A stretch of DNA of 64,000 bases. Origin: Longimicrobiales bacterium (GTDB taxonomy: Bacteria; Gemmatimonadota; Gemmatimonadetes; Longimicrobiales; Gaopeijiaceae). How positions within the stretch are numbered: the stretch's first letter is position 1; each line of letters starts with the position of its first letter. The notes under the pieces are model-generated. The model was not told where the DNA came from and did no database searches. It saw nothing but the letters and a program-made list of their open reading frames with translations. The position numbers and the translations under genes are program-made. Location of the stretch: NCBI GenBank assembly GCA_965219445.1, contig CBDCNQ010000003.1:288001-352000 (forward strand), written 5' to 3'. Shown here piece by piece: positions 1 to 64,000 of the stretch.

Positions 1-876
1 GGGAAGGATCTGACCCCCGGTACTTGCAGCCGCTTCGATACCGCCGGCCTCCTCAGCGCGGTAGCCGACCTTCTTCATGAGGGGAATGGTGAACGCCCCG
101 CTGGTCACGACGTTGGCGATGGCGCTCCCCGACACGGATCCCAGTGCGGAAGACGCCAGAACCGCAGCTTTCGCGGGCCCTCCGCGCTGTCTTCCGGTAA
201 GCGCATACGCGAGATCGATAAAGAACTGGCCCGCGCCCGTGACCTCCAGGAGCGCCCCGAATAAGATGAAGACGAAAACGAACGAGGCGGCCACACCCAG
301 AGGGATCCCGTATATCCCCTCCTGACCCAGATAAAGCTGTCCCACGAGCCGTCCGGTGCTGTACCCTCCATGCCGAAGAACTCCCGGGAGGAACGGACCC
401 GCGTAACCGTAGCCGATGAAACAGGCCGCGATGAACGAAATAGGCCACCCCAACGCCCTGCGGCTCGCCTCGAGGAGCGTGACCACCGCTACCGTGCCTG
501 CGAGAACGTCGGTGCCGCTCGGGGCCCCTGCCCGGCTCACGATGGCGTCTAGGTTGAGCGTGAGATAGAGGGCTGCGAAGATGGAGCCAGCAATGAGAAC
601 GGTGTCCACCGTCCATGCCATGCCACTTGGGATTCTCGGCTCCCTACGACGCTTTGTCGAAAAGATGCGACCCTTCGTCGGAAACAGGAGAAAGGCCAAG
701 ACCTGAACAACCGCGAGATGGAACGCCCTCTCATAGAAGAGTCCGATGGGCCGGACGCCGGATATGTAGAGTTGGAATAACGAGAGGGCGATCGCAAGAA
801 CGACGAAGGTCGTTGCGGAAAAGGTAGGGAGACCCAGGTTCCTCCTCGGGATCGAGGGCTCACCAGTGGGGCTCAC
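1..876 (-). CDS. TRAP transporter fused 4TM/12TM permease (TAXI type), 5' part; runs off window edge
   Basis: Manual translation from GTG 876 gives ...GIYGIPLGVAASFVFVFILFGALLE...GGPAKAAVLASSALGSVSGSAIANVVTSGAFTIPLMKKVGY...EAAASTGGQILP; directly downstream of TAXI binding protein; absent from ORF track because it has no stop in the window. Confidence 0.9.
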   Translation of the reverse strand, partial: MSPTGEPSIPRRNLGLPTFSATTFVVLAIALSLFQLYISGVRPIGLFYERAFHLAVVQVLAFLLFPTKGRIFSTKRRREPRIPSGMAWTVDTVLIAGSIFAALYLTLNLDAIVSRAGAPSGTDVLAGTVAVVTLLEASRRALGWPISFIAACFIGYGYAGPFLPGVLRHGGYSTGRLVGQLYLGQEGIYGIPLGVAASFVFVFILFGALLEVTGAGQFFIDLAYALTGRQRGGPAKAAVLASSALGSVSGSAIANVVTSGAFTIPLMKKVGYRAEEAGGIEAAASTGGQILP

Positions 877-919
877 CGTTCTAGAGGCCTGTCGAGGAAG
901 TGGGGCGAGCCGTATCGCC

Positions 920-1924
920 TCACGGGGAATGGATCAGGTGATCGGGCACCTCGTATCCAGCTTCCTCAAAATAACGAACGGCGCCGGGATGGAGTGGTAT
1001 GGGAGAGACTCCCAGGGTGTACTCCGCCGAGATGTGGCTTGCCGCAGGATGCACGCCGGCCAACTCCGACCGTACCGCAAATAGCACGTGAACCAGATCG
1101 TAGACGAGTTCCTCCGACATGTCGGCGCGAACCACGAGGACGTTGGGCGTACTCAGCGTCTCCACCGCGCTTTCCTGGCCCGGGTAGGTACCCGGAAGGA
1201 AGGAATCTCGAATCACGGTCGGGTCCAGTACCAAAGTGTTCTCAACTTCAGTCACCCCGATGGGGACGAGTCGCACGGGCCGCGCCGTAGCCAAGTCCAC
1301 GATTGCACTTGTGGGAGCGCCGGCACTCACGAATCCGGCGTCTATGTTTCCGTCTCTGAGCGCAGACGCGGTCTCGTTGAAGTTGAGACGCTGGGGCTGG
1401 AAATCGTCATAGCCGATGCCGTTCCCCTCCAGTAGGGTTCGGGCGGCCACTTCGGTCCCGCTCCCCGGTGCTCCTACGGAGACTCGTCGGCCCACGAGGT
1501 CAACCAGGCTCTCCACTCCGGTTCCGTCCACGGTGACCAGGTGAAGGACGTTTGGGTAGAGCGTCGTGAGAGCGAGAACCTGCGCCGGCTCCCTCTCTGA
1601 GAAAGATCCCGTCCCGTAAAACACCTCGTGTGCGCTCGTACCCATGGAGAAGGCAACCTCGACATCGCCGCCCAGGAGTAGGCTGAGGTTCTCGACCGAG
1701 CCGCCCGTGACCTCGGCCACGAAATCTTGCTCGGGCAACTCACGGCTCCAGAGCTCCGCAATCGATCCCCCCAGCACATAGTAGACACCCCCGGTGCCTG
1801 CCGTGGCTAGGGCGAGGACGTCGGGACGATCCCCCGGGGCGCATCCGGATGAAGTCAGGCCGCCAAGGAGAAGGAGGATCGACGGGACGAATGACATCCC
1901 TTCCCATCTACGAATCATCTTCAT
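920..1924 (-). CDS. TAXI family TRAP solute-binding lipoprotein
   Basis: ATAGTGGVYY, TGGSVEN, GAPGSGTE, PLHPGA motifs; lipobox-like SSGC. Confidence 0.92.
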   Translation of the reverse strand: MKMIRRWEGMSFVPSILLLLGGLTSSGCAPGDRPDVLALATAGTGGVYYVLGGSIAELWSRELPEQDFVAEVTGGSVENLSLLLGGDVEVAFSMGTSAHEVFYGTGSFSEREPAQVLALTTLYPNVLHLVTVDGTGVESLVDLVGRRVSVGAPGSGTEVAARTLLEGNGIGYDDFQPQRLNFNETASALRDGNIDAGFVSAGAPTSAIVDLATARPVRLVPIGVTEVENTLVLDPTVIRDSFLPGTYPGQESAVETLSTPNVLVVRADMSEELVYDLVHVLFAVRSELAGVHPAASHISAEYTLGVSPIPLHPGAVRYFEEAGYEVPDHLIHSP

Positions 1925-2742
1925 CCTCTTGGTCTATCAACTGGGAATGGGCACAGCGGTCGACTCAGCGGTGACTGAATCTTGAGAAGTATCGGCTGTC
2001 AGAGACCGTAGCGCGAGGTGCCTTCGGAACCGCTAGGCACGGCAGCAACGTATGAGCGAGGTGACAGCAGGGCAAGGAACTTGAGAGGAAGAACTCACGC
2101 TTCCGGAGACCGTCACTTCCCTCCCCCGACAGCGATGGGCACGCCAGAACACGGAAGAGCCAGCAAGGCTTTGCAACTGTACCGCTGCGTGAAAAATTCT
2201 GTGCTGAGATTCTGTGTTTACGTGACATTGAGGCAGGAACGTCCCACTCCGAAGTTTTGTAAACTATGCGTCTTGCCCCAATGTCTGTCTTGATCCAGGA
2301 TGACGTTTGGATTACTTCATTCGTCACCTCTTCCGTCATCCCCTCCGTTTGAGCGACTCAGTGAAATGACCAAGCTTACGACACGATGCGCGGCCCTGCC
2401 CTCGGCGATCGTTCTTCTCCCGTCGGGGTGCGGCAGTTGCACCCCTTGAGGACCGGCTTCGTCGCAGCCGGGGTGCTCGCTTTCCTCACCGCGGCAATCT
2501 TCTCCGACCTCTTCCGCATCGAGCCGATGCCCCCAGTCTTCGACGGCGCCCCCCCCCCCCTCCCGTCGGGGGGGAGGAGATTCGAATTCCACTCTTCAAC
2601 CGCTCGCGTTAGAATCCCGGCGATTCTAGATGCTCAGTTACCCACATTCGCAGACCCCCCTTCCGGAGGCGGGGTCTACGTGTCGCCAGGCCTTCTCGCA
2701 CCTCGCACCCTGATCGCCGATGCTTCCCGACGCGCCATCTCG

Positions 2743-5511
2743 GTGAACGCAGCCGGCGTTTTTCGCCTCCTACTCCTGTCTCTCCTGATCCCCGGAGGCG
2801 CATCCGCCGAGGACACGGAAGCCGGCGGGCGTGACCAAGTCCTGCCGCTCCACCGACAGGAGACACGGCAGGAACCCCAGAGTGAGCGGGACTCGCACAC
2901 GACCTCCGCCCCGCAGACCGTGGCCGTCCGGCTCACCAGTTCAATGCGTATGGACGGCATGCCGGACGAGGAGGCGTGGGCCTCGGCGCCCCCCGTTACC
3001 GAGTACTGGCAGACGCAGCCTGTCGAAGGAGAGCCTGCCTCGCAGCGCATGGAGGCGCGTTTCCTTTATGACGACGACGCGCTCTACGTGGGTGCGATGC
3101 TCTACACTAACGGCCCTGTCGCGGCCCGCCTCAAGAGACGCGACTCGAACTTTGCGGACACCGACCTCTTTGCGGTCTTCATCGACGGCTACCACGATCA
3201 TCAGTTGGCATACCGCTTCGTCGTCAACGCCGCGGGAGTGAGGAAGGATTCCCGTGCCAACCCGGACGGGTCGAACGGTGACACGTCCTGGGATCCGGTG
3301 TGGGAGGCGACCACCCAGGTCAGCGACGAGGGCTGGTCGGCAGAGATGCGGATCCCGTTCAGCCAGCTCCGCTTCAGCCCGGCCGACCGCCAGGTCTGGG
3401 GCATTCAGATCGAACGCCGGGACCGCTTTACCAACGAGTGGTCGTATTCGGCTTTCACGCCGCTCCTGGAGCGGGGTGGCGTAGCCCGATACGGGCACCT
3501 CGTGGGTATCGAGGGCATCGAGCCGACGCGTCCGTTGGAGCTGCTCCCCTACGTCACGGGGCGCGCCGAGAGGGTCCATGTTCCCGCGAGCACCGGCGCC
3601 GATTTCGACAACCCCTTCCGGTCGGGTTCCGACTACTACGGCGGCGCCGGCCTCGACCTCAAGTACCGGATGAGCACGAACCTGACGCTCGACGCCGCGA
3701 TCAACCCCGACTTTGGGCAAGTCGAGGTCGACCCCGCCATCATCAACCTCACGGCCTTCGAGACCCGCTACCAGGAGCGACGACCGTTCTTCGTCGAGGG
3801 ACAGGAGCTCTTCACCTTCCAGGAAGGAGGACCCGCGGGCAGCACGGGTCGGGTGCCCCAGCTCGTGTACTCACGGCGGATCGGCCGCCCCCCGCAGGGC
3901 AGAGTCCCTTCGGAGGCCGTTTTCGCCGCCTCGCCCACGGCGGCCACGATCCTCGGTGCCGCAAAGCTGACGGGCCGCACCGACAGCGGGTGGTCGCTGG
4001 GCCTGCTCGAGGCCGTCACTGAGCGTGAAGTCACACCCTGGCTCGACGCGGCGGGCGCCCCGTCCGAAACCGTCGTCGAGCCGGCGACGAACTACCTGGT
4101 GGGGCGCCTACGTCGGGACCTGAGGGCCGGGGAGATCCGGATCGGTGTCCTCGGCAGCGCCGTGAACCGGAGCTTGGAAGGTTCGTCAATTGGGCTCCCT
4201 TCGGCCGCATACACCGGTGGGTTCGACTTCACCAACGAGTGGGCGGACCGGAGCTGGAGGTTCAGCGCCGCGTTCGCGGGAAGTCACCTGCGGGGCTCGG
4301 AAGAGGCGATGATCGCTACCCAGCGTTCCTCGTCCCGTTACTTCCAGCGTCCGGACATGGACTACTTGAGCATCGACACGACGGCCACGTCGCTGAGTGG
4401 CTACTACGCGATGGCCGACCTGACGAAGCAGGCCGGCAGCGTCCAGATGAGGCTTGCCGGGGCAGCGATCAGCCCTGGCTACGAGGTCAACGATCTCGGC
4501 TTCCAGAGTCGGGCGGACCGCTTCATCATCGATACCCAACTCAAGTATCGGGAGACCGTCCCCGGACGGATCTTTCGGAGCTGGGAGGTCCGAGGCGGGC
4601 CAGACGCGATCTGGAACTACGGAGGCGACCGCGTCTTTGCCCAGTTCAACGTCTTGACGGCCTGGGTCCTCACGAACTATTGGTCGGGGAGCACCCAGAT
4701 GCGCTACGACCCCAGGACGGATAACGACCGACTCACCCGGGGCGGTCCCCTCGCCATCAATCCCGAAAAATTTTCGGCTCGCATCAACATCCAGACGGAC
4801 CGAACCAAGCCTTATGTCGTCACGGCTTCGTACGACTGGAATCGCGACGACGCCGGCTCGTGGCGCAAGGCCGGGGACCTTAATCTCCATGTCGCCGTCC
4901 AGAGTAATTGGGAGGTCAGCTTCGGGCCTAGTATCTCTAAGGAGCGCGTGGCGGCGCATTACGTGACGGCCGTTTCGGACCCGCTCGCGACCGAGACGTT
5001 CGGCCAGCGCTACATCTTCGCGAACCTCAACCAGATCACCGTTTCCCTCGACACCCGCTTCAACATCACCTTCACGCCCAACCTCTCCTTCGAACTCTAC
5101 GCCCAGCCTTTCGTCTCGACCGGTAACTACGGCGCCCTCAAGGAGTTCCGAGCTCCCGGCACCTTCGACTTCCTCCGTTACGGCACCGACAAAGGAACAC
5201 TCACCAACCAGGGCGACGGTACCTTCCTGGTCGACCCCGACGCAGCCGGTCCTGCCGCCGGATTTAGCGTGGACAACCGAGACTTCACCTATCGTAGCCT
5301 ACTCGGCAACGCTGTGCTGCGCTGGGAGTGGCGACCCGGCTCGACCCTCTACCTCGTGTGGCAGCAGAGCCGCGTACAGGACCTCGAGGCGTCCGACCCC
5401 ACCCTGTCCCGCATCGGGGAGTCCAGGATCGGCCATGATACCGCCGAGATCTTCAGGATCCAGCCCGACAACATCTTCCAGCTCAAGATCAGCTACTGGC
5501 TCAACCCCTGA
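2743..5511 (+). CDS. DUF5916 / CBM9-like domain outer-membrane protein
   Basis: DG.PDE..W, WSAEMRIPFSQLRF, NPDFGQVEVD, ERRPFFVEG, YSRRIG motifs; C-terminal KISYWLNP; signal peptide follows GTG 2743 (ORF is open from 2386). Confidence 0.85.
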   Translation: MNAAGVFRLLLLSLLIPGGASAEDTEAGGRDQVLPLHRQETRQEPQSERDSHTTSAPQTVAVRLTSSMRMDGMPDEEAWASAPPVTEYWQTQPVEGEPASQRMEARFLYDDDALYVGAMLYTNGPVAARLKRRDSNFADTDLFAVFIDGYHDHQLAYRFVVNAAGVRKDSRANPDGSNGDTSWDPVWEATTQVSDEGWSAEMRIPFSQLRFSPADRQVWGIQIERRDRFTNEWSYSAFTPLLERGGVARYGHLVGIEGIEPTRPLELLPYVTGRAERVHVPASTGADFDNPFRSGSDYYGGAGLDLKYRMSTNLTLDAAINPDFGQVEVDPAIINLTAFETRYQERRPFFVEGQELFTFQEGGPAGSTGRVPQLVYSRRIGRPPQGRVPSEAVFAASPTAATILGAAKLTGRTDSGWSLGLLEAVTEREVTPWLDAAGAPSETVVEPATNYLVGRLRRDLRAGEIRIGVLGSAVNRSLEGSSIGLPSAAYTGGFDFTNEWADRSWRFSAAFAGSHLRGSEEAMIATQRSSSRYFQRPDMDYLSIDTTATSLSGYYAMADLTKQAGSVQMRLAGAAISPGYEVNDLGFQSRADRFIIDTQLKYRETVPGRIFRSWEVRGGPDAIWNYGGDRVFAQFNVLTAWVLTNYWSGSTQMRYDPRTDNDRLTRGGPLAINPEKFSARINIQTDRTKPYVVTASYDWNRDDAGSWRKAGDLNLHVAVQSNWEVSFGPSISKERVAAHYVTAVSDPLATETFGQRYIFANLNQITVSLDTRFNITFTPNLSFELYAQPFVSTGNYGALKEFRAPGTFDFLRYGTDKGTLTNQGDGTFLVDPDAAGPAAGFSVDNRDFTYRSLLGNAVLRWEWRPGSTLYLVWQQSRVQDLEASDPTLSRIGESRIGHDTAEIFRIQPDNIFQLKISYWLNP

Positions 5512-5529
5512 GCTCCAGGGTCGAAAAGG

Positions 5530-6633
5530 CTACTCGCCTCCGCCGCCGGCAGCGGTCGCCCTCGACGGATTCAGAATCAGCTTCTGCACCCGTGAGTTTG
5601 AGCTCTCCGCCACAAAGAGGACGTCTTCCGAGGGGCAGGCGAGTCCGTGAGCCCCGGAGAACTCTCCAAGATTCCGCCCAGAGTTGCCGATGACCCCGAG
5701 CACCTCGCCCTGGAGCGTCGCCTTGATGATCCGTCCGGGGAACGTGGTCTCGCCCACGTAGATGACGTCGCTTCCAGGCGGGATGCAGAGCGAGTTCGGC
5801 GCGCCGTTTGCGCTCACGTTCGTGAGGTCCGTCGGGGTAGCACCGTTCACCGCCTTGGAGCCGGGGGCGATCGGCGTGGCCACGCTGAAGATCCGCTGCA
5901 GGTTGCCGTCCGTGTCGAAGACCTGAATCCGAGCGTTCGAGCGATCGCCGACGTAGACGTTGTCGTCCCGGTCGATCGCGATGCTGTGCGGGGTGCGTAA
6001 CTGGCCCGGCCCCGTGCCGGGCTCACCAAAAGACATCACCCAATCGCCGTTCATGTCGTATTTGGCGACTCGGGAGTTGATGTATCCGTCGGAGATGTAG
6101 ATGTTGCCTCGCGAGTCGAAAGCCACGTCCGTGGGCTCTCGGAAACGCCCCTCTTGAGGGGGAAGCGGGGGATTTTGACGCTCGATCGGGCGAGCATTCT
6201 CGGAGCTCGACTCCGCCTTGCGGCCGAAAACCCAGACGACCCGGCCTTCGGGGTTCATACGGACGACCATGTTCGAGCCCTTGTCCACCGTCCATATGTT
6301 GTCGTTCGCATCGATCCTGAGCCCGTGCGCGAACGCCCATGCGTAGAGCCCCCTGCCGTGCTCTCGGATGAATTCGCCCGACGGGCTGAACTCGAACAGC
6401 TGGGCCGCGTGAATGCTGTACGCAGGACCACCTCCGGTTGGATTGGAGCGGCTGAACACGAAGATGTGACCCTGAGAGTTGACGGCCACGGCCGGTACCT
6501 CACCGAAGTTCACTCCAGTGGGTAGCCGGAAGAAGTCCGGCACGGATTCCAAGGGAATCTGGGATACGTTTTGCGCGTTTGCCGGCGATACAACCACGAT
6601 CAGGGCCACCAGCGCGGTAACGAGCTTCTTCAT
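5530..6633 (-). CDS. Secreted NHL-repeat beta-propeller (peptidylglycine alpha-amidating lyase-like)
   Basis: Signal peptide; AHGLRID, PTDVAFD..GNIYISDGY.NSRV, PHSIAID repeats. Confidence 0.85.
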   Translation of the reverse strand: MKKLVTALVALIVVVSPANAQNVSQIPLESVPDFFRLPTGVNFGEVPAVAVNSQGHIFVFSRSNPTGGGPAYSIHAAQLFEFSPSGEFIREHGRGLYAWAFAHGLRIDANDNIWTVDKGSNMVVRMNPEGRVVWVFGRKAESSSENARPIERQNPPLPPQEGRFREPTDVAFDSRGNIYISDGYINSRVAKYDMNGDWVMSFGEPGTGPGQLRTPHSIAIDRDDNVYVGDRSNARIQVFDTDGNLQRIFSVATPIAPGSKAVNGATPTDLTNVSANGAPNSLCIPPGSDVIYVGETTFPGRIIKATLQGEVLGVIGNSGRNLGEFSGAHGLACPSEDVLFVAESSNSRVQKLILNPSRATAAGGGGE

Positions 6634-6900
6634 TGCTGTTCTCCCGGCGTGTCACTGACATGAAGATCCTACAGCAGGCCGGCGAGCGTACTCGCCGCGG
6701 CCACCCCCTGTCAAGCTCGCCGCCGCCGGTCTGGCCCGGCCATCCCCGAACCCGGAAAACCACCTTTTCCGATCAGTCCCTCTGGGGCGGCATGAGGTCG
6801 CTCATTCCCGACTCGGCGGCGCGTGCCAACTCGCGTCGGCGCACGTATGTTCCCATCCGATTTCACGGGTATTTGCTGGCCGCGAAAAGGAGATGGCGCG

Positions 6901-7866
6901 ATGAGCAGATCGACCGACGCTTCGTTCCCGCAGACGTGCGACCGGATTCCACGGGCCCGAAGAAGCTGGTGCGTCGCCTCATGGACCGCGCTTCTCCTGC
7001 TTCCGCGGGCTGTGCAGGCACAAGAGGGAGTCCACCTGAACCCGGTGATCGCCAGGCTCGAGGCGGGAGAGACAGTGTACGGCCTCAGCACGCAGGACCT
7101 TTCCCTCTCTTACGCGCGCCAGGTCGCGCGGGCACCGGCAGACTTCATATATGTGGACATGGAGCACAGTCCTATGGATTTTCCTGCCTTGAGGATGTTC
7201 CTCCTGGCGATGGCCGATAAGCAGATGGTCCTCAGGAAGGGGAACGTGCAGCCCAACGTCAGTCTCTTTGCGCGCTTCGCGCCGCCGCCCCACGAATCCG
7301 AATGGGTCGTGAAGCAGGCTTTGGACCTCGGGCTGTACGGAATCATCTTCAACGGCGTGGACATTCCGGAGCAGGCAGCGTTCGCGGTCAGCACCATGCG
7401 TTATCCCCAGCTTCGGGATTCGCGTTATCCCGAGCCGAAGGGGATCCGGGGCTCCTCCGCGGGTAACGCGGCGTGGGCGTGGGGGGTGAGCTCGCAAGAG
7501 TATTTTCGGCGAGCCGACCTGTGGCCGCTCAATCCCGACGGGGACCTACTGGCCGTGATGATGATCGAGTCGGTCGAAGGCCTGCAGAATCTCGATGCGA
7601 TCGCTTCCACTCCGGGCGTCGGGGCTCTTTTCCCGGGCGCCGGCGGCGACCTGAGTCGCTCCCTGGGTGTCACTCAAGGGTCGCCCGAGCTCGAGGAAGC
7701 CTTCCAACAGATCCTTGCGGCCTGCAACAGACACGACGTAGCCTGCGCCATCTCGGCGAACACGGGTGAGGATGTCGCAAGGCGGGTACGGGAGGGCTGG
7801 CAGATCATCCGCACCTCGGTCACGGCGGCGAATGAGGGCCGCGCGATCCTCGGCGACGGTCTCTAG
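6901..7866 (+). CDS. HpcH/HpaI aldolase family protein with apparent signal peptide
   Basis: DMEH, KQALDLG, RYP...GIRG, MIES, GDLS motifs; N-terminal LLLLPRAVQA; start uncertain (6823 or 6901). Confidence 0.8.
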   Translation: MSRSTDASFPQTCDRIPRARRSWCVASWTALLLLPRAVQAQEGVHLNPVIARLEAGETVYGLSTQDLSLSYARQVARAPADFIYVDMEHSPMDFPALRMFLLAMADKQMVLRKGNVQPNVSLFARFAPPPHESEWVVKQALDLGLYGIIFNGVDIPEQAAFAVSTMRYPQLRDSRYPEPKGIRGSSAGNAAWAWGVSSQEYFRRADLWPLNPDGDLLAVMMIESVEGLQNLDAIASTPGVGALFPGAGGDLSRSLGVTQGSPELEEAFQQILAACNRHDVACAISANTGEDVARRVREGWQIIRTSVTAANEGRAILGDGL

Positions 7867-7893
7867 CCCTGAGGATCGAGACAAGCGCCATTC

Positions 7894-7985
7894 ATCGCAC
7901 CGGCCTCCGCGAATCGCACCGGCCTCCATTGAAGCATTCGCAGCAAGACGATACCGGCCCACAGACAGATACCGGCCCACAGACA
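7894..7985 (+). repeat. Two pairs of direct repeats upstream of the POT transporter
   Basis: ATCGCACCGGCCTCC at 7894 and 7913; GATACCGGCCCACAGACA tandem at 7950 and 7968. Confidence 0.85.
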
Positions 7986-7990
7986 TTGGA

Positions 7991-9514
7991 GTGGTTTTGA
8001 GTACGACTTCCGAGTACGCGACAACTCTGACTCAAGGGTCGGGCGGAAAAACGTTTTTCGGACAGCCGAGAGGGCTTTCCACCCTGTTCTTCACCGAGAT
8101 GTGGGAGCGCTTCTCGTACTACGGAATGCGGGCGCTCCTGATCCTTTTCATGACGGCGGCCTCGACCGGCGAGAATCCCGGCCTCGGTCTCGACGTGGGT
8201 ACGGCGGCGGCCATCTACGGGTTATACACGGGCCTCGTCTACTTGATGTCCCTGCCTGGCGGCTGGGTGGCCGACAACTTATGGGGGCAACGTAAGGCCG
8301 TATACGTCGGTGGATGGATCATCGCGGCGGGCCACTTCAGCATGGCCGTTCCGACGACCATGACCTTCTATGCCGGCCTGGTGCTCATCGTTCTGGGGAC
8401 TGGCCTCCTGAAGCCCAATGTCAGCACGGTCGTCGGAGATCTCTACCCCGAAGGCGGAGCGGCTCGCGACGCCGGGTTCTCGATCTTCTACATGGGGATC
8501 AACCTAGGCGCGCTCGTCGGCCCCCTCCTGTGCTCATTTCTCGGTGAGGGCTACAACTGGCACTGGGGATTTTCCGCCGCCGGATTCGGCATGGTATTGG
8601 GGCTCATCCAGTACAAGCTTGGTTCGGGCCTGCTGGGCGACGCCGGACACCTCAAGACCAACGACACCGAGGCCGAGCTCGCCGCGAAGACCCGGAAGTT
8701 CTTCGGTGGATTTTTCGCGATCGCCGCCACGATCGCGTTTTTCGGCTGGCTCGTCGCTCAAGGGATCATACCACTGACGCTGACGCAGATCGCTACTGTG
8801 CTCGGCAGCAGCATCCTGATCATCGTGGGACTCTACTTCGCGTACATCCTCACCCTGGGCGGCCATACCGGCGACGAGAAGAAGCGTTTGATCGTCATCC
8901 TCTGGCTCTTCATTCTCGCTGCGATCTTCTGGTCCGGCTTCGAGCAGGCCGGCTCGTCACTGAACTTGTTCGCGCAGGATCTCACGGACCGAAATATCTT
9001 CGGCTGGCTCATGCCGGCGGGTTTCCTCCAATCCGTGAACGCGGGCTTCATCATCATCTTCGCCCCTGTTTTCGCATCCCTTTGGGTGTGGCTCTCATCC
9101 CGAAACGCGAACCCGTCGATTCCGCTAAAGTTCGCCTTTGGCCTGCTCGGCCTCGCGGCAGGATTCTTCGTCATCGCTTGGGGAGCGTCGAACGCCACGG
9201 CCACGAACCCGGTCTCTCCAGCCTGGTTGATCGTGATGTACTTCCTCCACACCATGGGAGAACTCGCCCTGTCGCCAGTAGGCCTGTCGTCCATTACCAA
9301 GTTGGCCCCCGAGGGTCGAGTGGGTCAGATGATGGGCATCTGGTTCGTCGCGACCGCCCTGGGGACCCTGGTCGCAGGACTCGTCGCGGGCAGCCTGGAA
9401 ACCCTCGCTCCCTTCGCCCTCTTCCGTACAGTCGCGATGCTCCTCGCGGCGACCGGCATTGTCGCGTTACTCTTGAGCCCAAGGGTGAATAAGCTGATGG
9501 TTCACGTGGAGTAG
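7991..9514 (+). CDS. POT/PTR family proton-dependent oligopeptide transporter
   Basis: FFTEMWERFSYYGMR (ExxERFxYY), GTGLLKPN, FYMGINLG, GELALSPVGLS; start approximate. Confidence 0.93.
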   Translation: MVLSTTSEYATTLTQGSGGKTFFGQPRGLSTLFFTEMWERFSYYGMRALLILFMTAASTGENPGLGLDVGTAAAIYGLYTGLVYLMSLPGGWVADNLWGQRKAVYVGGWIIAAGHFSMAVPTTMTFYAGLVLIVLGTGLLKPNVSTVVGDLYPEGGAARDAGFSIFYMGINLGALVGPLLCSFLGEGYNWHWGFSAAGFGMVLGLIQYKLGSGLLGDAGHLKTNDTEAELAAKTRKFFGGFFAIAATIAFFGWLVAQGIIPLTLTQIATVLGSSILIIVGLYFAYILTLGGHTGDEKKRLIVILWLFILAAIFWSGFEQAGSSLNLFAQDLTDRNIFGWLMPAGFLQSVNAGFIIIFAPVFASLWVWLSSRNANPSIPLKFAFGLLGLAAGFFVIAWGASNATATNPVSPAWLIVMYFLHTMGELALSPVGLSSITKLAPEGRVGQMMGIWFVATALGTLVAGLVAGSLETLAPFALFRTVAMLLAATGIVALLLSPRVNKLMVHVE

Positions 9515-9523
9515 CAGCGGCCG

Positions 9524-10153
9524 GTGAGTGAGTCGCGCTACCCGATTCCCGCCCAGATTCATCGAGTCGAAGAGACGATCAAGCGAAGCCGGTTCATCAC
9601 GACCCTGTCACACGCTCCGGGATCGCCCGTGGCTCATGAGTTCGTGAAGAAGATCAAAGAGGAGTTCCCCGACGCCACCCATAACTGCTGGGCATTTGCA
9701 GCAGGCCCACCGGGATCGACTTCTCAGGTCGGGCTCAGCGACGATGGCGAACCGCACAATACAGCGGGCAAACCCATGCTCAACGTGCTTCTCCACGGCG
9801 GAGTCGGTGAGATCGTGGCCGTGTGCACCCGATATTACGGGGGCGTAAAGCTGGGTACGGGCGGGCTGAGCCGGGCGTATTCGTCGGGAGTGAAGCTGGC
9901 GCTGGACGCCCTTCCCACCGAGCCCAAGATCGACAGGGTTCCCGTCACAATCGTGATCGGATACCAAAACGTCACCGAACTCCACCGCATCATTGCCGAG
10001 ATGGAGGTCGTCTTGGAGGCCGAGGAATATGGTGAACTGGTGCAGTTCCGGTGCGCCGTCCCGACCGTTACGTTCGAAGCGTTCGCCGCGGCCGTGGCCG
10101 ATGGCACCGGTGGGACGGGATCGGTGACGAAGCGATCGGGAAGCTCAGCCTAG
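9524..10153 (+). CDS. yigZ: YigZ / IMPACT family protein
   Basis: IKRSRFI, ATHNCWA, SDDGEP..TAGKP, RYYGGVKLGTGGL.RAY. Confidence 0.92.
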   Translation: MSESRYPIPAQIHRVEETIKRSRFITTLSHAPGSPVAHEFVKKIKEEFPDATHNCWAFAAGPPGSTSQVGLSDDGEPHNTAGKPMLNVLLHGGVGEIVAVCTRYYGGVKLGTGGLSRAYSSGVKLALDALPTEPKIDRVPVTIVIGYQNVTELHRIIAEMEVVLEAEEYGELVQFRCAVPTVTFEAFAAAVADGTGGTGSVTKRSGSSA

Positions 10154-10230
10154 TGTCTTTGGCTGGACATACACCTCTTCCACGGTAGATTCGACGTTCC
10201 CGAAAGTAGGACCCACCATAAGGATGGCAC

Positions 10231-10929
10231 ATGCGATTCTGCGGCAAATGGACGGCGATCTTCGCCGTAACGACTCTGACCGCCTGCCAGGCCGGTGATA
10301 CGGCTTCCCTCGAGACCGATGACGAAATCGCCAGCTACGGCTTCGGACTGGACATCGGCCGCTCCCTCGAGCCCACCCGGTCTCATCTCGAGCGGGATGC
10401 CCTCTTCCGCGGCATCGAGGACATCCTCGACGGGCGTGACCCGGTGATTCCCCTAGAGCGACTCACTGAAGTGACGCAGCGTGTGGGGTCAATGATCCGA
10501 ATGGAACAAAATGCGGTGCGTGAGGCCATGACAGAAAGCAATAGGGTGGAGGGCGAGGCCTACCTCGCAACGAATGCCGATAAGGAGGGCGTGACCATTA
10601 CCGACAGCGGACTTCAGTACGAAGTCCTCCGAGAAGGTGAGGTAGGTGGCGCTCAGCCCTCACCGACGAATCAGGTGACGATCCACTACAGGGGGACCCT
10701 CATCGACGGAACGGAATTCGACAGTTCCTATTCGCGAGGGCAGCCTGCCACCTTCGGCGTGACCGGCGTCATTCCAGGCTTCAGTGAGGGCCTTCAGTTG
10801 ATGACAGTGGGGAGCCAATACCGTCTGGTCATTCCCTCGGATATAGCATATGGGCTGCAGGGCGCCGGAAGTGACATCGGACCCAACGCTGCGCTGATCT
10901 TCGAGATCGAACTCATCGAGATCATCTGA
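10231..10929 (+). CDS. FKBP-type peptidyl-prolyl isomerase, lipoprotein (FkpA/Mip-like)
   Basis: LTAC lipobox; SGLQYEV, HYRGTLIDGTEFDSSY.RG, LIFEIELI. Confidence 0.93.
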   Translation: MRFCGKWTAIFAVTTLTACQAGDTASLETDDEIASYGFGLDIGRSLEPTRSHLERDALFRGIEDILDGRDPVIPLERLTEVTQRVGSMIRMEQNAVREAMTESNRVEGEAYLATNADKEGVTITDSGLQYEVLREGEVGGAQPSPTNQVTIHYRGTLIDGTEFDSSYSRGQPATFGVTGVIPGFSEGLQLMTVGSQYRLVIPSDIAYGLQGAGSDIGPNAALIFEIELIEII

Positions 10930-10953
10930 CGCCCTCCTGGCCCGCCCTGGCGT

Positions 10954-11478
10954 CTACCAGCCGAACCGCGCCAGCACGGACTCGATGAACTCGGTCTTCG
11001 CCCGCAAGTATCCGGCGGCGTCGGCGTGCGGGGCGAGATCGATTTTGATCTTCGCGTAGGCGGTCCTGTCACCGGAGTCGTGCTTGAGCTGGTCGCGGAA
11101 AGCGAGGTGTCGACCAAGGTCGGGAGAACCCGCGACCGCAGCGTACAGGTGATGCGGCGAGAAGTCCCTCTTGTGCGCGAGAAACGGCACATCCGGCCCC
11201 TTTCGCCGGAAGGTCTCTAACCCCGGCACGCCTTGATCCCGTTCGTAGATGTAGCCCAACCGGTCGAGTCCACCCAAGAGGGCGGGCAAACCGGACTCTT
11301 CTGGAACGACGACGCACAGGTCGAGTAACGGCCTCGCCACGAGTCCCGGGACGGCGGTGCTCCCGAAATGTTCCACCTCGAAGGCCCCGCCCTCACCCTC
11401 CAGCTCGGAGCGGAGACAGTCACGGATTTCTCCAAAACGCTTTGGCCAATCCTCGTTGTAACCGGTTATCGTGATCAT
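10954..11478 (-). CDS. GrpB family nucleotidyltransferase-like protein
   Basis: EHFGSTAVPGL..RP..DL, HHLY, HLAFRD.L, Y...KTEFI; ATG overlaps the upstream stop (ATGA). Confidence 0.85.
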   Translation of the reverse strand: MITITGYNEDWPKRFGEIRDCLRSELEGEGGAFEVEHFGSTAVPGLVARPLLDLCVVVPEESGLPALLGGLDRLGYIYERDQGVPGLETFRRKGPDVPFLAHKRDFSPHHLYAAVAGSPDLGRHLAFRDQLKHDSGDRTAYAKIKIDLAPHADAAGYLRAKTEFIESVLARFGW

Positions 11479-12977
11479 CCCACGGTAGCCTCCGCTTCGA
11501 TCCCGACCAGGTACTCGTCTCCGATGAGACCCGCCTGGATCATTGTATTGGCAGGCCGTATGTGACCAAACCGCTCTCCATGCACCCGAGCCACGGCTTT
11601 CCACATGGAAGCATCTCGAATATACACCCGAGTGCGGACCACATCCTCGAGATTTGCTCCAAGAGACTTGAGCGCACCCTCGATCTTGTCGATCGCAAAA
11701 TGTGCCTGGGCTTCCGGGTCCGCTCCCCCGATCACGCGTGACCTGTGGGTCGCCGTCGTGCCCGAAATCCACACGTCACCGTGTGACCGAACTGCACGGC
11801 TGAACCCAGCGGTCTCCTCCCACGCCGTCCCGGTGAGAACCATGCTCCGACGATCAGCGCCCCGTTTCGTCTCATACGGGCGAGGAAAGGCCTCGAGGTC
11901 TCGGTCCGGATCACCGGTGGCCGTGAGGAACGGGGCCCTTCGATACTCATCCCCGCAGTCGCCGGGAAGGGGATCGAGTCTCGTCATCGCGTACTCGATG
12001 TCCGATCGATCCTTCTTCGTGAGCGACAACCCGAAAACTCTCAGGTTGTCCTGTATGTGCTCCTTCTCCCCGACTCGGGCTCCAATGATGATCGCGCCGA
12101 CGGCAGGCAGATCGAGCATGTAGCGACATGCGACGTTGGCGATGGAGGCTTTGCGCTTCTTCGCGACACCGTCCAGAGTTTGGAGGATGTGCTGAAAGGC
12201 GTCCCATCCCCCCGCCGCTTGGATGAGACGCCAGTACTTCGCCTCCGACCACGTCTTCAAGTCCTCGAGCTCTGGCTCAGCCGCCCCCAGCCAACGCTTC
12301 GTGAGCAGGCCTCCGGCCAGGGTCCCGTATACCAAGAGTTTGATATCGTGCCTGAGGCAAAGATCCGTCATGCCGATTCGAGCTCTTTGGTCGAAAATGG
12401 AATACGAAACCTGGTTGGACACGACATCGATTCCACTGGTCAGCGCGATGCGGAGATGGGCGGTATCGAAGTTCGTGAGTCCGAGCTGGCCGATGAGTCC
12501 CTCCTCCTTCAGGTCCTGAAGCCAAAAGAGGCAATCGAGCCAAGCCGGGTCAGCGTAGCTCCAAGCGTCGAACTGAAGAATGTCGATTTGTTCGGCCCCC
12601 ATCCGGCGCAGCGACCGTTGCACCGCCCCACGGACATCCTCGAAGTTGATGGGGCCGGGCTCAGGCACCCACGTCGTAATCAGTTGCGCCTCGGAACCCC
12701 GTGGGTGCCGCGCATGGAGGCGTCCGGCGATCACTTCCGCGGATCCATAGCCGTCCGCCATCGCGAAGGTCGTGAGGCCCGCTTCGAGATAGGGAACCAG
12801 AGCATCGGACGTAACGTCGGGATCGAGCGCATCACCGTCGCGCTCCATGTCCGCGATCTGCCAGAGTCCGGTTGATATCCTCGATACAGTGAATCCCGGC
12901 GCTAACCCGACGCGCTCCACAGCATCATCCATCGGCCCGCTTATCGGCCTTCGCATCGGCCTACCCATCGGCGTCAT
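11475..12977 (-). CDS. Aldo/keto reductase-like domain fused to C-terminal Rid (YjgF/UK114) domain
   Basis: SRISTGLWQ, GLTNFD, SNQVSYS, YGTLAGG; C-terminal GFSRAVR..ISGTT..DVVRTRVY..RPANT. Confidence 0.85.
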   Translation of the reverse strand: MTPMGRPMRRPISGPMDDAVERVGLAPGFTVSRISTGLWQIADMERDGDALDPDVTSDALVPYLEAGLTTFAMADGYGSAEVIAGRLHARHPRGSEAQLITTWVPEPGPINFEDVRGAVQRSLRRMGAEQIDILQFDAWSYADPAWLDCLFWLQDLKEEGLIGQLGLTNFDTAHLRIALTSGIDVVSNQVSYSIFDQRARIGMTDLCLRHDIKLLVYGTLAGGLLTKRWLGAAEPELEDLKTWSEAKYWRLIQAAGGWDAFQHILQTLDGVAKKRKASIANVACRYMLDLPAVGAIIIGARVGEKEHIQDNLRVFGLSLTKKDRSDIEYAMTRLDPLPGDCGDEYRRAPFLTATGDPDRDLEAFPRPYETKRGADRRSMVLTGTAWEETAGFSRAVRSHGDVWISGTTATHRSRVIGGADPEAQAHFAIDKIEGALKSLGANLEDVVRTRVYIRDASMWKAVARVHGERFGHIRPANTMIQAGLIGDEYLVGIEAEATVG

Positions 12978-13220
12978 CCTCCGGTGTCATCATCCTCTGA
13001 ACAGTCCCGATCCGAAGAAGGGACGGTGACGGTTGTCCATTCCGACACGCTCGAAGTGGATTCGAGGTGGGACCGTGTGCATGAGGTTGGCGATGGTTCG
13101 AGAAAAAATCCAGTACCGGGGAGCCCCGTCCTCGGCGAGCATCGGCCATTCGACGGGCCTCTTGTGCTTGAGCCCCGCGCAAGAAACTATGGGAGGAACT
13201 CGAGACACCTAAAACGCAAC

Positions 13221-16200
13221 ATGACGAACACCATCCCACCACGACCCCTCGTGGGCCGCACCCACGAGCTCGACGTCCTCGGCCGAGCCCTCACTTCGGC
13301 ACAGGGTGGATCGGGAGCAGCGATCTTCCTCAAGGGCGATACGGGCACCGGCAAGTCACGTCTCGCATCCGCGGTGGTCGAAGAGGCCACACGCGTCGGC
13401 TTCGAGACCATAAGCGGTCAGGCGTATCGCATGGACACCGGCGTTCCCTATGGGCTCTGGTCCAACGCGTTTTTTCCGAGGTTGCGGGAGATGGACGACG
13501 CCACGTTGACGGTGTTGACCCGCGGAGGCGCAGAAGAACTCTCGATCGTGGTGCCGGGGCTACGTTCCGGTGGTGCCGCTGAGCCCGTCTTTTCGTCGGC
13601 GGGTCCCGGCGAGCTTCGAACACGCATTCAGTGGAATTTCACCGAATTGCTGCGAGGGCTGAGCAGGAAGAGTCCGCTTCTGGTCGTGCTCGACGACCTC
13701 CATTGGAGCGATCCCTCGGGCCTGGACCTGTTTCACTTCGTTTCACGCCAAGTCACCGAGGTTCCCCTCGTTCTCCTAGGTGTGTACAACACGAAGGAGC
13801 TCGTCCACAATCCGGCTTTCCAAACGATGGAGCGACCGCTGCTGTCCGTTTCGGGCTCAGAGGCGCTGGACATCGGACCGCTCTCGGTCGACGAATCGGT
13901 GGACTTGGTTCTCGGCACGTTTCAAGCCGACGCCGGCATTGCGGAACCGCTGGCGCGGCGTGTCCATGAACGCGCGGCAGGGAATCCCTACTTCGTGGAG
14001 GAGATTCTCAAATCACTCGTGGACTCGGGAAGGCTCTTTCTACAGGACGGACGGTGGTTGGGTTGGGAGGTGGCGGATCTGGACCTCCCGGCGTCGGTCA
14101 CGGAGGCGGTTTCTGCCCGATTCGGCGAGTTGACCTCCGCGGCACGAGAGGTCGCGAATGTCCTGGCGGTGGCAGACACCCGGGTAGACCACGGGCTCCT
14201 CAGCACGGTGACCGATCAGGCCGAGGTCGACGTTCTTGCGGGCCTGGATCAACTGCGGACAGAGCAGCTCATCGAAGAGGCAACCGAGGGAGCGCACATC
14301 GTATACCGGTTCGTACATCCCTTGGTGCAGGAAGTCATCTACACCGAGATGGGGCTCGCCCGTGCTCGAGCCCTCCATCAGGGAATGGGCGAGGCATTGG
14401 AGCACGGAGAGGCATCGGTGATCGACGATCCGGCCCATGCCCTGGCCTATCACTTCTCCCGCGCCGGGGGTGATGACCCTCGGGTCGTACGGTACCTGGC
14501 GGCCGCGGGACGAGACGCGCTGGAAAGCCGGGCAAACCGCGAGGCCGAACGGTTCTTGAGGGAGGCGACGGAGCGGGTCGAGGCCGGAGCATTCACGGAA
14601 GAAGATACGGGCGTTGAGATACTCCGGCTGGAAGAGGATCTCGCGGGAGTGCTCCAACGACTCGGCGAGTACGGCCGAGCCGCAGACCATTGGAAGGCAG
14701 CCTTGAAGATCACCGTCGAGCGCAAGGACGACGCGCGCGCGGCCGCCCTCCACCGCCGGATTGGGCAGGCTGCATATTTCCGCGGCCTGTACCAGGAGGC
14801 AGTGAGCTCGTACACCGAGGGGCTGGAGTACGCTAAGGCGGCGGGTGATCGGTCCATCGAAGCCCACCTCCGTTTGTACATGGGGATCGCTCTTCAAGAC
14901 CAGGGGAATGCCGACGAAGCGCGGGAAGAGATGGAGACCGCACTGGCTGTCGCCGAAGCTGTGGCGGACCCGGGTCTGTTGGCCAGGGTCCGGCGTGGGC
15001 TGATGACCCATCACACCTGGCTTGGAAATATCGAGGAGGTGCGCGAGCACGGGCGCGAGGCCATCACCCTGTCCCAGCAGGCCGGAGACCGGCAGATCAC
15101 GTTCTGGGTCTATTGGCAGCTGGCGGTTCTCGAGGGCTTCCTGGGCGAAACCGAAGTGATGGACCGCCGCATTCAGCAATGTCGTGAAATCGCGAAGGGG
15201 CTGCGGTCTCCGGTTTTGGATCTCTGGACCTCGGACGTTTTGCTCGAACACGCGATGGCCGCAGGGGAGTGGGAGAACGGCATCGCCCTCGGAGAGCAGG
15301 CGGTGGCCCGGGCACGGTCTCTCGGGCAGGACGCACTCCTTCCGCGGCTTCTGGTGTTCCTTTCGCTGATCTACCTCGGGCGCGGAGAGATCGAGCGCGG
15401 CCGAGCTTGCGTGGACGAAGCGTGGACGATGTCCGGCGCCTCCTCCGGCGACCACTCCCGAGTGCACCTGGTGGTGCCAGCTCATATCGGGATGGCCGCT
15501 TACCATGTAGCTGCTGGAGAGTATGAGGAAGCGATTCGCGTCGGTGAAGCGGGGTTGGCCATCGCAGAGAACACCGGGTTCATCATCTGGGCGGCACATC
15601 GTCTTCTGCCGTTGATCGGCGAGGCATACCTGCAGATCCATGACGCGGCGGCCGGCAGCCACATCGAGCAGCGCATGCGGCGTTATGGCAAAAAGATCGG
15701 CACCCGAACCGGCTTGGCTTGGCTCAGCGCTTTCGAGGCAGTCAAGATCTGGTACAGTGGCGATATCGAACGAGCCACCGTGTTGCTACGCAAGGCCGCC
15801 GAAAGCCTCGAGGAGGTGCCCATGATCTACGACGCGGCTCGCCTGAGGAGACAACTGGCCGGCAGGCTCGCGGATCTCGGCAAGAAAGACGCCGCCCTTC
15901 AGGAGCTCCGTCGGGTGCATGACGTCTTCCAAAAAATCGGCGCGCAGCCGGAACTGAAGAAGACGCGCGGGATGTTCAGTGAGTTGAACACCCGGCCCCC
16001 GAGCATATCCAAGGGCACCGGAGCGGCGGCCCTGTCACAGCGGGAATTGGAGATCGCACGCCTGGTGGCTCGACGAAAGTCGAACAAGGCCATCGCCAAG
16101 GAGTTGGGGATCTCACCGCGAACGGTGAGTACGCACCTTTCCAACGTGTTTCAGAAGCTCGAGATCGGATCCCGCGGAGAGCTGGCCGACTACGCCAGGG

Positions 16201-16235
16201 AGCACAGTCTACTCTCCGGCGAAGCGGGGGGGTAG
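13221..16235 (+). CDS. STAND/AAA ATPase-TPR-LuxR transcriptional regulator (MalT/LAL-like)
   Basis: LVGR..EL, Walker A GDTGTGKS, Walker B LDDLHW, GNPYF, C-terminal LSQRELEIARLVA..SNKAIA..LGISPRTV..HL. Confidence 0.92.
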   Translation: MTNTIPPRPLVGRTHELDVLGRALTSAQGGSGAAIFLKGDTGTGKSRLASAVVEEATRVGFETISGQAYRMDTGVPYGLWSNAFFPRLREMDDATLTVLTRGGAEELSIVVPGLRSGGAAEPVFSSAGPGELRTRIQWNFTELLRGLSRKSPLLVVLDDLHWSDPSGLDLFHFVSRQVTEVPLVLLGVYNTKELVHNPAFQTMERPLLSVSGSEALDIGPLSVDESVDLVLGTFQADAGIAEPLARRVHERAAGNPYFVEEILKSLVDSGRLFLQDGRWLGWEVADLDLPASVTEAVSARFGELTSAAREVANVLAVADTRVDHGLLSTVTDQAEVDVLAGLDQLRTEQLIEEATEGAHIVYRFVHPLVQEVIYTEMGLARARALHQGMGEALEHGEASVIDDPAHALAYHFSRAGGDDPRVVRYLAAAGRDALESRANREAERFLREATERVEAGAFTEEDTGVEILRLEEDLAGVLQRLGEYGRAADHWKAALKITVERKDDARAAALHRRIGQAAYFRGLYQEAVSSYTEGLEYAKAAGDRSIEAHLRLYMGIALQDQGNADEAREEMETALAVAEAVADPGLLARVRRGLMTHHTWLGNIEEVREHGREAITLSQQAGDRQITFWVYWQLAVLEGFLGETEVMDRRIQQCREIAKGLRSPVLDLWTSDVLLEHAMAAGEWENGIALGEQAVARARSLGQDALLPRLLVFLSLIYLGRGEIERGRACVDEAWTMSGASSGDHSRVHLVVPAHIGMAAYHVAAGEYEEAIRVGEAGLAIAENTGFIIWAAHRLLPLIGEAYLQIHDAAAGSHIEQRMRRYGKKIGTRTGLAWLSAFEAVKIWYSGDIERATVLLRKAAESLEEVPMIYDAARLRRQLAGRLADLGKKDAALQELRRVHDVFQKIGAQPELKKTRGMFSELNTRPPSISKGTGAAALSQRELEIARLVARRKSNKAIAKELGISPRTVSTHLSNVFQKLEIGSRGELADYAREHSLLSGEAGG

Positions 16236-16265
16236 GTTCAAAGCCAAAAGACGCCCTCTTCACCG

Positions 16266-16991
16266 ATGATCAGAGGCATCAATAGGATGCGACACCCCCT
16301 GTGTACTCTCCTGGCCGTCTCCATCCTTGCGTGCGGTGGCGGAAACGGCCTGTCCGAATCTACAGAGTCCGATCGGGTCCTTTCGCCGGAGGAGTTGGCC
16401 GCCATCGCGCACCAGGCGGTCTGGGAGCCCTCGGCCGCGGACCTCGCAGCCCAGGCACCGGATTCGTTCATGGCGACGTTCGAGACGAGCGCCGGAGATT
16501 TCGTCGTGGAGTTCTATCGTGATTGGGCGCCCCTGGGGGTCGATCGCGTCTACCACCTCACCCGCTACAACTTCTACGCGGGAAGCCGGTTCTTTCGCGT
16601 AAACCCCGGGTTGGTCCAGTTCGGCCTGACCGGCCAGCCCCCACTCGACTCCATATGGGTGAACCTCACGATCCCGGACGATCCGCTCGTTCGAAGCAAC
16701 ACACGAGGGATGGTCTCGTTCGCAAAGGCCGGTCCCGGCTCGCGAAATACCCAGTTGTTCATAAATCGGCAGGACAATCCCATCTATGATACATGTTGCT
16801 CGGGCGGATTCCCGCCAGTAGGCAGAGTGGTGAGCGGCATGGAGATCATCGATTCTTTCTACGCCGGCCACGGCGAGGCGCCGGTGAGGTACCAAGACTC
16901 GATCATGATCGCGGGCAACGAGTTCCTGGATCAACGTTTTCCCCAGCTCGATACGATCACAGCGACCCGGGCGGTAGAGCCGAGAGAGTAG
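16266..16991 (+). CDS. Cyclophilin-type peptidyl-prolyl isomerase, lipoprotein
   Basis: ILAC lipobox; WAPLG..R, RFFRV..VQFG, RGMVSFA..GP.SRNTQLFIN, GF.P.GRV..GM. Confidence 0.9.
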   Translation: MIRGINRMRHPLCTLLAVSILACGGGNGLSESTESDRVLSPEELAAIAHQAVWEPSAADLAAQAPDSFMATFETSAGDFVVEFYRDWAPLGVDRVYHLTRYNFYAGSRFFRVNPGLVQFGLTGQPPLDSIWVNLTIPDDPLVRSNTRGMVSFAKAGPGSRNTQLFINRQDNPIYDTCCSGGFPPVGRVVSGMEIIDSFYAGHGEAPVRYQDSIMIAGNEFLDQRFPQLDTITATRAVEPRE

Positions 16992-17001
16992 CCGGTACGG
17001 G

Positions 17002-18954
17002 CTACCCGATCTCCCCCTCCGCATCCTCCCACTCTGCCATCAGGTCGGCGACCTCATTTTGAAGCGAGCTGCGCTCGGTCTCCAACGCCTTCACCTCGTC
17101 CGGCGGAGTTCGTTCGTAATACTTGGGTTCGCAGAACACTTCATCGATCTCGGCCACGCGAGCTTCTGCTTCTTCTATGGAGGCCGTCAGCTCTTCCTGG
17201 CGCGTCAAGAGCTGTGTCCTTCGGGCCTTCGAGATACCATCCGCGGGTTTCACCTTCCGCCCGTTACCCCTCTCGACCTGCCCATCTCCGGCGCCATCCT
17301 TCCTCTTCTTCGTCCGCTTCTCTGTCTTCGCCTTGAGGATCACACGATCGGCGTCGAGGTGATCGTCCCCGCAGAAGTGCACGTACTCCTCATAGGTCCC
17401 GTGATAGTCTTGGACCTCTTCCGGCTTGATCTCTACGATACGGGTCGCCAAACGGCTGATGAACCAGCGGTCGTGCGACACCAGGATGAGGGTCCCGGGG
17501 AACGCCTTGAGACCCTCGACGAGCGCCTCGATCGACTCGAGATCCAGGTGGTTGGTGGGCTCATCCAACACCAACACGTTCGGTCGTGCGATCGACAATC
17601 GAGTGAACACCAGCCGTGCGGCTTCACCGCCTGAAAGCGCGCTCAGGCGCTTCTTGGAATCGTCCCCGGAAAAGAGCATGAGCGCCAGCCGCGCTCGCAC
17701 ATAGCCAATATCCCTCTCCGGGCAAGAATCCCAAACCCAGCCCTCGGCCGTATTGTGGAGAGGATCGAACTGCTCCTGGTGATCCTGTGCGAAATACGCA
17801 GGGTGAGTCTCGTATCCCCACTCGACCTCGCCCTGGTCCGCATCGAGCTCACCCATGATGATCTTGAGGAGTGTGGATTTTCCGATGCCGTTCGGCCCCA
17901 TGACGGCTAGCCGCTCCCCGCGCTGCACCAGGAGATCCACCCCATGGAGCACGTGGTTGTCGCCGAAGGCCTTTTCCACGCCTTTGATCTTGAGGACGTC
18001 GCGGCCGCTATCTCTAACTTGCTCGAATCGAAAAGTCGGATAGCGGCGGGAGCTGGGAGCGAGCTCGCTCAACCCCTCCGCTTTCTTCTCGATCATGCGC
18101 ACCTTGCTCTGTGCCTGACGTGCCTTGCTCGCCTTCGCACGGAAGCGATCCACAAACTTTTGGTGATGCGCGATCTCGCGTTCTCTAGCGGCGATCCCCT
18201 TCTCCCGGCGTTCCCGCTCGGCCTGCTTCGCCTGGAGAAACGTCGTGTAATCGCCGTGATACAGGAGTATGGACTCGTAGTCGACATCGAGGATGTGCGT
18301 GCAGACATTGTCGAGAAAGCGGTGATCGTGGGAGATCACGACCACGGGCCCAGCGAAGTCGCGCAGGAACATCTCCAGCCACCGGATCGAGAGGATGTCG
18401 AGGTGGTTCGTCGGCTCGTCGAGGAGCAGCACATCGGGAGCGCCGGCTAGAACCTGCGCGAGTAACACACGGAGCTTGAACCCACCGGAGAGCGTGGACA
18501 GTGGATCCCGGTGAATGTGGCCCGGAAGACCGAGGCCCTCCAGGATCTTCGTTGCCCTGGCCTCCGCCGTGTAGCCATCGTAACGCTGCACGGTCTCTTC
18601 CAACTCCGAGAAGCGATCTGCGTCGAAGTAGTCCTCGGCCTTCGCCAGGAGGCCCTCCTTTTCCATCATGGCCTCCCAGAGCTCGGCGTTGCCCATCATA
18701 GTAACCACGAGGATCTCCTCGTCCTCGTACAAGAACTGATCCTGGCGCAAGACACCGAGCCGGAGTCGCTTGGGAATGGTTACCGCACCCTCACTGGCCT
18801 CCAACTCACCGCTCACGATGTCCAGGAAGGTCGTTTTACCGGAGCCGTTGGCACCCACGAGTCCGTAGCGCTCCCCCGCCTTGAGCTGAAGGGATGCGGC
18901 GGAAAAGAGCGTGCGATCGCCGTAGAACTTGGCGAGGTTCGAGATGGAGATCAT
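17002..18954 (-). CDS. ABC-F family ATP-binding protein
   Basis: Two NBDs (GANGSGKT, GPNGIGKS; LSGG; LDEPTNHLD), no TM segments, coiled-coil tail. Confidence 0.95.
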   Translation of the reverse strand: MISISNLAKFYGDRTLFSAASLQLKAGERYGLVGANGSGKTTFLDIVSGELEASEGAVTIPKRLRLGVLRQDQFLYEDEEILVVTMMGNAELWEAMMEKEGLLAKAEDYFDADRFSELEETVQRYDGYTAEARATKILEGLGLPGHIHRDPLSTLSGGFKLRVLLAQVLAGAPDVLLLDEPTNHLDILSIRWLEMFLRDFAGPVVVISHDHRFLDNVCTHILDVDYESILLYHGDYTTFLQAKQAERERREKGIAAREREIAHHQKFVDRFRAKASKARQAQSKVRMIEKKAEGLSELAPSSRRYPTFRFEQVRDSGRDVLKIKGVEKAFGDNHVLHGVDLLVQRGERLAVMGPNGIGKSTLLKIIMGELDADQGEVEWGYETHPAYFAQDHQEQFDPLHNTAEGWVWDSCPERDIGYVRARLALMLFSGDDSKKRLSALSGGEAARLVFTRLSIARPNVLVLDEPTNHLDLESIEALVEGLKAFPGTLILVSHDRWFISRLATRIVEIKPEEVQDYHGTYEEYVHFCGDDHLDADRVILKAKTEKRTKKRKDGAGDGQVERGNGRKVKPADGISKARRTQLLTRQEELTASIEEAEARVAEIDEVFCEPKYYERTPPDEVKALETERSSLQNEVADLMAEWEDAEGEIG

Positions 18955-18974
18955 GGGGGAAGAAGGATAGCGGC

Positions 18975-19463
18975 TCAGTTTCGGATGCAGCAGCCGGCAT
19001 CCGTCGAAACGCCAGCGCACGCGGCACCGGAGAGACGGGCGATCGACTCTATGACCACCTTACGCTCTTCCGGACTCAGGTCGGCGAGGACCTGTGCACG
19101 CTCCTCGAGCAAATCTCGCTCGATGCGGTCATACAGCGCATTGCCGCGTTTCGTGATCTCCAGCTGGACGTAGCGGGCATCCTCCACCCGGGGCTTTCTC
19201 TTGATGTATCCTTTTCGTTCGAGGCCATCTGCGAGCCTGCTGGCGCTGCTCTTTTCCAAGAATAGAGAGGCGGCGAACTCATTGAGGGTCATTGGACCAC
19301 CCTTCGCCAGGCGTTCCAGTCCGTGACTCTGGCCCGTCGAAACGTCGTAGCAGCACATCGCGTCCCGATCCCGGAACTGGTATACGCGAAACAGATCTGT
19401 CAGCACCAGCTGGAGTGCTGCAGCATCTCGTTCGAGATCCTCACGACCCCCAAGATTTGGCAT
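18975..19463 (-). CDS. MarR family regulator with vicinal Cys pairs
   Basis: wHTH (SSASRLADGLERKGYIKR..DAR..LEIT..G); AMCC near N-terminus, GCC at C-terminus. Confidence 0.85.
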   Translation of the reverse strand: MPNLGGREDLERDAAALQLVLTDLFRVYQFRDRDAMCCYDVSTGQSHGLERLAKGGPMTLNEFAASLFLEKSSASRLADGLERKGYIKRKPRVEDARYVQLEITKRGNALYDRIERDLLEERAQVLADLSPEERKVVIESIARLSGAACAGVSTDAGCCIRN

Positions 19464-19536
19464 CGAGACCCTCTTATTCCCGGTTGAGCCGCGCCGAGGA
19501 TATCTCACCGCACGTCAAAACAGGAGTCAAACCATA

Positions 19537-19553
19537 AGTTGCAAGACTCAACT
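19537..19553. promoter_or_regulatory. Probable MarR operator AGTTG-N7-CAACT
   Basis: Inverted repeat in the AT-richer stretch just upstream of marR. Confidence 0.6.
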
Positions 19554-19618
19554 GTATACGGGACGACGGCTCGAATCAAGAAGAAACCAGCGCGTGGGGT
19601 TGGGAAATCCCTGAAGAA

Positions 19619-21160
19619 TCAGGTGAAGTAGTCCGATACGTTGATCATGTACTTCTCCGGCTCCGTCACCTTGATAACGGATCGGGCGAAGGACCCGTTG
19701 GGCGCGGCGTCGGACAAATCCACGAGGGGTGGCTCATCGAGCCACACACCATCGGAATCGCAGATCAGACGGATGATCGGCCTGTGAATGAAGGCGGCGT
19801 CAGAATTCGCAGCGTGAACGATGCCTATTTCGTGTGTATCGAGAATCACGCATGTCCCCACCGGATAGATGCCCAAGAGATTGATCAGGGCCTTGACGAG
19901 CACCGCGTCGTGACCGCCGTCGGGGTCCTCTCGGAGCTCACGAAGCACGATGTCAGGCGCCTTTCGCGCAGCGTAGCTACGCGTACTCGTTGCGGCGTCG
20001 AACGCGGCAGCCAAGCCCACGATCTTGGAAAACACCGAGAGCTTTCTGGGTCGCAGGACCTTGGGATACCCAGAGAAATCCATCTTCATGTGGTGCTCGT
20101 AGGCCGTGATCATTCCTCGGTAGGGGATGTCGCCATAATCCCGAAATTGGTATGCGCTGAGGGCTCCGAGCCAAGTGTGGGACCTGAGGGTCTCCTGCTC
20201 CTCTTCCTCGAGTTCGCCCTCTTTCATGATGAGTTCCAGCGGGACCCGGCTCTTTCCTACATTATGGAGCAAAGCGGCCATTCCCAGGTCGAAAAGCCGA
20301 TTCTTGCTCAGGCCCAGCCGGCGACCGATGGCGACGCTGAAGATGCACACGTTGACGGTGTGGGCGAAGCTGTATTGGTCAAAGTCGTTCAACGTGGCGA
20401 GGCCCACCGAGGCCACCTCGTGGTTCAGCACCTGGTCGACGATGCTGCGAACGGCCTGTTTCATCTCTTTGAGATGAGCGCTTCGTCCCATCCGGGAGCC
20501 CTCCAAGAGATCCTTCGTGACGGCTACCGAGTTCTCATAGGTCTGCTTAGCTACCCTCCTGCGTTCCTCTTCATTCGAGAATGGTGTTTCTCCTTCCCCG
20601 GGAACACCAACCTTGATGTTTAGAACCCCACGCTCAACAAGCGCGCGCCGCAGCCGCTCCAATCCCTCTTGTCCCTCGGGCTCGGGTTCGGGCGCACCGA
20701 AACGGAGAACTTCTGAAATGAAGGTCTCCCACTCTCCACCACCCGCCGGTTTTTCCATTCGCACCCAGGCCACGCCCGCGTCGGATAGCGCGGCCACCAC
20801 GAGGCCGAACGAGGCAAAGTTGTCCAGATCCAGGTACAACCGTGAAGCGTTCAGGTAGAGCAGGCGCCCACGGATGCGTATCTCGAAGGCTCCGTCGAGG
20901 ACGAAAATGACCGACGCCGCCTCGGCCAGATCCTCGAGGTTTTGCCTTAAGTCGGCTGTGGCGACGGGGTGGAGCTTGACGGTCCGGATGGCCTCGTAGA
21001 GGGCGGGGAGGAAGCTCCCCCGCAGCTTGTACGCAGCGGCATCCGATTGAGCAGTCGTCTCGGAGGCTGAGACGGAACCATCCTTATCGAAGTCATGGAC
21101 CGGCGTCTCGGAAGGGACGGTCACGCTTGCCTGGTCAGGACCGGCCGTCTGCCCGCTCAT
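19619..21160 (-). CDS. HD-GYP domain protein, degenerate metal site
   Basis: HTVNV, LLHNVGK, EHH, SGYP, FDA.TSTRSY, LGIYPVG. Confidence 0.85.
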   Translation of the reverse strand: MSGQTAGPDQASVTVPSETPVHDFDKDGSVSASETTAQSDAAAYKLRGSFLPALYEAIRTVKLHPVATADLRQNLEDLAEAASVIFVLDGAFEIRIRGRLLYLNASRLYLDLDNFASFGLVVAALSDAGVAWVRMEKPAGGGEWETFISEVLRFGAPEPEPEGQEGLERLRRALVERGVLNIKVGVPGEGETPFSNEEERRRVAKQTYENSVAVTKDLLEGSRMGRSAHLKEMKQAVRSIVDQVLNHEVASVGLATLNDFDQYSFAHTVNVCIFSVAIGRRLGLSKNRLFDLGMAALLHNVGKSRVPLELIMKEGELEEEEQETLRSHTWLGALSAYQFRDYGDIPYRGMITAYEHHMKMDFSGYPKVLRPRKLSVFSKIVGLAAAFDAATSTRSYAARKAPDIVLRELREDPDGGHDAVLVKALINLLGIYPVGTCVILDTHEIGIVHAANSDAAFIHRPIIRLICDSDGVWLDEPPLVDLSDAAPNGSFARSVIKVTEPEKYMINVSDYFT

Positions 21161-22866
21161 GCGACCTCCTGGCGGAGTGCTTGTGCCGCCGCCGTGCGCA
21201 CAAGCACGTCACGATCCACGATCACCTCTTGAAGGATGAGCCTCGCCGAACGTGTTCCCACGTGGCCTAGAGCGAGCGTCGCGCATGCTCTCGTATCCGG
21301 ATCGCCCCGGCCCCTTCCCAGGCTCCCCCCAAGAATGAGGGTTTTGAGAGTCGGGACCGCAGCCTCGCCGGCGATGCTCCCGTACGCCTCGAAGAAGGCC
21401 CTCTTCTCCGTAAGGTCCAACTTACCCTTTCGATGATTCCGGACTACCGCTTCGATCTCTTCGAGAGCGCCGCTGTATGTGTGTGCCGACAATCCTTGTA
21501 CGGCCGCGATTCTGATATCTGGATCGGAATCCTGAAGGAGTGAGGCCAGCACCCTCAGGCCCTGTGCCGTCGGGACGCGCAGCAGTACGGGAACGAGCGC
21601 CGAGCGAATACGTACCTCGGCGTGGCCGGCCAACCCCTCCAGCTGCTCGCTCAGCCCATTCAACCCCTTCTCCCCGATGAACCGCAGAGCCTCCATGACC
21701 ACGACATCTTCGCTGGAATCGAGGGCGGTCATGATCACACCCGGTCGGGCCTCCGCCACCCGCCCGACGGCTTGACTTAGTAGCTCGTGGGTGTCCGGCC
21801 TCGAGAATCGATGAAGCCACTTGAGCGTGGTCGCGAACCCGTCGGGACGTAGCTCTCCGAGCACCTCCTCGAGGTCCTCCACGGACGGCTCCACTCCTGC
21901 CTGGTCGAGCGCGTGCATAAGCTGTGTCACCGCGCCCGGAGCTGACATCGCTCCGGCAAGTTGGTTCAACTGCGTGAGGTGGTCGGAATCAATCTCAGGA
22001 GCCCTCTTCAGAATCAGGCGGGCCTCCGAGAGGAGGTAGGCGACCGACCGGAAATCGCCACCGATGAGCAGCTGGGGCAGCAGATCCGTTAGGATGGCGA
22101 TGATCTCCGAGCGGACCTCGGGGTCCGTCTGTAGTTCGAAGGTGTCGAAGAGGAGCGAAAGCACGTTCCGACCGAGGTCCTGGGCGTATTCGCGCTCGAC
22201 CTCCTCCCTCAGATATCGAATCTCGGTGGTATCGAGGAAGTAGAGGGTGGACTCGTACGCATCTAGATCGACGATGCTCGGGTTGGCTCCCCCCGTATCC
22301 ACCTCCTCCTCGACCCGCTTCCGGACCTCGTCGGCTTTCGGACCCGTGGCTGAGGCTGAGGCTGAGGCTACGGGCCGGGCTCTCTCCGCCGCGGGCCGCG
22401 CTTTTTCCGCGGTGGCCCGACTCTCCGGCCCGCTGTCCGATGATTTCCATCGGATGTACTGAAAATCGGCAGTCCAGAGCAGCGTCTGGAGGTCATCGAC
22501 ATCCTCATGGGTCAGCGAACGCGAGCGGTGGATTGCTGCCAGGAACGTCCTGGCCTCTTCTTCCTCTACCCCAGGAGAGAAAGCGAGGAACCGGAGCCCG
22601 GCCTCGGATAGGGCCCAGGCCAATCCGTCCTGCTTGTCGACCGGCAAGACGTCGTCCGCTTCCCATTGGAGTCCGCAGTCCGTGACCGTGAGTGGCAAAC
22701 CACTCAGCCGTTCCCAGAGTCCAGCAAACCCAACCCTGACCTTCTCCATCGCTTGCTCGTGGATGGGGTGCCCCGGGCCGTGCACCGGTATCGTGCGGAG
22801 GCCCGCCTCGAGAAGTGTCAGAACTGCCCGGACACGAGAGATGTCATTCGGCTTGGTCGGGGGCAT
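21157..22866 (-). CDS. HEAT-repeat protein
   Basis: C-terminal repeats (LQDSDPDIRIAAV, DRDVLVRTAA); stop overlaps HD-GYP start; start approximate. Confidence 0.8.
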   Translation of the reverse strand: MPPTKPNDISRVRAVLTLLEAGLRTIPVHGPGHPIHEQAMEKVRVGFAGLWERLSGLPLTVTDCGLQWEADDVLPVDKQDGLAWALSEAGLRFLAFSPGVEEEEARTFLAAIHRSRSLTHEDVDDLQTLLWTADFQYIRWKSSDSGPESRATAEKARPAAERARPVASASASATGPKADEVRKRVEEEVDTGGANPSIVDLDAYESTLYFLDTTEIRYLREEVEREYAQDLGRNVLSLLFDTFELQTDPEVRSEIIAILTDLLPQLLIGGDFRSVAYLLSEARLILKRAPEIDSDHLTQLNQLAGAMSAPGAVTQLMHALDQAGVEPSVEDLEEVLGELRPDGFATTLKWLHRFSRPDTHELLSQAVGRVAEARPGVIMTALDSSEDVVVMEALRFIGEKGLNGLSEQLEGLAGHAEVRIRSALVPVLLRVPTAQGLRVLASLLQDSDPDIRIAAVQGLSAHTYSGALEEIEAVVRNHRKGKLDLTEKRAFFEAYGSIAGEAAVPTLKTLILGGSLGRGRGDPDTRACATLALGHVGTRSARLILQEVIVDRDVLVRTAAAQALRQEVA

Positions 22867-22987
22867 GGCTCGGCAGTTGCGGGGGCGTACTTGAAAGGTA
22901 TGCCCAATGACCGAGAAGACGGAAGCAAATTCGTGGCTCGGATCCGAAGGCGTACCGCCAAGATCCCTCGGCCCACCCGCCGCGACC

Positions 22988-24268
22988 TCAACCTTCCTGT
23001 TCACCCTCCGCCGCATAGGGGGCATCCAGACGAAACTCGGGATGTAGCGCGAGAAACGCTTGGACTCGGGCCTCCCGACTCAACGCTGTCGGAATGAAAT
23101 CAAGCGCCTGCTGCAGCCGCTCGTCGGACGCCGCACAGCTGAACCTCAGGAAGCCGGCCCCCGCGTCGCCGAAGCATTCCCCGCCCAGGCAGGCTACGCC
23201 GAACTGGTCGTCGGCCCCCTCCAGCAGATAGACCGCCAGACCGTGGCTGGTGATGCCCATCCGATTGCAGACGCTCGACACGTCCGAAAAGACATAGAAC
23301 GTGGCACGGGGCTCGAGCGTGCGGAAGCCATCGAGGCGGTTGAGGCCCTCGGTCAGCAAGCTCACCTTTCGGCCGAACTTTTCCATCGCCGTACCCCGCT
23401 CGGAGGAGTCCGTCTCCAACGCGGCCTTGCCGGCGATCTGCACCAAGGGTGGCGTGCACGAGAGCGTCGTGTTGATCATCGTGCCCACGGACTCGGCCGT
23501 GGTGGGCGATGACACGGCGAACCCGAGTCGCCACCCGCTCATGCTGTAGGATTTGCTGAACGTGTACGCGGCAAGCCCATGGTCCAGCATATCGGGCTGA
23601 GCCATCAAGGAATGGTGGCGACCCTTCCACACCATATGGCAGTACGGTTCATCACTGAAGACGGCGATCTGCTCGCCTCGAATCAGGTCGGCGATGCCCC
23701 GGAGGTCCTCCTCGGTCGCCACGCCCCCGGTCGGGTTGTGCGGCGAGTTGAGGAAGATCGCCTTCGGTGAAGGATCCTCCGCCAGGAAGTGCTCGATCTC
23801 CGCAGTGTCCGGCCGAAAGTCGTTCGTCTGCTTGAGGGGTGCGAACACCGGCCGACCGCCTCGTCGCTCGATGTTCGGCACATACGTCGGAAAATAGGGG
23901 CTGAAGACCAACACCCCATCACCCGGATTCAAGAACGCCTCGCAGAAGAACTGCTCGAAGACCTTGGCACCTGGGGCCACGACCACGTTCTCCCGCTCGG
24001 CGGGGATCCCGAATTCGTCGCGAACGAGTCGAGCCGCCGCGTCGCGGAATTCCGGCAGACCGGGTGACGGGCAGTAGTGGGACTGGTTCTGTTCGATGGC
24101 TTCGATGCCGGCGGTCTTGGCCGAATCCGGAGTGTCGAACGGGCTGTCACCGATCTCCAGCTCGACTACATCCTTCCCCGAGGCCTGCAGCTGCTTGGCT
24201 GTAGCCAGAACGGTGAACGCGGTTTCGGCCGTCAGGGACTTCGCGAAGGTACTGAGCTCAACGGTCAC
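22988..24268 (-). CDS. Class I/II PLP-dependent aminotransferase
   Basis: NSPHNPTG, SDEPY, TFSKSYSMSGWRLG, LRFS. Confidence 0.93.
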   Translation of the reverse strand: MTVELSTFAKSLTAETAFTVLATAKQLQASGKDVVELEIGDSPFDTPDSAKTAGIEAIEQNQSHYCPSPGLPEFRDAAARLVRDEFGIPAERENVVVAPGAKVFEQFFCEAFLNPGDGVLVFSPYFPTYVPNIERRGGRPVFAPLKQTNDFRPDTAEIEHFLAEDPSPKAIFLNSPHNPTGGVATEEDLRGIADLIRGEQIAVFSDEPYCHMVWKGRHHSLMAQPDMLDHGLAAYTFSKSYSMSGWRLGFAVSSPTTAESVGTMINTTLSCTPPLVQIAGKAALETDSSERGTAMEKFGRKVSLLTEGLNRLDGFRTLEPRATFYVFSDVSSVCNRMGITSHGLAVYLLEGADDQFGVACLGGECFGDAGAGFLRFSCAASDERLQQALDFIPTALSREARVQAFLALHPEFRLDAPYAAEGEQEG

Positions 24269-24449
24269 GGGATCTCGGTGTTGCGAGGGGCGAGCGCATC
24301 GGGGGGCAATCCACCCTCCGACGAGGGCACACAAGATGTGGCCGACTCCTGCGGTGCCACAAGCAGCTTGCAGCGATCGGCACTTGCGAAATGGCAGACA
24401 CCCACTCATGTCGTACCGTGCGACTTACTTGCTTGCGATCCAGGGGGAA

Positions 24450-25325
24450 ATGGTGGCGGACATCGGTGGTCAAAAATCGTCGGAGCAGAGAGTGCGACGG
24501 GTCCTACGGGAAATCCGTTCCGGATCGAGAATGGGTTGGGACGAATTTGCCGAGCGGGTGGGTCACGCCGGCTTTCAGGTATCCCCCGCGGCCGTGCGTG
24601 GGTACGAAGAGGGACGAACGAAAAAAGTCCCCATCGCTTACGTCGATGCGGTGTGCCGCGCTTTTGGTGCGTCGCCGGCAAGCTTCTTCGCGGAGGATCT
24701 CGACGGAGCTCGGGACTCGCCTGATGAAGCCGAACGGCAACTCTCGGCCATCAGACAGATTCTCCGGGAATCTAATCCGGTCGCCCAGAGTCGACCGGAG
24801 GCTCCCCACGAGCCCGGGTCTCTACGGCGCCGTTTCCTTTCCGCAATTTCCGAGTACAGCGATCTCGAGGTGGAGCGGATCTGCGACCTGAACCATGAGA
24901 CGGTTCGGCAGTACCGCCAAGGGCAATGGCCGACCCGCGGCCCCAACGCATCGACCGAAGGCAAGATCGAGCGATTCCTGGAGCTCCACGAGCAGCGGCG
25001 AACGGCTGCGGCCACCCACGAGGGCGAGCTTCCCGCTCTGGTCGAGGGACTGATCGCCTTCGCCGAGGAATGGGAGAATGACCAGGAGTTCCGTGAACGT
25101 TACCCGAAGCACGGATGGATATCGATCACCGAGGACGCGATCCGGCAACTGAGGCGACTCCAGCTGGTGCGCTACGACGATGAGATCGCCTGGCTGGCTT
25201 ATAAACGGGCCGTTGGGTACACCCCGGAAAGTGCCGATGACGTCGGGCTCGCCGACCTAGGTATGAGCATCGACCCGTTTCTATCACGAGCATCGCAACG
25301 CAAAGCCGGAGAAGAGTCAAACTAA
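24450..25325 (+). CDS. XRE-family regulator with two HTH-like regions
   Basis: LREIR..MGWDEFAERV...SPAAVRGYEEG...AVCRAFG; second HTH-like SDLEVERICDLNHETVRQYRQG; GGGGG RBS-like run before ATG 24450. Confidence 0.75.
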   Translation: MVADIGGQKSSEQRVRRVLREIRSGSRMGWDEFAERVGHAGFQVSPAAVRGYEEGRTKKVPIAYVDAVCRAFGASPASFFAEDLDGARDSPDEAERQLSAIRQILRESNPVAQSRPEAPHEPGSLRRRFLSAISEYSDLEVERICDLNHETVRQYRQGQWPTRGPNASTEGKIERFLELHEQRRTAAATHEGELPALVEGLIAFAEEWENDQEFRERYPKHGWISITEDAIRQLRRLQLVRYDDEIAWLAYKRAVGYTPESADDVGLADLGMSIDPFLSRASQRKAGEESN

Positions 25326-25432
25326 AATAACCCTAATTATTGCGCTTTTGTACTTTATCAGCTTGATTCCTGTGCAGGGGCATCGTGGCTTCCCCATGAC
25401 CGCCCCCCGGATCAGATCACAGGAGGCACGAG

Positions 25433-25576
25433 ATGAGCAAGCTGATGAGGATGTGGGTGTTCTTGGCGGTCACGGGATTCATGACGGCGTGTGGGGGATC
25501 GCCGGTCGATCTAGCGGGCGGTTGCGGCGGTGTGCCGTCCCCGAACAGCTACTGTGACGACGATGACGACGATTGA
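25433..25576 (+). CDS. 47-aa small lipoprotein / peptide precursor (below ORF-track cutoff)
   Basis: AGGAGG at 25421-25426, 6 nt before ATG; MSKLMRMWVFLAVTGFMTA-CGGSPVDLAGGCGGVPSPNSYCDDDDDD; basic n-region, hydrophobic h-region, MTAC lipobox. Confidence 0.8.
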   Translation: MSKLMRMWVFLAVTGFMTACGGSPVDLAGGCGGVPSPNSYCDDDDDD

Positions 25577-26961
25577 GCTCCGCTAGCTAACAGTTCGAGC
25601 TGGGTCCGGATCTCTTCTTCTTCGGTATCGCGAACCACCGGGTCCGGGTCCAGCAAGGGCTGCCAAGGTCTTTCGAGGTCGAGCGCCGCTTCGATGTCGA
25701 ACACGAGCTTACCGAGCTTCGCCTCCTCGGCGTAGCGGAGCGCCGCCTCGAGGGCGTCTTGCCCCTCCGGCCGGTCGAGGGCGAGTAGGGCCTGACCTCG
25801 CTCAAAGAGGATCTGTCCTTTCCCCATCGCTGATAGTTCGGCGTCGTCGACTTTCGACGAAAAAAAATCGAAGGACGCCTCGTCTCCTCTGAAGGCGGAC
25901 ATCACGGCGAGGTTCTGGGCGGCGTGGTGTCGAGTCTCGGTAAGCGGCGAGCCATTCATCGTCATGAGGTTACAACACCAGGCCTCCTCTGATCTTCCCA
26001 GTCTACGAAAGCAGTCACCGAGCGTAACGAGAATATCCCATTCGTCGTCGAGCCCACGCGCCTCCGTGAAGGCGCGCCATCCGACTCGAACCGCTTCGGT
26101 CCAGGCTTCGGCGTCGCGATGGATCAGCATGAGCCCGAAATAGCCCTGTGCGACCGCCTGCCGGGCTCCGGCAGTCTGGCCCTCTTCGATCGCCGAGCGG
26201 AAGAGAGTCTCGGCCGCGGCGATCGCGCCCTTTTCCCGACGGACGTTCGCGAGACCGATAGCCACGTGGGCCGCCGCATCGAGCCTCCCAAACGCAAGCG
26301 CCGTGTCCCGGGCCTGCTGATACCAAGTGACGGCTTCGTCCCATCGCCCGAGTTTGCGAAGCGCTCTACCTAAAAAGCGCGCTGCGCGGATCGCCGCAGC
26401 TTTATTCGCCGTGGAAAGAGCGGCCTCGTGGGCCTGGCTGTAGGTGGTGATCGCCGACTCGAAGTCGGAAGCGTCCTCCGTGGCCTCGCCCTCGGCGATC
26501 AGTTCCGTTACGGAAAGGTTCGCAGTCGGCTCGACCCCTTCAATCCGCCCGATCGCCCAGGTCGCCACCCAGGCGGCGATCTCAGCCGCACGGCCCAAGT
26601 TCCTGCCGACCTCCAAGCGGCGATCCCCCTGAAGGACGAGAAACCAGGATCGGCCGTGACGCTCAGCCAGGAACAGGCCTGCCCACGTATTGGCTCTGGT
26701 TTGGCCACTGTGGAGCCGTCCAACCACGGACTCCCTTCGGCTGTTCCTGATGAATTCCTCCGGGACGCTCTCGAACCCGCATCCGTGCTCCGCCTCCGGG
26801 GGGCAGAGCGTCAGGTAGGGGTGCAGCACCCCGCCATTCTCCGTGTAAGACCAAACCAAGCCGGCGCTCGCGGCCCCCGACTCCTGCTTGAGCGTCGCCA
26901 GTTTCGGTGCCAGGCGGCTCCGAATCGGATCGTAGGAGTAAAGCTGGAATTTGCGTGTCAT
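25549..26961 (-). CDS. TPR protein with N-terminal alpha/beta (GAF-like?) region
   Basis: Repeated TPR helices (LGRALRKLGRWDEAVTWYQQA, LANVRREKG, LGDCFRRLGRSEEA); ATG 26961 follows an AT-rich region. Confidence 0.8.
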   Translation of the reverse strand: MTRKFQLYSYDPIRSRLAPKLATLKQESGAASAGLVWSYTENGGVLHPYLTLCPPEAEHGCGFESVPEEFIRNSRRESVVGRLHSGQTRANTWAGLFLAERHGRSWFLVLQGDRRLEVGRNLGRAAEIAAWVATWAIGRIEGVEPTANLSVTELIAEGEATEDASDFESAITTYSQAHEAALSTANKAAAIRAARFLGRALRKLGRWDEAVTWYQQARDTALAFGRLDAAAHVAIGLANVRREKGAIAAAETLFRSAIEEGQTAGARQAVAQGYFGLMLIHRDAEAWTEAVRVGWRAFTEARGLDDEWDILVTLGDCFRRLGRSEEAWCCNLMTMNGSPLTETRHHAAQNLAVMSAFRGDEASFDFFSSKVDDAELSAMGKGQILFERGQALLALDRPEGQDALEAALRYAEEAKLGKLVFDIEAALDLERPWQPLLDPDPVVRDTEEEEIRTQLELLASGAQSSSSSSQ

Positions 26962-27075
26962 GGCATTAATTTTATGAGTGATGGCAGGCGTTAATATGGC
27001 ATTGCTAATATAGTCAGCGCTCACCCCGGGAGAAAAGGCGCATGAATGGATAATACAACGAATTTTGCGCAACTA

Positions 27076-27104
27076 TTGCTTAGTGTGCCCCGCATGTTTA
27101 GACT
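27076..27104 (+). promoter_or_regulatory. Sigma70-like promoter TTGCTT-17-TAGACT
   Basis: Exact 17-nt spacer in AT-rich DNA divergent from the TPR gene. Confidence 0.6.
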
Positions 27105-27110
27105 GGTGTT

Positions 27111-27219
27111 AAGGCACGTGCGGGCAGGTGCCCTGGCTTCTATGACCCTGGGGGGGGCTCTTGAGTCAGAACTGTTGCGCGGTGGAGGGTTGCCGCGGAC
27201 CGACTGCCCGCACCTTTTT
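27111..27219 (+). ncRNA. Candidate structured RNA (three-way junction followed by U-tract)
   Basis: GTGCGGGCAG (27118-27127) pairs perfectly with CTGCCCGCAC (27204-27213) and encloses two hairpins; followed by CTTTTT; promoter immediately upstream. Confidence 0.45.
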
Positions 27220-27377
27220 CCCTTCCTGATTGGTATGATCCCTCCAATGGCCAGCCCCTTTTCGTCGAGGGTTGGTGTCCGTCGATGGGTGACGCTCCGC
27301 TGAGGGAGAAAAGTGGCCGTTCTCGACCTGAGGTCCCCTGGACTCAGCGTGTACATCGGCATGGGAAGGTTCACCGG

Positions 27378-27995
27378 ATGACTCCTGCCACCGAAAGGAT
27401 CTTCGGCGTCATCCTGGCCGGAGGCCAGAGCCGCCGGTTCGGCCGGGCGAAGCCGTTCGCAGTACTTGGCGGAGCTCCCATGGCAAGCTGGGGAGTGCGG
27501 GCGCTTAAGGCGGCGGGCTTGGCCGTCGGCGTCGTATCGGACGACGATGGTATGGAGGCAGCGCTCGGTGTCCCGGCTCGACCCGATCTGGAGGCCGGAC
27601 TCGGCCCGATCGGCGGGCTATGGACGGCACTCCGATGGGCCCAGGAAAGAGGAGACGACGGCGTGCTGCTTCTCGGGTGCGACATGCCCCTCGTGAGTGA
27701 GGCGATGCTTCGGGCCGTCCTCGGCTGGAGCGACACTGCGCCAGCGGTGGTCCCCATGGGCCCGGAGGGTCCCGAGCCGCTGTGCGCCCTCTACCGAGCC
27801 GCGTGTGCGTCGGTGATCCAGCACAGGCTCCGCTCCAAAGACCTGTCGATGCGTGGGCTGGCACAAGCTCTCGGGGCAGCGCTGATCGGTGAGGAGGACG
27901 TCGCCGCGGTCACGGACCCACAGATCGACTTCCTAAACGTGAATACTGTGACGGATCGGGATCGGGCCGAGCATTTTCTCACCACGCGTCGCTAG
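27378..27995 (+). CDS. mobA: Molybdenum cofactor guanylyltransferase
   Basis: ILAGGQSRRFG..K, GPIGGL, CDMP, EPLCALY, NVNT. Confidence 0.9.
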   Translation: MTPATERIFGVILAGGQSRRFGRAKPFAVLGGAPMASWGVRALKAAGLAVGVVSDDDGMEAALGVPARPDLEAGLGPIGGLWTALRWAQERGDDGVLLLGCDMPLVSEAMLRAVLGWSDTAPAVVPMGPEGPEPLCALYRAACASVIQHRLRSKDLSMRGLAQALGAALIGEEDVAAVTDPQIDFLNVNTVTDRDRAEHFLTTRR

Positions 27996-28024
27996 CGGGA
28001 CGAGTGCCAGCGAGTACCGCAATA

Positions 28025-28414
28025 CTAACCACCCGCGCCGCCGGACCCTCCGGCGCGTGGCTCATATTCCAACTCGAACTCTACGCGCACGATGCCGGGT
28101 ATCGCTCGGACGACGGCGCCGAGACTCTGCTGAACCGTTCCGAAGCCGCCAGGCGTGAAGCGGCCTCCACAGCCCTCACAGACAACCGACCCCCTCAGCG
28201 TCACTACCCCGTTGCTCACGTCCACGGTAATCGAATCCGCCGGAACGTCGGACGCACTTTCGAGGGCCGCCTCGACCCGCGCCCTGAGCACTTCGTCGGG
28301 CACACTCTGGGTGGCTTCCGACCCGCAGGCGCCAAGGGATAGGGCGGCACCGAAGGAGATGGCGACTGCGGAACGGAACGTGGACGCCCTCCATCTCACT
28401 GTTCTCACGGTCAC
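28025..28414 (-). CDS. BON-domain lipoprotein with CxxC insert
   Basis: LGAC lipobox; DEVLRARVEAAL...ITVDVSNGVVTLRGSV-VCEGC...AIPGIVRV; start approximate. Confidence 0.75.
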   Translation of the reverse strand: MTVRTVRWRASTFRSAVAISFGAALSLGACGSEATQSVPDEVLRARVEAALESASDVPADSITVDVSNGVVTLRGSVVCEGCGGRFTPGGFGTVQQSLGAVVRAIPGIVRVEFELEYEPRAGGSGGAGG

Positions 28415-28428
28415 TTCCCGTAACGGTC

Positions 28429-29439
28429 TCAGGCGGACGTTGCCAGTGTCAGAACCGTGCGCTCCACCACCTCTCGGGTAAGCGGGACCTTGTAGGCGTT
28501 CTTCGAGAGGGGCCTCGCTCCTGCCACGGCGGCTGCCGCGGCCTCTCGCGCGAGCTCCGGCGTGACGCGTTGACCCACCAGCACGCTCTCCGCCTCCTGG
28601 ACCCGCCATGGAATAGGAGCCACGCCTCCTAGCACGATCCGCGCTCCCCGGCAGACGTCTCCGTTCATCTCGAGCACGACGGCTGCACTCACCAAGGAGT
28701 GCGTCCACGCCTCGCGATCCATGACCTTGTGATACGTACTCCGCACGCCGTTGCCAGGCGTTGGAAGGTCGACTGATATCAGCACCTCTTCGTCACCCAG
28801 AACGTTCTCGTGTTCTGCATCCTGGCGCGGAAGCACGAAGAAGTCCGATCCCGACAAGGTCCGCTCACCCCCGGGCCCGACGATTCGGAAGCTCGCGTCG
28901 AGGGCGACGAGCGCGGGCGCGACGTCCGAGGGATGGACTATATAGCTGGGTCCCCCGCCGAAGATCGCATGGAGCTGGTTCTCGCCGATGACGGAGAAAC
29001 ATTGGTTGCCCCCGGCCTTGTAGCACGGGAACCCGTTGCGGTAGTACCAGCACCAGGGCCGCTGACAGACGTTGCCCGCCACGGTGCCGGCTTTGCGGAT
29101 CTGGGGAGTGGCGACGCTCTCGGCCGCCTCAGCCAACACCGTGAACCGGTCGCGGATGAGCGCATGTTCGCTGAGCGCGTCGAGCGTGACCAATCCGCCG
29201 ACAGTCACGCCGTCCTGCCCCCTCGACGCCACTTGATCGAGCCCCTCCACGGTCTTGAGGTTCACGAGGACGTCCGGCTCCCCGGATCCCGGCCGATTTA
29301 CCACGCCATCCTTCACCAGTTGGAGCAAATCGGTACCTCCAGAGGCGAACGAGACCGCCCGGCCGTTCGAGAGCGCCTCCTGCGCTAGCGCCACCGCCTC
29401 TTCCGGAGTACGTGCGTTCTGGTTGGCAAAAGCTTTCAT
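28429..29439 (-). CDS. XDH-family molybdoenzyme FAD-binding subunit (PaoB/YagS-like)
   Basis: SGGTDL, ATPQIR..GT.AGN, HPSD..PAL, GGVAPIPWR, NAYKV. Confidence 0.92.
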   Translation of the reverse strand: MKAFANQNARTPEEAVALAQEALSNGRAVSFASGGTDLLQLVKDGVVNRPGSGEPDVLVNLKTVEGLDQVASRGQDGVTVGGLVTLDALSEHALIRDRFTVLAEAAESVATPQIRKAGTVAGNVCQRPWCWYYRNGFPCYKAGGNQCFSVIGENQLHAIFGGGPSYIVHPSDVAPALVALDASFRIVGPGGERTLSGSDFFVLPRQDAEHENVLGDEEVLISVDLPTPGNGVRSTYHKVMDREAWTHSLVSAAVVLEMNGDVCRGARIVLGGVAPIPWRVQEAESVLVGQRVTPELAREAAAAAVAGARPLSKNAYKVPLTREVVERTVLTLATSA

Positions 29440-31607
29440 GCCAGCGCTCCCAAGATCTTTTCTCGCGTGATAGGCAGGTCCTTCATACGGTGCCCGATGG
29501 CGTTGAAGATCGCGTTGGCCACCGCGGCCGGACCCAGAATGATGCCCGCCTCCCCGACCGTCTTCGCACCGTAGGGACCGTAGCCGTCGTCGGTCTGGAT
29601 GAAGGTCACCTCGATTTCCGGCACATCCATGTGCGTCAGGTGTCGCGCCCCGTAGTATCCGGCCGTAAGCGGATGGCCGTTCCGAGCGTCATACAGGAGA
29701 TCCTCGTGCAAGGCCTGTCCGATGCCCTGTATGGCCGCACCCCGGATCTGGTCCCTCGCCGGCAGCGGATTGAGGATGCGACCCGACTCGTGGACGGCAA
29801 CGTACTTGGTGATCCACACATGGCCGAGCTGAACATCCGCCTCCACCTCGACGAAGTGCGCGCCGAAGCACATGCGCCGCCTTCCCTGGGTGCTGGGAGT
29901 TGGGGTCGCCGATGCGATCAGCACGTCTTCTCCCCGCGGCATCCCCCTCTCCGCGATTTGGCTCTTGAGGTCCTGGGCAGCCTGAACGACCGCGTACCCC
30001 GTCATCGTCGTGGTCCGGCTCCCCGACTCGCCCACCGAATACGGGCAGCGATCGGTATCGCCCCAGACGACTTCCACCTGTGATAACGGTACGCCCAGCT
30101 CCTCGGCGGCGATCATGGCCATCGTGGTCTTCGCGCCGGGGCCGATGTCTGTGACGCCTACAAACAGCGTGTACAGCTCCTCGGAATTCACCCGGAGGAT
30201 CGCGCTGCTCGGGCCGACACCTGATCGGAACATCATGAACGCCATGCCGGCACCACGCTTGATCGGCCCGGGGTCCGAACCCGGCTCCGGACGCCAGCGG
30301 CTCTCCCAGTCGAAGAGCTCTCGACCCTGTGCGATGCACTCCTCGAGCGAGTAGTTGGTGAACTGCACTTGTTCCGTCGGCCTCCGCATGTTCTTCAGTG
30401 CGAATTCCACCGGGTCCATGCCCACTTTGTACGCGATGTCGTCCATCATCGACTGGACCGCGAAATAGCCCTGGGGGTCCGACGGTGCCCGGAAATTCCC
30501 CGACACCATCCGGTTCGTGTGCACCGGGTAAATTACGCGCTCGACGTTGGGACACCCGTATGCGTCGATCCCGCCGATGCCCCCGGATCTCCTCAGATAC
30601 GGACCCATCCCACTGTAACCGTGCATCTGAATCGCCGTCACGGTTCCGTCCTGCGTCACACCCACCTTGAAGTCCTGCACGGTGTGCCAGCGGCCGTGTG
30701 TGCCGAGCCAGTCGTCCTTGCGCGTGAGCTCGAGCAGCACGGGCGCGTCCGTCTCCCTCGCCAGCATCGCCGCGATCAGATCGAAGTAATAACTCCCGTT
30801 CTTGTCGCCGAATCCCCCGCCCATGTACTTGCAGATGACCTGAACCTGATGGTCGTCCAGACCCAGATCCCGTGCGTTGTCGTGGCGGCAGTTGGAGATA
30901 CCCTGGGTCGGCGTATAGAGGGTGAGCTTGTCGCCTTCCCATTGCGCCAGCGCGCAGCGCGGCTCCATCTGGCCGTCCTGCACGAAGGCCGTCGTATACC
31001 GATCCTCGAACACCTGATCGGCCTCCCGGAATCCCGCCTCGGGGCCCCCGGTCCGTCCCCCCGCCGGTCTCGGTTCGTTCTCAGCATTCAGCGCGAGGTT
31101 GCCCTCGGGCCAGATGGGAGGAGCCCCCGGCTCCAGCGCCTCCTCAGGATCGAGCACGAACGGCAGCTCCTCGTAATCGATCTCGATGAGCTCGAGCGCC
31201 TCCTCGGCCACGTGCCGGTTGACCGCGGCCACCGCCGCCACCGGCTGGCCAACGAAGCGCACCGGGTTGTCGAACATGTACCGGACGTGTCTCGTGATAT
31301 CTTTGGCCGCGTCGTTGTACTGCCGTCCCCCGGCGATCGAGCCCGAGCCGTACACTACTCGGTGCGTCTCGTGCGTGATGACCGCCCTCACGCCCGGCAG
31401 GGCCTCGGCCCTCGATACGTCGATACCGCGGATGCGGGCGTGCGGATGCGGGCTCCGCAAGACCCGGGCGTACAACATCCCCGGGAGCCGAACGTCGCGT
31501 GTATAGGTGGCTTTCCCCGTCACGCGCTCGTAGGCATCGATGCGCGGGACGTTGTGCCCAACCGTGTTCATCGGCCCGACGGGCCCGGCCGCTCGCTGTT
31601 GGCTCAT
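29436..31607 (-). CDS. XDH-family molybdopterin-binding subunit (PaoC/YagR-like)
   Basis: VTGKATY, LRSPHPHARI, MGGGFG.K, GESGSR, GAKTVGE. Confidence 0.93.
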   Translation of the reverse strand: MSQQRAAGPVGPMNTVGHNVPRIDAYERVTGKATYTRDVRLPGMLYARVLRSPHPHARIRGIDVSRAEALPGVRAVITHETHRVVYGSGSIAGGRQYNDAAKDITRHVRYMFDNPVRFVGQPVAAVAAVNRHVAEEALELIEIDYEELPFVLDPEEALEPGAPPIWPEGNLALNAENEPRPAGGRTGGPEAGFREADQVFEDRYTTAFVQDGQMEPRCALAQWEGDKLTLYTPTQGISNCRHDNARDLGLDDHQVQVICKYMGGGFGDKNGSYYFDLIAAMLARETDAPVLLELTRKDDWLGTHGRWHTVQDFKVGVTQDGTVTAIQMHGYSGMGPYLRRSGGIGGIDAYGCPNVERVIYPVHTNRMVSGNFRAPSDPQGYFAVQSMMDDIAYKVGMDPVEFALKNMRRPTEQVQFTNYSLEECIAQGRELFDWESRWRPEPGSDPGPIKRGAGMAFMMFRSGVGPSSAILRVNSEELYTLFVGVTDIGPGAKTTMAMIAAEELGVPLSQVEVVWGDTDRCPYSVGESGSRTTTMTGYAVVQAAQDLKSQIAERGMPRGEDVLIASATPTPSTQGRRRMCFGAHFVEVEADVQLGHVWITKYVAVHESGRILNPLPARDQIRGAAIQGIGQALHEDLLYDARNGHPLTAGYYGARHLTHMDVPEIEVTFIQTDDGYGPYGAKTVGEAGIILGPAAVANAIFNAIGHRMKDLPITREKILGALA

Positions 31608-32284
31608 GGTGTGCCTCCCGATTCCGGAGTCCCAGCAGCCGCCACCACGGCCTCCACGATCGCGTTGTAATTCGAACACCGACAAAGATTGCCGACCATC
31701 GCCTGACGCACCTCCCCCGCCGTCGGGCGCGGGTTGCGCCCCAGCAGCGCGGTCGCCGTCATCAGCTGACCCGGCGTGCAAAATCCACATTGCGGCGCAT
31801 TGTGATCCATGAAAGCCTGCTGCAACGAAGAAAGCTCGCCGTCGTGCTCGAGCCCCTCCACGGTCGAAACCGCCCGACCATCCGCCCACACTGCAAGCGT
31901 GCTGCACGAATACACGGGCTCGCCGTCAAGCAGTACCGTGCACGCGCCACATTCACCGCGGTTGCAGCCGATCTTGGAGCCCGTGAGCCCGATGTGGTCC
32001 CGGAGGAGCTCGTTGAGCGTCCACCGATCCTCTACCTCCATCCGGTGTTCGGTGTCGTTGACCGTGACCCGGATCGCCGTCCGCGGAACGGCCGCCAACT
32101 CCTGCCCGGAGATCTCCTCGCTCGGGACCTCCACTGCCCCGAGCGTCGGCACACCCACGACCACCAGGGCGGCCCCGGTGCCCTCCAAGAAATCGCGTCG
32201 CGTGAGATCACCCCTCTCCCGTGCGATCTCTCGGGAAGCGTCCCCGCTACGGGAGATGTCGTCGTTCTCGCGCTTCCCTTTCAT
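31604..32284 (-). CDS. XDH-family 2Fe-2S subunit with Tat signal (PaoA/YagT-like)
   Basis: TRRDFL; GCNRGECGACT, QCGFC, NLCRC. Confidence 0.94.
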   Translation of the reverse strand: MKGKRENDDISRSGDASREIARERGDLTRRDFLEGTGAALVVVGVPTLGAVEVPSEEISGQELAAVPRTAIRVTVNDTEHRMEVEDRWTLNELLRDHIGLTGSKIGCNRGECGACTVLLDGEPVYSCSTLAVWADGRAVSTVEGLEHDGELSSLQQAFMDHNAPQCGFCTPGQLMTATALLGRNPRPTAGEVRQAMVGNLCRCSNYNAIVEAVVAAAGTPESGGTP

Positions 32285-32391
32285 AGATACCTGCCCACGT
32301 GAAGTGAATAGTCGAACATCACCATGTTCTACGCTCCGCTACGGCCGCTGCCAGACGGCGCCCCCTGCCCTCTCAGGATGTCTCCGCTACC

Positions 32392-32499
32392 TCAGCGGGC
32401 CGCGACGTACTTGGCAAACGCCCCGCCGGCCCACCGGAGCGAGTTCGGGCCCTCCGCGGCGAAGACGTTCCCGTCTTGGTCGACCGCCACGCCCTCACC
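32392..32499 (-). pseudogene. C-terminal remnant of an NHL-repeat gene
   Basis: GEGVAVDQDGNVFAAEGPNSLRWAGGAFAKYVAAR*; in-frame stop about 20 codons upstream. Confidence 0.65.
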
Positions 32500-32743
32500 C
32501 ACATGGTATTCCCCCTCTCGATAAAACCGTTCGGGCGACTCGGCCGTCCGGTCACATCTGCGTCAACATCGGTCATGGCGCCCTTTCGCGCCAGCGGGGG
32601 CGGAGCCGTCAAGCCCGGAAGCTACCTGGCCGGCCCCTCCTCCGTTGGCACACTCGTCCGCGCGGCTCATCCATACCCTCGACTTGACCACCTCCCCGCC
32701 GGCAGGCACGATGGGTTGCGTGCCTTTCACGGGGAGGTAATCC

Positions 32744-34369
32744 ATGGCAAAGGGACCGCTCGTCGACCGGCGGAAATTTCTCGCGGGCAGCGCGGGCGCG
32801 ATGGGCGCGGCGTTCTTCGGAGGCGGGCCGCTCGATGCCCTGACGAGTCGGATTTCGCCTCCGCAGTCTCAAGTCTGGGATGCCGGTCAGGTGCGACACC
32901 TCCTCCCGACGGTCAGCGAGTCGAGGATCCTGCTCAAGGTCTCGTTCGAACGGGCCCTCTCGGCTGCTCCCACACTCCGAGTCGGAGCACGCAGTTTCCC
33001 AGGCCGGATGAATGATACGGGTGGCACGTTTTGGCAGTTCTACGCGACAGACCTCGATGCGGGTGCGACCCACTCCCTCTCACTCGTGGCGGCAAACGGC
33101 TCGTCCCTCTGCGAGCCATGGACGCTGTCGACGTTCCCTGCGGCCGACGCACGCCCACAGCGGTTCCGCCTCCTCTGCTTCACGTGTGCCGGCGGGCCAG
33201 AGGGCGCTTACACCGGGATAGGGGAGCGTCGAGGGAATCTCCCCACCGCAATCCGCAACCGTCTACTGCGTAGGGCGCTGTCGTTCAACCCGGACGCGGC
33301 CGTCGCCAATGGAGATCACATTTATTGGGACCTCCATCGGTGGAGTGGCCAGCTCACGGGGGTGCTCAGCCCCAGGGCGGAGACATCGAACTTCGACTTC
33401 GCCGGGTCCGTCTGGGGCGCGAGCAACGAGGCGGCGCTCATGCTTGCGGCGGGACCTCAGATCGTGCCCGTCTACGGTACGGACTTCCGATCGACGCCAG
33501 TCTTCTTCTTACAGGACGATCACGACCACTGGGAGAATGACGCAGCGGGCGCGTTCCCGATCCCATGGTTTCAGCTCCAACTCGCCCGCGCGACGCAGCA
33601 GCTTTACTACCCGGAGTTTCTACCCGAGGCGAACCGGCCCTTCGGCCTGCCATGGTCATCGTCGAGCGACCGAGGGGACCTCTCCGAGAGCTTCGGCACA
33701 ATCCGCTACGGAAGCCTAGCCGAGGTCCTGCTCTACGACGTTCGCCGCACCATGACACTCGGACCCACCGCGGTCTTCGTGGACCCGAACGTCGAGGAGT
33801 GGCTGTTGGCGCGGACCACCTCTCCCGGTGTGCGCCACGTGGTCCACGCACCTTCGAATCCCTTCGGTTGGAGCGCCGGGAAGTGGGGCGAGTGGTATCC
33901 TGATATCCTCGACCCCGCCGCCGGCGCCCTCACGACGGTCGTCCCGAAGCCTTTTTGGCAGGACGGATGGCTCAGGCAGCACGATCGGCTAGTGGACTCC
34001 ATGTCGGGCATGCGGGCCCGTACCCCACTCGTGGTGAGCGGCGACCTCCACGCGATTGGCGCCGGCACGATGCAGCGCTCGGGCACTCTGGACCTCGGCG
34101 CAAACCCCGTGACGACCGTCCTGAGCGGCCCGGTCGGTACCTCTCCGGGCGGCTTCCCGTCGGTGGTTCGCGGCGTGGGCTCCTCACCCTCCTCGCACCT
34201 CGATCTGGACGAAACCGTGCCACCCATCGAGCAACACGGGTTCACCCTAGTGGATTTCCTGCCCGACCGGATGGTGGTGAGCCTGTTCCGGTGGGATGTG
34301 AACAGCCAGCCACTCGAAGCGATCGACGGCTTGGAGCCGTTCCACACTACCGAGTTGAGCACACCCTGA
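32744..34369 (+). CDS. Tat-exported PhoD-like metallophosphoesterase
   Basis: DRRKFL; NGDHIYWD, DDHD, YDVRR, SGDLH; GGAGG RBS. Confidence 0.75.
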   Translation: MAKGPLVDRRKFLAGSAGAMGAAFFGGGPLDALTSRISPPQSQVWDAGQVRHLLPTVSESRILLKVSFERALSAAPTLRVGARSFPGRMNDTGGTFWQFYATDLDAGATHSLSLVAANGSSLCEPWTLSTFPAADARPQRFRLLCFTCAGGPEGAYTGIGERRGNLPTAIRNRLLRRALSFNPDAAVANGDHIYWDLHRWSGQLTGVLSPRAETSNFDFAGSVWGASNEAALMLAAGPQIVPVYGTDFRSTPVFFLQDDHDHWENDAAGAFPIPWFQLQLARATQQLYYPEFLPEANRPFGLPWSSSSDRGDLSESFGTIRYGSLAEVLLYDVRRTMTLGPTAVFVDPNVEEWLLARTTSPGVRHVVHAPSNPFGWSAGKWGEWYPDILDPAAGALTTVVPKPFWQDGWLRQHDRLVDSMSGMRARTPLVVSGDLHAIGAGTMQRSGTLDLGANPVTTVLSGPVGTSPGGFPSVVRGVGSSPSSHLDLDETVPPIEQHGFTLVDFLPDRMVVSLFRWDVNSQPLEAIDGLEPFHTTELSTP

Positions 34370-34428
34370 GGGAGCCGTAACCGGCAGGCCACGCTGACAA
34401 CTAGGGCCGCCAGACCCCGCAACACCGC

Positions 34429-35654
34429 CTAGAAGAAACGGCTCAGGCTGAACGTCAGGAAGTCGTCCTGTCGCAGCGTGTGGAGCGGTGCCGTGACGTC
34501 GGTATTGAGGAGCAGGCGCATCTCCAGCGCTCCGATCCAGCGCTCGCCGATGCGACGCTCGGCCTCGATGAACGCGATCGTTTCGCCGTGCTTGAGATCC
34601 ACGATCGGCCCGCCCAGGATAGACGTGCCCTGGATGTCATTGAACGCCCACCGAAATCCCACGAACACGTCGTTGTCGAACGCCGTGTAGGGCGCGTCGT
34701 CCCCACGGCCGTCCAGCATGACCTCGGCCAGCAGGCCCAGGTCGGCCGCCCCGGGCCCCAGGCTGAAGAGCGTGTGCTCCACCCCGAAGACACCCGCGGC
34801 GAAACGGTCTCCGTGCCCGCCGCGTGTCAGGGCCTCGAGCTTCCACAACGTGGCTCCCCGCGTGTATTGGGCGTCCACGCTGAACTGATCGATGATCGTG
34901 TAGAACGGCTGTAGCGCGAAGCCGCCCCCGACCCCAGTGGGCAACAGGTGCGGTTCCCGGCTCGTGCCGTAGAACCCAGCTACACCGAGGTCTATGCTAC
35001 CCAGGCTGTGCGACCAGCGCGCCGCGAAGTCGGGGGGCGCCAGCGGCCAGCGTCGGACTCGTAGGAAGCATCGTCCAGCACCAACGCGGGGCCGCTCAAG
35101 CGGCCCTCGATGTCGGGAAACGTGCGCTCACGGAAGAACGGCATCACAAACAGGTCCAGAGCGCCCCAGTCCCGCTCCAGCGTGAAGTTTACCATCGGCT
35201 GGCCGAGCTTGTCCTCGCCATCGATGTCCTCCACGCCGTCGGTCTGATTCACGATGTCGACCAGGTGTACCGATTCGGTGGTGCCCCAGAACACCTTGCC
35301 GACGCCTGCCATGAGCGTCCATCCGTCGCGCAGCCACAGGGCGCTGGCCTCGCGCAAGTCGAAGTGTGTGCGACTCGCGTCGTGCGCGTCCAGGCGCAGC
35401 ATGGGGGACAAGCGCAGCTCCGGCCCGTCCCCGTCCATCCACCAGATGAACTCTGGCGCAAGCCCGATCGACGGAGAGAAGACCGCGTCGCTCTGCTCAG
35501 CGAACAGCGGGTCGTTGGGGAAGATCCGGGTCTCAACGAAGACCGAGCCCCTGATTTCCTGCCCGGCCACAGCGTCCGCCGCCGGGGGCGCGATGCCCCC
35601 GGCGAATACCGCGATCAGTGCCCACATTCGGGCGCGCGTCCGTGGGGTCTTCAT
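34429..35654 (-). pseudogene. Outer-membrane protein of MMPL/LolA-like operon, frameshifted at a G6 tract
   Basis: ORF 34992-35654 continues in another frame (DFAARWSHSLG..GTSREP) into ORF 34429-34944 ending SRFF; shift at 35032-35037. Confidence 0.8.
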
Positions 35655-35666
35655 GAGTACAGCCCC

Positions 35667-36494
35667 CTACCTCCCGCGGCGAAGGCGCGATGGCGTGAAC
35701 TCGCCGTCGGCGAACCCGTTATCGAACGTCCACTCGCTGAACACCAGGTCGGTGCTCTTGCCGTTCTGGTGGTTCTCCATGGCCATCAGGTTCGGGCGCC
35801 AATACTGGCTGAGGTACTGCTCATAATCGTGGTAGGTGAGCGTCTTCAGCAAGGTGTCCTTGCGATCGTAAAAATCGATGCGCTGCACGCGGTACTCGTC
35901 TTTGTCCCACCACACGATCTGCTTCGTGTAACCCGAGTTCTCGTACAGCGGCAGCCGCTCAACCACATAACACTCCAGATCGCCGCATGCCTCCTCGCCC
36001 ACGAAGCGGTAGTCGTACTTGTCGAGCTCCTGGGAGACGAGGTCCTCATAAGCGAACTCACTGCCCACGAACGGCCCGGACTTGTTGGCCGAGGAGATGC
36101 GCTTCACGCGCTTCAGGGCCGGTAAGAAGAGCCACTGGTCGTCCGGATCCAGAATCTTCGTGTGCGACAGGAGCGACGTGCCGGCCACGTCACGCGGCGC
36201 GTCGAACGTGATCACGCTCTTGTCGCCGGCGCCGGACTCCTCAGTCTCGAGGGCCCGCCTGCGCATCTCGCGCACGCTCTCGTCGCCGTTCCGGTTCCGC
36301 AGCACCATGCGCATGGTGGTGGAATTGTCGCCCCAGCCGTAGTCGCGCTTGTCCGCTTCCTCCGCGATCGCGCGGCCTTGTACGTCTGCGGCAAGCTGAG
36401 CTCGCGCGTCGTCTGCGAACGTGATCATCGCCGCAGCCATCAGAGCGGTCGACATCGCCGTCCGCATCATTTTCGTCTTTATCGTCGCATTCAT
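35667..36494 (-). CDS. Outer membrane lipoprotein-sorting (LolA-like) protein
   Basis: PRDVAGT, DDQWLFLPALKRVKRISS..KSGPFVGSEFAYED. Confidence 0.9.
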   Translation of the reverse strand: MNATIKTKMMRTAMSTALMAAAMITFADDARAQLAADVQGRAIAEEADKRDYGWGDNSTTMRMVLRNRNGDESVREMRRRALETEESGAGDKSVITFDAPRDVAGTSLLSHTKILDPDDQWLFLPALKRVKRISSANKSGPFVGSEFAYEDLVSQELDKYDYRFVGEEACGDLECYVVERLPLYENSGYTKQIVWWDKDEYRVQRIDFYDRKDTLLKTLTYHDYEQYLSQYWRPNLMAMENHQNGKSTDLVFSEWTFDNGFADGEFTPSRLRRGR

Positions 36495-36538
36495 CGTTCG
36501 TCATCCTCTCAATTGGGGTTTCGTTGTCATCAGGGAAA

Positions 36539-38902
36539 TCAGTCCGCGCCGGACGCGACGGCCACGAGGGCGGCGTTCGGAAGGGGGTACTTCACTGCAC
36601 GCCGGTCGAACGTGAGCAGGATCGCCGGCAGGAGAAGGAAATCGACCACCAGGGCGCTCACCACGGTGAGCGAGGTTAGCAGGCCCATGTAGGAGGTCAC
36701 GCGGAATGTGCTCAGTCCGAGCATCGCGAAGCCGACGGCCACGATCAGCGTGGTGCCTAGGATGGCGGGCCCGACCATCCGGAAGGCGTACCGCACCGCA
36801 TCAGACGCGTCCGTCGTGAGGCGGGCGTACTGGTACTTGCTGAGGAAGTGCACCGTATCGTCTACGACGATTCCGATGGACAGGCCAGCAACGATCGATA
36901 CCGCGAAGCCGACTTGCCCTACGAGCATCGCCCACACGCCGAAGGCCATCGCCGCCGGAAGCACGTTCGGCACCAGGCTGATCACGCCGAGTCGCACACT
37001 CTTCAGGGCAATCGTCAAGATGCCCGCGATGAGAACGAATCCGAGGCCTGTGCCCAGCAGCATGGAGGCGATGTTGCGCCGCGTGATCTTGGCGAACATC
37101 AACGGAGTGCCCGTAGCCCGCGCCGACCGCATGGTCGCCGTCCCGTTTCGGGCCAGCCACGCTTCGGCTAGCGCCACCTCCTGCTCGACGATCTTCACGT
37201 CCACGTCGCCGTAGGTGACGTCCACCCGGAGCGAGCTCTTGTCCAGGTCGATCTGGTCGTTGACGTCCAGGCCGTAGGGGAGCGACAGCTCGTACAGAAG
37301 CAGGTATTGGGCACCCAGCTCCTGCTCGGTCGGCAGCCCATACGCGGCCGGATCGTCGGCATGCATGTTCATGTTCAGGCGCTTCATGGTTCGCGTGAAA
37401 CTGTTCACGTGCACCACGTTCGGACGGGCGTCGAGCCAGTCCGCGAACTCGTCGACCGTCGCCAGGTACTCGGGATCACTCACCTCCTGCGCGCCACCGG
37501 CTTCGAGTGAAAACGTTGCGCTGTAGAAGCCCGTCAGGTTGTCGATCCCGAAGTCGCTGGCCCTACGGATCTCGAGTTTGGGGGAGAAATACTCGATGAA
37601 ATGGTCGTTCACTTCCAGCGTCGTAACCGCGAAGGACAGACCCACGGTGGCCACGGCCATGCCCGCCAGGACCGTCCGGTGGCGTGCCACCATCATCTCG
37701 CTGAGGCGGTCGAGCCAGGCGTTCACGCGGCTGCCGTTCTCGCGGGGCTGCTTGACCGGCAGAATGGCGACCAGCGCAGGCAGCAGCGTCATCGAGAAGA
37801 TCCAGGCGAAGATCACGCCCACCGCGGTCAGGTTGCCGAGCAGCCGGAACGGCGGCGAGTCGCTGAAGTTCAGTGTCAGGAAACCGACGACTGTGGTGAG
37901 GCTGGTGAGAAAGACTGGCTTGGCGTTGACACGTATCGCCTCGACCAGAGCGTCCAGCTTCGGGTTGCCCGCGCGCATCGACTGGAGCAGCGACACCAGG
38001 ACGTGCACCGAGTCCGCCACCGCGAGCGTCAGGATGATCGTGGGCGCAGACGCGCTGGTCGGATCAAGAAACACCCCCATGTGCCCCGCGATTCCCAACG
38101 TGGCCGCGGTGGAGAATCCGATCACGCCCAGTGTCGCCACCAGCCCGGTGACGGAACGCAGGAAAAGCCCCATCGTGATAGTGAACATCAGGAACATCAG
38201 TGGCATCACGACGGGCAGGTCCCGCATGGGCGCCTCGGCGAAGGCCCAGTTGAGCATGGACAGGCCGCCCACTTGGATCTCCAACTCGGGATGCGCCTCG
38301 CGGTACTCGGCGACCAGGCCACGAGCGTACGCCACGGTCTGGGCCAGCTCGTCGACAGCTTCACCCCGCAGCGAGATGCGCACGTTCACACCGGTGGTGC
38401 GCGCGTCGGGCGCGATGAGCCGTCCCGTCAGCAATGGTTCCGCGAGCGAGACGCGCCTGGCGCGCGCCACTACCTCCGGCGTGATCTCCCCACGCCCCAC
38501 GAGGTCTTCGACGATCAACTCGTCGCCGTCCGCCCAGGTGTGTTGGAAATTGGTGATGGCGTCGACGCGCGTCGAAAACGGGATCTGCCATGCGTCTTCG
38601 GTGAGTGATCGGATCACCTCGAGATTCGCCGCCGTGAACACCTCGCCCTCCCTGGGCTTCACGATGAACAGCACGTTGTCGTTCTTCGTGTAGATGTTCT
38701 CGACCGCCTCGAAGGCGTTCAGATCGGGGTTGTCTTCGCTGAAGAAGACGCGGTAGTCGTTCGCCAGCCCCAGCTTGGACATGCCCGTTCCTAAAGCCAT
38801 CGCCACAAACAAGGTGCTCAGCACGACCCACCACCTGTTCCGGATTACCCAGCGCGTGTAGCGGTCTGCGCGTCCGGGAGAGCCGTTCGTCATCTCACTC
38901 AT
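36539..38902 (-). CDS. MMPL/RND family transporter
   Basis: Two repeats with AVADSVH / GIVVDDTVHF, TSLTT..GF; many TM segments. Confidence 0.92.
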   Translation of the reverse strand: MSEMTNGSPGRADRYTRWVIRNRWWVVLSTLFVAMALGTGMSKLGLANDYRVFFSEDNPDLNAFEAVENIYTKNDNVLFIVKPREGEVFTAANLEVIRSLTEDAWQIPFSTRVDAITNFQHTWADGDELIVEDLVGRGEITPEVVARARRVSLAEPLLTGRLIAPDARTTGVNVRISLRGEAVDELAQTVAYARGLVAEYREAHPELEIQVGGLSMLNWAFAEAPMRDLPVVMPLMFLMFTITMGLFLRSVTGLVATLGVIGFSTAATLGIAGHMGVFLDPTSASAPTIILTLAVADSVHVLVSLLQSMRAGNPKLDALVEAIRVNAKPVFLTSLTTVVGFLTLNFSDSPPFRLLGNLTAVGVIFAWIFSMTLLPALVAILPVKQPRENGSRVNAWLDRLSEMMVARHRTVLAGMAVATVGLSFAVTTLEVNDHFIEYFSPKLEIRRASDFGIDNLTGFYSATFSLEAGGAQEVSDPEYLATVDEFADWLDARPNVVHVNSFTRTMKRLNMNMHADDPAAYGLPTEQELGAQYLLLYELSLPYGLDVNDQIDLDKSSLRVDVTYGDVDVKIVEQEVALAEAWLARNGTATMRSARATGTPLMFAKITRRNIASMLLGTGLGFVLIAGILTIALKSVRLGVISLVPNVLPAAMAFGVWAMLVGQVGFAVSIVAGLSIGIVVDDTVHFLSKYQYARLTTDASDAVRYAFRMVGPAILGTTLIVAVGFAMLGLSTFRVTSYMGLLTSLTVVSALVVDFLLLPAILLTFDRRAVKYPLPNAALVAVASGAD

Positions 38903-38920
38903 CCTCTCGTCTCCTTAGAA

Positions 38921-38934
38921 ACCGACTAGTCGGT
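38921..38934. promoter_or_regulatory. TetR operator (perfect palindrome ACCGACTAGTCGGT)
   Basis: Just upstream of the MMPL RBS; near-identical copy at 39619-39632. Confidence 0.8.
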
Positions 38935-38982
38935 ATGTTACAGGTCCAAGAAAACCCCACGACGAACTTCGTGGGGAGCGTT

Positions 38983-39618
38983 CTAGGGTCTAAGCCCTTC
39001 CAAAAGGTCCAGGAACGTCGAAAGTCCTGCCGTAACTGCATCCTGATCGTGCGAGGTCTTCACCGAACCGATGAGACCCTGGTACGTGGCGAACACCAGG
39101 CTCGCCACGGCTGCGGCATCCACGTCCTTGCGGATATTTCCGGCCTCCTGACCGCGTTCGAACGCGGCCCGAATGCCCGCCCTCCAGTCGTCCGCAATAC
39201 GGTCGAGGTGTTTCCTGAAATCCTCATCCGCGCCCGCGAGCTCCTGCGTGAGATTGTTCAGCGGGCATCCGCAGCACATCTCTTCCGGTGTGGCCTCCGC
39301 CATCATGGTCCGCGTCGACTCGGCCAGCGCGGGGATCGGATCGTCGGACTCCTGGAGTGAGCCCAACCATCGCTCCACGACCATCGGCTGTATCGCGTCG
39401 TCGATGACCGCGTGCAGCAGGTCGGCCTTGCTCTTGAAGTGGTGATACAGCGCACCCTTCGTAACGCCCGAGTTGGCCAGAATCCGGTCGAGGCTCGCGC
39501 CCGCATAACCGTGGGCGTGGATCTCGCGGAAAGCGTTCTGCACGAGTAGTGCACGTGTGCCCTCGGGGTCGCGCTTACGCCCCTGTGCGGGCGGTCTCGT
39601 AGTCTCTTGCGTTAACAT
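38983..39618 (-). CDS. TetR/AcrR family regulator
   Basis: GYAGASLDRIL..SGVTKGALYHHFKSKADL; GCPL.NL; ATG 39618. Confidence 0.93.
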   Translation of the reverse strand: MLTQETTRPPAQGRKRDPEGTRALLVQNAFREIHAHGYAGASLDRILANSGVTKGALYHHFKSKADLLHAVIDDAIQPMVVERWLGSLQESDDPIPALAESTRTMMAEATPEEMCCGCPLNNLTQELAGADEDFRKHLDRIADDWRAGIRAAFERGQEAGNIRKDVDAAAVASLVFATYQGLIGSVKTSHDQDAVTAGLSTFLDLLEGLRP

Positions 39619-39654
39619 ACCGACCAGTCTGTATGAAGTGAGGGGCGTTGTCAA
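39616..39654 (-). promoter_or_regulatory. Leaderless-type tetR promoter with overlapping operator
   Basis: Minus strand TTGACA-17-CAGACT-7-ATG; palindrome CATACCGACCAGTCTGTATG at 39616-39635. Confidence 0.7.
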
Positions 39655-39771
39655 CCCCCCCATCGATTCTTCGAAGAAAATCCGCGAACGGGCTACGGAA
39701 GCGCCAGGGCGATCAGCTCCGCCACGGCGCCGGGACGGCCGCCAGGGAGGCGTAACCGGTGGCGTCGACCC

Positions 39772-41892
39772 TCAGGGCAGGCTGAGCGTCACCAGCTGGC
39801 CCGGCGCCTGCAGGACGATGCGCTGCCGACCCTCGTGCATATAGGACATCATGCCGTACCTCACTAGGCCCGGAGTCTCCAGACTCCCCAGACGCTCGCC
39901 CGTGGCCTTGTCCACTGCGTAGAGGAAGGGGGTCTCTCCGTCGTCGCCGATCGCCGTGTGGAGAAGCATCGTCGGCGTCACCATCATCGCGGAGTGACCT
40001 ATGTTCCCGGTGGGAGCAATATCCACTCCCTGTAGCGCCGGGTGTTCCTGTATGAACCTCGGCGTGCCCCCGTTGGGAATCCACCACAGATGCTCCCCGG
40101 TATTGAGATCGATCGCGGTGATTCGGCTGTACGGCGGCTTTTCCAATGGGAGGCCCTGAGGGCCCGGCACACCGCTGGGCGTGCCCATGCCGACGGCGAA
40201 GTCCGCAATCGCGGTCCCGGTCGGTCGCTCGATCAGCCGATCCCGCTCGATGCCCGGGACGATGGTCCGCCAGCCGCAGTTCGTCCTCGAGACGGTGTAG
40301 ATGATGCCGGTCTCGGGATCGGCCACGGGCGGGCCGGAGATGTTCGTCCCCCCCAACTCGCCAGGGCACCAGATCGAGCCCCGCAGTCCTTGCGGATTGT
40401 CACTGTGTACGGGCGGGTTGAAGATCGGACCGAGCAGATAATCCGACGCGATCTCCAGCGCCTCCTCCCTCAGCGCGGGCGTGAAGTCGATGAGGTCGTC
40501 CTGAGTGAACCCGTGTAGATCGTATGGCGCTGGCTTCGTGGGGAACGGTTGAGTGGGCGACAGCTGCTCGCCGGGCACCTCGGATTGGGGCACCGGACGC
40601 TCCTCGACGGGCCAGATGGGCTCGCCGGTCTCCCGATTGAATGACCAGAGGATCGCCTGCTTGGTAGCCTGGAACACCCCCGGGATCGTCTCACCATCAA
40701 CCGTCACGTCCATGAGGATCGGGGCTGTCGAGGTGTCGTAGTTCCAGACGTCGTGATGAACCATCTGGAAGTGCCACACCCTCTCGCCCGTTTCAACGTC
40801 GAGAGCGATGAGGCTCGTGCCGAACAAGCCGTCACCGGGTCGGAATCCGCCATAGAAGTCGATGGTGGGCGGATTCGTGGGGATGTAGACCATTCCGCGC
40901 TCCGGGTCTGCTGACATGGGCGCCCACGAAGAAACATCCCCTGTCCACTGCCAGGCGTCGCTCTCCCAGGTCTCGTGGCCCACCTCACCCGGCCGGGGAA
41001 TCACGTGGAACTTCCACTTGTGCGCCCCCGTTCTGGCGTCGTAGCCCATAATGTCGCCCGGCACGTTCTCGACCCGCGTCTGGTTATAACCCTGCTCGGC
41101 CGAGTTGCCCACCACGACCGTCCCGTTCACGACGATCGGCGGTGAAGAGTTCGTGATGTATCCGAGCTCCAGCGGGATCCCGTAGTAGGGGTCGTAGGGC
41201 TCATCCCACTCCAGCCACGGACCCCAGTCGGCCAGCAGGTCGGGCAGGAGATCGACCACGCCGGTTTGCGGAAATCCCTGCAACGGTACCGGAGTCCCCC
41301 AGTTTTCAAGGGGTCTGCCAGTCTCCGCGTCGAGGGCGTGAAGGAAGAAGGCCGGAGTCGTGATATAGACGACGCCCCTACCGTCCACCTCCGCGTACGC
41401 GATCCCCTTCCCCCAAGGCGCGCGCATGGAATACTCCCAACGGAAGGTGTTGGGCTCCCGAAACGTCCATAGCGTCCGTCCCGTCGCGGGGTCGAGCGCC
41501 ACCACGTGCCTCCGTGGCCCTGCTACCGTGAACAGCTTTCCACCCGCGTAAACGGGCGTGGGGCGCGGGGGCGTCGCCCCGAAACTCGCATTGCTCCAGG
41601 TCCACTCCTCCTGGAGATCGCCGAAGTTCGAGGCGTCGATCTGGTTCAGAGGCGTGGATCGGGTGTGCCCGGCGTCTCCACCGATGTAGCGCCACCCCCC
41701 GGCTTCGGTCTCAGGCCGGTCATTGACATGCTGGGTGGCGCCTGGCGACGGTGCGGCGAGCAGGACGCCGAGAGCGACGATCGCCACCAGAAGCACGGGC
41801 CCCCTGCCTTCCAGAAACTTCCGCCGAGTGACTCCGCAGCCTTCCTCATTTTCGCTCCCGGAGACTTCTCCGGCGTTGGGTGTCGCCCTCAT
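39772..41892 (-). CDS. PQQ-dependent dehydrogenase (quinoprotein glucose dehydrogenase-like)
   Basis: [49 protein letters not shown]. Confidence 0.9.
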
Positions 41893-42057
41893 GAGAACCT
41901 TCCTGATCAAGTGATCGAACATCACCACGAGCCGGACTCCGCTGGGGCACCGACCTTCTTCGGTAAGTCGCCGTATCCCGACCCGCCTCGGACATCGCCC
42001 CTATGATGTGTACACATGCCTCGGCACGCCAGTGAGGGTGGCACAGCCGCACGACGG

Positions 42058-43434
42058 CTATCTATCGGGTTCGATCTGACCGGTTCGGTCCCATTTTACG
42101 GGCAGGCGTGAATCATCACCCTTGAAGAACCGGAAGAGTGGGTCTTCGGATAGCCGCCCGACGATAACGTCGATCTGGGTCGTCTCGTTCGCACGCAAGA
42201 CACCGCGGACCTGATTTCCCGGAAAGACCTTCCGTCCAGCGACGTAGCCGAGCAGCGGAGTACCGGCATCGGCTGAGAACTCCATGTAGAAGCTCACGTC
42301 CTGCTCTAGCTTCGAAAGATCCACCAACACGGTAAAATGATTTGGATCGACTTTGTTCTTATGCGTATGGGCTATTGAGTCGGACGGCCTGCCCTCCCCC
42401 TGAGCATCCAGGTAGCCGATCACAATCTTGTAGTCGTCCACCGGGTGGCCCTCGTGGTCTCGAAACCGGAAATCCAGTTGGGCGAAGGGACCCCTTCGCT
42501 TGGTCGTCGTCTCGGTCGTGGCGTCGGTGAGCAGACGGCGCATCCGACCATAACTCTGCCGGCCACGTCGCTTGTCGCGATCGACCTGAAGGCATTCGAG
42601 AATCAGCCGGAGGGCTTGGTGCGCGGCAGGAGACGTTCGCTTTCCGATGCTCCCAAGAATGCCGTGCCTATCGCCGGAGTGCAGGTACCGCCAAAGCGAG
42701 CCAAAAGCGATGCCTTTCACCTCACGAAGCGGCGGCCTACGGCTCGACGCGAAATCGATCACGTAACGCCGGAAGTTCAGATTGCCCGCGGGGACACGGA
42801 TCACCTGATCGGATCCATCTTCGTAGTGAGCGGGGAGGATCTTCGCTGCTACCCTATCCTTCAGTCCTCTAGGGACTCGGTCTCCGGTCAGGCAGTAGAG
42901 GAGAACGCCTTTGTCCTCCCAGTTCGTCTGGTCCAGCCACTCGTCCGCGGCCTGCCATGAGAATTCGCTCCCGAGCTCGAGCGCATTGAGAATCCGGTCC
43001 CCAGTCGGCCCGCCCTTGAAGGCCTCGGCTACCATGGAGCGACCGTGGTGTGCCAGCCGTGAGCCAAACTGCGGTCCTGCGAGAAAGATCACGTTCGTTA
43101 ACGGTTTCTGACTCACCTTCTGATCTACGTAGTGGTGCGTGAGCCAGTGCCGGACTACCAACGCACCCGTGCTATGGGTGATGATGTGAAACGGTGTATC
43201 CCATCCATTCCTGAGACGATCCGTGAGCGCGGAGTCCATGCCCCGCGAGAGATCACGGACCTCCACGTCGTCGTCGAGGCTTACGTATTGGCCGAGGTAG
43301 ATCTCCTCGAGCTCGAACGTCTTTTCCCGGTGCTGCCCGATCGGTGAGAACTTGTCCAGCTGGTGGTGAAGAGCTGCGTAGGTGGTAGTGGAGTCCACCG
43401 ACCACCCGTGGACCAAAAACACTCTCTCGGGCAT
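42058..43434 (-). CDS. Alpha/beta hydrolase-fold protein with C-terminal extension
   Basis: LVHGWS oxyanion motif, ITHSTG nucleophile elbow, GSDQV, H-S-G. Confidence 0.8.
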   Translation of the reverse strand: MPERVFLVHGWSVDSTTTYAALHHQLDKFSPIGQHREKTFELEEIYLGQYVSLDDDVEVRDLSRGMDSALTDRLRNGWDTPFHIITHSTGALVVRHWLTHHYVDQKVSQKPLTNVIFLAGPQFGSRLAHHGRSMVAEAFKGGPTGDRILNALELGSEFSWQAADEWLDQTNWEDKGVLLYCLTGDRVPRGLKDRVAAKILPAHYEDGSDQVIRVPAGNLNFRRYVIDFASSRRPPLREVKGIAFGSLWRYLHSGDRHGILGSIGKRTSPAAHQALRLILECLQVDRDKRRGRQSYGRMRRLLTDATTETTTKRRGPFAQLDFRFRDHEGHPVDDYKIVIGYLDAQGEGRPSDSIAHTHKNKVDPNHFTVLVDLSKLEQDVSFYMEFSADAGTPLLGYVAGRKVFPGNQVRGVLRANETTQIDVIVGRLSEDPLFRFFKGDDSRLPVKWDRTGQIEPDR

Positions 43435-43469
43435 AGAACGGCTTCCTCTGTAGCATAAGGACCGCCCGA

Positions 43470-43497
43470 GGGGGGGGGGGGGGGGTGGGGGGGGGGG
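43470..43497 (+). repeat. Poly-G tract G16-T-G11
   Basis: Direct read, 35 nt upstream of the hydrolase start. Confidence 0.9.
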
Positions 43498-43602
43498 ACG
43501 AGAGTCTACGGGTCAGACGTACATCATGTCAACGTCCGTAAGCAACCAGTGGAAATAGGAGATCCTTGCCCTCTCGCACTCCTTAGCCGCATCTTGTCCG
43601 CC

Positions 43603-43968
43603 ATGCCAGATCCCGTCACCCGCCTGAACGCCGCGCTCTCACCGGCCCGGAGACAATGCGAGAATGGGTCGACGAGGCAGTCGGAAGGATGTTCGAGCAC
43701 TTACCGATCCGAATGAACGGAGGCGGGCTTTAACCGGATTCTGAAACAGGGCGAGGTGGGTGACTCGCTGAGATAGTCCGATACCGGCCCTTTTTCGTGG
43801 AACTCGCCCTCATTAGCAGCTTACCTACGAAATCCAGCGTACACGTTATACGACGTGACCCCCGACGATCAGCGATTCGTGATGCTGCGGATCGGTGACG
43901 ACGAGGACGCCGCGCCTTCCGAACTCATCCTGGTCGAGAACTGGTTCGAGGAGCTTCGCCAACGGTAG
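43603..43968 (+). pseudogene. Internally deleted Ser/Thr kinase-TolB-like gene
   Basis: N-terminus MPDPVTRLNAAL and C-terminus YDVTPDDQRFVML...LILVENWFEELRQR* about 200 nt apart; no kinase motifs between them. Confidence 0.7.
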
Positions 43969-44083
43969 GACGAGTACCCCCCAAGGGTTGTCACACCGCC
44001 AAGCCGAGCGTTATTGTGCGCCCGATCGATGGGATCGCAGCGAACCCGTCCTCGCCATTCTCGCGATCTGGAGGAGAGGCGAT

Positions 44084-44731
44084 ATGCCAAGCGACGACGC
44101 TCAAACGGGCCACAGCGGGCCGACCGACCTTACCCGGCGCACCTTCATCAAGGGTGTAATCGCCGGAGGTGTGGCGGTTTCCTCCGCGGCCTACCTCTTC
44201 CGCAACAGCCCGCTCTTGACGGGTGGAGCCGCTCGGACGAGCGGCGTTGAGCGGCTGCTGAGGCTCAACGTCAACGGCCAGACTCGGCGGGTCGATGTAG
44301 CCCCGCATGAGACCCTGGCCACGACGCTCCGCTACAAGCTCGGGCTCACCGGCACCAAGCTCGGCTGCGACCGCGCGGAGTGTGGTGCCTGCACGGTGCT
44401 CGTCGATGACGTGCCGCGCTACTCGTGCTCGGTGCTGACCCATTCCGTCAGGTCGCGCGAGATCAGGACGATCGAGGGTCTGGCGTCGCCCGACGGTACG
44501 CTCCATCCGGTGCAGCAGGGCGTGGTCGAGGAGCAGGGCTTCCAATGCGCCTACTGCATGACCGGCTTCGTCATGGCGGCGGTGGGATTCCTACAGAAGA
44601 ATCCGAACCCGACCCGCGAAGAGCTGGCTCATGGCGTCTCCGGCAACCTGTGCCGGTGCCAGGACTACGACAAAATCCTCACGGCCCTGCAACGGGGCGC
44701 GGAGCTTTCGCGGGAGGTGGCCCGTGGCTGA
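44084..44731 (+). CDS. XDH-family 2Fe-2S subunit with Tat signal
   Basis: TRRTFI; GCDRAECGACT, QCAYC, NLCRC; GGAGGAG RBS. Confidence 0.94.
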   Translation: MPSDDAQTGHSGPTDLTRRTFIKGVIAGGVAVSSAAYLFRNSPLLTGGAARTSGVERLLRLNVNGQTRRVDVAPHETLATTLRYKLGLTGTKLGCDRAECGACTVLVDDVPRYSCSVLTHSVRSREIRTIEGLASPDGTLHPVQQGVVEEQGFQCAYCMTGFVMAAVGFLQKNPNPTREELAHGVSGNLCRCQDYDKILTALQRGAELSREVARG

Positions 44732-47192
44732 GAACAAGCTGGTCGGTCAGAACTACGTCACGCCCGACCTGGTCGCCAAGGTCACGGGCCGGGCCAAGTA
44801 CGCGGAGGACTTCCGGGTTGACGGAATGCTCTACGCAAAGCTCTTGCTGAGCCCCCTTCCCCACGCCCGGGTCAGGAGCATCGACACGAGCGCCGCCGAG
44901 GCCATGCCGGGCGTGCGCGCCATTCTCAGGGCATCGGAGCTTCCGGCGCCGGCCGACATCGTGACCGATCTCGGGGAGAGGATCCCTGCCAATCCCAAGG
45001 GCGAGCGCGCGCTCAGCGACGAGCCCGTCTATGCCGGGGAACCGGTGTTGGCCGTGGCGGCAGTGGACGAGGAGACGGCGGTCGCAGCCATCGAAGCCAT
45101 CGAGATCGACTTCGAGCCGCTGCCGTTCGTGGTCGACCCACTCGTGAGTCTCCGTCCGGACGGGCCCAACGCACGTCCTGAGGGCAACTGCTGGGGCCGT
45201 CCGGCGGGAGAGCCCACAGGCCCCCTCGAGGTCCAGGAGATGAAGTGGGCGAGCGCCGATTTCGCCGAGTACGAAGAGGGTCGATTGCCGACCGGCACGT
45301 CTCGTGACGAATGGTCGTTCGGCGACGTCGAGGCTAGATTCGCCGAGGCGGTGCTCGTGCTCGACCAGACGTTCTCCGTCGCCAACAACCACCACAATGT
45401 GCTCGAGCCGCGCTCCACGCTCGCGTACTGGCGCAACGGCAAGCTGTACGTGCACACCGGCACGCAGAGCACCGTGCAGACGGCGGCGTCCCTCGCCCGC
45501 TGGATGCGGCTCGACATCGACGATGTCGTGCTCATTACGGAGTACACGGGCGGCGGCTACGGCAGCCGGGCCACCGGCGCCGTCATCAGCACGGTCCCGG
45601 CCGTGCTCGCTAGGAAAGCAGGCCAGCCGGTCATGCTCCGCATCTCGCGTGAGGAGGAGCACTTCATCGGCGGTATTCGCCCCGCCGTCCACGGCCGCGT
45701 GAAGGCCGGATTTGCCAGCGACGGGAGCCTCCTGGCTCTCGACATGTTCACGGTGGGAGAGAATAGCGCGTACGAGCCGGGAGGCGACGCCTTGTTCTCC
45801 GGCAGCATCGTGTCGCTGCTCTATCAGCCGCAGGCCATGCGGATGCGGGCGACCACCGTGCTCACGAACACGCCGCCGCGCCGGGCGCAGAGCCAGCCCG
45901 GGGGGCTCCAGGGCATCGTGATGATGGAGCCGGTCATCGCCAAGGCCGCGCGCCAGCTCGGTCTCGACCAGGTGGACATCCGCCGCGTCAACGCGCCCGT
46001 CGGCAAGGCGCCGTTCGGGCCTCAGGTTGGCGACGCCCCAAGAGCGTACTGCACGAGCGCGTTCCTGAGGGAAGCGCTCGACCGGGGCTCCGAGCTCTTC
46101 GACTGGGAGACGCGTAAGGCGCGCTCCGGTCAGCGCCAAGGCTCCACGGTGCGTGGGGCCGGGGTGGCGGTCAGCACGTTCGTTTCAGGCTCGACCGGAT
46201 TCGACGGGCTCTTCGTGATCCAGCCCGACGGCCGTATGTACGTCAAGTCGGGCGTCGGCAATCTGGGCACGGAATCGTACTCCGACGTCCATCGCGTGGC
46301 GGCCGAGATGATGGGACTGCCGTGGGACAAGGTGGAGATCTCCTGGGGCGACACGTCCAAGAACCTCCCGTGGACCTGCGTCTCCGGTGGGAGCCAGACG
46401 GCGCACGCGATGTCGCGCGCGGCCCACGCGGCGGCTTCGGACGCCATCGCCAAGGCAAAGGAGATCGCGGCCCGAACGCTCGGCGGGAGCCCCGAGTCCT
46501 ACCGTGTGGCCGACGAGCGCGTCTCGAACGGATCACGCGGGATGACGCTCGCGGAGGTGGCCCAGCGCGCCATCGAGCTGGGTGGCAAGTACGACGGGCA
46601 CGAGCTGCCCGAGGACATCAACGGGTACACCACCAGGTCGGCGACGGCACTGGCCGGGCAGGGCCTCATGGGCGTAGCGCGCGACAGCTACGGGCGGGAC
46701 GGCAGATCGTTCTCCTTCGTCGCCGGGTTCGCGGAGGTCGAGGTGGACCTCGAGACCGGCGACTATCGAATACTCGACTACATGGCAGTGGGCGACTCGG
46801 GCACCATCATCCACCCGCGCTCCTACGGTGGGCAGGTTCTCGGGCGCTCGGTGCTCGGTATGGGGCACACGCTCGCGCAGAAGAGCGTGTACGACCAGCA
46901 CTACGGCCTGCCGTTGGCGAAGCGGATGTATGAGAATCGTCCACCCACGATACTGGACGTACCGCGAAATATGCAGTGGGACGCGGTGAACCTGCCGGAT
47001 CCCGAGACCCCGGTCGGCGCGCGTGGCATCGGCGAGCCGCCGGTTGCCGCTGGGGCGTGCGCGGTTCTCAACGCGCTCACCGCGGCGCTCGGCGATGAGG
47101 CGTTTCGCCGCACACCGGTGACGCTCGACAACATCCTCATGGCGCTCGAGCACGGGCGGCCCATGCAGGAGCCGTTGACGGCTCACATCTGA
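44724..47192 (+). CDS. XDH-family molybdopterin-binding subunit
   Basis: KVTGRAKYAED, SPLPHARV, GGGYGS, SGGSQ, GARGIGEP. Confidence 0.93.
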   Translation: MAENKLVGQNYVTPDLVAKVTGRAKYAEDFRVDGMLYAKLLLSPLPHARVRSIDTSAAEAMPGVRAILRASELPAPADIVTDLGERIPANPKGERALSDEPVYAGEPVLAVAAVDEETAVAAIEAIEIDFEPLPFVVDPLVSLRPDGPNARPEGNCWGRPAGEPTGPLEVQEMKWASADFAEYEEGRLPTGTSRDEWSFGDVEARFAEAVLVLDQTFSVANNHHNVLEPRSTLAYWRNGKLYVHTGTQSTVQTAASLARWMRLDIDDVVLITEYTGGGYGSRATGAVISTVPAVLARKAGQPVMLRISREEEHFIGGIRPAVHGRVKAGFASDGSLLALDMFTVGENSAYEPGGDALFSGSIVSLLYQPQAMRMRATTVLTNTPPRRAQSQPGGLQGIVMMEPVIAKAARQLGLDQVDIRRVNAPVGKAPFGPQVGDAPRAYCTSAFLREALDRGSELFDWETRKARSGQRQGSTVRGAGVAVSTFVSGSTGFDGLFVIQPDGRMYVKSGVGNLGTESYSDVHRVAAEMMGLPWDKVEISWGDTSKNLPWTCVSGGSQTAHAMSRAAHAAASDAIAKAKEIAARTLGGSPESYRVADERVSNGSRGMTLAEVAQRAIELGGKYDGHELPEDINGYTTRSATALAGQGLMGVARDSYGRDGRSFSFVAGFAEVEVDLETGDYRILDYMAVGDSGTIIHPRSYGGQVLGRSVLGMGHTLAQKSVYDQHYGLPLAKRMYENRPPTILDVPRNMQWDAVNLPDPETPVGARGIGEPPVAAGACAVLNALTAALGDEAFRRTPVTLDNILMALEHGRPMQEPLTAHI

Positions 47193-47261
47193 TGCCGGGC
47201 GAGATCCAGATGACGAATCAGCAGACGATGCTTCGGTAGCCCGGAGTCCAGGAGAAGCGCT

Positions 47262-48275
47262 ATGGCGATCGTGAACGACTTAATCCCTCCGTTCCAGCTG
47301 ATCCAGCCTTCCAGCCTCGAGGAGGCGGTGGAGGCCGCCGAAGCATACGGCGACGAAGCTTGGATCATAGCCGGAGGCATGGACTCGTTCGACTGGCTCA
47401 AGGACCGCACGAAGCGGACCGGTGTGGTCATCGAGTTGAGCCAGGTAGACGAGCTGCAAGGCATCCGCGAAACGGGCGGTGGCCTCGAGATCGGGGCCAT
47501 GACCACGCTCACCGACGTGGCCGAGCATCCGGCCGTCCTCGAGCGCTTCGAGGTGCTGGCCAAGGCCGCGGGGCTCGTGGCATCGCCCCAGATCCGCCAT
47601 CAAGGCACCATCGGCGGCAACGTGTCGCAGGATACGCGCTGCACCTACTACCGCAACGGCTGGACCTGCTATCGAGCCGGCGGCAACACCTGCTACGCCA
47701 ATACACCGACAGCAGTGAACCGCGAGCATGCCATCCTCCAGGCGAGCCGCTGCGTGGCTGTGAGCCCCTCGGACACGGCTCCCGTGCTCGTCGCGCTCGA
47801 TGCGCAGATGGTCATCCGGCGGGGCGGACGCGAGCGTGTCGTCGACGCGGACGACTACTTCGTCGGACCGGACGTAGATATCACACGCATGACGGTTTTG
47901 AGGCCCGGCGACCTGCTCACGGCCATCCGTATCCCGGCGACGTGGGCGGGTGCGCGGTTCTACTTCGAGAAGGTGCGCGACCGGGAAGTGTGGGACTTCC
48001 CCTTGGTCAACGTCGCTTCGGCAATCAGGGAGAGCGGCGGCCGTATCGACGAGGCCCGAGTGGTGGTCGGCGCCGTGGCTGCGCGGCCGCTGCGCCTGCG
48101 GGCGGTGGAGGAAGCGCTGGCCGGGCAGCAGCTGAATGAGGAGACGGCCACCGCGGCCGGCGAGCTGGCCGTCCAGGACGCGGAGCCGCTGCGCTACAAC
48201 GCCTATAAGGTGCCGTTGATGCGCAATCTGGTGCGGCGCGCCGTCAGGGGCGGGCCGCTCGCTGCCACGGCGTAG
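47262..48275 (+). CDS. XDH-family FAD-binding subunit with 4-Cys Fe-S insert
   Basis: AGGMD, ASPQIR..GTIGGN, C-x8-C-x7-C...C.A..PSD. Confidence 0.92.
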   Translation: MAIVNDLIPPFQLIQPSSLEEAVEAAEAYGDEAWIIAGGMDSFDWLKDRTKRTGVVIELSQVDELQGIRETGGGLEIGAMTTLTDVAEHPAVLERFEVLAKAAGLVASPQIRHQGTIGGNVSQDTRCTYYRNGWTCYRAGGNTCYANTPTAVNREHAILQASRCVAVSPSDTAPVLVALDAQMVIRRGGRERVVDADDYFVGPDVDITRMTVLRPGDLLTAIRIPATWAGARFYFEKVRDREVWDFPLVNVASAIRESGGRIDEARVVVGAVAARPLRLRAVEEALAGQQLNEETATAAGELAVQDAEPLRYNAYKVPLMRNLVRRAVRGGPLAATA

Positions 48276-48306
48276 ACCGGACCGCGGCGCGCGAAGGCCT
48301 CGGCGC

Positions 48307-48753
48307 GTGTCACTCTTGGTGAGCCGGCGGTTGTGCTGCTGGCCGCCCGTCCTTGTAGCGCTGCTGCTGCTCATAGCCTGTGAAAGCCGGCAGGAGGAGC
48401 CCGCCCCGCCCGTCGCCGCGGCGAGCACCCTGTGGCACACGCTCGGCAGCTGGTCGGGAAGCGGCGACCGTCAGACCGGGTCATTCGACGTGACCACGGG
48501 CTCCATGCGGCTCACGTGGGAAGCGCTCCAAGAGGGCGCTCCGGGCACGAACCAATTCCGCGTCTCGCTCCACAGTGCGATCAGCGGCCGGCCGCTACAG
48601 ACGATCGTCGATACCCAGGAGGTCGGCACCGGCTCCGTGGACCTAGCGGCCAACCCACGCGTTGCGTACCTGCTGATCGAGTCGGAGCGGATCCGTTGGC
48701 ACGTCACGCTCGAGGAAGCGGTGCCGGGGAGTCAGGTCAGCGGGCCGCGCTAG
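48307..48753 (+). CDS. Hypothetical lipoprotein
   Basis: LIAC lipobox; beta-rich WSGSGDRQT.SF domain. Confidence 0.65.
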   Translation: MSLLVSRRLCCWPPVLVALLLLIACESRQEEPAPPVAAASTLWHTLGSWSGSGDRQTGSFDVTTGSMRLTWEALQEGAPGTNQFRVSLHSAISGRPLQTIVDTQEVGTGSVDLAANPRVAYLLIESERIRWHVTLEEAVPGSQVSGPR

Positions 48754-48985
48754 TTGGGCGAGAGGGCCATGCACCAGGAGAAGACCCCGCCCGTCTAGCT
48801 CGCCGTCGATCAGCAGCATCCGTGAGGCCCCGAGCGGAAACGCATTAAAAGTGCTTGACCCCCAACCCATATCCGTGAGGAATTGGGAACAGGTGGCGAT
48901 TAACCCGTGACGCCCCTCCCCACCAGGTCGGTGCGTCAGGTATGGATGAACACATGTTCCACCTCAGTTATCAAAGGATCTAAAG

Positions 48986-49633
48986 ATGAACCAGCACAAA
49001 TTGGTCTTTTCTTTCGCGTCGATTGTAGCGCTGCTGGTGGCGACCCCGGCCCTGGGGCAACTCACCAACTTCCCAGTGCTTTCAATGGCACCCGGGAGTG
49101 GTTATGGAACCACTTCGTTTGGGACGGCATTCGGCAGTGGCGTCAAGAACAATTCCATAGAGCGAAGCGTGTTCGTCGCCCGGATCGAGCGAGGCCTGGA
49201 GACGGTTTCCTTCGGGGCCGACGTCGGGTACATCGCGGGCGACACCGACAACTTGACCCTCGCGGGCAGCGTAGCCGCTCATCTGCTCAGCGACTCGCCC
49301 GTACAAGTGAGCTTTCAGACCGGTCTCGGGTGGATAAGACAAGACATCCTCACCTTGAACCTGACGACCCTGCACATTCCCGTCGGCGTATCGATACAGG
49401 GCACCGGCTTTGGTAAGGTGAGGCCCTGGGTGATGCCCCGCGTCAGCTTTACCCAATTCTCGGGCGACGCCATCGCCTCGAGTAATACCGACACCGAATT
49501 CGGTGGCTCGGCTGGTATTGCGTTCGCGACCGACTTCGGCGTCGGATTCAGCTTGGCGTACGACTATCAGGACATCATAGGTGGGACGCGCCACCAGCTC
49601 GGCGCCGTCATGTCCTACGTCGTGGGCAGGTGA
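48986..49633 (+). CDS. Small outer-membrane beta-barrel protein
   Basis: Signal peptide; alternating strands; RPWVMPR; terminal SY. Confidence 0.7.
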   Translation: MNQHKLVFSFASIVALLVATPALGQLTNFPVLSMAPGSGYGTTSFGTAFGSGVKNNSIERSVFVARIERGLETVSFGADVGYIAGDTDNLTLAGSVAAHLLSDSPVQVSFQTGLGWIRQDILTLNLTTLHIPVGVSIQGTGFGKVRPWVMPRVSFTQFSGDAIASSNTDTEFGGSAGIAFATDFGVGFSLAYDYQDIIGGTRHQLGAVMSYVVGR

Positions 49634-49783
49634 CCCTGCGTTAGGCATTCTTTTCGCGCAGGGCGCGCCCTTCGCCGCCCTACGGGATACAGCAGCGTGC
49701 TGGACCGGCCTCGAGCTTCAAGCCATCTTTTGCGCCATGCATGACGAGCAACTCAAGGCCCGTGGTCGAATTCCCTCCGCCCT

Positions 49784-50344
49784 ATGAAGATCCTTGATGC
49801 CATCAACGCTCGTCGCTCGATCAAGAGCTTCACCGACCGTCCCGTGACACGGGACGAGATCGAGCGGCTGCTCGATGCGGCCTGTCAGGCCCCGAACCAC
49901 CGAATGACGGAGCCGTGGCGCTTTTATGTGCTCGGCTCCGAATCACGGCGCGCCTACGGTGAGGTTTTGGGGCGCAGGAAGGCCAAGCGGGTCGACGATG
50001 TCGAGGCGGCCGAGGCGGTGATCGAGAAGGTGGCCGAGACTCACGAGGCGCTACCCGCCATGCTCGCGGTCGCCGTCATGCTGGACGACAACCCCGAGAT
50101 CCGCGAGGAAGACTACGCGGCAGCGTACATGGGCATCCAGAATCTGTCGCTCGTCGCGGAGGCGATGGGACTGGGGACACACATCAAGACCGGCGCCGTC
50201 ATGGACGACCCCGCCGCACGGGCGGCCGTCGGACTCCCCGACGGGGAGAGGATCGTGGCTACAATCAACATCGGCGAACCCGAGAGCCTACCTGAAGCCA
50301 AAGCGCGGCGGCGGGCCACGGACCTCACGACCTGGGTGCCGTGA
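49784..50344 (+). CDS. Nitroreductase family protein (YdjA-like)
   Basis: RRSIK.F, APNH..TEPWRF, QNL.L.A.A.GLG. Confidence 0.9.
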   Translation: MKILDAINARRSIKSFTDRPVTRDEIERLLDAACQAPNHRMTEPWRFYVLGSESRRAYGEVLGRRKAKRVDDVEAAEAVIEKVAETHEALPAMLAVAVMLDDNPEIREEDYAAAYMGIQNLSLVAEAMGLGTHIKTGAVMDDPAARAAVGLPDGERIVATINIGEPESLPEAKARRRATDLTTWVP

Positions 50345-50497
50345 TCAAAGGCGAACGGATATGAGCCGAGCGCTCGTGGGCGCCGGTGAGCGCTGGAATC
50401 AGGGGGTTTTCACCCGAGGTTCTCTCGACGGGAGGGTCGTGAACCCGCTAGCTTTAGTTTCGCCTCTCAATGATCCGCTCAAACCCGCCATAGACCC

Positions 50498-51109
50498 ATG
50501 AGCGACCCGTCGAAGCCAACTGTGGAGTTCACGAATCTGGCGAAGGACAAAGTCCTCCGTTTCATGCAGATGCAGGAGAACGAGGGCCTTGCGGTGCGCA
50601 TCCAGGTTGCCAGCCCCAGCCCGCTCGATCCCCGCTACGACATCACGATGATCGAGCCCGACGAAAAGTGCCCGGAAGACGTGGTGTTCGACGGCTACGG
50701 GTTCGAGGTCGTGATGGAGCCCGAGAGTGCGAAGCTCCTCGATGGCGCTCGCGTCGACTGGATCGAGACCCTGACCGACACCGGGTTTAAGGTGGAGAAC
50801 CCGAACCTGGCGCCCATCGGCTCGAAGCCGTTGGAAGGCCCTCTGGCGGACCGAGTTCGACAGGCCATCGACCAATTCGTGAACCCCGGAGTGGCCCAGC
50901 ACGGCGGACAGGTGACGCTGGTGGAAGTCAGGAACAAGATCGTCTACCTGCAAATGGGTGGGGGTTGCCAGGGGTGCGGGATGGCCTCAGTGACGCTGAG
51001 CCAGGGAATCGAGCGGATCCTTCACGAGCAGGTGCCGGAGATCGAGGGCATCGAGGACGTGACCAACCACGCCGACGGCGAGAACCCCTACATCAGCGCG
51101 TCCAAGTAA
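50498..51109 (+). CDS. nfuA: Fe-S carrier NfuA
   Basis: Degenerate A-type N-domain (GFKVENPN) plus NifU domain HGG...GGGCQGC...DVTNH..G.NPY. Confidence 0.9.
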   Translation: MSDPSKPTVEFTNLAKDKVLRFMQMQENEGLAVRIQVASPSPLDPRYDITMIEPDEKCPEDVVFDGYGFEVVMEPESAKLLDGARVDWIETLTDTGFKVENPNLAPIGSKPLEGPLADRVRQAIDQFVNPGVAQHGGQVTLVEVRNKIVYLQMGGGCQGCGMASVTLSQGIERILHEQVPEIEGIEDVTNHADGENPYISASK

Positions 51110-51137
51110 CCGGCACTCCAACGGAGGGCCTGCCGTA

Positions 51138-52373
51138 TTGAGGGTGCTTCTCCTCCTTTCACGAACCTCGTATCGCGCCGAGGCTTTTGTCGCCGCGGCC
51201 CGCCACCTGGACGTGGATGTCACGGTTGGCTCGAATCACCGGCAGGCCCTCGCCGACCTGACACCTGGCGGCAGCCTCACGGTCGGTGTCGAGGACATGG
51301 ACCGATCGGTCGCCATCATCGTGCGGTTCGCCTCGGACCATCCGCTGACGGCCATCGTGGCGGCGGAAGACGATTTCGCACAAGTGGCAGCGGCAGCATC
51401 CGAGGCCCTTGGGCTGAGGCACCATCCTCTCGAGGCGGTCCGGTGCGCTCGTAACAAAGCGGTCATGCGGCAGCGGCTCGAGGCGGCCGGATTCCCGTCA
51501 CCCTGGTTCCATATCGCCTCCGTCGAAGACGATGCGGAAGCGGCCGCGGCGAGGGCTCGCTATCCCTGCGTTCTCAAGCCGCTTGCGTTGTCTGCCAGCC
51601 GCGGGGTGATCCGCGCGGACACGCCCGAGGAGTTCGGCCGCGCCTGGAGCCGGATTCGGGGGATCCTCGAGCAGCCCGACGCAGTCACCCGCAGCGGCCA
51701 CGGAGTGGCCGAGATCCTGATCGAAGCGTACATGCCGGGGCGGGAAGTGGCCGTGGAGGGGATCGTGGTGGAGGGCGAGCTCCAGACCCTGGCCGTCCTG
51801 GACAAGCCGGACCCCATGGTGGGGCCGTTCTTCGAGGAGACCATCCTTGTGACGCCTTCGCGTCTCCCCGATAGCGTTCAGCGCGAGGTCGTCTCCTGCG
51901 TGCAGCGGTCCGTGGCCATCCTCGGCCTCGATGACGGCCCCGTCCACGCCGAGCTCCGAGTGGACGCCGAGCGGGCCTCACTCCTGGAGATCGCGCCGCG
52001 CTCCATCGGTGGCCGTTGCTCCACGATCCTCCGCTTCGAGCCGGAGGCGACCCTGGAGGAACTCATACTGCATCATGCATTGGGGATGCCGATCGATGAG
52101 TACTCCCGAGCTCCTGGAGCCGGCGGGGTCATGATGCTGCCGATTCCGGAAGTCGGCGTTCTGCACGAGGTGGGCGGGTCCGAGGCAGCCCTCGAGACTC
52201 CGGACATCGAAGGGCTCGAGATTACGATCGCGGTGGGCCAGAAGGTCGTGCCACTCCCCGAGGGCAATCGCTACCTGGGATTTCTCTTCGCCCGAGCAGC
52301 GACGCCGGAGCAGGTGGAGACCGCGCTTAGGCTCGCGCACGCTCGACTCGATGTGAAAGTCGAGCCCAGCTGA
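51138..52373 (+). CDS. ATP-grasp domain ligase
   Basis: RNKA.MR, VLKP...SASRGVIRA, EAYMPG.EVAVEG, HAELR, LEIAPRSIGG. Confidence 0.9.
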   Translation: MRVLLLLSRTSYRAEAFVAAARHLDVDVTVGSNHRQALADLTPGGSLTVGVEDMDRSVAIIVRFASDHPLTAIVAAEDDFAQVAAAASEALGLRHHPLEAVRCARNKAVMRQRLEAAGFPSPWFHIASVEDDAEAAAARARYPCVLKPLALSASRGVIRADTPEEFGRAWSRIRGILEQPDAVTRSGHGVAEILIEAYMPGREVAVEGIVVEGELQTLAVLDKPDPMVGPFFEETILVTPSRLPDSVQREVVSCVQRSVAILGLDDGPVHAELRVDAERASLLEIAPRSIGGRCSTILRFEPEATLEELILHHALGMPIDEYSRAPGAGGVMMLPIPEVGVLHEVGGSEAALETPDIEGLEITIAVGQKVVPLPEGNRYLGFLFARAATPEQVETALRLAHARLDVKVEPS

Positions 52374-52481
52374 GGGACGAGCGCCGCAAATCAGGCCGAG
52401 GGTCAGCTCGTGCCGGCTGGGGCCCGGAAGGCGCTCAAGAAATCATCGACTCCGGGTGATGGTGCGGGGCCGTAGCGTGAT

Positions 52482-52970
52482 TCAGAAATCCAGCGCCGAA
52501 TCTTCATGGCGGGCCGGGTCATCCAACCGACCCAGCCGCCGCCTGTGCCCGGCCGTAACCCGGCGCCGACCGGCGTAGCCTCCGCTCACTTCGTGCCAAT
52601 ACGCCACCTTGGGCTCGTCCGACTGCCAGCAGAGATAAACCCAACGGCCGTCCAGAGTGGTCGGAAAGTCTACCAGCCCGTGCTCAAGACCGCCGACCGG
52701 AAAGCGGATGCCCCGGTCAACAAGCCGCTGTTGGATGAGCTCTTCGATCGCCCGGCGGCACTCCGAGAGGGAATGACGATGCTGCGCGTACTCCTCGTGA
52801 TCCGGGTTGTCGCTTTGCGAGACGACGTCGCCCCAAAGAGCGTCCAGCACGGCCAGCTGGTCCAACTTGCTGCGCGCCACGTCGCGAAGGCTTTGGATCT
52901 CGTTGAGGGCGGCCCGCAGCTCAGGAAGCAGCTCGTTTGCCTCGTCGACTGTAAAAGCATGATGGCCCAT
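52482..52970 (-). CDS. DUF2203 family protein
   Basis: FTVDEAN.LLP, GLVDFP, YLCW...EP....WH....G.AGR. Confidence 0.85.
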   Translation of the reverse strand: MGHHAFTVDEANELLPELRAALNEIQSLRDVARSKLDQLAVLDALWGDVVSQSDNPDHEEYAQHRHSLSECRRAIEELIQQRLVDRGIRFPVGGLEHGLVDFPTTLDGRWVYLCWQSDEPKVAYWHEVSGGYAGRRRVTAGHRRRLGRLDDPARHEDSALDF

Positions 52971-52974
52971 GGCG

Positions 52975-54417
52975 CTAGCTTTCCAATCCTCTCATCGTCG
53001 CCACAGAGCCGAACTGACTCTCGGTTGGCTCAGCTCAGCAGAACCACGCTTCAGTCAGGTGCGGTGGTCTGGCACTTCGACGGCGGTATCGGGGTTGGGC
53101 TACGGTCCGCTGACCGAAAATAGTCTCAAGGGTAAGCTTCTTGATCCCGTCGAAGGTCGTTGCCGGGTCTTCACCCGAGCTGGCTGCTTCTTCAGCGACT
53201 CGCCCGACCCGCCGTTGTAGCATGTCCACACGGGGATCCGGATGCTGCCACGTGTACACGAAGTCCTCCTGAACCAGGCTCCCCAAGTGAGGCTGGATCT
53301 CAGGGATATCGAGGAGCCATGAGCCTGGAGGCAGAAGTAGTCTGATGGAGTACTGGACCGGATCGAGGTGATAGACCAAATCGTGGTTCTGCACGAACTC
53401 GAGCAGCTCCAAATACCCCGACAGCGTTGTCCAAGGCGTGAAAGGTAGCAGCGATGGGCGAAGGGCAACGTCCGCGGATCGGGTAATCTCCAGGGCAGTG
53501 ACCACGTCGTCTCGGGTGTGACCCTTGTCGAGATACCCGAGAATACGGTCGTCCACACTCTCCATAGCGGACACGACGAAGATGCACCCGAGCGCTGCCA
53601 ACTCCACGACCGCGTCACGATGCTGGATGAGGTGCTCGATCTTGGCCGTGAAGTCGAAGCTCAGTTCGGGGTGGCGGTTACGCATCTCCCGAACAATCCC
53701 GAGCGAGTGCTTCACACCGTTCAGGAAATCCGGGTCGCCAAAGTTGATGTGCTGCGCACCCATGCGCACGAGGTTGTCGATATCCGCGAGCACGACCTCC
53801 TGCTGAACTATGCGAAGCCTTCCCTCGTAGACAGCCGGGATCGGGCAGTGTCGGCACCGATGAGCACAACCGCGGCTGGCTTCGACCTGTCCCACCAGCC
53901 GGAGTTCCCCCTCGGAGGTCCTCAGGTGGGCATACTTCTCCAGCGGAGGTAGTAAGTGTCGCGCTGGTGGCAGAAACTGCTGTCGAGACAGGTTGGGTGG
54001 ACCGCGCAGCTCCGAGAGCGAGACGCCTCCCGGGCCAGGCGATCCATTCTCGGCAAAGCGGTCGACGTGCTGAGTGAGCGGTGTCTCAAATTCACCGCCG
54101 ATCACGCTGTCGGCTACGCCATCGAGGAGGTAGTCCTCGTTAAGAGAAGCGTAGAGCCCGAAGTAGCAGATGTGGCACTGCGGATTCAATCCCCGGACCA
54201 GCTCACCGGCTTTGACGCCGAGTCGGATCGCCGTGTGCATGGGAGTCGAGATCCCCACAAAGTCGGCCCGGCGGACCTTGGCCTCGTCGATAACCTCGAC
54301 GGCGAGATCCAGGCATTCCACTTGATGGCGGCCTTCAGCGAGGATGTGTGCGGCAGCGGACGCTACTCCGAACGGCTGATGGCCGAGCTTATAGCAGGAG
54401 ATGAGGAGCACGTTCAT
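52975..54417 (-). CDS. CUAEP-tail B12-binding-like/radical SAM selenoprotein (UGA at 53035-53037 read as Sec)
   Basis: SRGCAHRCRHC; tail reads EAWFC-TGA-AEPTESQFGSVATMRGLES-TAG; extended ORF ends 4 nt before the next ATG. Confidence 0.88.
53006..53031 (-). promoter_or_regulatory. Putative SECIS hairpin
   Basis: GAGCC-AAC-CGA-GAG-UCA-GUU-C-GGCUC starting 3 nt after UGA; G in apical loop. Confidence 0.6.
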
Positions 54418-54444
54418 TGCCGAAGATGCCTCATGGCCTGGGTA

Positions 54445-55860
54445 TCAGCCGACCGATCCCTCCATTTCGAGCTCGATGAGCCGGTTGAGCTCGACCGCGT
54501 ACTCGAGCGGAAGCTCCTTGGCGATGGGCTCGATGAATCCACGCACGATGAGCGCCATGGCCTCCTCTTTTGTCAGCCCGCGGCTCATGAGGTAGAAGAG
54601 CTGAGCGTCGCCTACCTTGGAGACGGTGGCCTCGTGTCCCACCGACGCCTGCTGCTCTTCGATCTCGATATACGGGTAGGTATCGGTGCGCGAAGTCGCG
54701 TCGATGAGAAGCGCATCACACTCGACGTTGGAGCGGGCGTTGACCGCACCCTCGTACACTTTGCAGAGGCCACGATACGATGAGCGGCCGTGGCCCTTCG
54801 AGATCGACTTCGAAATGATCGAGGACGTCGTGTTCGGCGCCACATGGACAACCTTGCCCCCGGTATCTTGGTGCTGCCCGTCGCTGGCGTATGCGATCGA
54901 CATGATCTCGCCGTGTGCTCCCTCGCCCACGAGATAGCACGACGGATACTTCATCGTGAGCTTGGACCCGAGGTTGCCGTCGAGCCACTCCATGTTCGCG
55001 TTTTGGTTCACCAAGGCGCGTTGAGTCACGAGGTTGTACATGTTGTTCGACCAATTCTGGATGGTCGTGTAGCGGAATCTCGCGTCCCTCTTCAGCACGA
55101 TCTCGATCACACCGGAGTGGAACGAATCGGTGGAATAGACCGGCGCCGTGCATCCCTCGATGTAGTGAGCGTGAGCGCCCTCGTCGACGATGATCAGCGT
55201 GCGCTCGAACTGCCCCATGCGCTCTTGGTTGACCCGGAAGTACGCCTGTAGCGGCGTCTCGAGCTCCACACCCCTCGGAATGTAGACGAACGAGCCCCCA
55301 GACCAGACCGCCGAGTTGAGCGCCGCGAACTTGTTGTCTGCAGCGGGAATGACGGTCGCGAAATACTCACGGAAGAGCTCCGGGTGGTTCTTGAGCCCGT
55401 CTTCGATCGAATCGAAGATCACGCCCTTCGACGACCACTCCTCCTTGAGGGAGTGGTAAACCATCTCGGACTCGTACTGCGCGCCGACGCCTGCCAGGAG
55501 CTTTTGCTCCGCATCGGGGATGCCCAAGCGCTCGAACGTGTTCTTGATCGTCTCCGGCACGTCGTCCCAGGACCGCTCCATCTGATCCTGTGGCTTCACA
55601 TAGAAGTAGATCTCATCGAGCGTCGCCTCGAGATCCGACAGGTCGCCGCCCCAGGTCGGCATCGGCTTCCGCTCGTAGATCTTCAGCGCCTTCAGACGGA
55701 ACTCGAGCATCCACTCGGGTTCCTCCTTGTGCTTCGAAATCTGCCGCACGATATCCTCGTCCAGGCCGGGTCTGGTCCGGAAAACGTGCGCTTCATCATC
55801 GACGAACCCGTACTGGTATTCGTCGAGGCCGAGTCCTTCTACTAGTTCATTTTCTGGCAT
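54445..55860 (-). CDS. sufB: Fe-S cluster assembly protein SufB
   Basis: [55 protein letters not shown]. Confidence 0.96.
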
Positions 55861-55906
55861 GGACCTCCTCCTCCTCCTCCTAATTCCGCTCCTGCTGGAG
55901 ATAATC

Positions 55907-55925
55907 AAGAATGATTCTCGTTATC
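55907..55925 (-). promoter_or_regulatory. Fur-family box upstream of sufB
   Basis: GATAACGAGAATCATTCTT matches GATAATGATAATCATTATC at 15/19. Confidence 0.7.
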
Positions 55926-56035
55926 AACAACATACCTTCGGAGGTATCGATGGGCAAACGAAGGCGCTCGGAATCGACCCGTTGTCCGGACGGGGCCGGG
56001 TCTCCACCTTTTGTCCATCCGGAGGAGGGCCATAG

Positions 56036-56638
56036 GTGAAAGAATTTACGGAATCGCGTCTTGCCGTGGGCGCAGGCGAACTCTGGGATCTGGGTACACG
56101 CGCAGAGTTCCTGAACGCCGTCGGCGACGGTTCGCTGCCCGAGGATGCGTTCAACCGGTGGCTCGTGCAGGATTACCTGTTCGTGAGAGGGTTTGCCAGC
56201 TTCGCGTCCCTGACTGTCGGGAAAACGCCCAGGCCGGGGCAGAGTGTCTTGATCGCGGGCCTCTCGGCCCTCGACGACGAGCTCGACTGGTTCGAGGCGC
56301 ATGCCGAGGCCAGGTCCCTTGATCTAGGCGCCGAGCTCCACCCAGTGTGCCAGCACTATGTCGACTTTCTCATCACTGCGGGCTACTCCGAGCCGTTCCA
56401 CGTGCTGCTTGCACTCTTCTACGGCGTCGAGGTGGCCTATGTGGTCGCATGGAGTCGCCTCGAGGTCCGGGGGCCGTACGCCGAGTTTATCGACCGGTGG
56501 ACCCATGAGGACTTCCAGGCCTACGTGCGTGTCCTGTCGACGCTCGCCGACGAGCATCCCCATCCCCGTCAGCAAGCGATGTTCAACGAGGTCATGCGCC
56601 ATGAGCGGGATTTTTGGCACATGACCTGGAAAGGCTGA
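56036..56638 (+). CDS. TenA family protein, Cys-less (TenA_E-like)
   Basis: FNRWLVQDYLF, GVEVAY..AW, ERDFW. Confidence 0.85.
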   Translation: MKEFTESRLAVGAGELWDLGTRAEFLNAVGDGSLPEDAFNRWLVQDYLFVRGFASFASLTVGKTPRPGQSVLIAGLSALDDELDWFEAHAEARSLDLGAELHPVCQHYVDFLITAGYSEPFHVLLALFYGVEVAYVVAWSRLEVRGPYAEFIDRWTHEDFQAYVRVLSTLADEHPHPRQQAMFNEVMRHERDFWHMTWKG

Positions 56639-56645
56639 ACCGCTC

Positions 56646-57299
56646 ATGTCGGCCGAACCGCTTCACAAGACCTTATGGCAGGAAAACCAGGCAGTAGCCG
56701 AAGAATGTTTGGCCCATCCGTTCGTCCGCGGCTTGGGAGACGGCAGCTTGGATCCCGAGGTCTTCAAGCACTATGTGGCGCAAGACGCTTTCTTCCTGCA
56801 GGCCTTTTTCAGCGCCTATGCCCTGGGCGCCGTCCGGGTAGTGGAGAGACGGCAGGTCGTACAGAGGCTCCACGGGCTCATGGGCGGCGTACTGGACGAG
56901 CTGAAGCTTCACGAAGGCTACGCCGAGAGTCTGGCAATCGATTTGGGGAACGTCCGACTCCATCCAGCCACCCGCGCTTATACCGATTTCTTGCTTCGGA
57001 CCGCGTGGACGACCGAAGTAGGTGAGATCATGGCAGCAATGACGCCGTGCATGCGGCTCTATGCATACTTAGGACAGGAGTTGGCCCTGGGAGACCACTC
57101 CCAGAATCCTTATCGGGAGTGGATCGAGACCTACTCGAGCGCGGAGTTCGAGGCGCTGGCCGCCGAGCTCGAGTCGCTGCTGGACCAGCTGGCCGAGGGC
57201 ACACACAGGGTGTCACAGGCCTACCGTTACGCTATGCGCTGTGAGCTCGACTTCTTCTCGGCCTCGCTTGACGAGGGGGTGGTGGACGCTCTGGCCTAA
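56646..57299 (+). CDS. tenA: Thiaminase II / TenA (Cys type)
   Basis: HPFV, YVAQDAFFL, MTPCMRLY, Y..WIETY, ELDFF. Confidence 0.88.
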   Translation: MSAEPLHKTLWQENQAVAEECLAHPFVRGLGDGSLDPEVFKHYVAQDAFFLQAFFSAYALGAVRVVERRQVVQRLHGLMGGVLDELKLHEGYAESLAIDLGNVRLHPATRAYTDFLLRTAWTTEVGEIMAAMTPCMRLYAYLGQELALGDHSQNPYREWIETYSSAEFEALAAELESLLDQLAEGTHRVSQAYRYAMRCELDFFSASLDEGVVDALA

Positions 57300-57308
57300 G
57301 CTGCGCCA

Positions 57309-58325
57309 TCACCCGCCGCGCGTGTGCATCTCCCGGTGTGGATCTTCGCGCAGATCTTCGATCTGATGGAGAGGGCCTCGGGAGCCCAGCGCCTGTCTAT
57401 CCTCGGCCCCACGGTCGGTACGATTCGTCCACCCCCGGACAATCAGCGACCTGATCTCATCTTGGGAGGCCCGCTCTCGCAGAGGCTTCCGAAGGTCGAT
57501 CCCGTGGGCCGCGTACAGACACAGGAACCACATCCCATCCGCAGTGAGCCGGCTCCGGTCGCAGGCACTGCAGAACGGCTCGGTTGTTGAGGCGATGATG
57601 CCGAAGCTCGTCCCGTCCGGTAGCCCATAGCGGTCCGCCGGAGCCGAGCTATTGTCGCGGAGCGGCTCGATCGGCCCATAGTGCCTCTCCAGCAGGCTCA
57701 GTATCTCCCTCCTCGAAACGACCAGGTCCATCGACCACCGCGTCGCGCCGCCCACGTCCATGTACTCGATGAACCTGACTTCTGCGCCGCTATCCCTACT
57801 GAAGTCGATCATGTCCGTGAGTTCGTCGTCGTTGTACCCGCGCATGACCACGGTATTGATCTTGAGGGGTTTCAGCCCGCTCTTCGCTGCGGCATCGATA
57901 CCTTCGAGCACCTGGGGGAGACGGTCGCGGCGCGTGAGCTGCTTGAACCGCTCCGGCCGTAGCGTATCCAGGCTCACGGTGACCCGGTCCAGTCCCGCGC
58001 TCCGGAGCGACTCCGCCTGCTTCGCCAGTAACACACCATTGGTGGTCATGCTCAGGTCACGAACGTCCGGGTTGGCCGCTAGCCGCTCCACTACATCCGC
58101 CACTTCGCGGCGGAGCAGCGGCTCGCCGCCCGTGAGGCGCACGTTGTCCACCCCAAGCTCGCTGAAGACATCGACGAGATCGCCGATCTGCTCGACGGTG
58201 AGGATGTCGTCGCGGGGCAGCCAGACATACTCCTCCTCGGGCATACAGTACTGGCAACGCAGGTTGCATTTGTCGATCAGTGAGACCCGGAGGCTCTTAA
58301 GAGGCCGGCCGAACGTGTCTAGCAC
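57309..58325 (-). CDS. moaA: GTP 3',8-cyclase
   Basis: LRVS..DKCNLRCQYCMP, TGGEPLLR, FIEYM, FCSACDRSRL, C-terminal GG. Confidence 0.96.
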   Translation of the reverse strand: MLDTFGRPLKSLRVSLIDKCNLRCQYCMPEEEYVWLPRDDILTVEQIGDLVDVFSELGVDNVRLTGGEPLLRREVADVVERLAANPDVRDLSMTTNGVLLAKQAESLRSAGLDRVTVSLDTLRPERFKQLTRRDRLPQVLEGIDAAAKSGLKPLKINTVVMRGYNDDELTDMIDFSRDSGAEVRFIEYMDVGGATRWSMDLVVSRREILSLLERHYGPIEPLRDNSSAPADRYGLPDGTSFGIIASTTEPFCSACDRSRLTADGMWFLCLYAAHGIDLRKPLRERASQDEIRSLIVRGWTNRTDRGAEDRQALGSRGPLHQIEDLREDPHREMHTRGG

Positions 58326-58557
58326 TGTGCGCCTTCTCCTTGGTCTCCACTCCCCGAGGGAGCGGGGCAGGCTACGTGGGCCGCCGCGATCAGTTCCTGG
58401 GGTCTCAAACTATACATTCAGGTACCAACATGCGGCATCGAGAATCGGACACGTCCCTGCCACCCACTGAGGTGACCTTCGGTCTCTCACCCAAGTCGTG
58501 AGTTCGACTCTGCTCGCTGTCAACCTCGGCAGCGGGGAGTACCGTTAGTTTACGGTC

Positions 58558-58761
58558 ATGGACTTGACACCTGAGGAGCAACCCGTCGTCCGTCGTGCTG
58601 TGACGGCGTACCACGCGATGAAGAAGCGGCACAAGGGGCCATTCACAGGCACGACTGCCAACGAGATTCTCGAAGAATTGAAGCCGTCTCTAGCACGTTG
58701 GACTGAACTCGCCGCGTTCGTGATCGAAAGGGCAAAAGGACCCACACCAAGGAATCGATAA
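58558..58761 (+). CDS. Small hypothetical protein
   Basis: 67-aa helical ORF filling an intergenic gap; no recognised motif. Confidence 0.35.
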   Translation: MDLTPEEQPVVRRAVTAYHAMKKRHKGPFTGTTANEILEELKPSLARWTELAAFVIERAKGPTPRNR

Positions 58762-58857
58762 CTTGGCGCGTCAGCTCACGCCGCTGGTCGGCATAGTGGT
58801 CAGACAGCAGAATCGCGATTCGTTAGGCGGCACGTTCTTAGGATTGGGCATGAATCT

Positions 58858-59178
58858 ATGATAAGGATGCCGAGTGCCCGTTTTTCAGTTGGTGACGTGG
58901 TGCAACACAAACTGTTCGAATACCGAGGTGTAATCGTCGATGTCGATACGCACTTTCGAGGAACCGAAGAATCGTACGAAGCCGTGGCCCGTTCGAGACC
59001 ACCGAAGCATCGTCCTTGGTATCACGTGTTGCCACACGGAGCCCAACATCAAACGTATGTAGCCGAACGAAACCTCGAACCAGATCACAGTGGCCTCCCC
59101 ATTCAACATCCCCTAGTGGAGCGCTACTTCACTGATTTCAAAAACGGGCGGTATGTCAATGATGTTCAGATCCATTAG
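58858..59178 (+). CDS. hspQ: HspQ / YccV-like protein
   Basis: FSVG.VV.H.LF.YRGVIVDVD, PWYHVL, TYVAE.NL, I.HP. Confidence 0.9.
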   Translation: MIRMPSARFSVGDVVQHKLFEYRGVIVDVDTHFRGTEESYEAVARSRPPKHRPWYHVLPHGAQHQTYVAERNLEPDHSGLPIQHPLVERYFTDFKNGRYVNDVQIH

Positions 59179-59287
59179 TGATCATGCCGTCTTACTGATG
59201 ATCACCCCTGTGACAATGGACCCGGCCCGGGCTGAGCTCGGGTTGGAAGACATGTAGATCGGTCTTGAGCTTATCCCATTTCCTGTC

Positions 59288-59821
59288 GTGAGTACGGTCA
59301 CAGCAGAGTCTCCCGCGGCACGCTGGGTGATTGGTGTCCTGTCGGTCGTCGTGTTGGCGGCGGTGATCGTCGTCCTCTACGCCATGCCGGGGCGCGGCCC
59401 AGCACCCGGTACGCCGGGAGCGCTGGCAACGGTGAACGCCGTCCTAAACGGAGGCGCGGCGTGTTTCCTGCTAACCGGCTACGCGTTCATTCGCAAGAGG
59501 AAGATCAAAGCTCACCGGACCTGTATGGTGACCGCTTTCGTTCTTTCGTCGCTCTTCCTCGTCACCTACCTGTTTCATCACGCCCAGGTCGGCTCCGTTC
59601 CCTTCCGGCATGAGGGATGGATCCGCGGCGTGTACTTCGCCGTGCTTGTGCCGCACGTCGCGCTGGCGGTGGTGATCGTTCCGCTCGCGCTGCTCACGAT
59701 CTATCGCGGCTGGACCGAGCGTATCGAGAAGCATCGCAAGATCGCTCGCTGGACGCTGCCGCTTTGGCTTTACGTTTCCGTGAGCGGCGTCGCCGTCTAC
59801 CTCATGCTATATCATCTATGA
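59288..59821 (+). CDS. DUF420 family membrane protein
   Basis: NAVLNG, HR.CM..AF..S.LFLV.Y, HRKIARWT.P.WLYVSVSG. Confidence 0.9.
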   Translation: MSTVTAESPAARWVIGVLSVVVLAAVIVVLYAMPGRGPAPGTPGALATVNAVLNGGAACFLLTGYAFIRKRKIKAHRTCMVTAFVLSSLFLVTYLFHHAQVGSVPFRHEGWIRGVYFAVLVPHVALAVVIVPLALLTIYRGWTERIEKHRKIARWTLPLWLYVSVSGVAVYLMLYHL

Positions 59822-59921
59822 GCTCAGGTATGAGCTCAGGATCGCCAAGACACGCTCTACCCTTTCCCGAAAATCCCCCTGGTCTGCTTGCGCCTACCGG
59901 CCTCCTCTCGGATGTTGACGA

Positions 59922-60299
59922 ATGATCACCGCCATGAACCGGATCTATGTGGTGCCGGAGTACACCGAGCAGTTCGAGCAGCGCTTCCGGACACGGGCGC
60001 GGCTGGTGGACGGGATGCCCGGGTTTATCTGGAACAAGGTCCTGCGCCCAGTCAATCCGGGAGACCCATACATTGTCTTGACACTGTGGGAGTCCCGGGC
60101 CGCGTTCGATGCATGGGTAAAGTCGGACGAGTTTGTGAAGGGACATGCACGCTCCGGCACGCTTCCGCAAGAAGCGTTCATGCAACCGAGCCAGCTCGAG
60201 TTGCACGAGGTCTTCACGGACTCGAGCCAACCGGATCTGGAGCCGGAGCCACGTGGCAAGCCAGTTGCCTTTCACGGCACCTGGGATGGCGAGCGCTGA
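59922..60299 (+). CDS. ABM-family monooxygenase, IsdG-like
   Basis: MNRI.V, FE.RF..R, PGF, WES..AF..W..S..F..GH. Confidence 0.85.
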   Translation: MITAMNRIYVVPEYTEQFEQRFRTRARLVDGMPGFIWNKVLRPVNPGDPYIVLTLWESRAAFDAWVKSDEFVKGHARSGTLPQEAFMQPSQLELHEVFTDSSQPDLEPEPRGKPVAFHGTWDGER

Positions 60300-60316
60300 A
60301 CGATGAGGGACAATTC

Positions 60317-62278
60317 ATGAGACCGCTATCGCAGCTAACCCAGACCTACCTGACAGTGGCGCTGCTGAGCGTCGCGCTGACGGCAGCGGCCCAAGAGCCG
60401 GGAACCGCGGACGGCGAGTGGCCATCGTATGGCGGCAACCTCTCGCACGACCGCTACTCGCCGCTCGACCAGATCACGGCAGAAAACTTCAGCGAGCTGG
60501 AACTGGCGTGGCGATTCAGCACCGATAACCTCGGTCCGCGGCCCGAGACCAATTTCGAGTCCACGCCGTTGATGGTGAACGGCATCCTCTACACGACGGC
60601 CGGCTCTCGACGCGCCGCGGTCGCGCTCGACCCCGAGACGGGCGAATTGCTCTGGATGCATCGGGTCGACGAGGGCGAGCGGGGCGAAGAGGCACCGCGC
60701 CAGCTGTCCGGCCGCGGACTCGCGTACTGGGACGACGGTGGGGATGGCGTCATCCTGTATGTCACACCGGGCTACCAGCTGGTCGCCCTCAACGCCTGGA
60801 CCGGTGCCCGGATCCAGAGCTTTGGCGACGCCGGCATCGTCGACCTGAAGCAAAACATCGACCAGGATCTCGAACCCACCTCCGAAATCGGGCTGCACGC
60901 AGCGCCGGTGGTCGCGGGCAACACGATCATCATCGGCGCGGCACATCGACCGGGTGGCGCGCCGCCGTCGCGCACGAACGTCAAAGGCTACGTCCGCGGC
61001 TTCGACCTCCGGACCGGCGATCGGAAATGGATCTTCCACACGATTCCCGACGCGGACGAGTTCGGGAACGATAGCTGGCTGAACGATTCCTGGCGCTACA
61101 CCGGGAACACCGGGGTCTGGGCCCAGATGACCATCGACCCCGAGCTGAACATGGCCTACTTCCCGGTCGAGGCGCCGACCGGCGACTACTACGGTGGGCA
61201 TCGCCACGGCGACAACCTGTTCTCTGGCAGCGTCGTGGCGGTCGACCTGGACACGGGCGAACGAGTCTGGCACTACCAGACGGTCCACCACGACATCTGG
61301 GACTGGGACCTGCCGGCGGCGCCGGTGCTGTTGGACATCACCGTCGACGGGCGCCCGATCAAGGCAGTGATCCAGCCGACCAAGCAGTCCTACATGTTCG
61401 TGCTCGACCGGGTTACCGGTGAACCGGTGTGGCCCATTTCGGAAATGCCGGTGACACAGGGTGACGTGCCAGGTGAGTGGTATTCGCCGACCCAGCCGAT
61501 CCCCACCAGACCACCCCCCGTCGACGAGATCGACCTCGGCGTCGAAGACCTGGTCGACTACACGCCCGAGCTGCTGGCGCAGGCCGAGGCAATCTTCTCC
61601 AGATACACGGTCGGATGGCTGTACGACCCGCCCACCGTGGCCATCGCCGGCGGGAGCCTCGGCACCCTGGCGGTACCCAGCTCGACCGGCGGCGTGAACT
61701 GGCCCGGCGGATCGGCCGACCCGGAGACTGGCTTCTTCTACATCTACACCAAGACCCAGGTCGGCGCGCTCGGGCTGGTCAACGACCCGGACCGCTCCGA
61801 CATGGACTTCATCCGTGGCCGCCCCGACGGCGTCAGCTTGCCCGATGCCGCGACGAACATCCAGGGGTTCCCGATGATCAAGCCGCCATGGGGTCGCATC
61901 ACCGGCATCAACATGAACACCGGCGACATCGCGTGGCAGATTCCACACGGCGAAGCGCCAGACAACATCCGGAACCATGAGCTGCTTGGTGGCATGGACA
62001 TCGGGCGAACCGGCTGGCCTGGCCGCGTCGGCGTGCTGGTCACCAAGACCGTGGTCGTCGCTGGCGAATCCGGTCTCTACACGACCGAGACCGGCGAGGT
62101 CGGCGCGATGCTGCGCGCGTATGACAAGGCGACCGGCGCAGAGGTCGGTGCCGTCTACATGACGGCCCCGCAGAGCGGGTCGCCGATGACCTATCAGGTG
62201 AACGACCAGCAATACATCGTCGTCGCCACGAGTGGCGGCGGCCGGTCCGGCGAGCTGTTGGCATACCGTCTGCCCTAG
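60317..62278 (+). CDS. PQQ-dependent dehydrogenase (quinoprotein glucose dehydrogenase-like)
   Basis: Signal peptide; RYSPLDQI, TPLMVNG, WHYQTVHHDIWDWD, GGVNWPG, PMTY. Confidence 0.92.
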   Translation: MRPLSQLTQTYLTVALLSVALTAAAQEPGTADGEWPSYGGNLSHDRYSPLDQITAENFSELELAWRFSTDNLGPRPETNFESTPLMVNGILYTTAGSRRAAVALDPETGELLWMHRVDEGERGEEAPRQLSGRGLAYWDDGGDGVILYVTPGYQLVALNAWTGARIQSFGDAGIVDLKQNIDQDLEPTSEIGLHAAPVVAGNTIIIGAAHRPGGAPPSRTNVKGYVRGFDLRTGDRKWIFHTIPDADEFGNDSWLNDSWRYTGNTGVWAQMTIDPELNMAYFPVEAPTGDYYGGHRHGDNLFSGSVVAVDLDTGERVWHYQTVHHDIWDWDLPAAPVLLDITVDGRPIKAVIQPTKQSYMFVLDRVTGEPVWPISEMPVTQGDVPGEWYSPTQPIPTRPPPVDEIDLGVEDLVDYTPELLAQAEAIFSRYTVGWLYDPPTVAIAGGSLGTLAVPSSTGGVNWPGGSADPETGFFYIYTKTQVGALGLVNDPDRSDMDFIRGRPDGVSLPDAATNIQGFPMIKPPWGRITGINMNTGDIAWQIPHGEAPDNIRNHELLGGMDIGRTGWPGRVGVLVTKTVVVAGESGLYTTETGEVGAMLRAYDKATGAEVGAVYMTAPQSGSPMTYQVNDQQYIVVATSGGGRSGELLAYRLP

Positions 62279-62340
62279 CGGTCCGGGGTGCACGAGAGCG
62301 CACAGCTCTCTCACAGGGACTTGCTCAGGATTCCGTGATG

Positions 62341-63009
62341 TCACACCGCGACAGCCAGAGAGTTGATGTCAGCGTTCTCGAGGACGGGCTTCGTGTGTCC
62401 CCGCGCCGCCACTTCGATCATGGCCCTGCCGATATTGACAGTGGTCGTCACGTGCGTCGGCAGCAGCCGTTCAAGCAACGGGTAGAATGGCCTGAGCACC
62501 GTGTGGAGCGCCCGGTACACGTGCGTCGTGTGGCGCACACCTCGCAGCGGCTGGATGTACCCTGGCCGAAACATGAAGGCATCAAACGGCATCCGTAGCA
62601 GCTGATTCTCCGTCTTGCCTTTGACCCGTGCCCACATGAGGCGGCCCCGTTCCGTGCTGTCTGTCCCTTCCCCGGAGACATAACAAAAAGTAAGCGCAGG
62701 ATTCAGGTCGAGGAGAGACTCAGCGGCCGCGACGGTCAGGTCGTAGGTCACGCTGTGGTAGGCCGCCTCGCTCATGCCCAGGGCGGAGGCTCCGAGACAG
62801 AAGAAGCACGCGTCGATGTTCTGAAAGTGGTCGGTGGCATCCCCGTAGTCGAACAGGTCAGAACGGATGACCTCGCGGAACTTCGGGTGCGTGACAGCGC
62901 CTGGTCTCCGACCCACCGAGAGCACCGACTCGACTCTGGGATCGTCCAGACACTCGATCAGGACCCCAGCCCCGACCATTCCGGTGGCGCCGAATAGGAC
63001 GACGTTCAC
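62341..63009 (-). CDS. NAD(P)-binding epimerase-like protein
   Basis: FGATGMVG, CFFCLG, YVSG.G, WARVKG.TEN, FRPG. Confidence 0.88.
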   Translation of the reverse strand: MNVVLFGATGMVGAGVLIECLDDPRVESVLSVGRRPGAVTHPKFREVIRSDLFDYGDATDHFQNIDACFFCLGASALGMSEAAYHSVTYDLTVAAAESLLDLNPALTFCYVSGEGTDSTERGRLMWARVKGKTENQLLRMPFDAFMFRPGYIQPLRGVRHTTHVYRALHTVLRPFYPLLERLLPTHVTTTVNIGRAMIEVAARGHTKPVLENADINSLAVAV

Positions 63010-63200
63010 TGTGTTCTTGATTGGGCGTGGCCAGGGTCAGCTCGGTCATCCGCAAGAACGGTCTCGGCGTCGATCGTGATACACACGGGGTCTCCAACGA
63101 CGACACCCCCCCTGTCAATCTTGTCGTTCCCCGCGGTATTGATCACTACGTCTACTGACGACAGCCGCGGGTTTGCCGGATCGAACGTCCACTTTGGCAT
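63006..63200 (-). pseudogene. Collapsed YceI-family gene
   Basis: MPKWT + FDPANP..SSVDVVINTA + GGVVVGD.V.ITIDAE: start, middle and end segments of YceI in 64 aa; GGAG RBS retained. Confidence 0.6.
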
Positions 63201-63339
63201 TGCAGTGTCTCCTGTCCGACATCTCCGAGGGCGGTCTGTTCCGTCGAAGCGCCGTTGATGACGGAGTGGGTTGACTGGCCTTCGTCAGCGGCCGGAGTCA
63301 GCGAACGTCACCCTACTCGCCTTGCCTACCGCGTCGCGA

Positions 63340-64000
63340 TCAAGCGAGCGCTGCCGGTATCCGTGTCGCCCACTCCGCGAACCGGGTCCAGCCTACTTCA
63401 GGATAGGACGAGCGGAGTCGGTCGATGTCTGCCTCGTATCCGACGCTGACGAACCACTCGTACATGAGGGCGAGGTCTTCGCTGAAGGACCGAATCCCAT
63501 CGATCGGCACCTCGACCACGGAGATCGGCCTGCCCAGGATGCCGGCCAGCACGTCTGCCGACTCCCGCGAAGAGAGCTCGTCGCCCGCTATGTCGATCCT
63601 CTTCCCGGCAAACTCCTCTGGGTTGGCCAGAACATGAGCGGCAAACGCACCGATGTCCTCGGTGGCGATCTGCTGTAACCGGAGGTCCGCCGGGAGCGCG
63701 ATCGCGTATGTGCCGTCCTTGAGGACGTTGAGCATGTCGGGGAAAAACAGGTTGTCCATGAAGTATACCGGAGCGATGACGGACCAGCGGAGATCGCTCG
63801 CCGCGAGATGTTTCTCGACCCCGTACTTGCTGTCAAAATGAGGGACTCCGGTAGCTTTGTCGGCCGAGGCGACTGAGCTGTATACGAAGTGGTCCACCCC
63901 TGCGGCGGCGGCCGCGTCGACGAGCGCCACACCCTGGGCCGTCTCGGCATCGACGCCCGCCTCGAACGGCGTGGTCATCGCAAAGACCGCATCCACACCC
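63340..64000 (-). CDS. NmrA/HSCARG family protein, 3' part; runs off window edge
   Basis: HFVYSSV..A...TGVPHFDSK, PVYFMDN, DIG.FAA, IDIAGD. Confidence 0.9.
   Translation of the reverse strand, partial: GVDAVFAMTTPFEAGVDAETAQGVALVDAAAAAGVDHFVYSSVASADKATGVPHFDSKYGVEKHLAASDLRWSVIAPVYFMDNLFFPDMLNVLKDGTYAIALPADLRLQQIATEDIGAFAAHVLANPEEFAGKRIDIAGDELSSRESADVLAGILGRPISVVEVPIDGIRSFSEDLALMYEWFVSVGYEADIDRLRSSYPEVGWTRFAEWATRIPAALA

Follow-up and report, generated by a model that had tools for sequence, protein, structure and literature searches.

In the arbitrium system AimR-AimP-AimX, the output is an RNA, AimX, and the enterococcal sex pheromones derive from lipoprotein genes, with the signal lying in the signal peptide. 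Intracellular peptide-receptor signalling has been described as a Bacillota trait, with Pseudomonadota and Actinomycetota typically using small molecules, and the RRNPP receptors (Rap, NprR, PlcR, Rgg, PrgX, and AimR) have been described from Firmicutes and their elements in a survey that covered Firmicutes and viruses (PMC10075063). In the Rap-pLS20/Phr*pLS20/Rco-pLS20 system of the Bacillus subtilis plasmid pLS20, Rap-pLS20 forms a complex with Rco, an HTH repressor, from which Rco is freed by the peptide (PMC7430634; PDB 6t3h, 6t46). In a search of titles and the starts of abstracts that covered few subscription journals, we found no literature on RRNPP-like or peptide-TPR signalling in Gemmatimonadota.

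The locus described here lies in a window of 64,000 nucleotides, that is, the whole stretch of Longimicrobiales DNA that was analyzed. The original prediction had placed an XRE regulator, a 47-residue peptide, a convergent TPR protein, and an RNA between an aminotransferase and a mobA gene, and all four parts are real (Table 1); DNA contigs compared over the region differ by strain variation only. On balance, we lean towards the XRE, lipopeptide, and TPR cassette working as a peptide switch of the Rap-Phr type. The flanks are outside the unit: the aminotransferase gene is replaced by other genes in five loci (L139, L143, L144, L186, L190), and genes other than mobA lie 3' of the RNA in four (G007, L137, L139, L143). 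The markedly AT-rich spacers that had been described are confined to sub-stretches, namely 25323-25372 (GC 0.32, against 0.38 at the 0.1 percentile of 50-nt windows) and 26955-27115 (GC 0.447, against 0.444 at the 0.1 percentile of 160-nt windows), the whole spacers having GC contents of 0.51 and 0.56 compared to 0.63 for the genome. Similarly, the 28-nt overlap of the peptide and TPR genes is present here (25549-25576) but is not conserved as a functional feature would be, the gap being +14 nt in G006 and -3 nt in G008.

Table 1. Positions of the cassette features and flanking genes within the window.
Feature	Position	Strand	Description and basis
XRE-family regulator	24450..25325	+	291 aa; HTH_31 E 2.4e-6, PHROG, Atlas HTH clusters, 79 homologs
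Peptide-gene leader	25323..25432	+	AT-rich head, hairpin arms, RBS AGGAGG at 25421-25426
Pro-lipopeptide ORF	25433..25576	+	47 aa; signal peptide, lipobox MTA-C20
TPR protein	25549..26961	-	470 aa; Pfam TPR_12, AlphaFold model pLDDT 93
Candidate operator, tandem CAA-N3-TTG palindromes	27059..27078	.	Comparison of 12 XRE-clade loci
Sigma-70-type promoter TTGCTT-17-TAGACT	27076..27104	+	Divergent from TPR gene; pattern in 9/12 loci
Non-coding structured RNA	27111..27215	+	10-bp closing stem and two internal arms; without Rfam family
Class I/II aminotransferase (PF00155)	22988..24268	-	Flank, outside the unit
mobA-like nucleotidyltransferase (PF12804)	27378..27995	+	Flank, outside the unit

Compared with described RRNPP systems, the propeptide falls within the range of 10-100 residues and carries a Sec-type signal, here of the lipoprotein type as judged by a script filter. 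The receptor, having neither a signal peptide nor a membrane helix in a hydrophobicity scan, matches the pattern of a cytoplasmic TPR protein of 250-500 residues, and the two genes, at -28 nt, lie within the adjacency range of -60 to 400 bp; the host is a member of the Gemmatimonadota rather than of the Bacillota or one of their mobile elements. Further likenesses to the RRNPP family (PMC10075063) are a C-terminal peptide core, duplications, paralog-specific codes, and HTH-TPR fusions among the homologs (P0069, P0113). The pLS20 system shares with our locus a receptor without a DNA-binding domain of its own, an exported pro-peptide of ~45 residues, and a separately encoded HTH repressor (PMC7430634); our locus differs in its diderm host, its lipobox precursor, its convergent genes, the GAF-like alpha/beta N-terminal domain of the receptor, and the lack of visible conjugation genes. 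With arbitrium it has in common a receptor, a peptide, and an adjacent non-coding RNA, but the RNA here is an optional part, encoded divergently on the upstream side of the receptor gene, and no phage context was found. As for the enterococcal sex pheromones, the putative signal comes from a lipoprotein gene, although here it is in the mature C-terminal tail that repetition or conservation is seen.

The original prediction hinged on TPR homologs having small secreted neighbors, and this is what we observe: a convergent lipobox ORF of 25-100 residues, ending within -40 to +260 nt of the TPR stop, adjoins the TPR gene in 101 of 122 scored loci, compared to 7 of 1,483 when the same filter is applied to the remaining long genes in the genome studied here. 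The TPR family belongs to the Gemmatimonadota, where its nearest Atlas cluster is also commonest, and the linkage spans the class Gemmatimonadetes. The XRE>peptide><TPR order recurs in G006, G008, L139, L141, and L144, in two other genera whose TPR proteins are 52-54% identical to ours (L186, L190), and in an apparent second, IS256-split copy in G006 (TPR 28% and XRE 42-43% identity). An XRE partner beside the TPR homologs, as had been anticipated, is confined to this clade, most relatives having an AraC-type gene instead. The prediction of an RRNPP-like system in a diderm is partly supported: the locus agrees, as far as tested, with the published five-point RRNPP signature, and the TPR homologs have the adjoining ORF, whereas the XRE is restricted to one clade, the RNA is an accessory, and the POT importer is unlinked.

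It is improbable that the lipoprotein simply stays in the envelope without ever meeting the TPR protein, the genes being co-inherited as a regulator and the membrane lipoprotein that it regulates. This reading could draw on the convergent arrangement, which means that the genes do not form one operon, and on the 21 of 122 TPR genes without an adjacent peptide, nine of them in one branch of family f3 (L122-L130), from which it follows that the receptor can persist with no peptide gene beside it. It is countered by the pairing and tail-to-tail spacing, which survive across receptors less than 30% identical and through the swap of the regulator from AraC to XRE, and by the mature part of the peptide, which has a median length of 28 residues and is too short and variable for a folded lipoprotein.

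The 47-residue peptide is of the predicted exported type, with a basic N-terminus, a hydrophobic core, and a lipobox as detected by the script filter, and the strong RBS of its own that had been claimed is present. The ORF behaves as coding, with 10, 11, and 21 variable columns at codon positions 1, 2, and 3, respectively (codons 2-25, nine orthologs), and all four peptide-family matches in the five genomes searched lie at cassette sites. In its leader, the hairpin arms CATCGTGG and CCATGAC appear conserved by eye; the leader alone has a fold z of 0.27. The signal peptide and Cys20 are followed by an SPV linker, a Cys31-Cys41 bracket around VPSPNS (residues 34-39), and a poly-Asp tail that is lineage-specific and not conserved in G006 and G008. 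Across the family, the 101 peptides range from 40 to 91 residues and have short tails rich in Gly, Asn, Ser, and Pro, often tandemly repeated or Cys-bracketed: tandem repeats occur in 31 (for example HTLGSGN, YDIGSNS, HTPDSGS, and DFVNPHV), and an additional pair of Cys residues is present in 55. Asp is found at +2 in a single peptide, and by the E. coli +2 rule this near-absence suggests outer-membrane sorting of these lipoproteins.

Tail cores persist although the sequence around them changes or is duplicated. Here the core reads xPxPN[SG], and the L139 ortholog, with a TPR core 77% identical to ours, lacks the Cys loop and has five copies of D-P-N-G instead; this swap points to the short tail core as the functional unit. 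The tail motifs track the receptor tree, as would be expected from co-inheritance alone, and paralogs inside one genome differ in their tails (G027, G120). The mature peptide does not in every case vary more than the receptor, the values in the 55-70% identity bin being 0.59 and 0.60, respectively.

The TPR protein matches TPR_12 with an E value of 1.7e-14, and many of its relatives are longer, at ~600 residues. Its model comprises an alpha/beta domain (1-140), helical repeats (150-430), and a C-terminal helix. In this predicted fold, residues 145-417 superimpose on peptide-bound Rap (4gyo) with Z 22.1 and an rmsd of 3.6 over 268 residues, and RapI (Z 21.3) and Rap-pLS20 (Z 20.0-20.3, at 13-14% identity) also match. 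Eukaryotic LGN ties with Rap, at Z 21.6 and 11% identity, and takes rank 1 in a Foldseek search with the predicted fold, where Rap appears from rank 42; AimR, PlcR, and Rgg are absent among the fold matches listed (for AimR, 50 VIA rows and 40 Foldseek rows). By sequence, Rap is found at E 3e-6, far below generic TPR proteins, which HMM searches also favor. The modelled fold is therefore Rap/LGN-like without singling out Rap, and with this tie, shared ancestry with the TPR domains of Rap, NprR, and PlcR is no more than possible. The N-terminal 140 residues have the predicted order helix-strand-strand-helix-helix-strand-strand-helix, a GAF-like topology, and GAF also leads by Atlas (0.78-0.79) and, weakly, by a GAF_2 match with E 0.15 in one of seven N-termini.

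For the regulator, a double-HTH protein had been proposed. The first HTH is matched by Pfam at residues 17-77; the second, probable at ~125-180, has no Pfam match and is suggested by ESM Atlas HTH clusters (0.90, residues 110-291). The C-terminal domain falls in no known family. The N-terminal HTH of this XRE is fused onto two TPR homologs (41% and 45% identity), an argument for a partnership that is weakened by the fusion of the same HTH clade to PAS domains (L187, L189). No XRE-TPR fusion is among the matches listed in 251 family genomes. A single longer XRE form, joined to an unrelated DUF protein (PF19313), is probably an artefact or a chance fusion.

The regulator also matches PHROG transcription-regulator families of phages, and this bears on the origin of the cassette. 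The XRE form could be the remnant of a lysogeny switch of a prophage or integrative element, arbitrium-like in combining a repressor, a peptide, a receptor, and a regulatory RNA, that has since been stranded on the chromosome or is in decay there. In keeping with this, the cassette sits in at least five different neighborhoods, and several close relatives (G001, G007, L153) have it in disrupted form or have lost it, so that the present copy may itself be inactive, and the G006 paralog has a small divergent HTH_17 gene, excisionase-like, facing the XRE (E 2e-4). We nevertheless assign this origin a low probability: no integrase or phage gene was recognized by eye among the long ORFs of the window, four scans (TPR, fused homolog, and two RNA patterns) gave no viral-contig match, the TPR protein has no PHROG match, and many assemblies carry undamaged cassette genes, with identities of 72-95%. 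Such an origin is in any case compatible with the chemistry of the peptide switch.

The claim of a promoter-driven structured RNA failed in a stringent sigma-70 scan, which found no promoter, and in folding of the RNA alone, which was no better than for shuffles (z -1.2); comparison between loci supports both parts. The pattern TTG-N3-17 nt-TAnnnT occupies the promoter position here, and nine of the 12 regions upstream of TPR genes contain it (expected by chance at ~0.011 per region), with constant spacing and a spacer sequence that varies freely. The -35 box is overlapped by tandem CAA-N3-TTG palindromes at a distance of 11 bp from each other, of which the first is degenerate in this locus; at least one occurs in 11 of the 12 XRE-clade regions and a tandem in six, making them a candidate operator by sequence comparison. 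The RNA, of ~100 nt, forms a predicted three-way junction closed by pairing of 27118-27127 with 27204-27213. Frame-breaking indels in G007, L137, L143, and L153, despite which the element is conserved, rule out a small ORF, and a minus-strand RNA is ruled out by its consensus energy (-22.5, against -41.75). Covariation is not above that of shuffles (337 of 500 as high), and when the G341 copies were included, MAFFT placed the inner arms wrongly and the alignment yielded no covariation that could be used. Covariance models from Rfam gave only unrelated matches below threshold, and an apparent visual likeness to cobalamin, SAM, Moco, fluoride, HDV-like, or group II intron motifs was dropped, as no model matched.

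Carriers of the element are assigned to Gemmatimonadota, Longimicrobiales, and UBA6960. That the RNA is a small RNA in its own right or a mobile repeat placed behind the TPR promoter by chance, or a cis-leader of the next gene, has somewhat less than an even chance. Three copies in G341 come without a TPR gene, the element was not found in four more distant XRE-type TPR loci (L147, L186, L190, L024), and the U-tract on its 3' side is not conserved; against this, the RNA is single-copy in this genome and keeps its place beside the TPR gene while the neighbor downstream changes, with at least four different ones observed. A leader of mobA in particular was rejected, since L153, the sole mobA-only case, has lost the stretch between the XRE start and the RNA, and different genes lie downstream in other loci. 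The TPR-free copies and the distant XRE cassettes without it make the RNA an accessory of the XRE cassette.

In the peptide switch that we favor, the small lipoprotein would be lipidated and exported, and a cut would release a core of 5-8 residues, here probably VPSPNS and possibly as a disulfide loop. The core would re-enter the cell by an unlinked peptide transporter and bind the groove of the TPR protein, which may act on the XRE as an anti-repressor or co-regulator; the XRE would in turn bind the CAA-N3-TTG boxes and set RNA expression. We consider binding of the peptide by the TPR protein probable, and the whole chain through the XRE to the RNA doubtful. No linked protease was seen for the release step that a precursor anchored by its lipid would need in a cell with two membranes. 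The POT importer noted in the window exists (~8294-9394), but no linkage to the cassette was found, the gene being 15 kb away and without a match in 200 loci (only 58 of them ≥8 kb); Opp-type binding proteins and the POT transporter are encoded in the genome, unlinked to the cassette.

A peptide that binds the TPR protein could also be a private signal, released into the cell's own periplasm or binding directly as a mis-exported precursor, in which case the system would be a timer or an envelope or secretion sensor rather than a quorum system. An outer membrane hinders the sharing of a peptide between cells, the precursor is lipid-anchored by prediction in all 101 cases (partly by construction of the filter), and the GAF-like domain could bring in a second, small-molecule input. 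We regard this as a minority possibility, given that the lineage- and paralog-specific tail codes, in up to six tandem copies, resemble amplified kin-specific signals, and that RRNPP propeptides are reported with intragenic duplication (PMC10075063).

Returning to the Rap-Phr-type switch, its widest form is a tentative one, which we think has a modest chance of being right: a class-wide and previously undescribed pheromone family in the Gemmatimonadota, comprising a tiny lipoprotein pro-pheromone, an intracellular TPR receptor, and a swappable output regulator, in which the peptide here would free the XRE from tandem operators and so switch on a novel small RNA, making the locus the Gram-negative equivalent of Rap-Phr-Rco or of arbitrium. 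The repeated tails give a direct prediction of the mature signals, which makes the specificity between receptor and peptide accessible to short synthetic peptides and reporters in E. coli, and the XRE form offers candidates for an operator, a promoter, and an RNA output within one 3-kb unit. Lipoprotein-derived peptide signalling across a diderm phylum would extend a Bacillota-type trait and raise the new question of how a peptide is released and re-imported across two membranes.

The three protein-coding genes of the original prediction, encoding an XRE regulator, a predicted exported 47-aa peptide with a strong ribosome-binding site and a convergent 470-aa TPR protein, are present between an aminotransferase gene and mobA, each in one copy in its own genome. 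The spacers, described as AT-rich, are so in part: stretches of both rank within the top 0.1% of windows for AT-richness. The short motif TTGCGAAATGGCAGAC lies 5' of the XRE gene and is present again in genome G008 and locus L139; it may be the XRE promoter. Beyond mobA come a small lipoprotein-like ORF, BON-like by eye, and then xanthine-dehydrogenase-like genes. Outside the window, 17 tRNA genes are packed into a dense array in genome G000, which is uncommon for a region of the core chromosome.

Coordinates of the cassette genes and other features (window positions unless a fetched locus, L, or genome, G, is named)
Feature	Coordinates	Strand
TTGCGAAATGGCAGAC motif	24380-24425	
XRE gene	24450-25325	+
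47-aa ORF, strong RBS and lipobox	25433-25576	+
TPR gene, 470 aa, convergent with 47-aa ORF	25549-26961	-
Lipoprotein-like ORF	28025-28420	-
POT/PTR2 peptide transporter	7742-9511	+
tRNA array	G000:C3:31920-34298	
RNA-element copies in G341	L199:4034-4120, L199:6158-6246, L200:5032-5116	
Second XRE-peptide-TPR cassette in G006	L136:1233-2674 and L024:5969-7414	
XRE HTH-PAS fusions	L187:448-1533, L189:8686-9696	

The cassette is real and conserved, and it is undescribed within the literature searched, where we found no account of it. Close TPR homologs (50-95% identity) are numerous among assemblies; of the 770 representatives at E ≤0.001, many are generic TPR proteins. A receptor-family profile built from 63 members matches 80/151 phylum genomes and 127/251 order genomes, tallies that take in the own genome and the unpublished G025, G094, G235 and G248; none of the other results draws on these four. 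Within the own genus, 3 of 11 other genomes have a TPR ortholog. Removal of 14 duplicates and 1 locus of an unpublished genome (15 in all) left 143 fetched loci with a receptor-family match. Of these, 21 were set aside, namely 10 weak partial matches of other classes (L085-L094), all of which lack a peptide, 2 further partial matches, 2 truncated genes and 7 with <300 nt past the stop. A small secreted ORF beside TPR homologs, the test named beforehand, was found widely: a convergent lipobox ORF lies at the TPR stop in 101 of the 122 scored loci, which are best-scoring rather than random matches and include kin that are not independent, versus 8 of 1,484 long genes of the own genome under the identical filter, the window's cassette included. 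Nine of the 21 peptide-less loci come from one family-f3 branch, and 2 are IS-interrupted. The family-f3 receptor branch L122-L131 has no adjacent lipobox gene; in a nested branch (L033, L034, L120, L121) the peptides carry a C-terminal GY/GF-x-NNN.

The 101 lipobox peptides are 40-91 aa long, with a median of 28 aa in the mature part. A short proline-containing linker motif follows the cysteine in 89, two additional cysteines occur in 55 and tandem repeats in 31, and the final eight residues are mainly Gly, Asn, Ser, Pro and Thr. The core in the window's clade is xPxPN[SG]: VPSPNS in the window, VVDPNS, NPDPNS and WPSPNS in orthologs, WPTPNG in two other genera and NPSPSS in a paralog. The L139 peptide, which has no Cys loop, carries five D-P-N-G repeats and lies next to a receptor with a 77% identical core. 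Tail motifs track the receptor tree, although co-inheritance alone would also produce such agreement. A peptide-alignment search of five genomes placed 4/4 matches at cassette sites.

Past the peptide, most relatives have a divergent gene for an AraC-type regulator, which the own genome lacks; the window's clade has XRE instead, in the same direction as the peptide gene. The XRE-type cassette recurs in G006, G008, L139, L141 and L144, and contig ends cut it short in L140 and L146. In L186 an mnmG-like and a parA-like gene, both named by eye, flank it, and L190 has it with a partially matched, apparently broken XRE. By eye, the TPR and XRE homolog tables share 12 equal-sized longest contigs, 5 of them <14 kb. 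Short parts of the XRE and TPR ends are matched, at nearly equal spacing (473 vs 468 nt), in a second contig (runs X1 and X5), which is probably a more distant cassette copy from another organism. Two TPR homologs bear a fused first HTH of the window's XRE; HTHs of that clade also occur joined to PAS domains in other genera of the family. G006 seems to hold a further, diverged copy that elements resembling IS256 by eye have split, in which XRE and peptide face a 70-aa HTH_17 gene and the TPR gene lies ~420 kb off. That TPR half is ~7 kb from a tmRNA-like gene with a duplicated end (by eye), a possible island integration site. Losses are common among relatives: a truncated XRE runs into mobA in G001, a deletion at L153 begins at the XRE start and reaches the RNA, and G007 (93% complete) has a transposase gene past the TPR gene and no XRE or peptide matches.

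Divergent from the TPR gene, a TTG-N3-17-TAnnnT promoter is found at 9/12 XRE-clade loci; a CAA-N3-TTG palindrome overlaps the -35 box at 11/12 and is doubled at 11-bp spacing at 6/12. The 105-nt RNA element 3' of this promoter is 88% conserved across 9 sequences, with indels, and folds on the + strand into a three-way junction (-41.75 kcal/mol) with 96.9% of cells paired, versus 38-52% in slid controls; covariation was not above shuffles, with a single two-sided change. Three copies in G341 differ in their inner arms and keep the closing stem; two share the three-way architecture (z -2.7 and -1.0) and the third folds differently inside (z -1.9). An amidohydrolase-like gene lies between two of them, which point in opposite directions, and none of the three has a TPR gene beside it. 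The element was found in 1/150 other family genomes (model search, 26 candidates scored per genome) and 1/400 other phylum genomes (20-nt pattern search); the named records sharing it are Gemmatimonadota, Longimicrobiales and UBA6960. Comparison among loci supports the predicted promoter and structured RNA. No copy of the RNA turned up at L147, L186, L190 or L024, although L186 keeps the promoter. In our reading the element is a genuine small RNA of narrow distribution and an optional part of the cassette.

The AlphaFold model of the TPR protein (pLDDT 93) begins with an N-terminal alpha/beta domain whose elements follow a GAF-like order, continues in helical repeats and closes with a C-terminal helix. 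VIA-align ranks peptide-bound Rap first (Z 22.1), tied with LGN (Z 21.6), other Rap proteins and NprR following at Z 17 to 21; in the Foldseek comparison named beforehand, LGN comes first and Rap from rank 42. Because Rap and LGN have both been solved with bound peptides, such a fold would fit a peptide receptor; it is no proof of RRNPP ancestry. Family members P0069, P0113 and P0054 carry an N-terminal HTH (supported by Pfam for the first two, by eye for P0054) and resemble PlcR/NprR in architecture. By the tests run here, the window's locus shows the five features used as RRNPP criteria in PMC10075063, yet its host is outside the range described there. The proposed RRNPP analogy is supported in part; we file the cassette as one that would work like RRNPP and may be a member. 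The POT transporter, the sole match in its own genome, was tentatively tied to the cassette; elsewhere no such linkage was seen in 200 fetched loci, 58 of them 8 kb or longer.

The best reading is a switch like Rap-Phr-Rco, as described in PMC7430634, differing in its lipoprotein precursor. The precursor would be exported and then processed, and the processed peptide would be imported into the cell to bind the TPR protein; XRE would be controlled in turn, which would place the RNA element under control of the switch.
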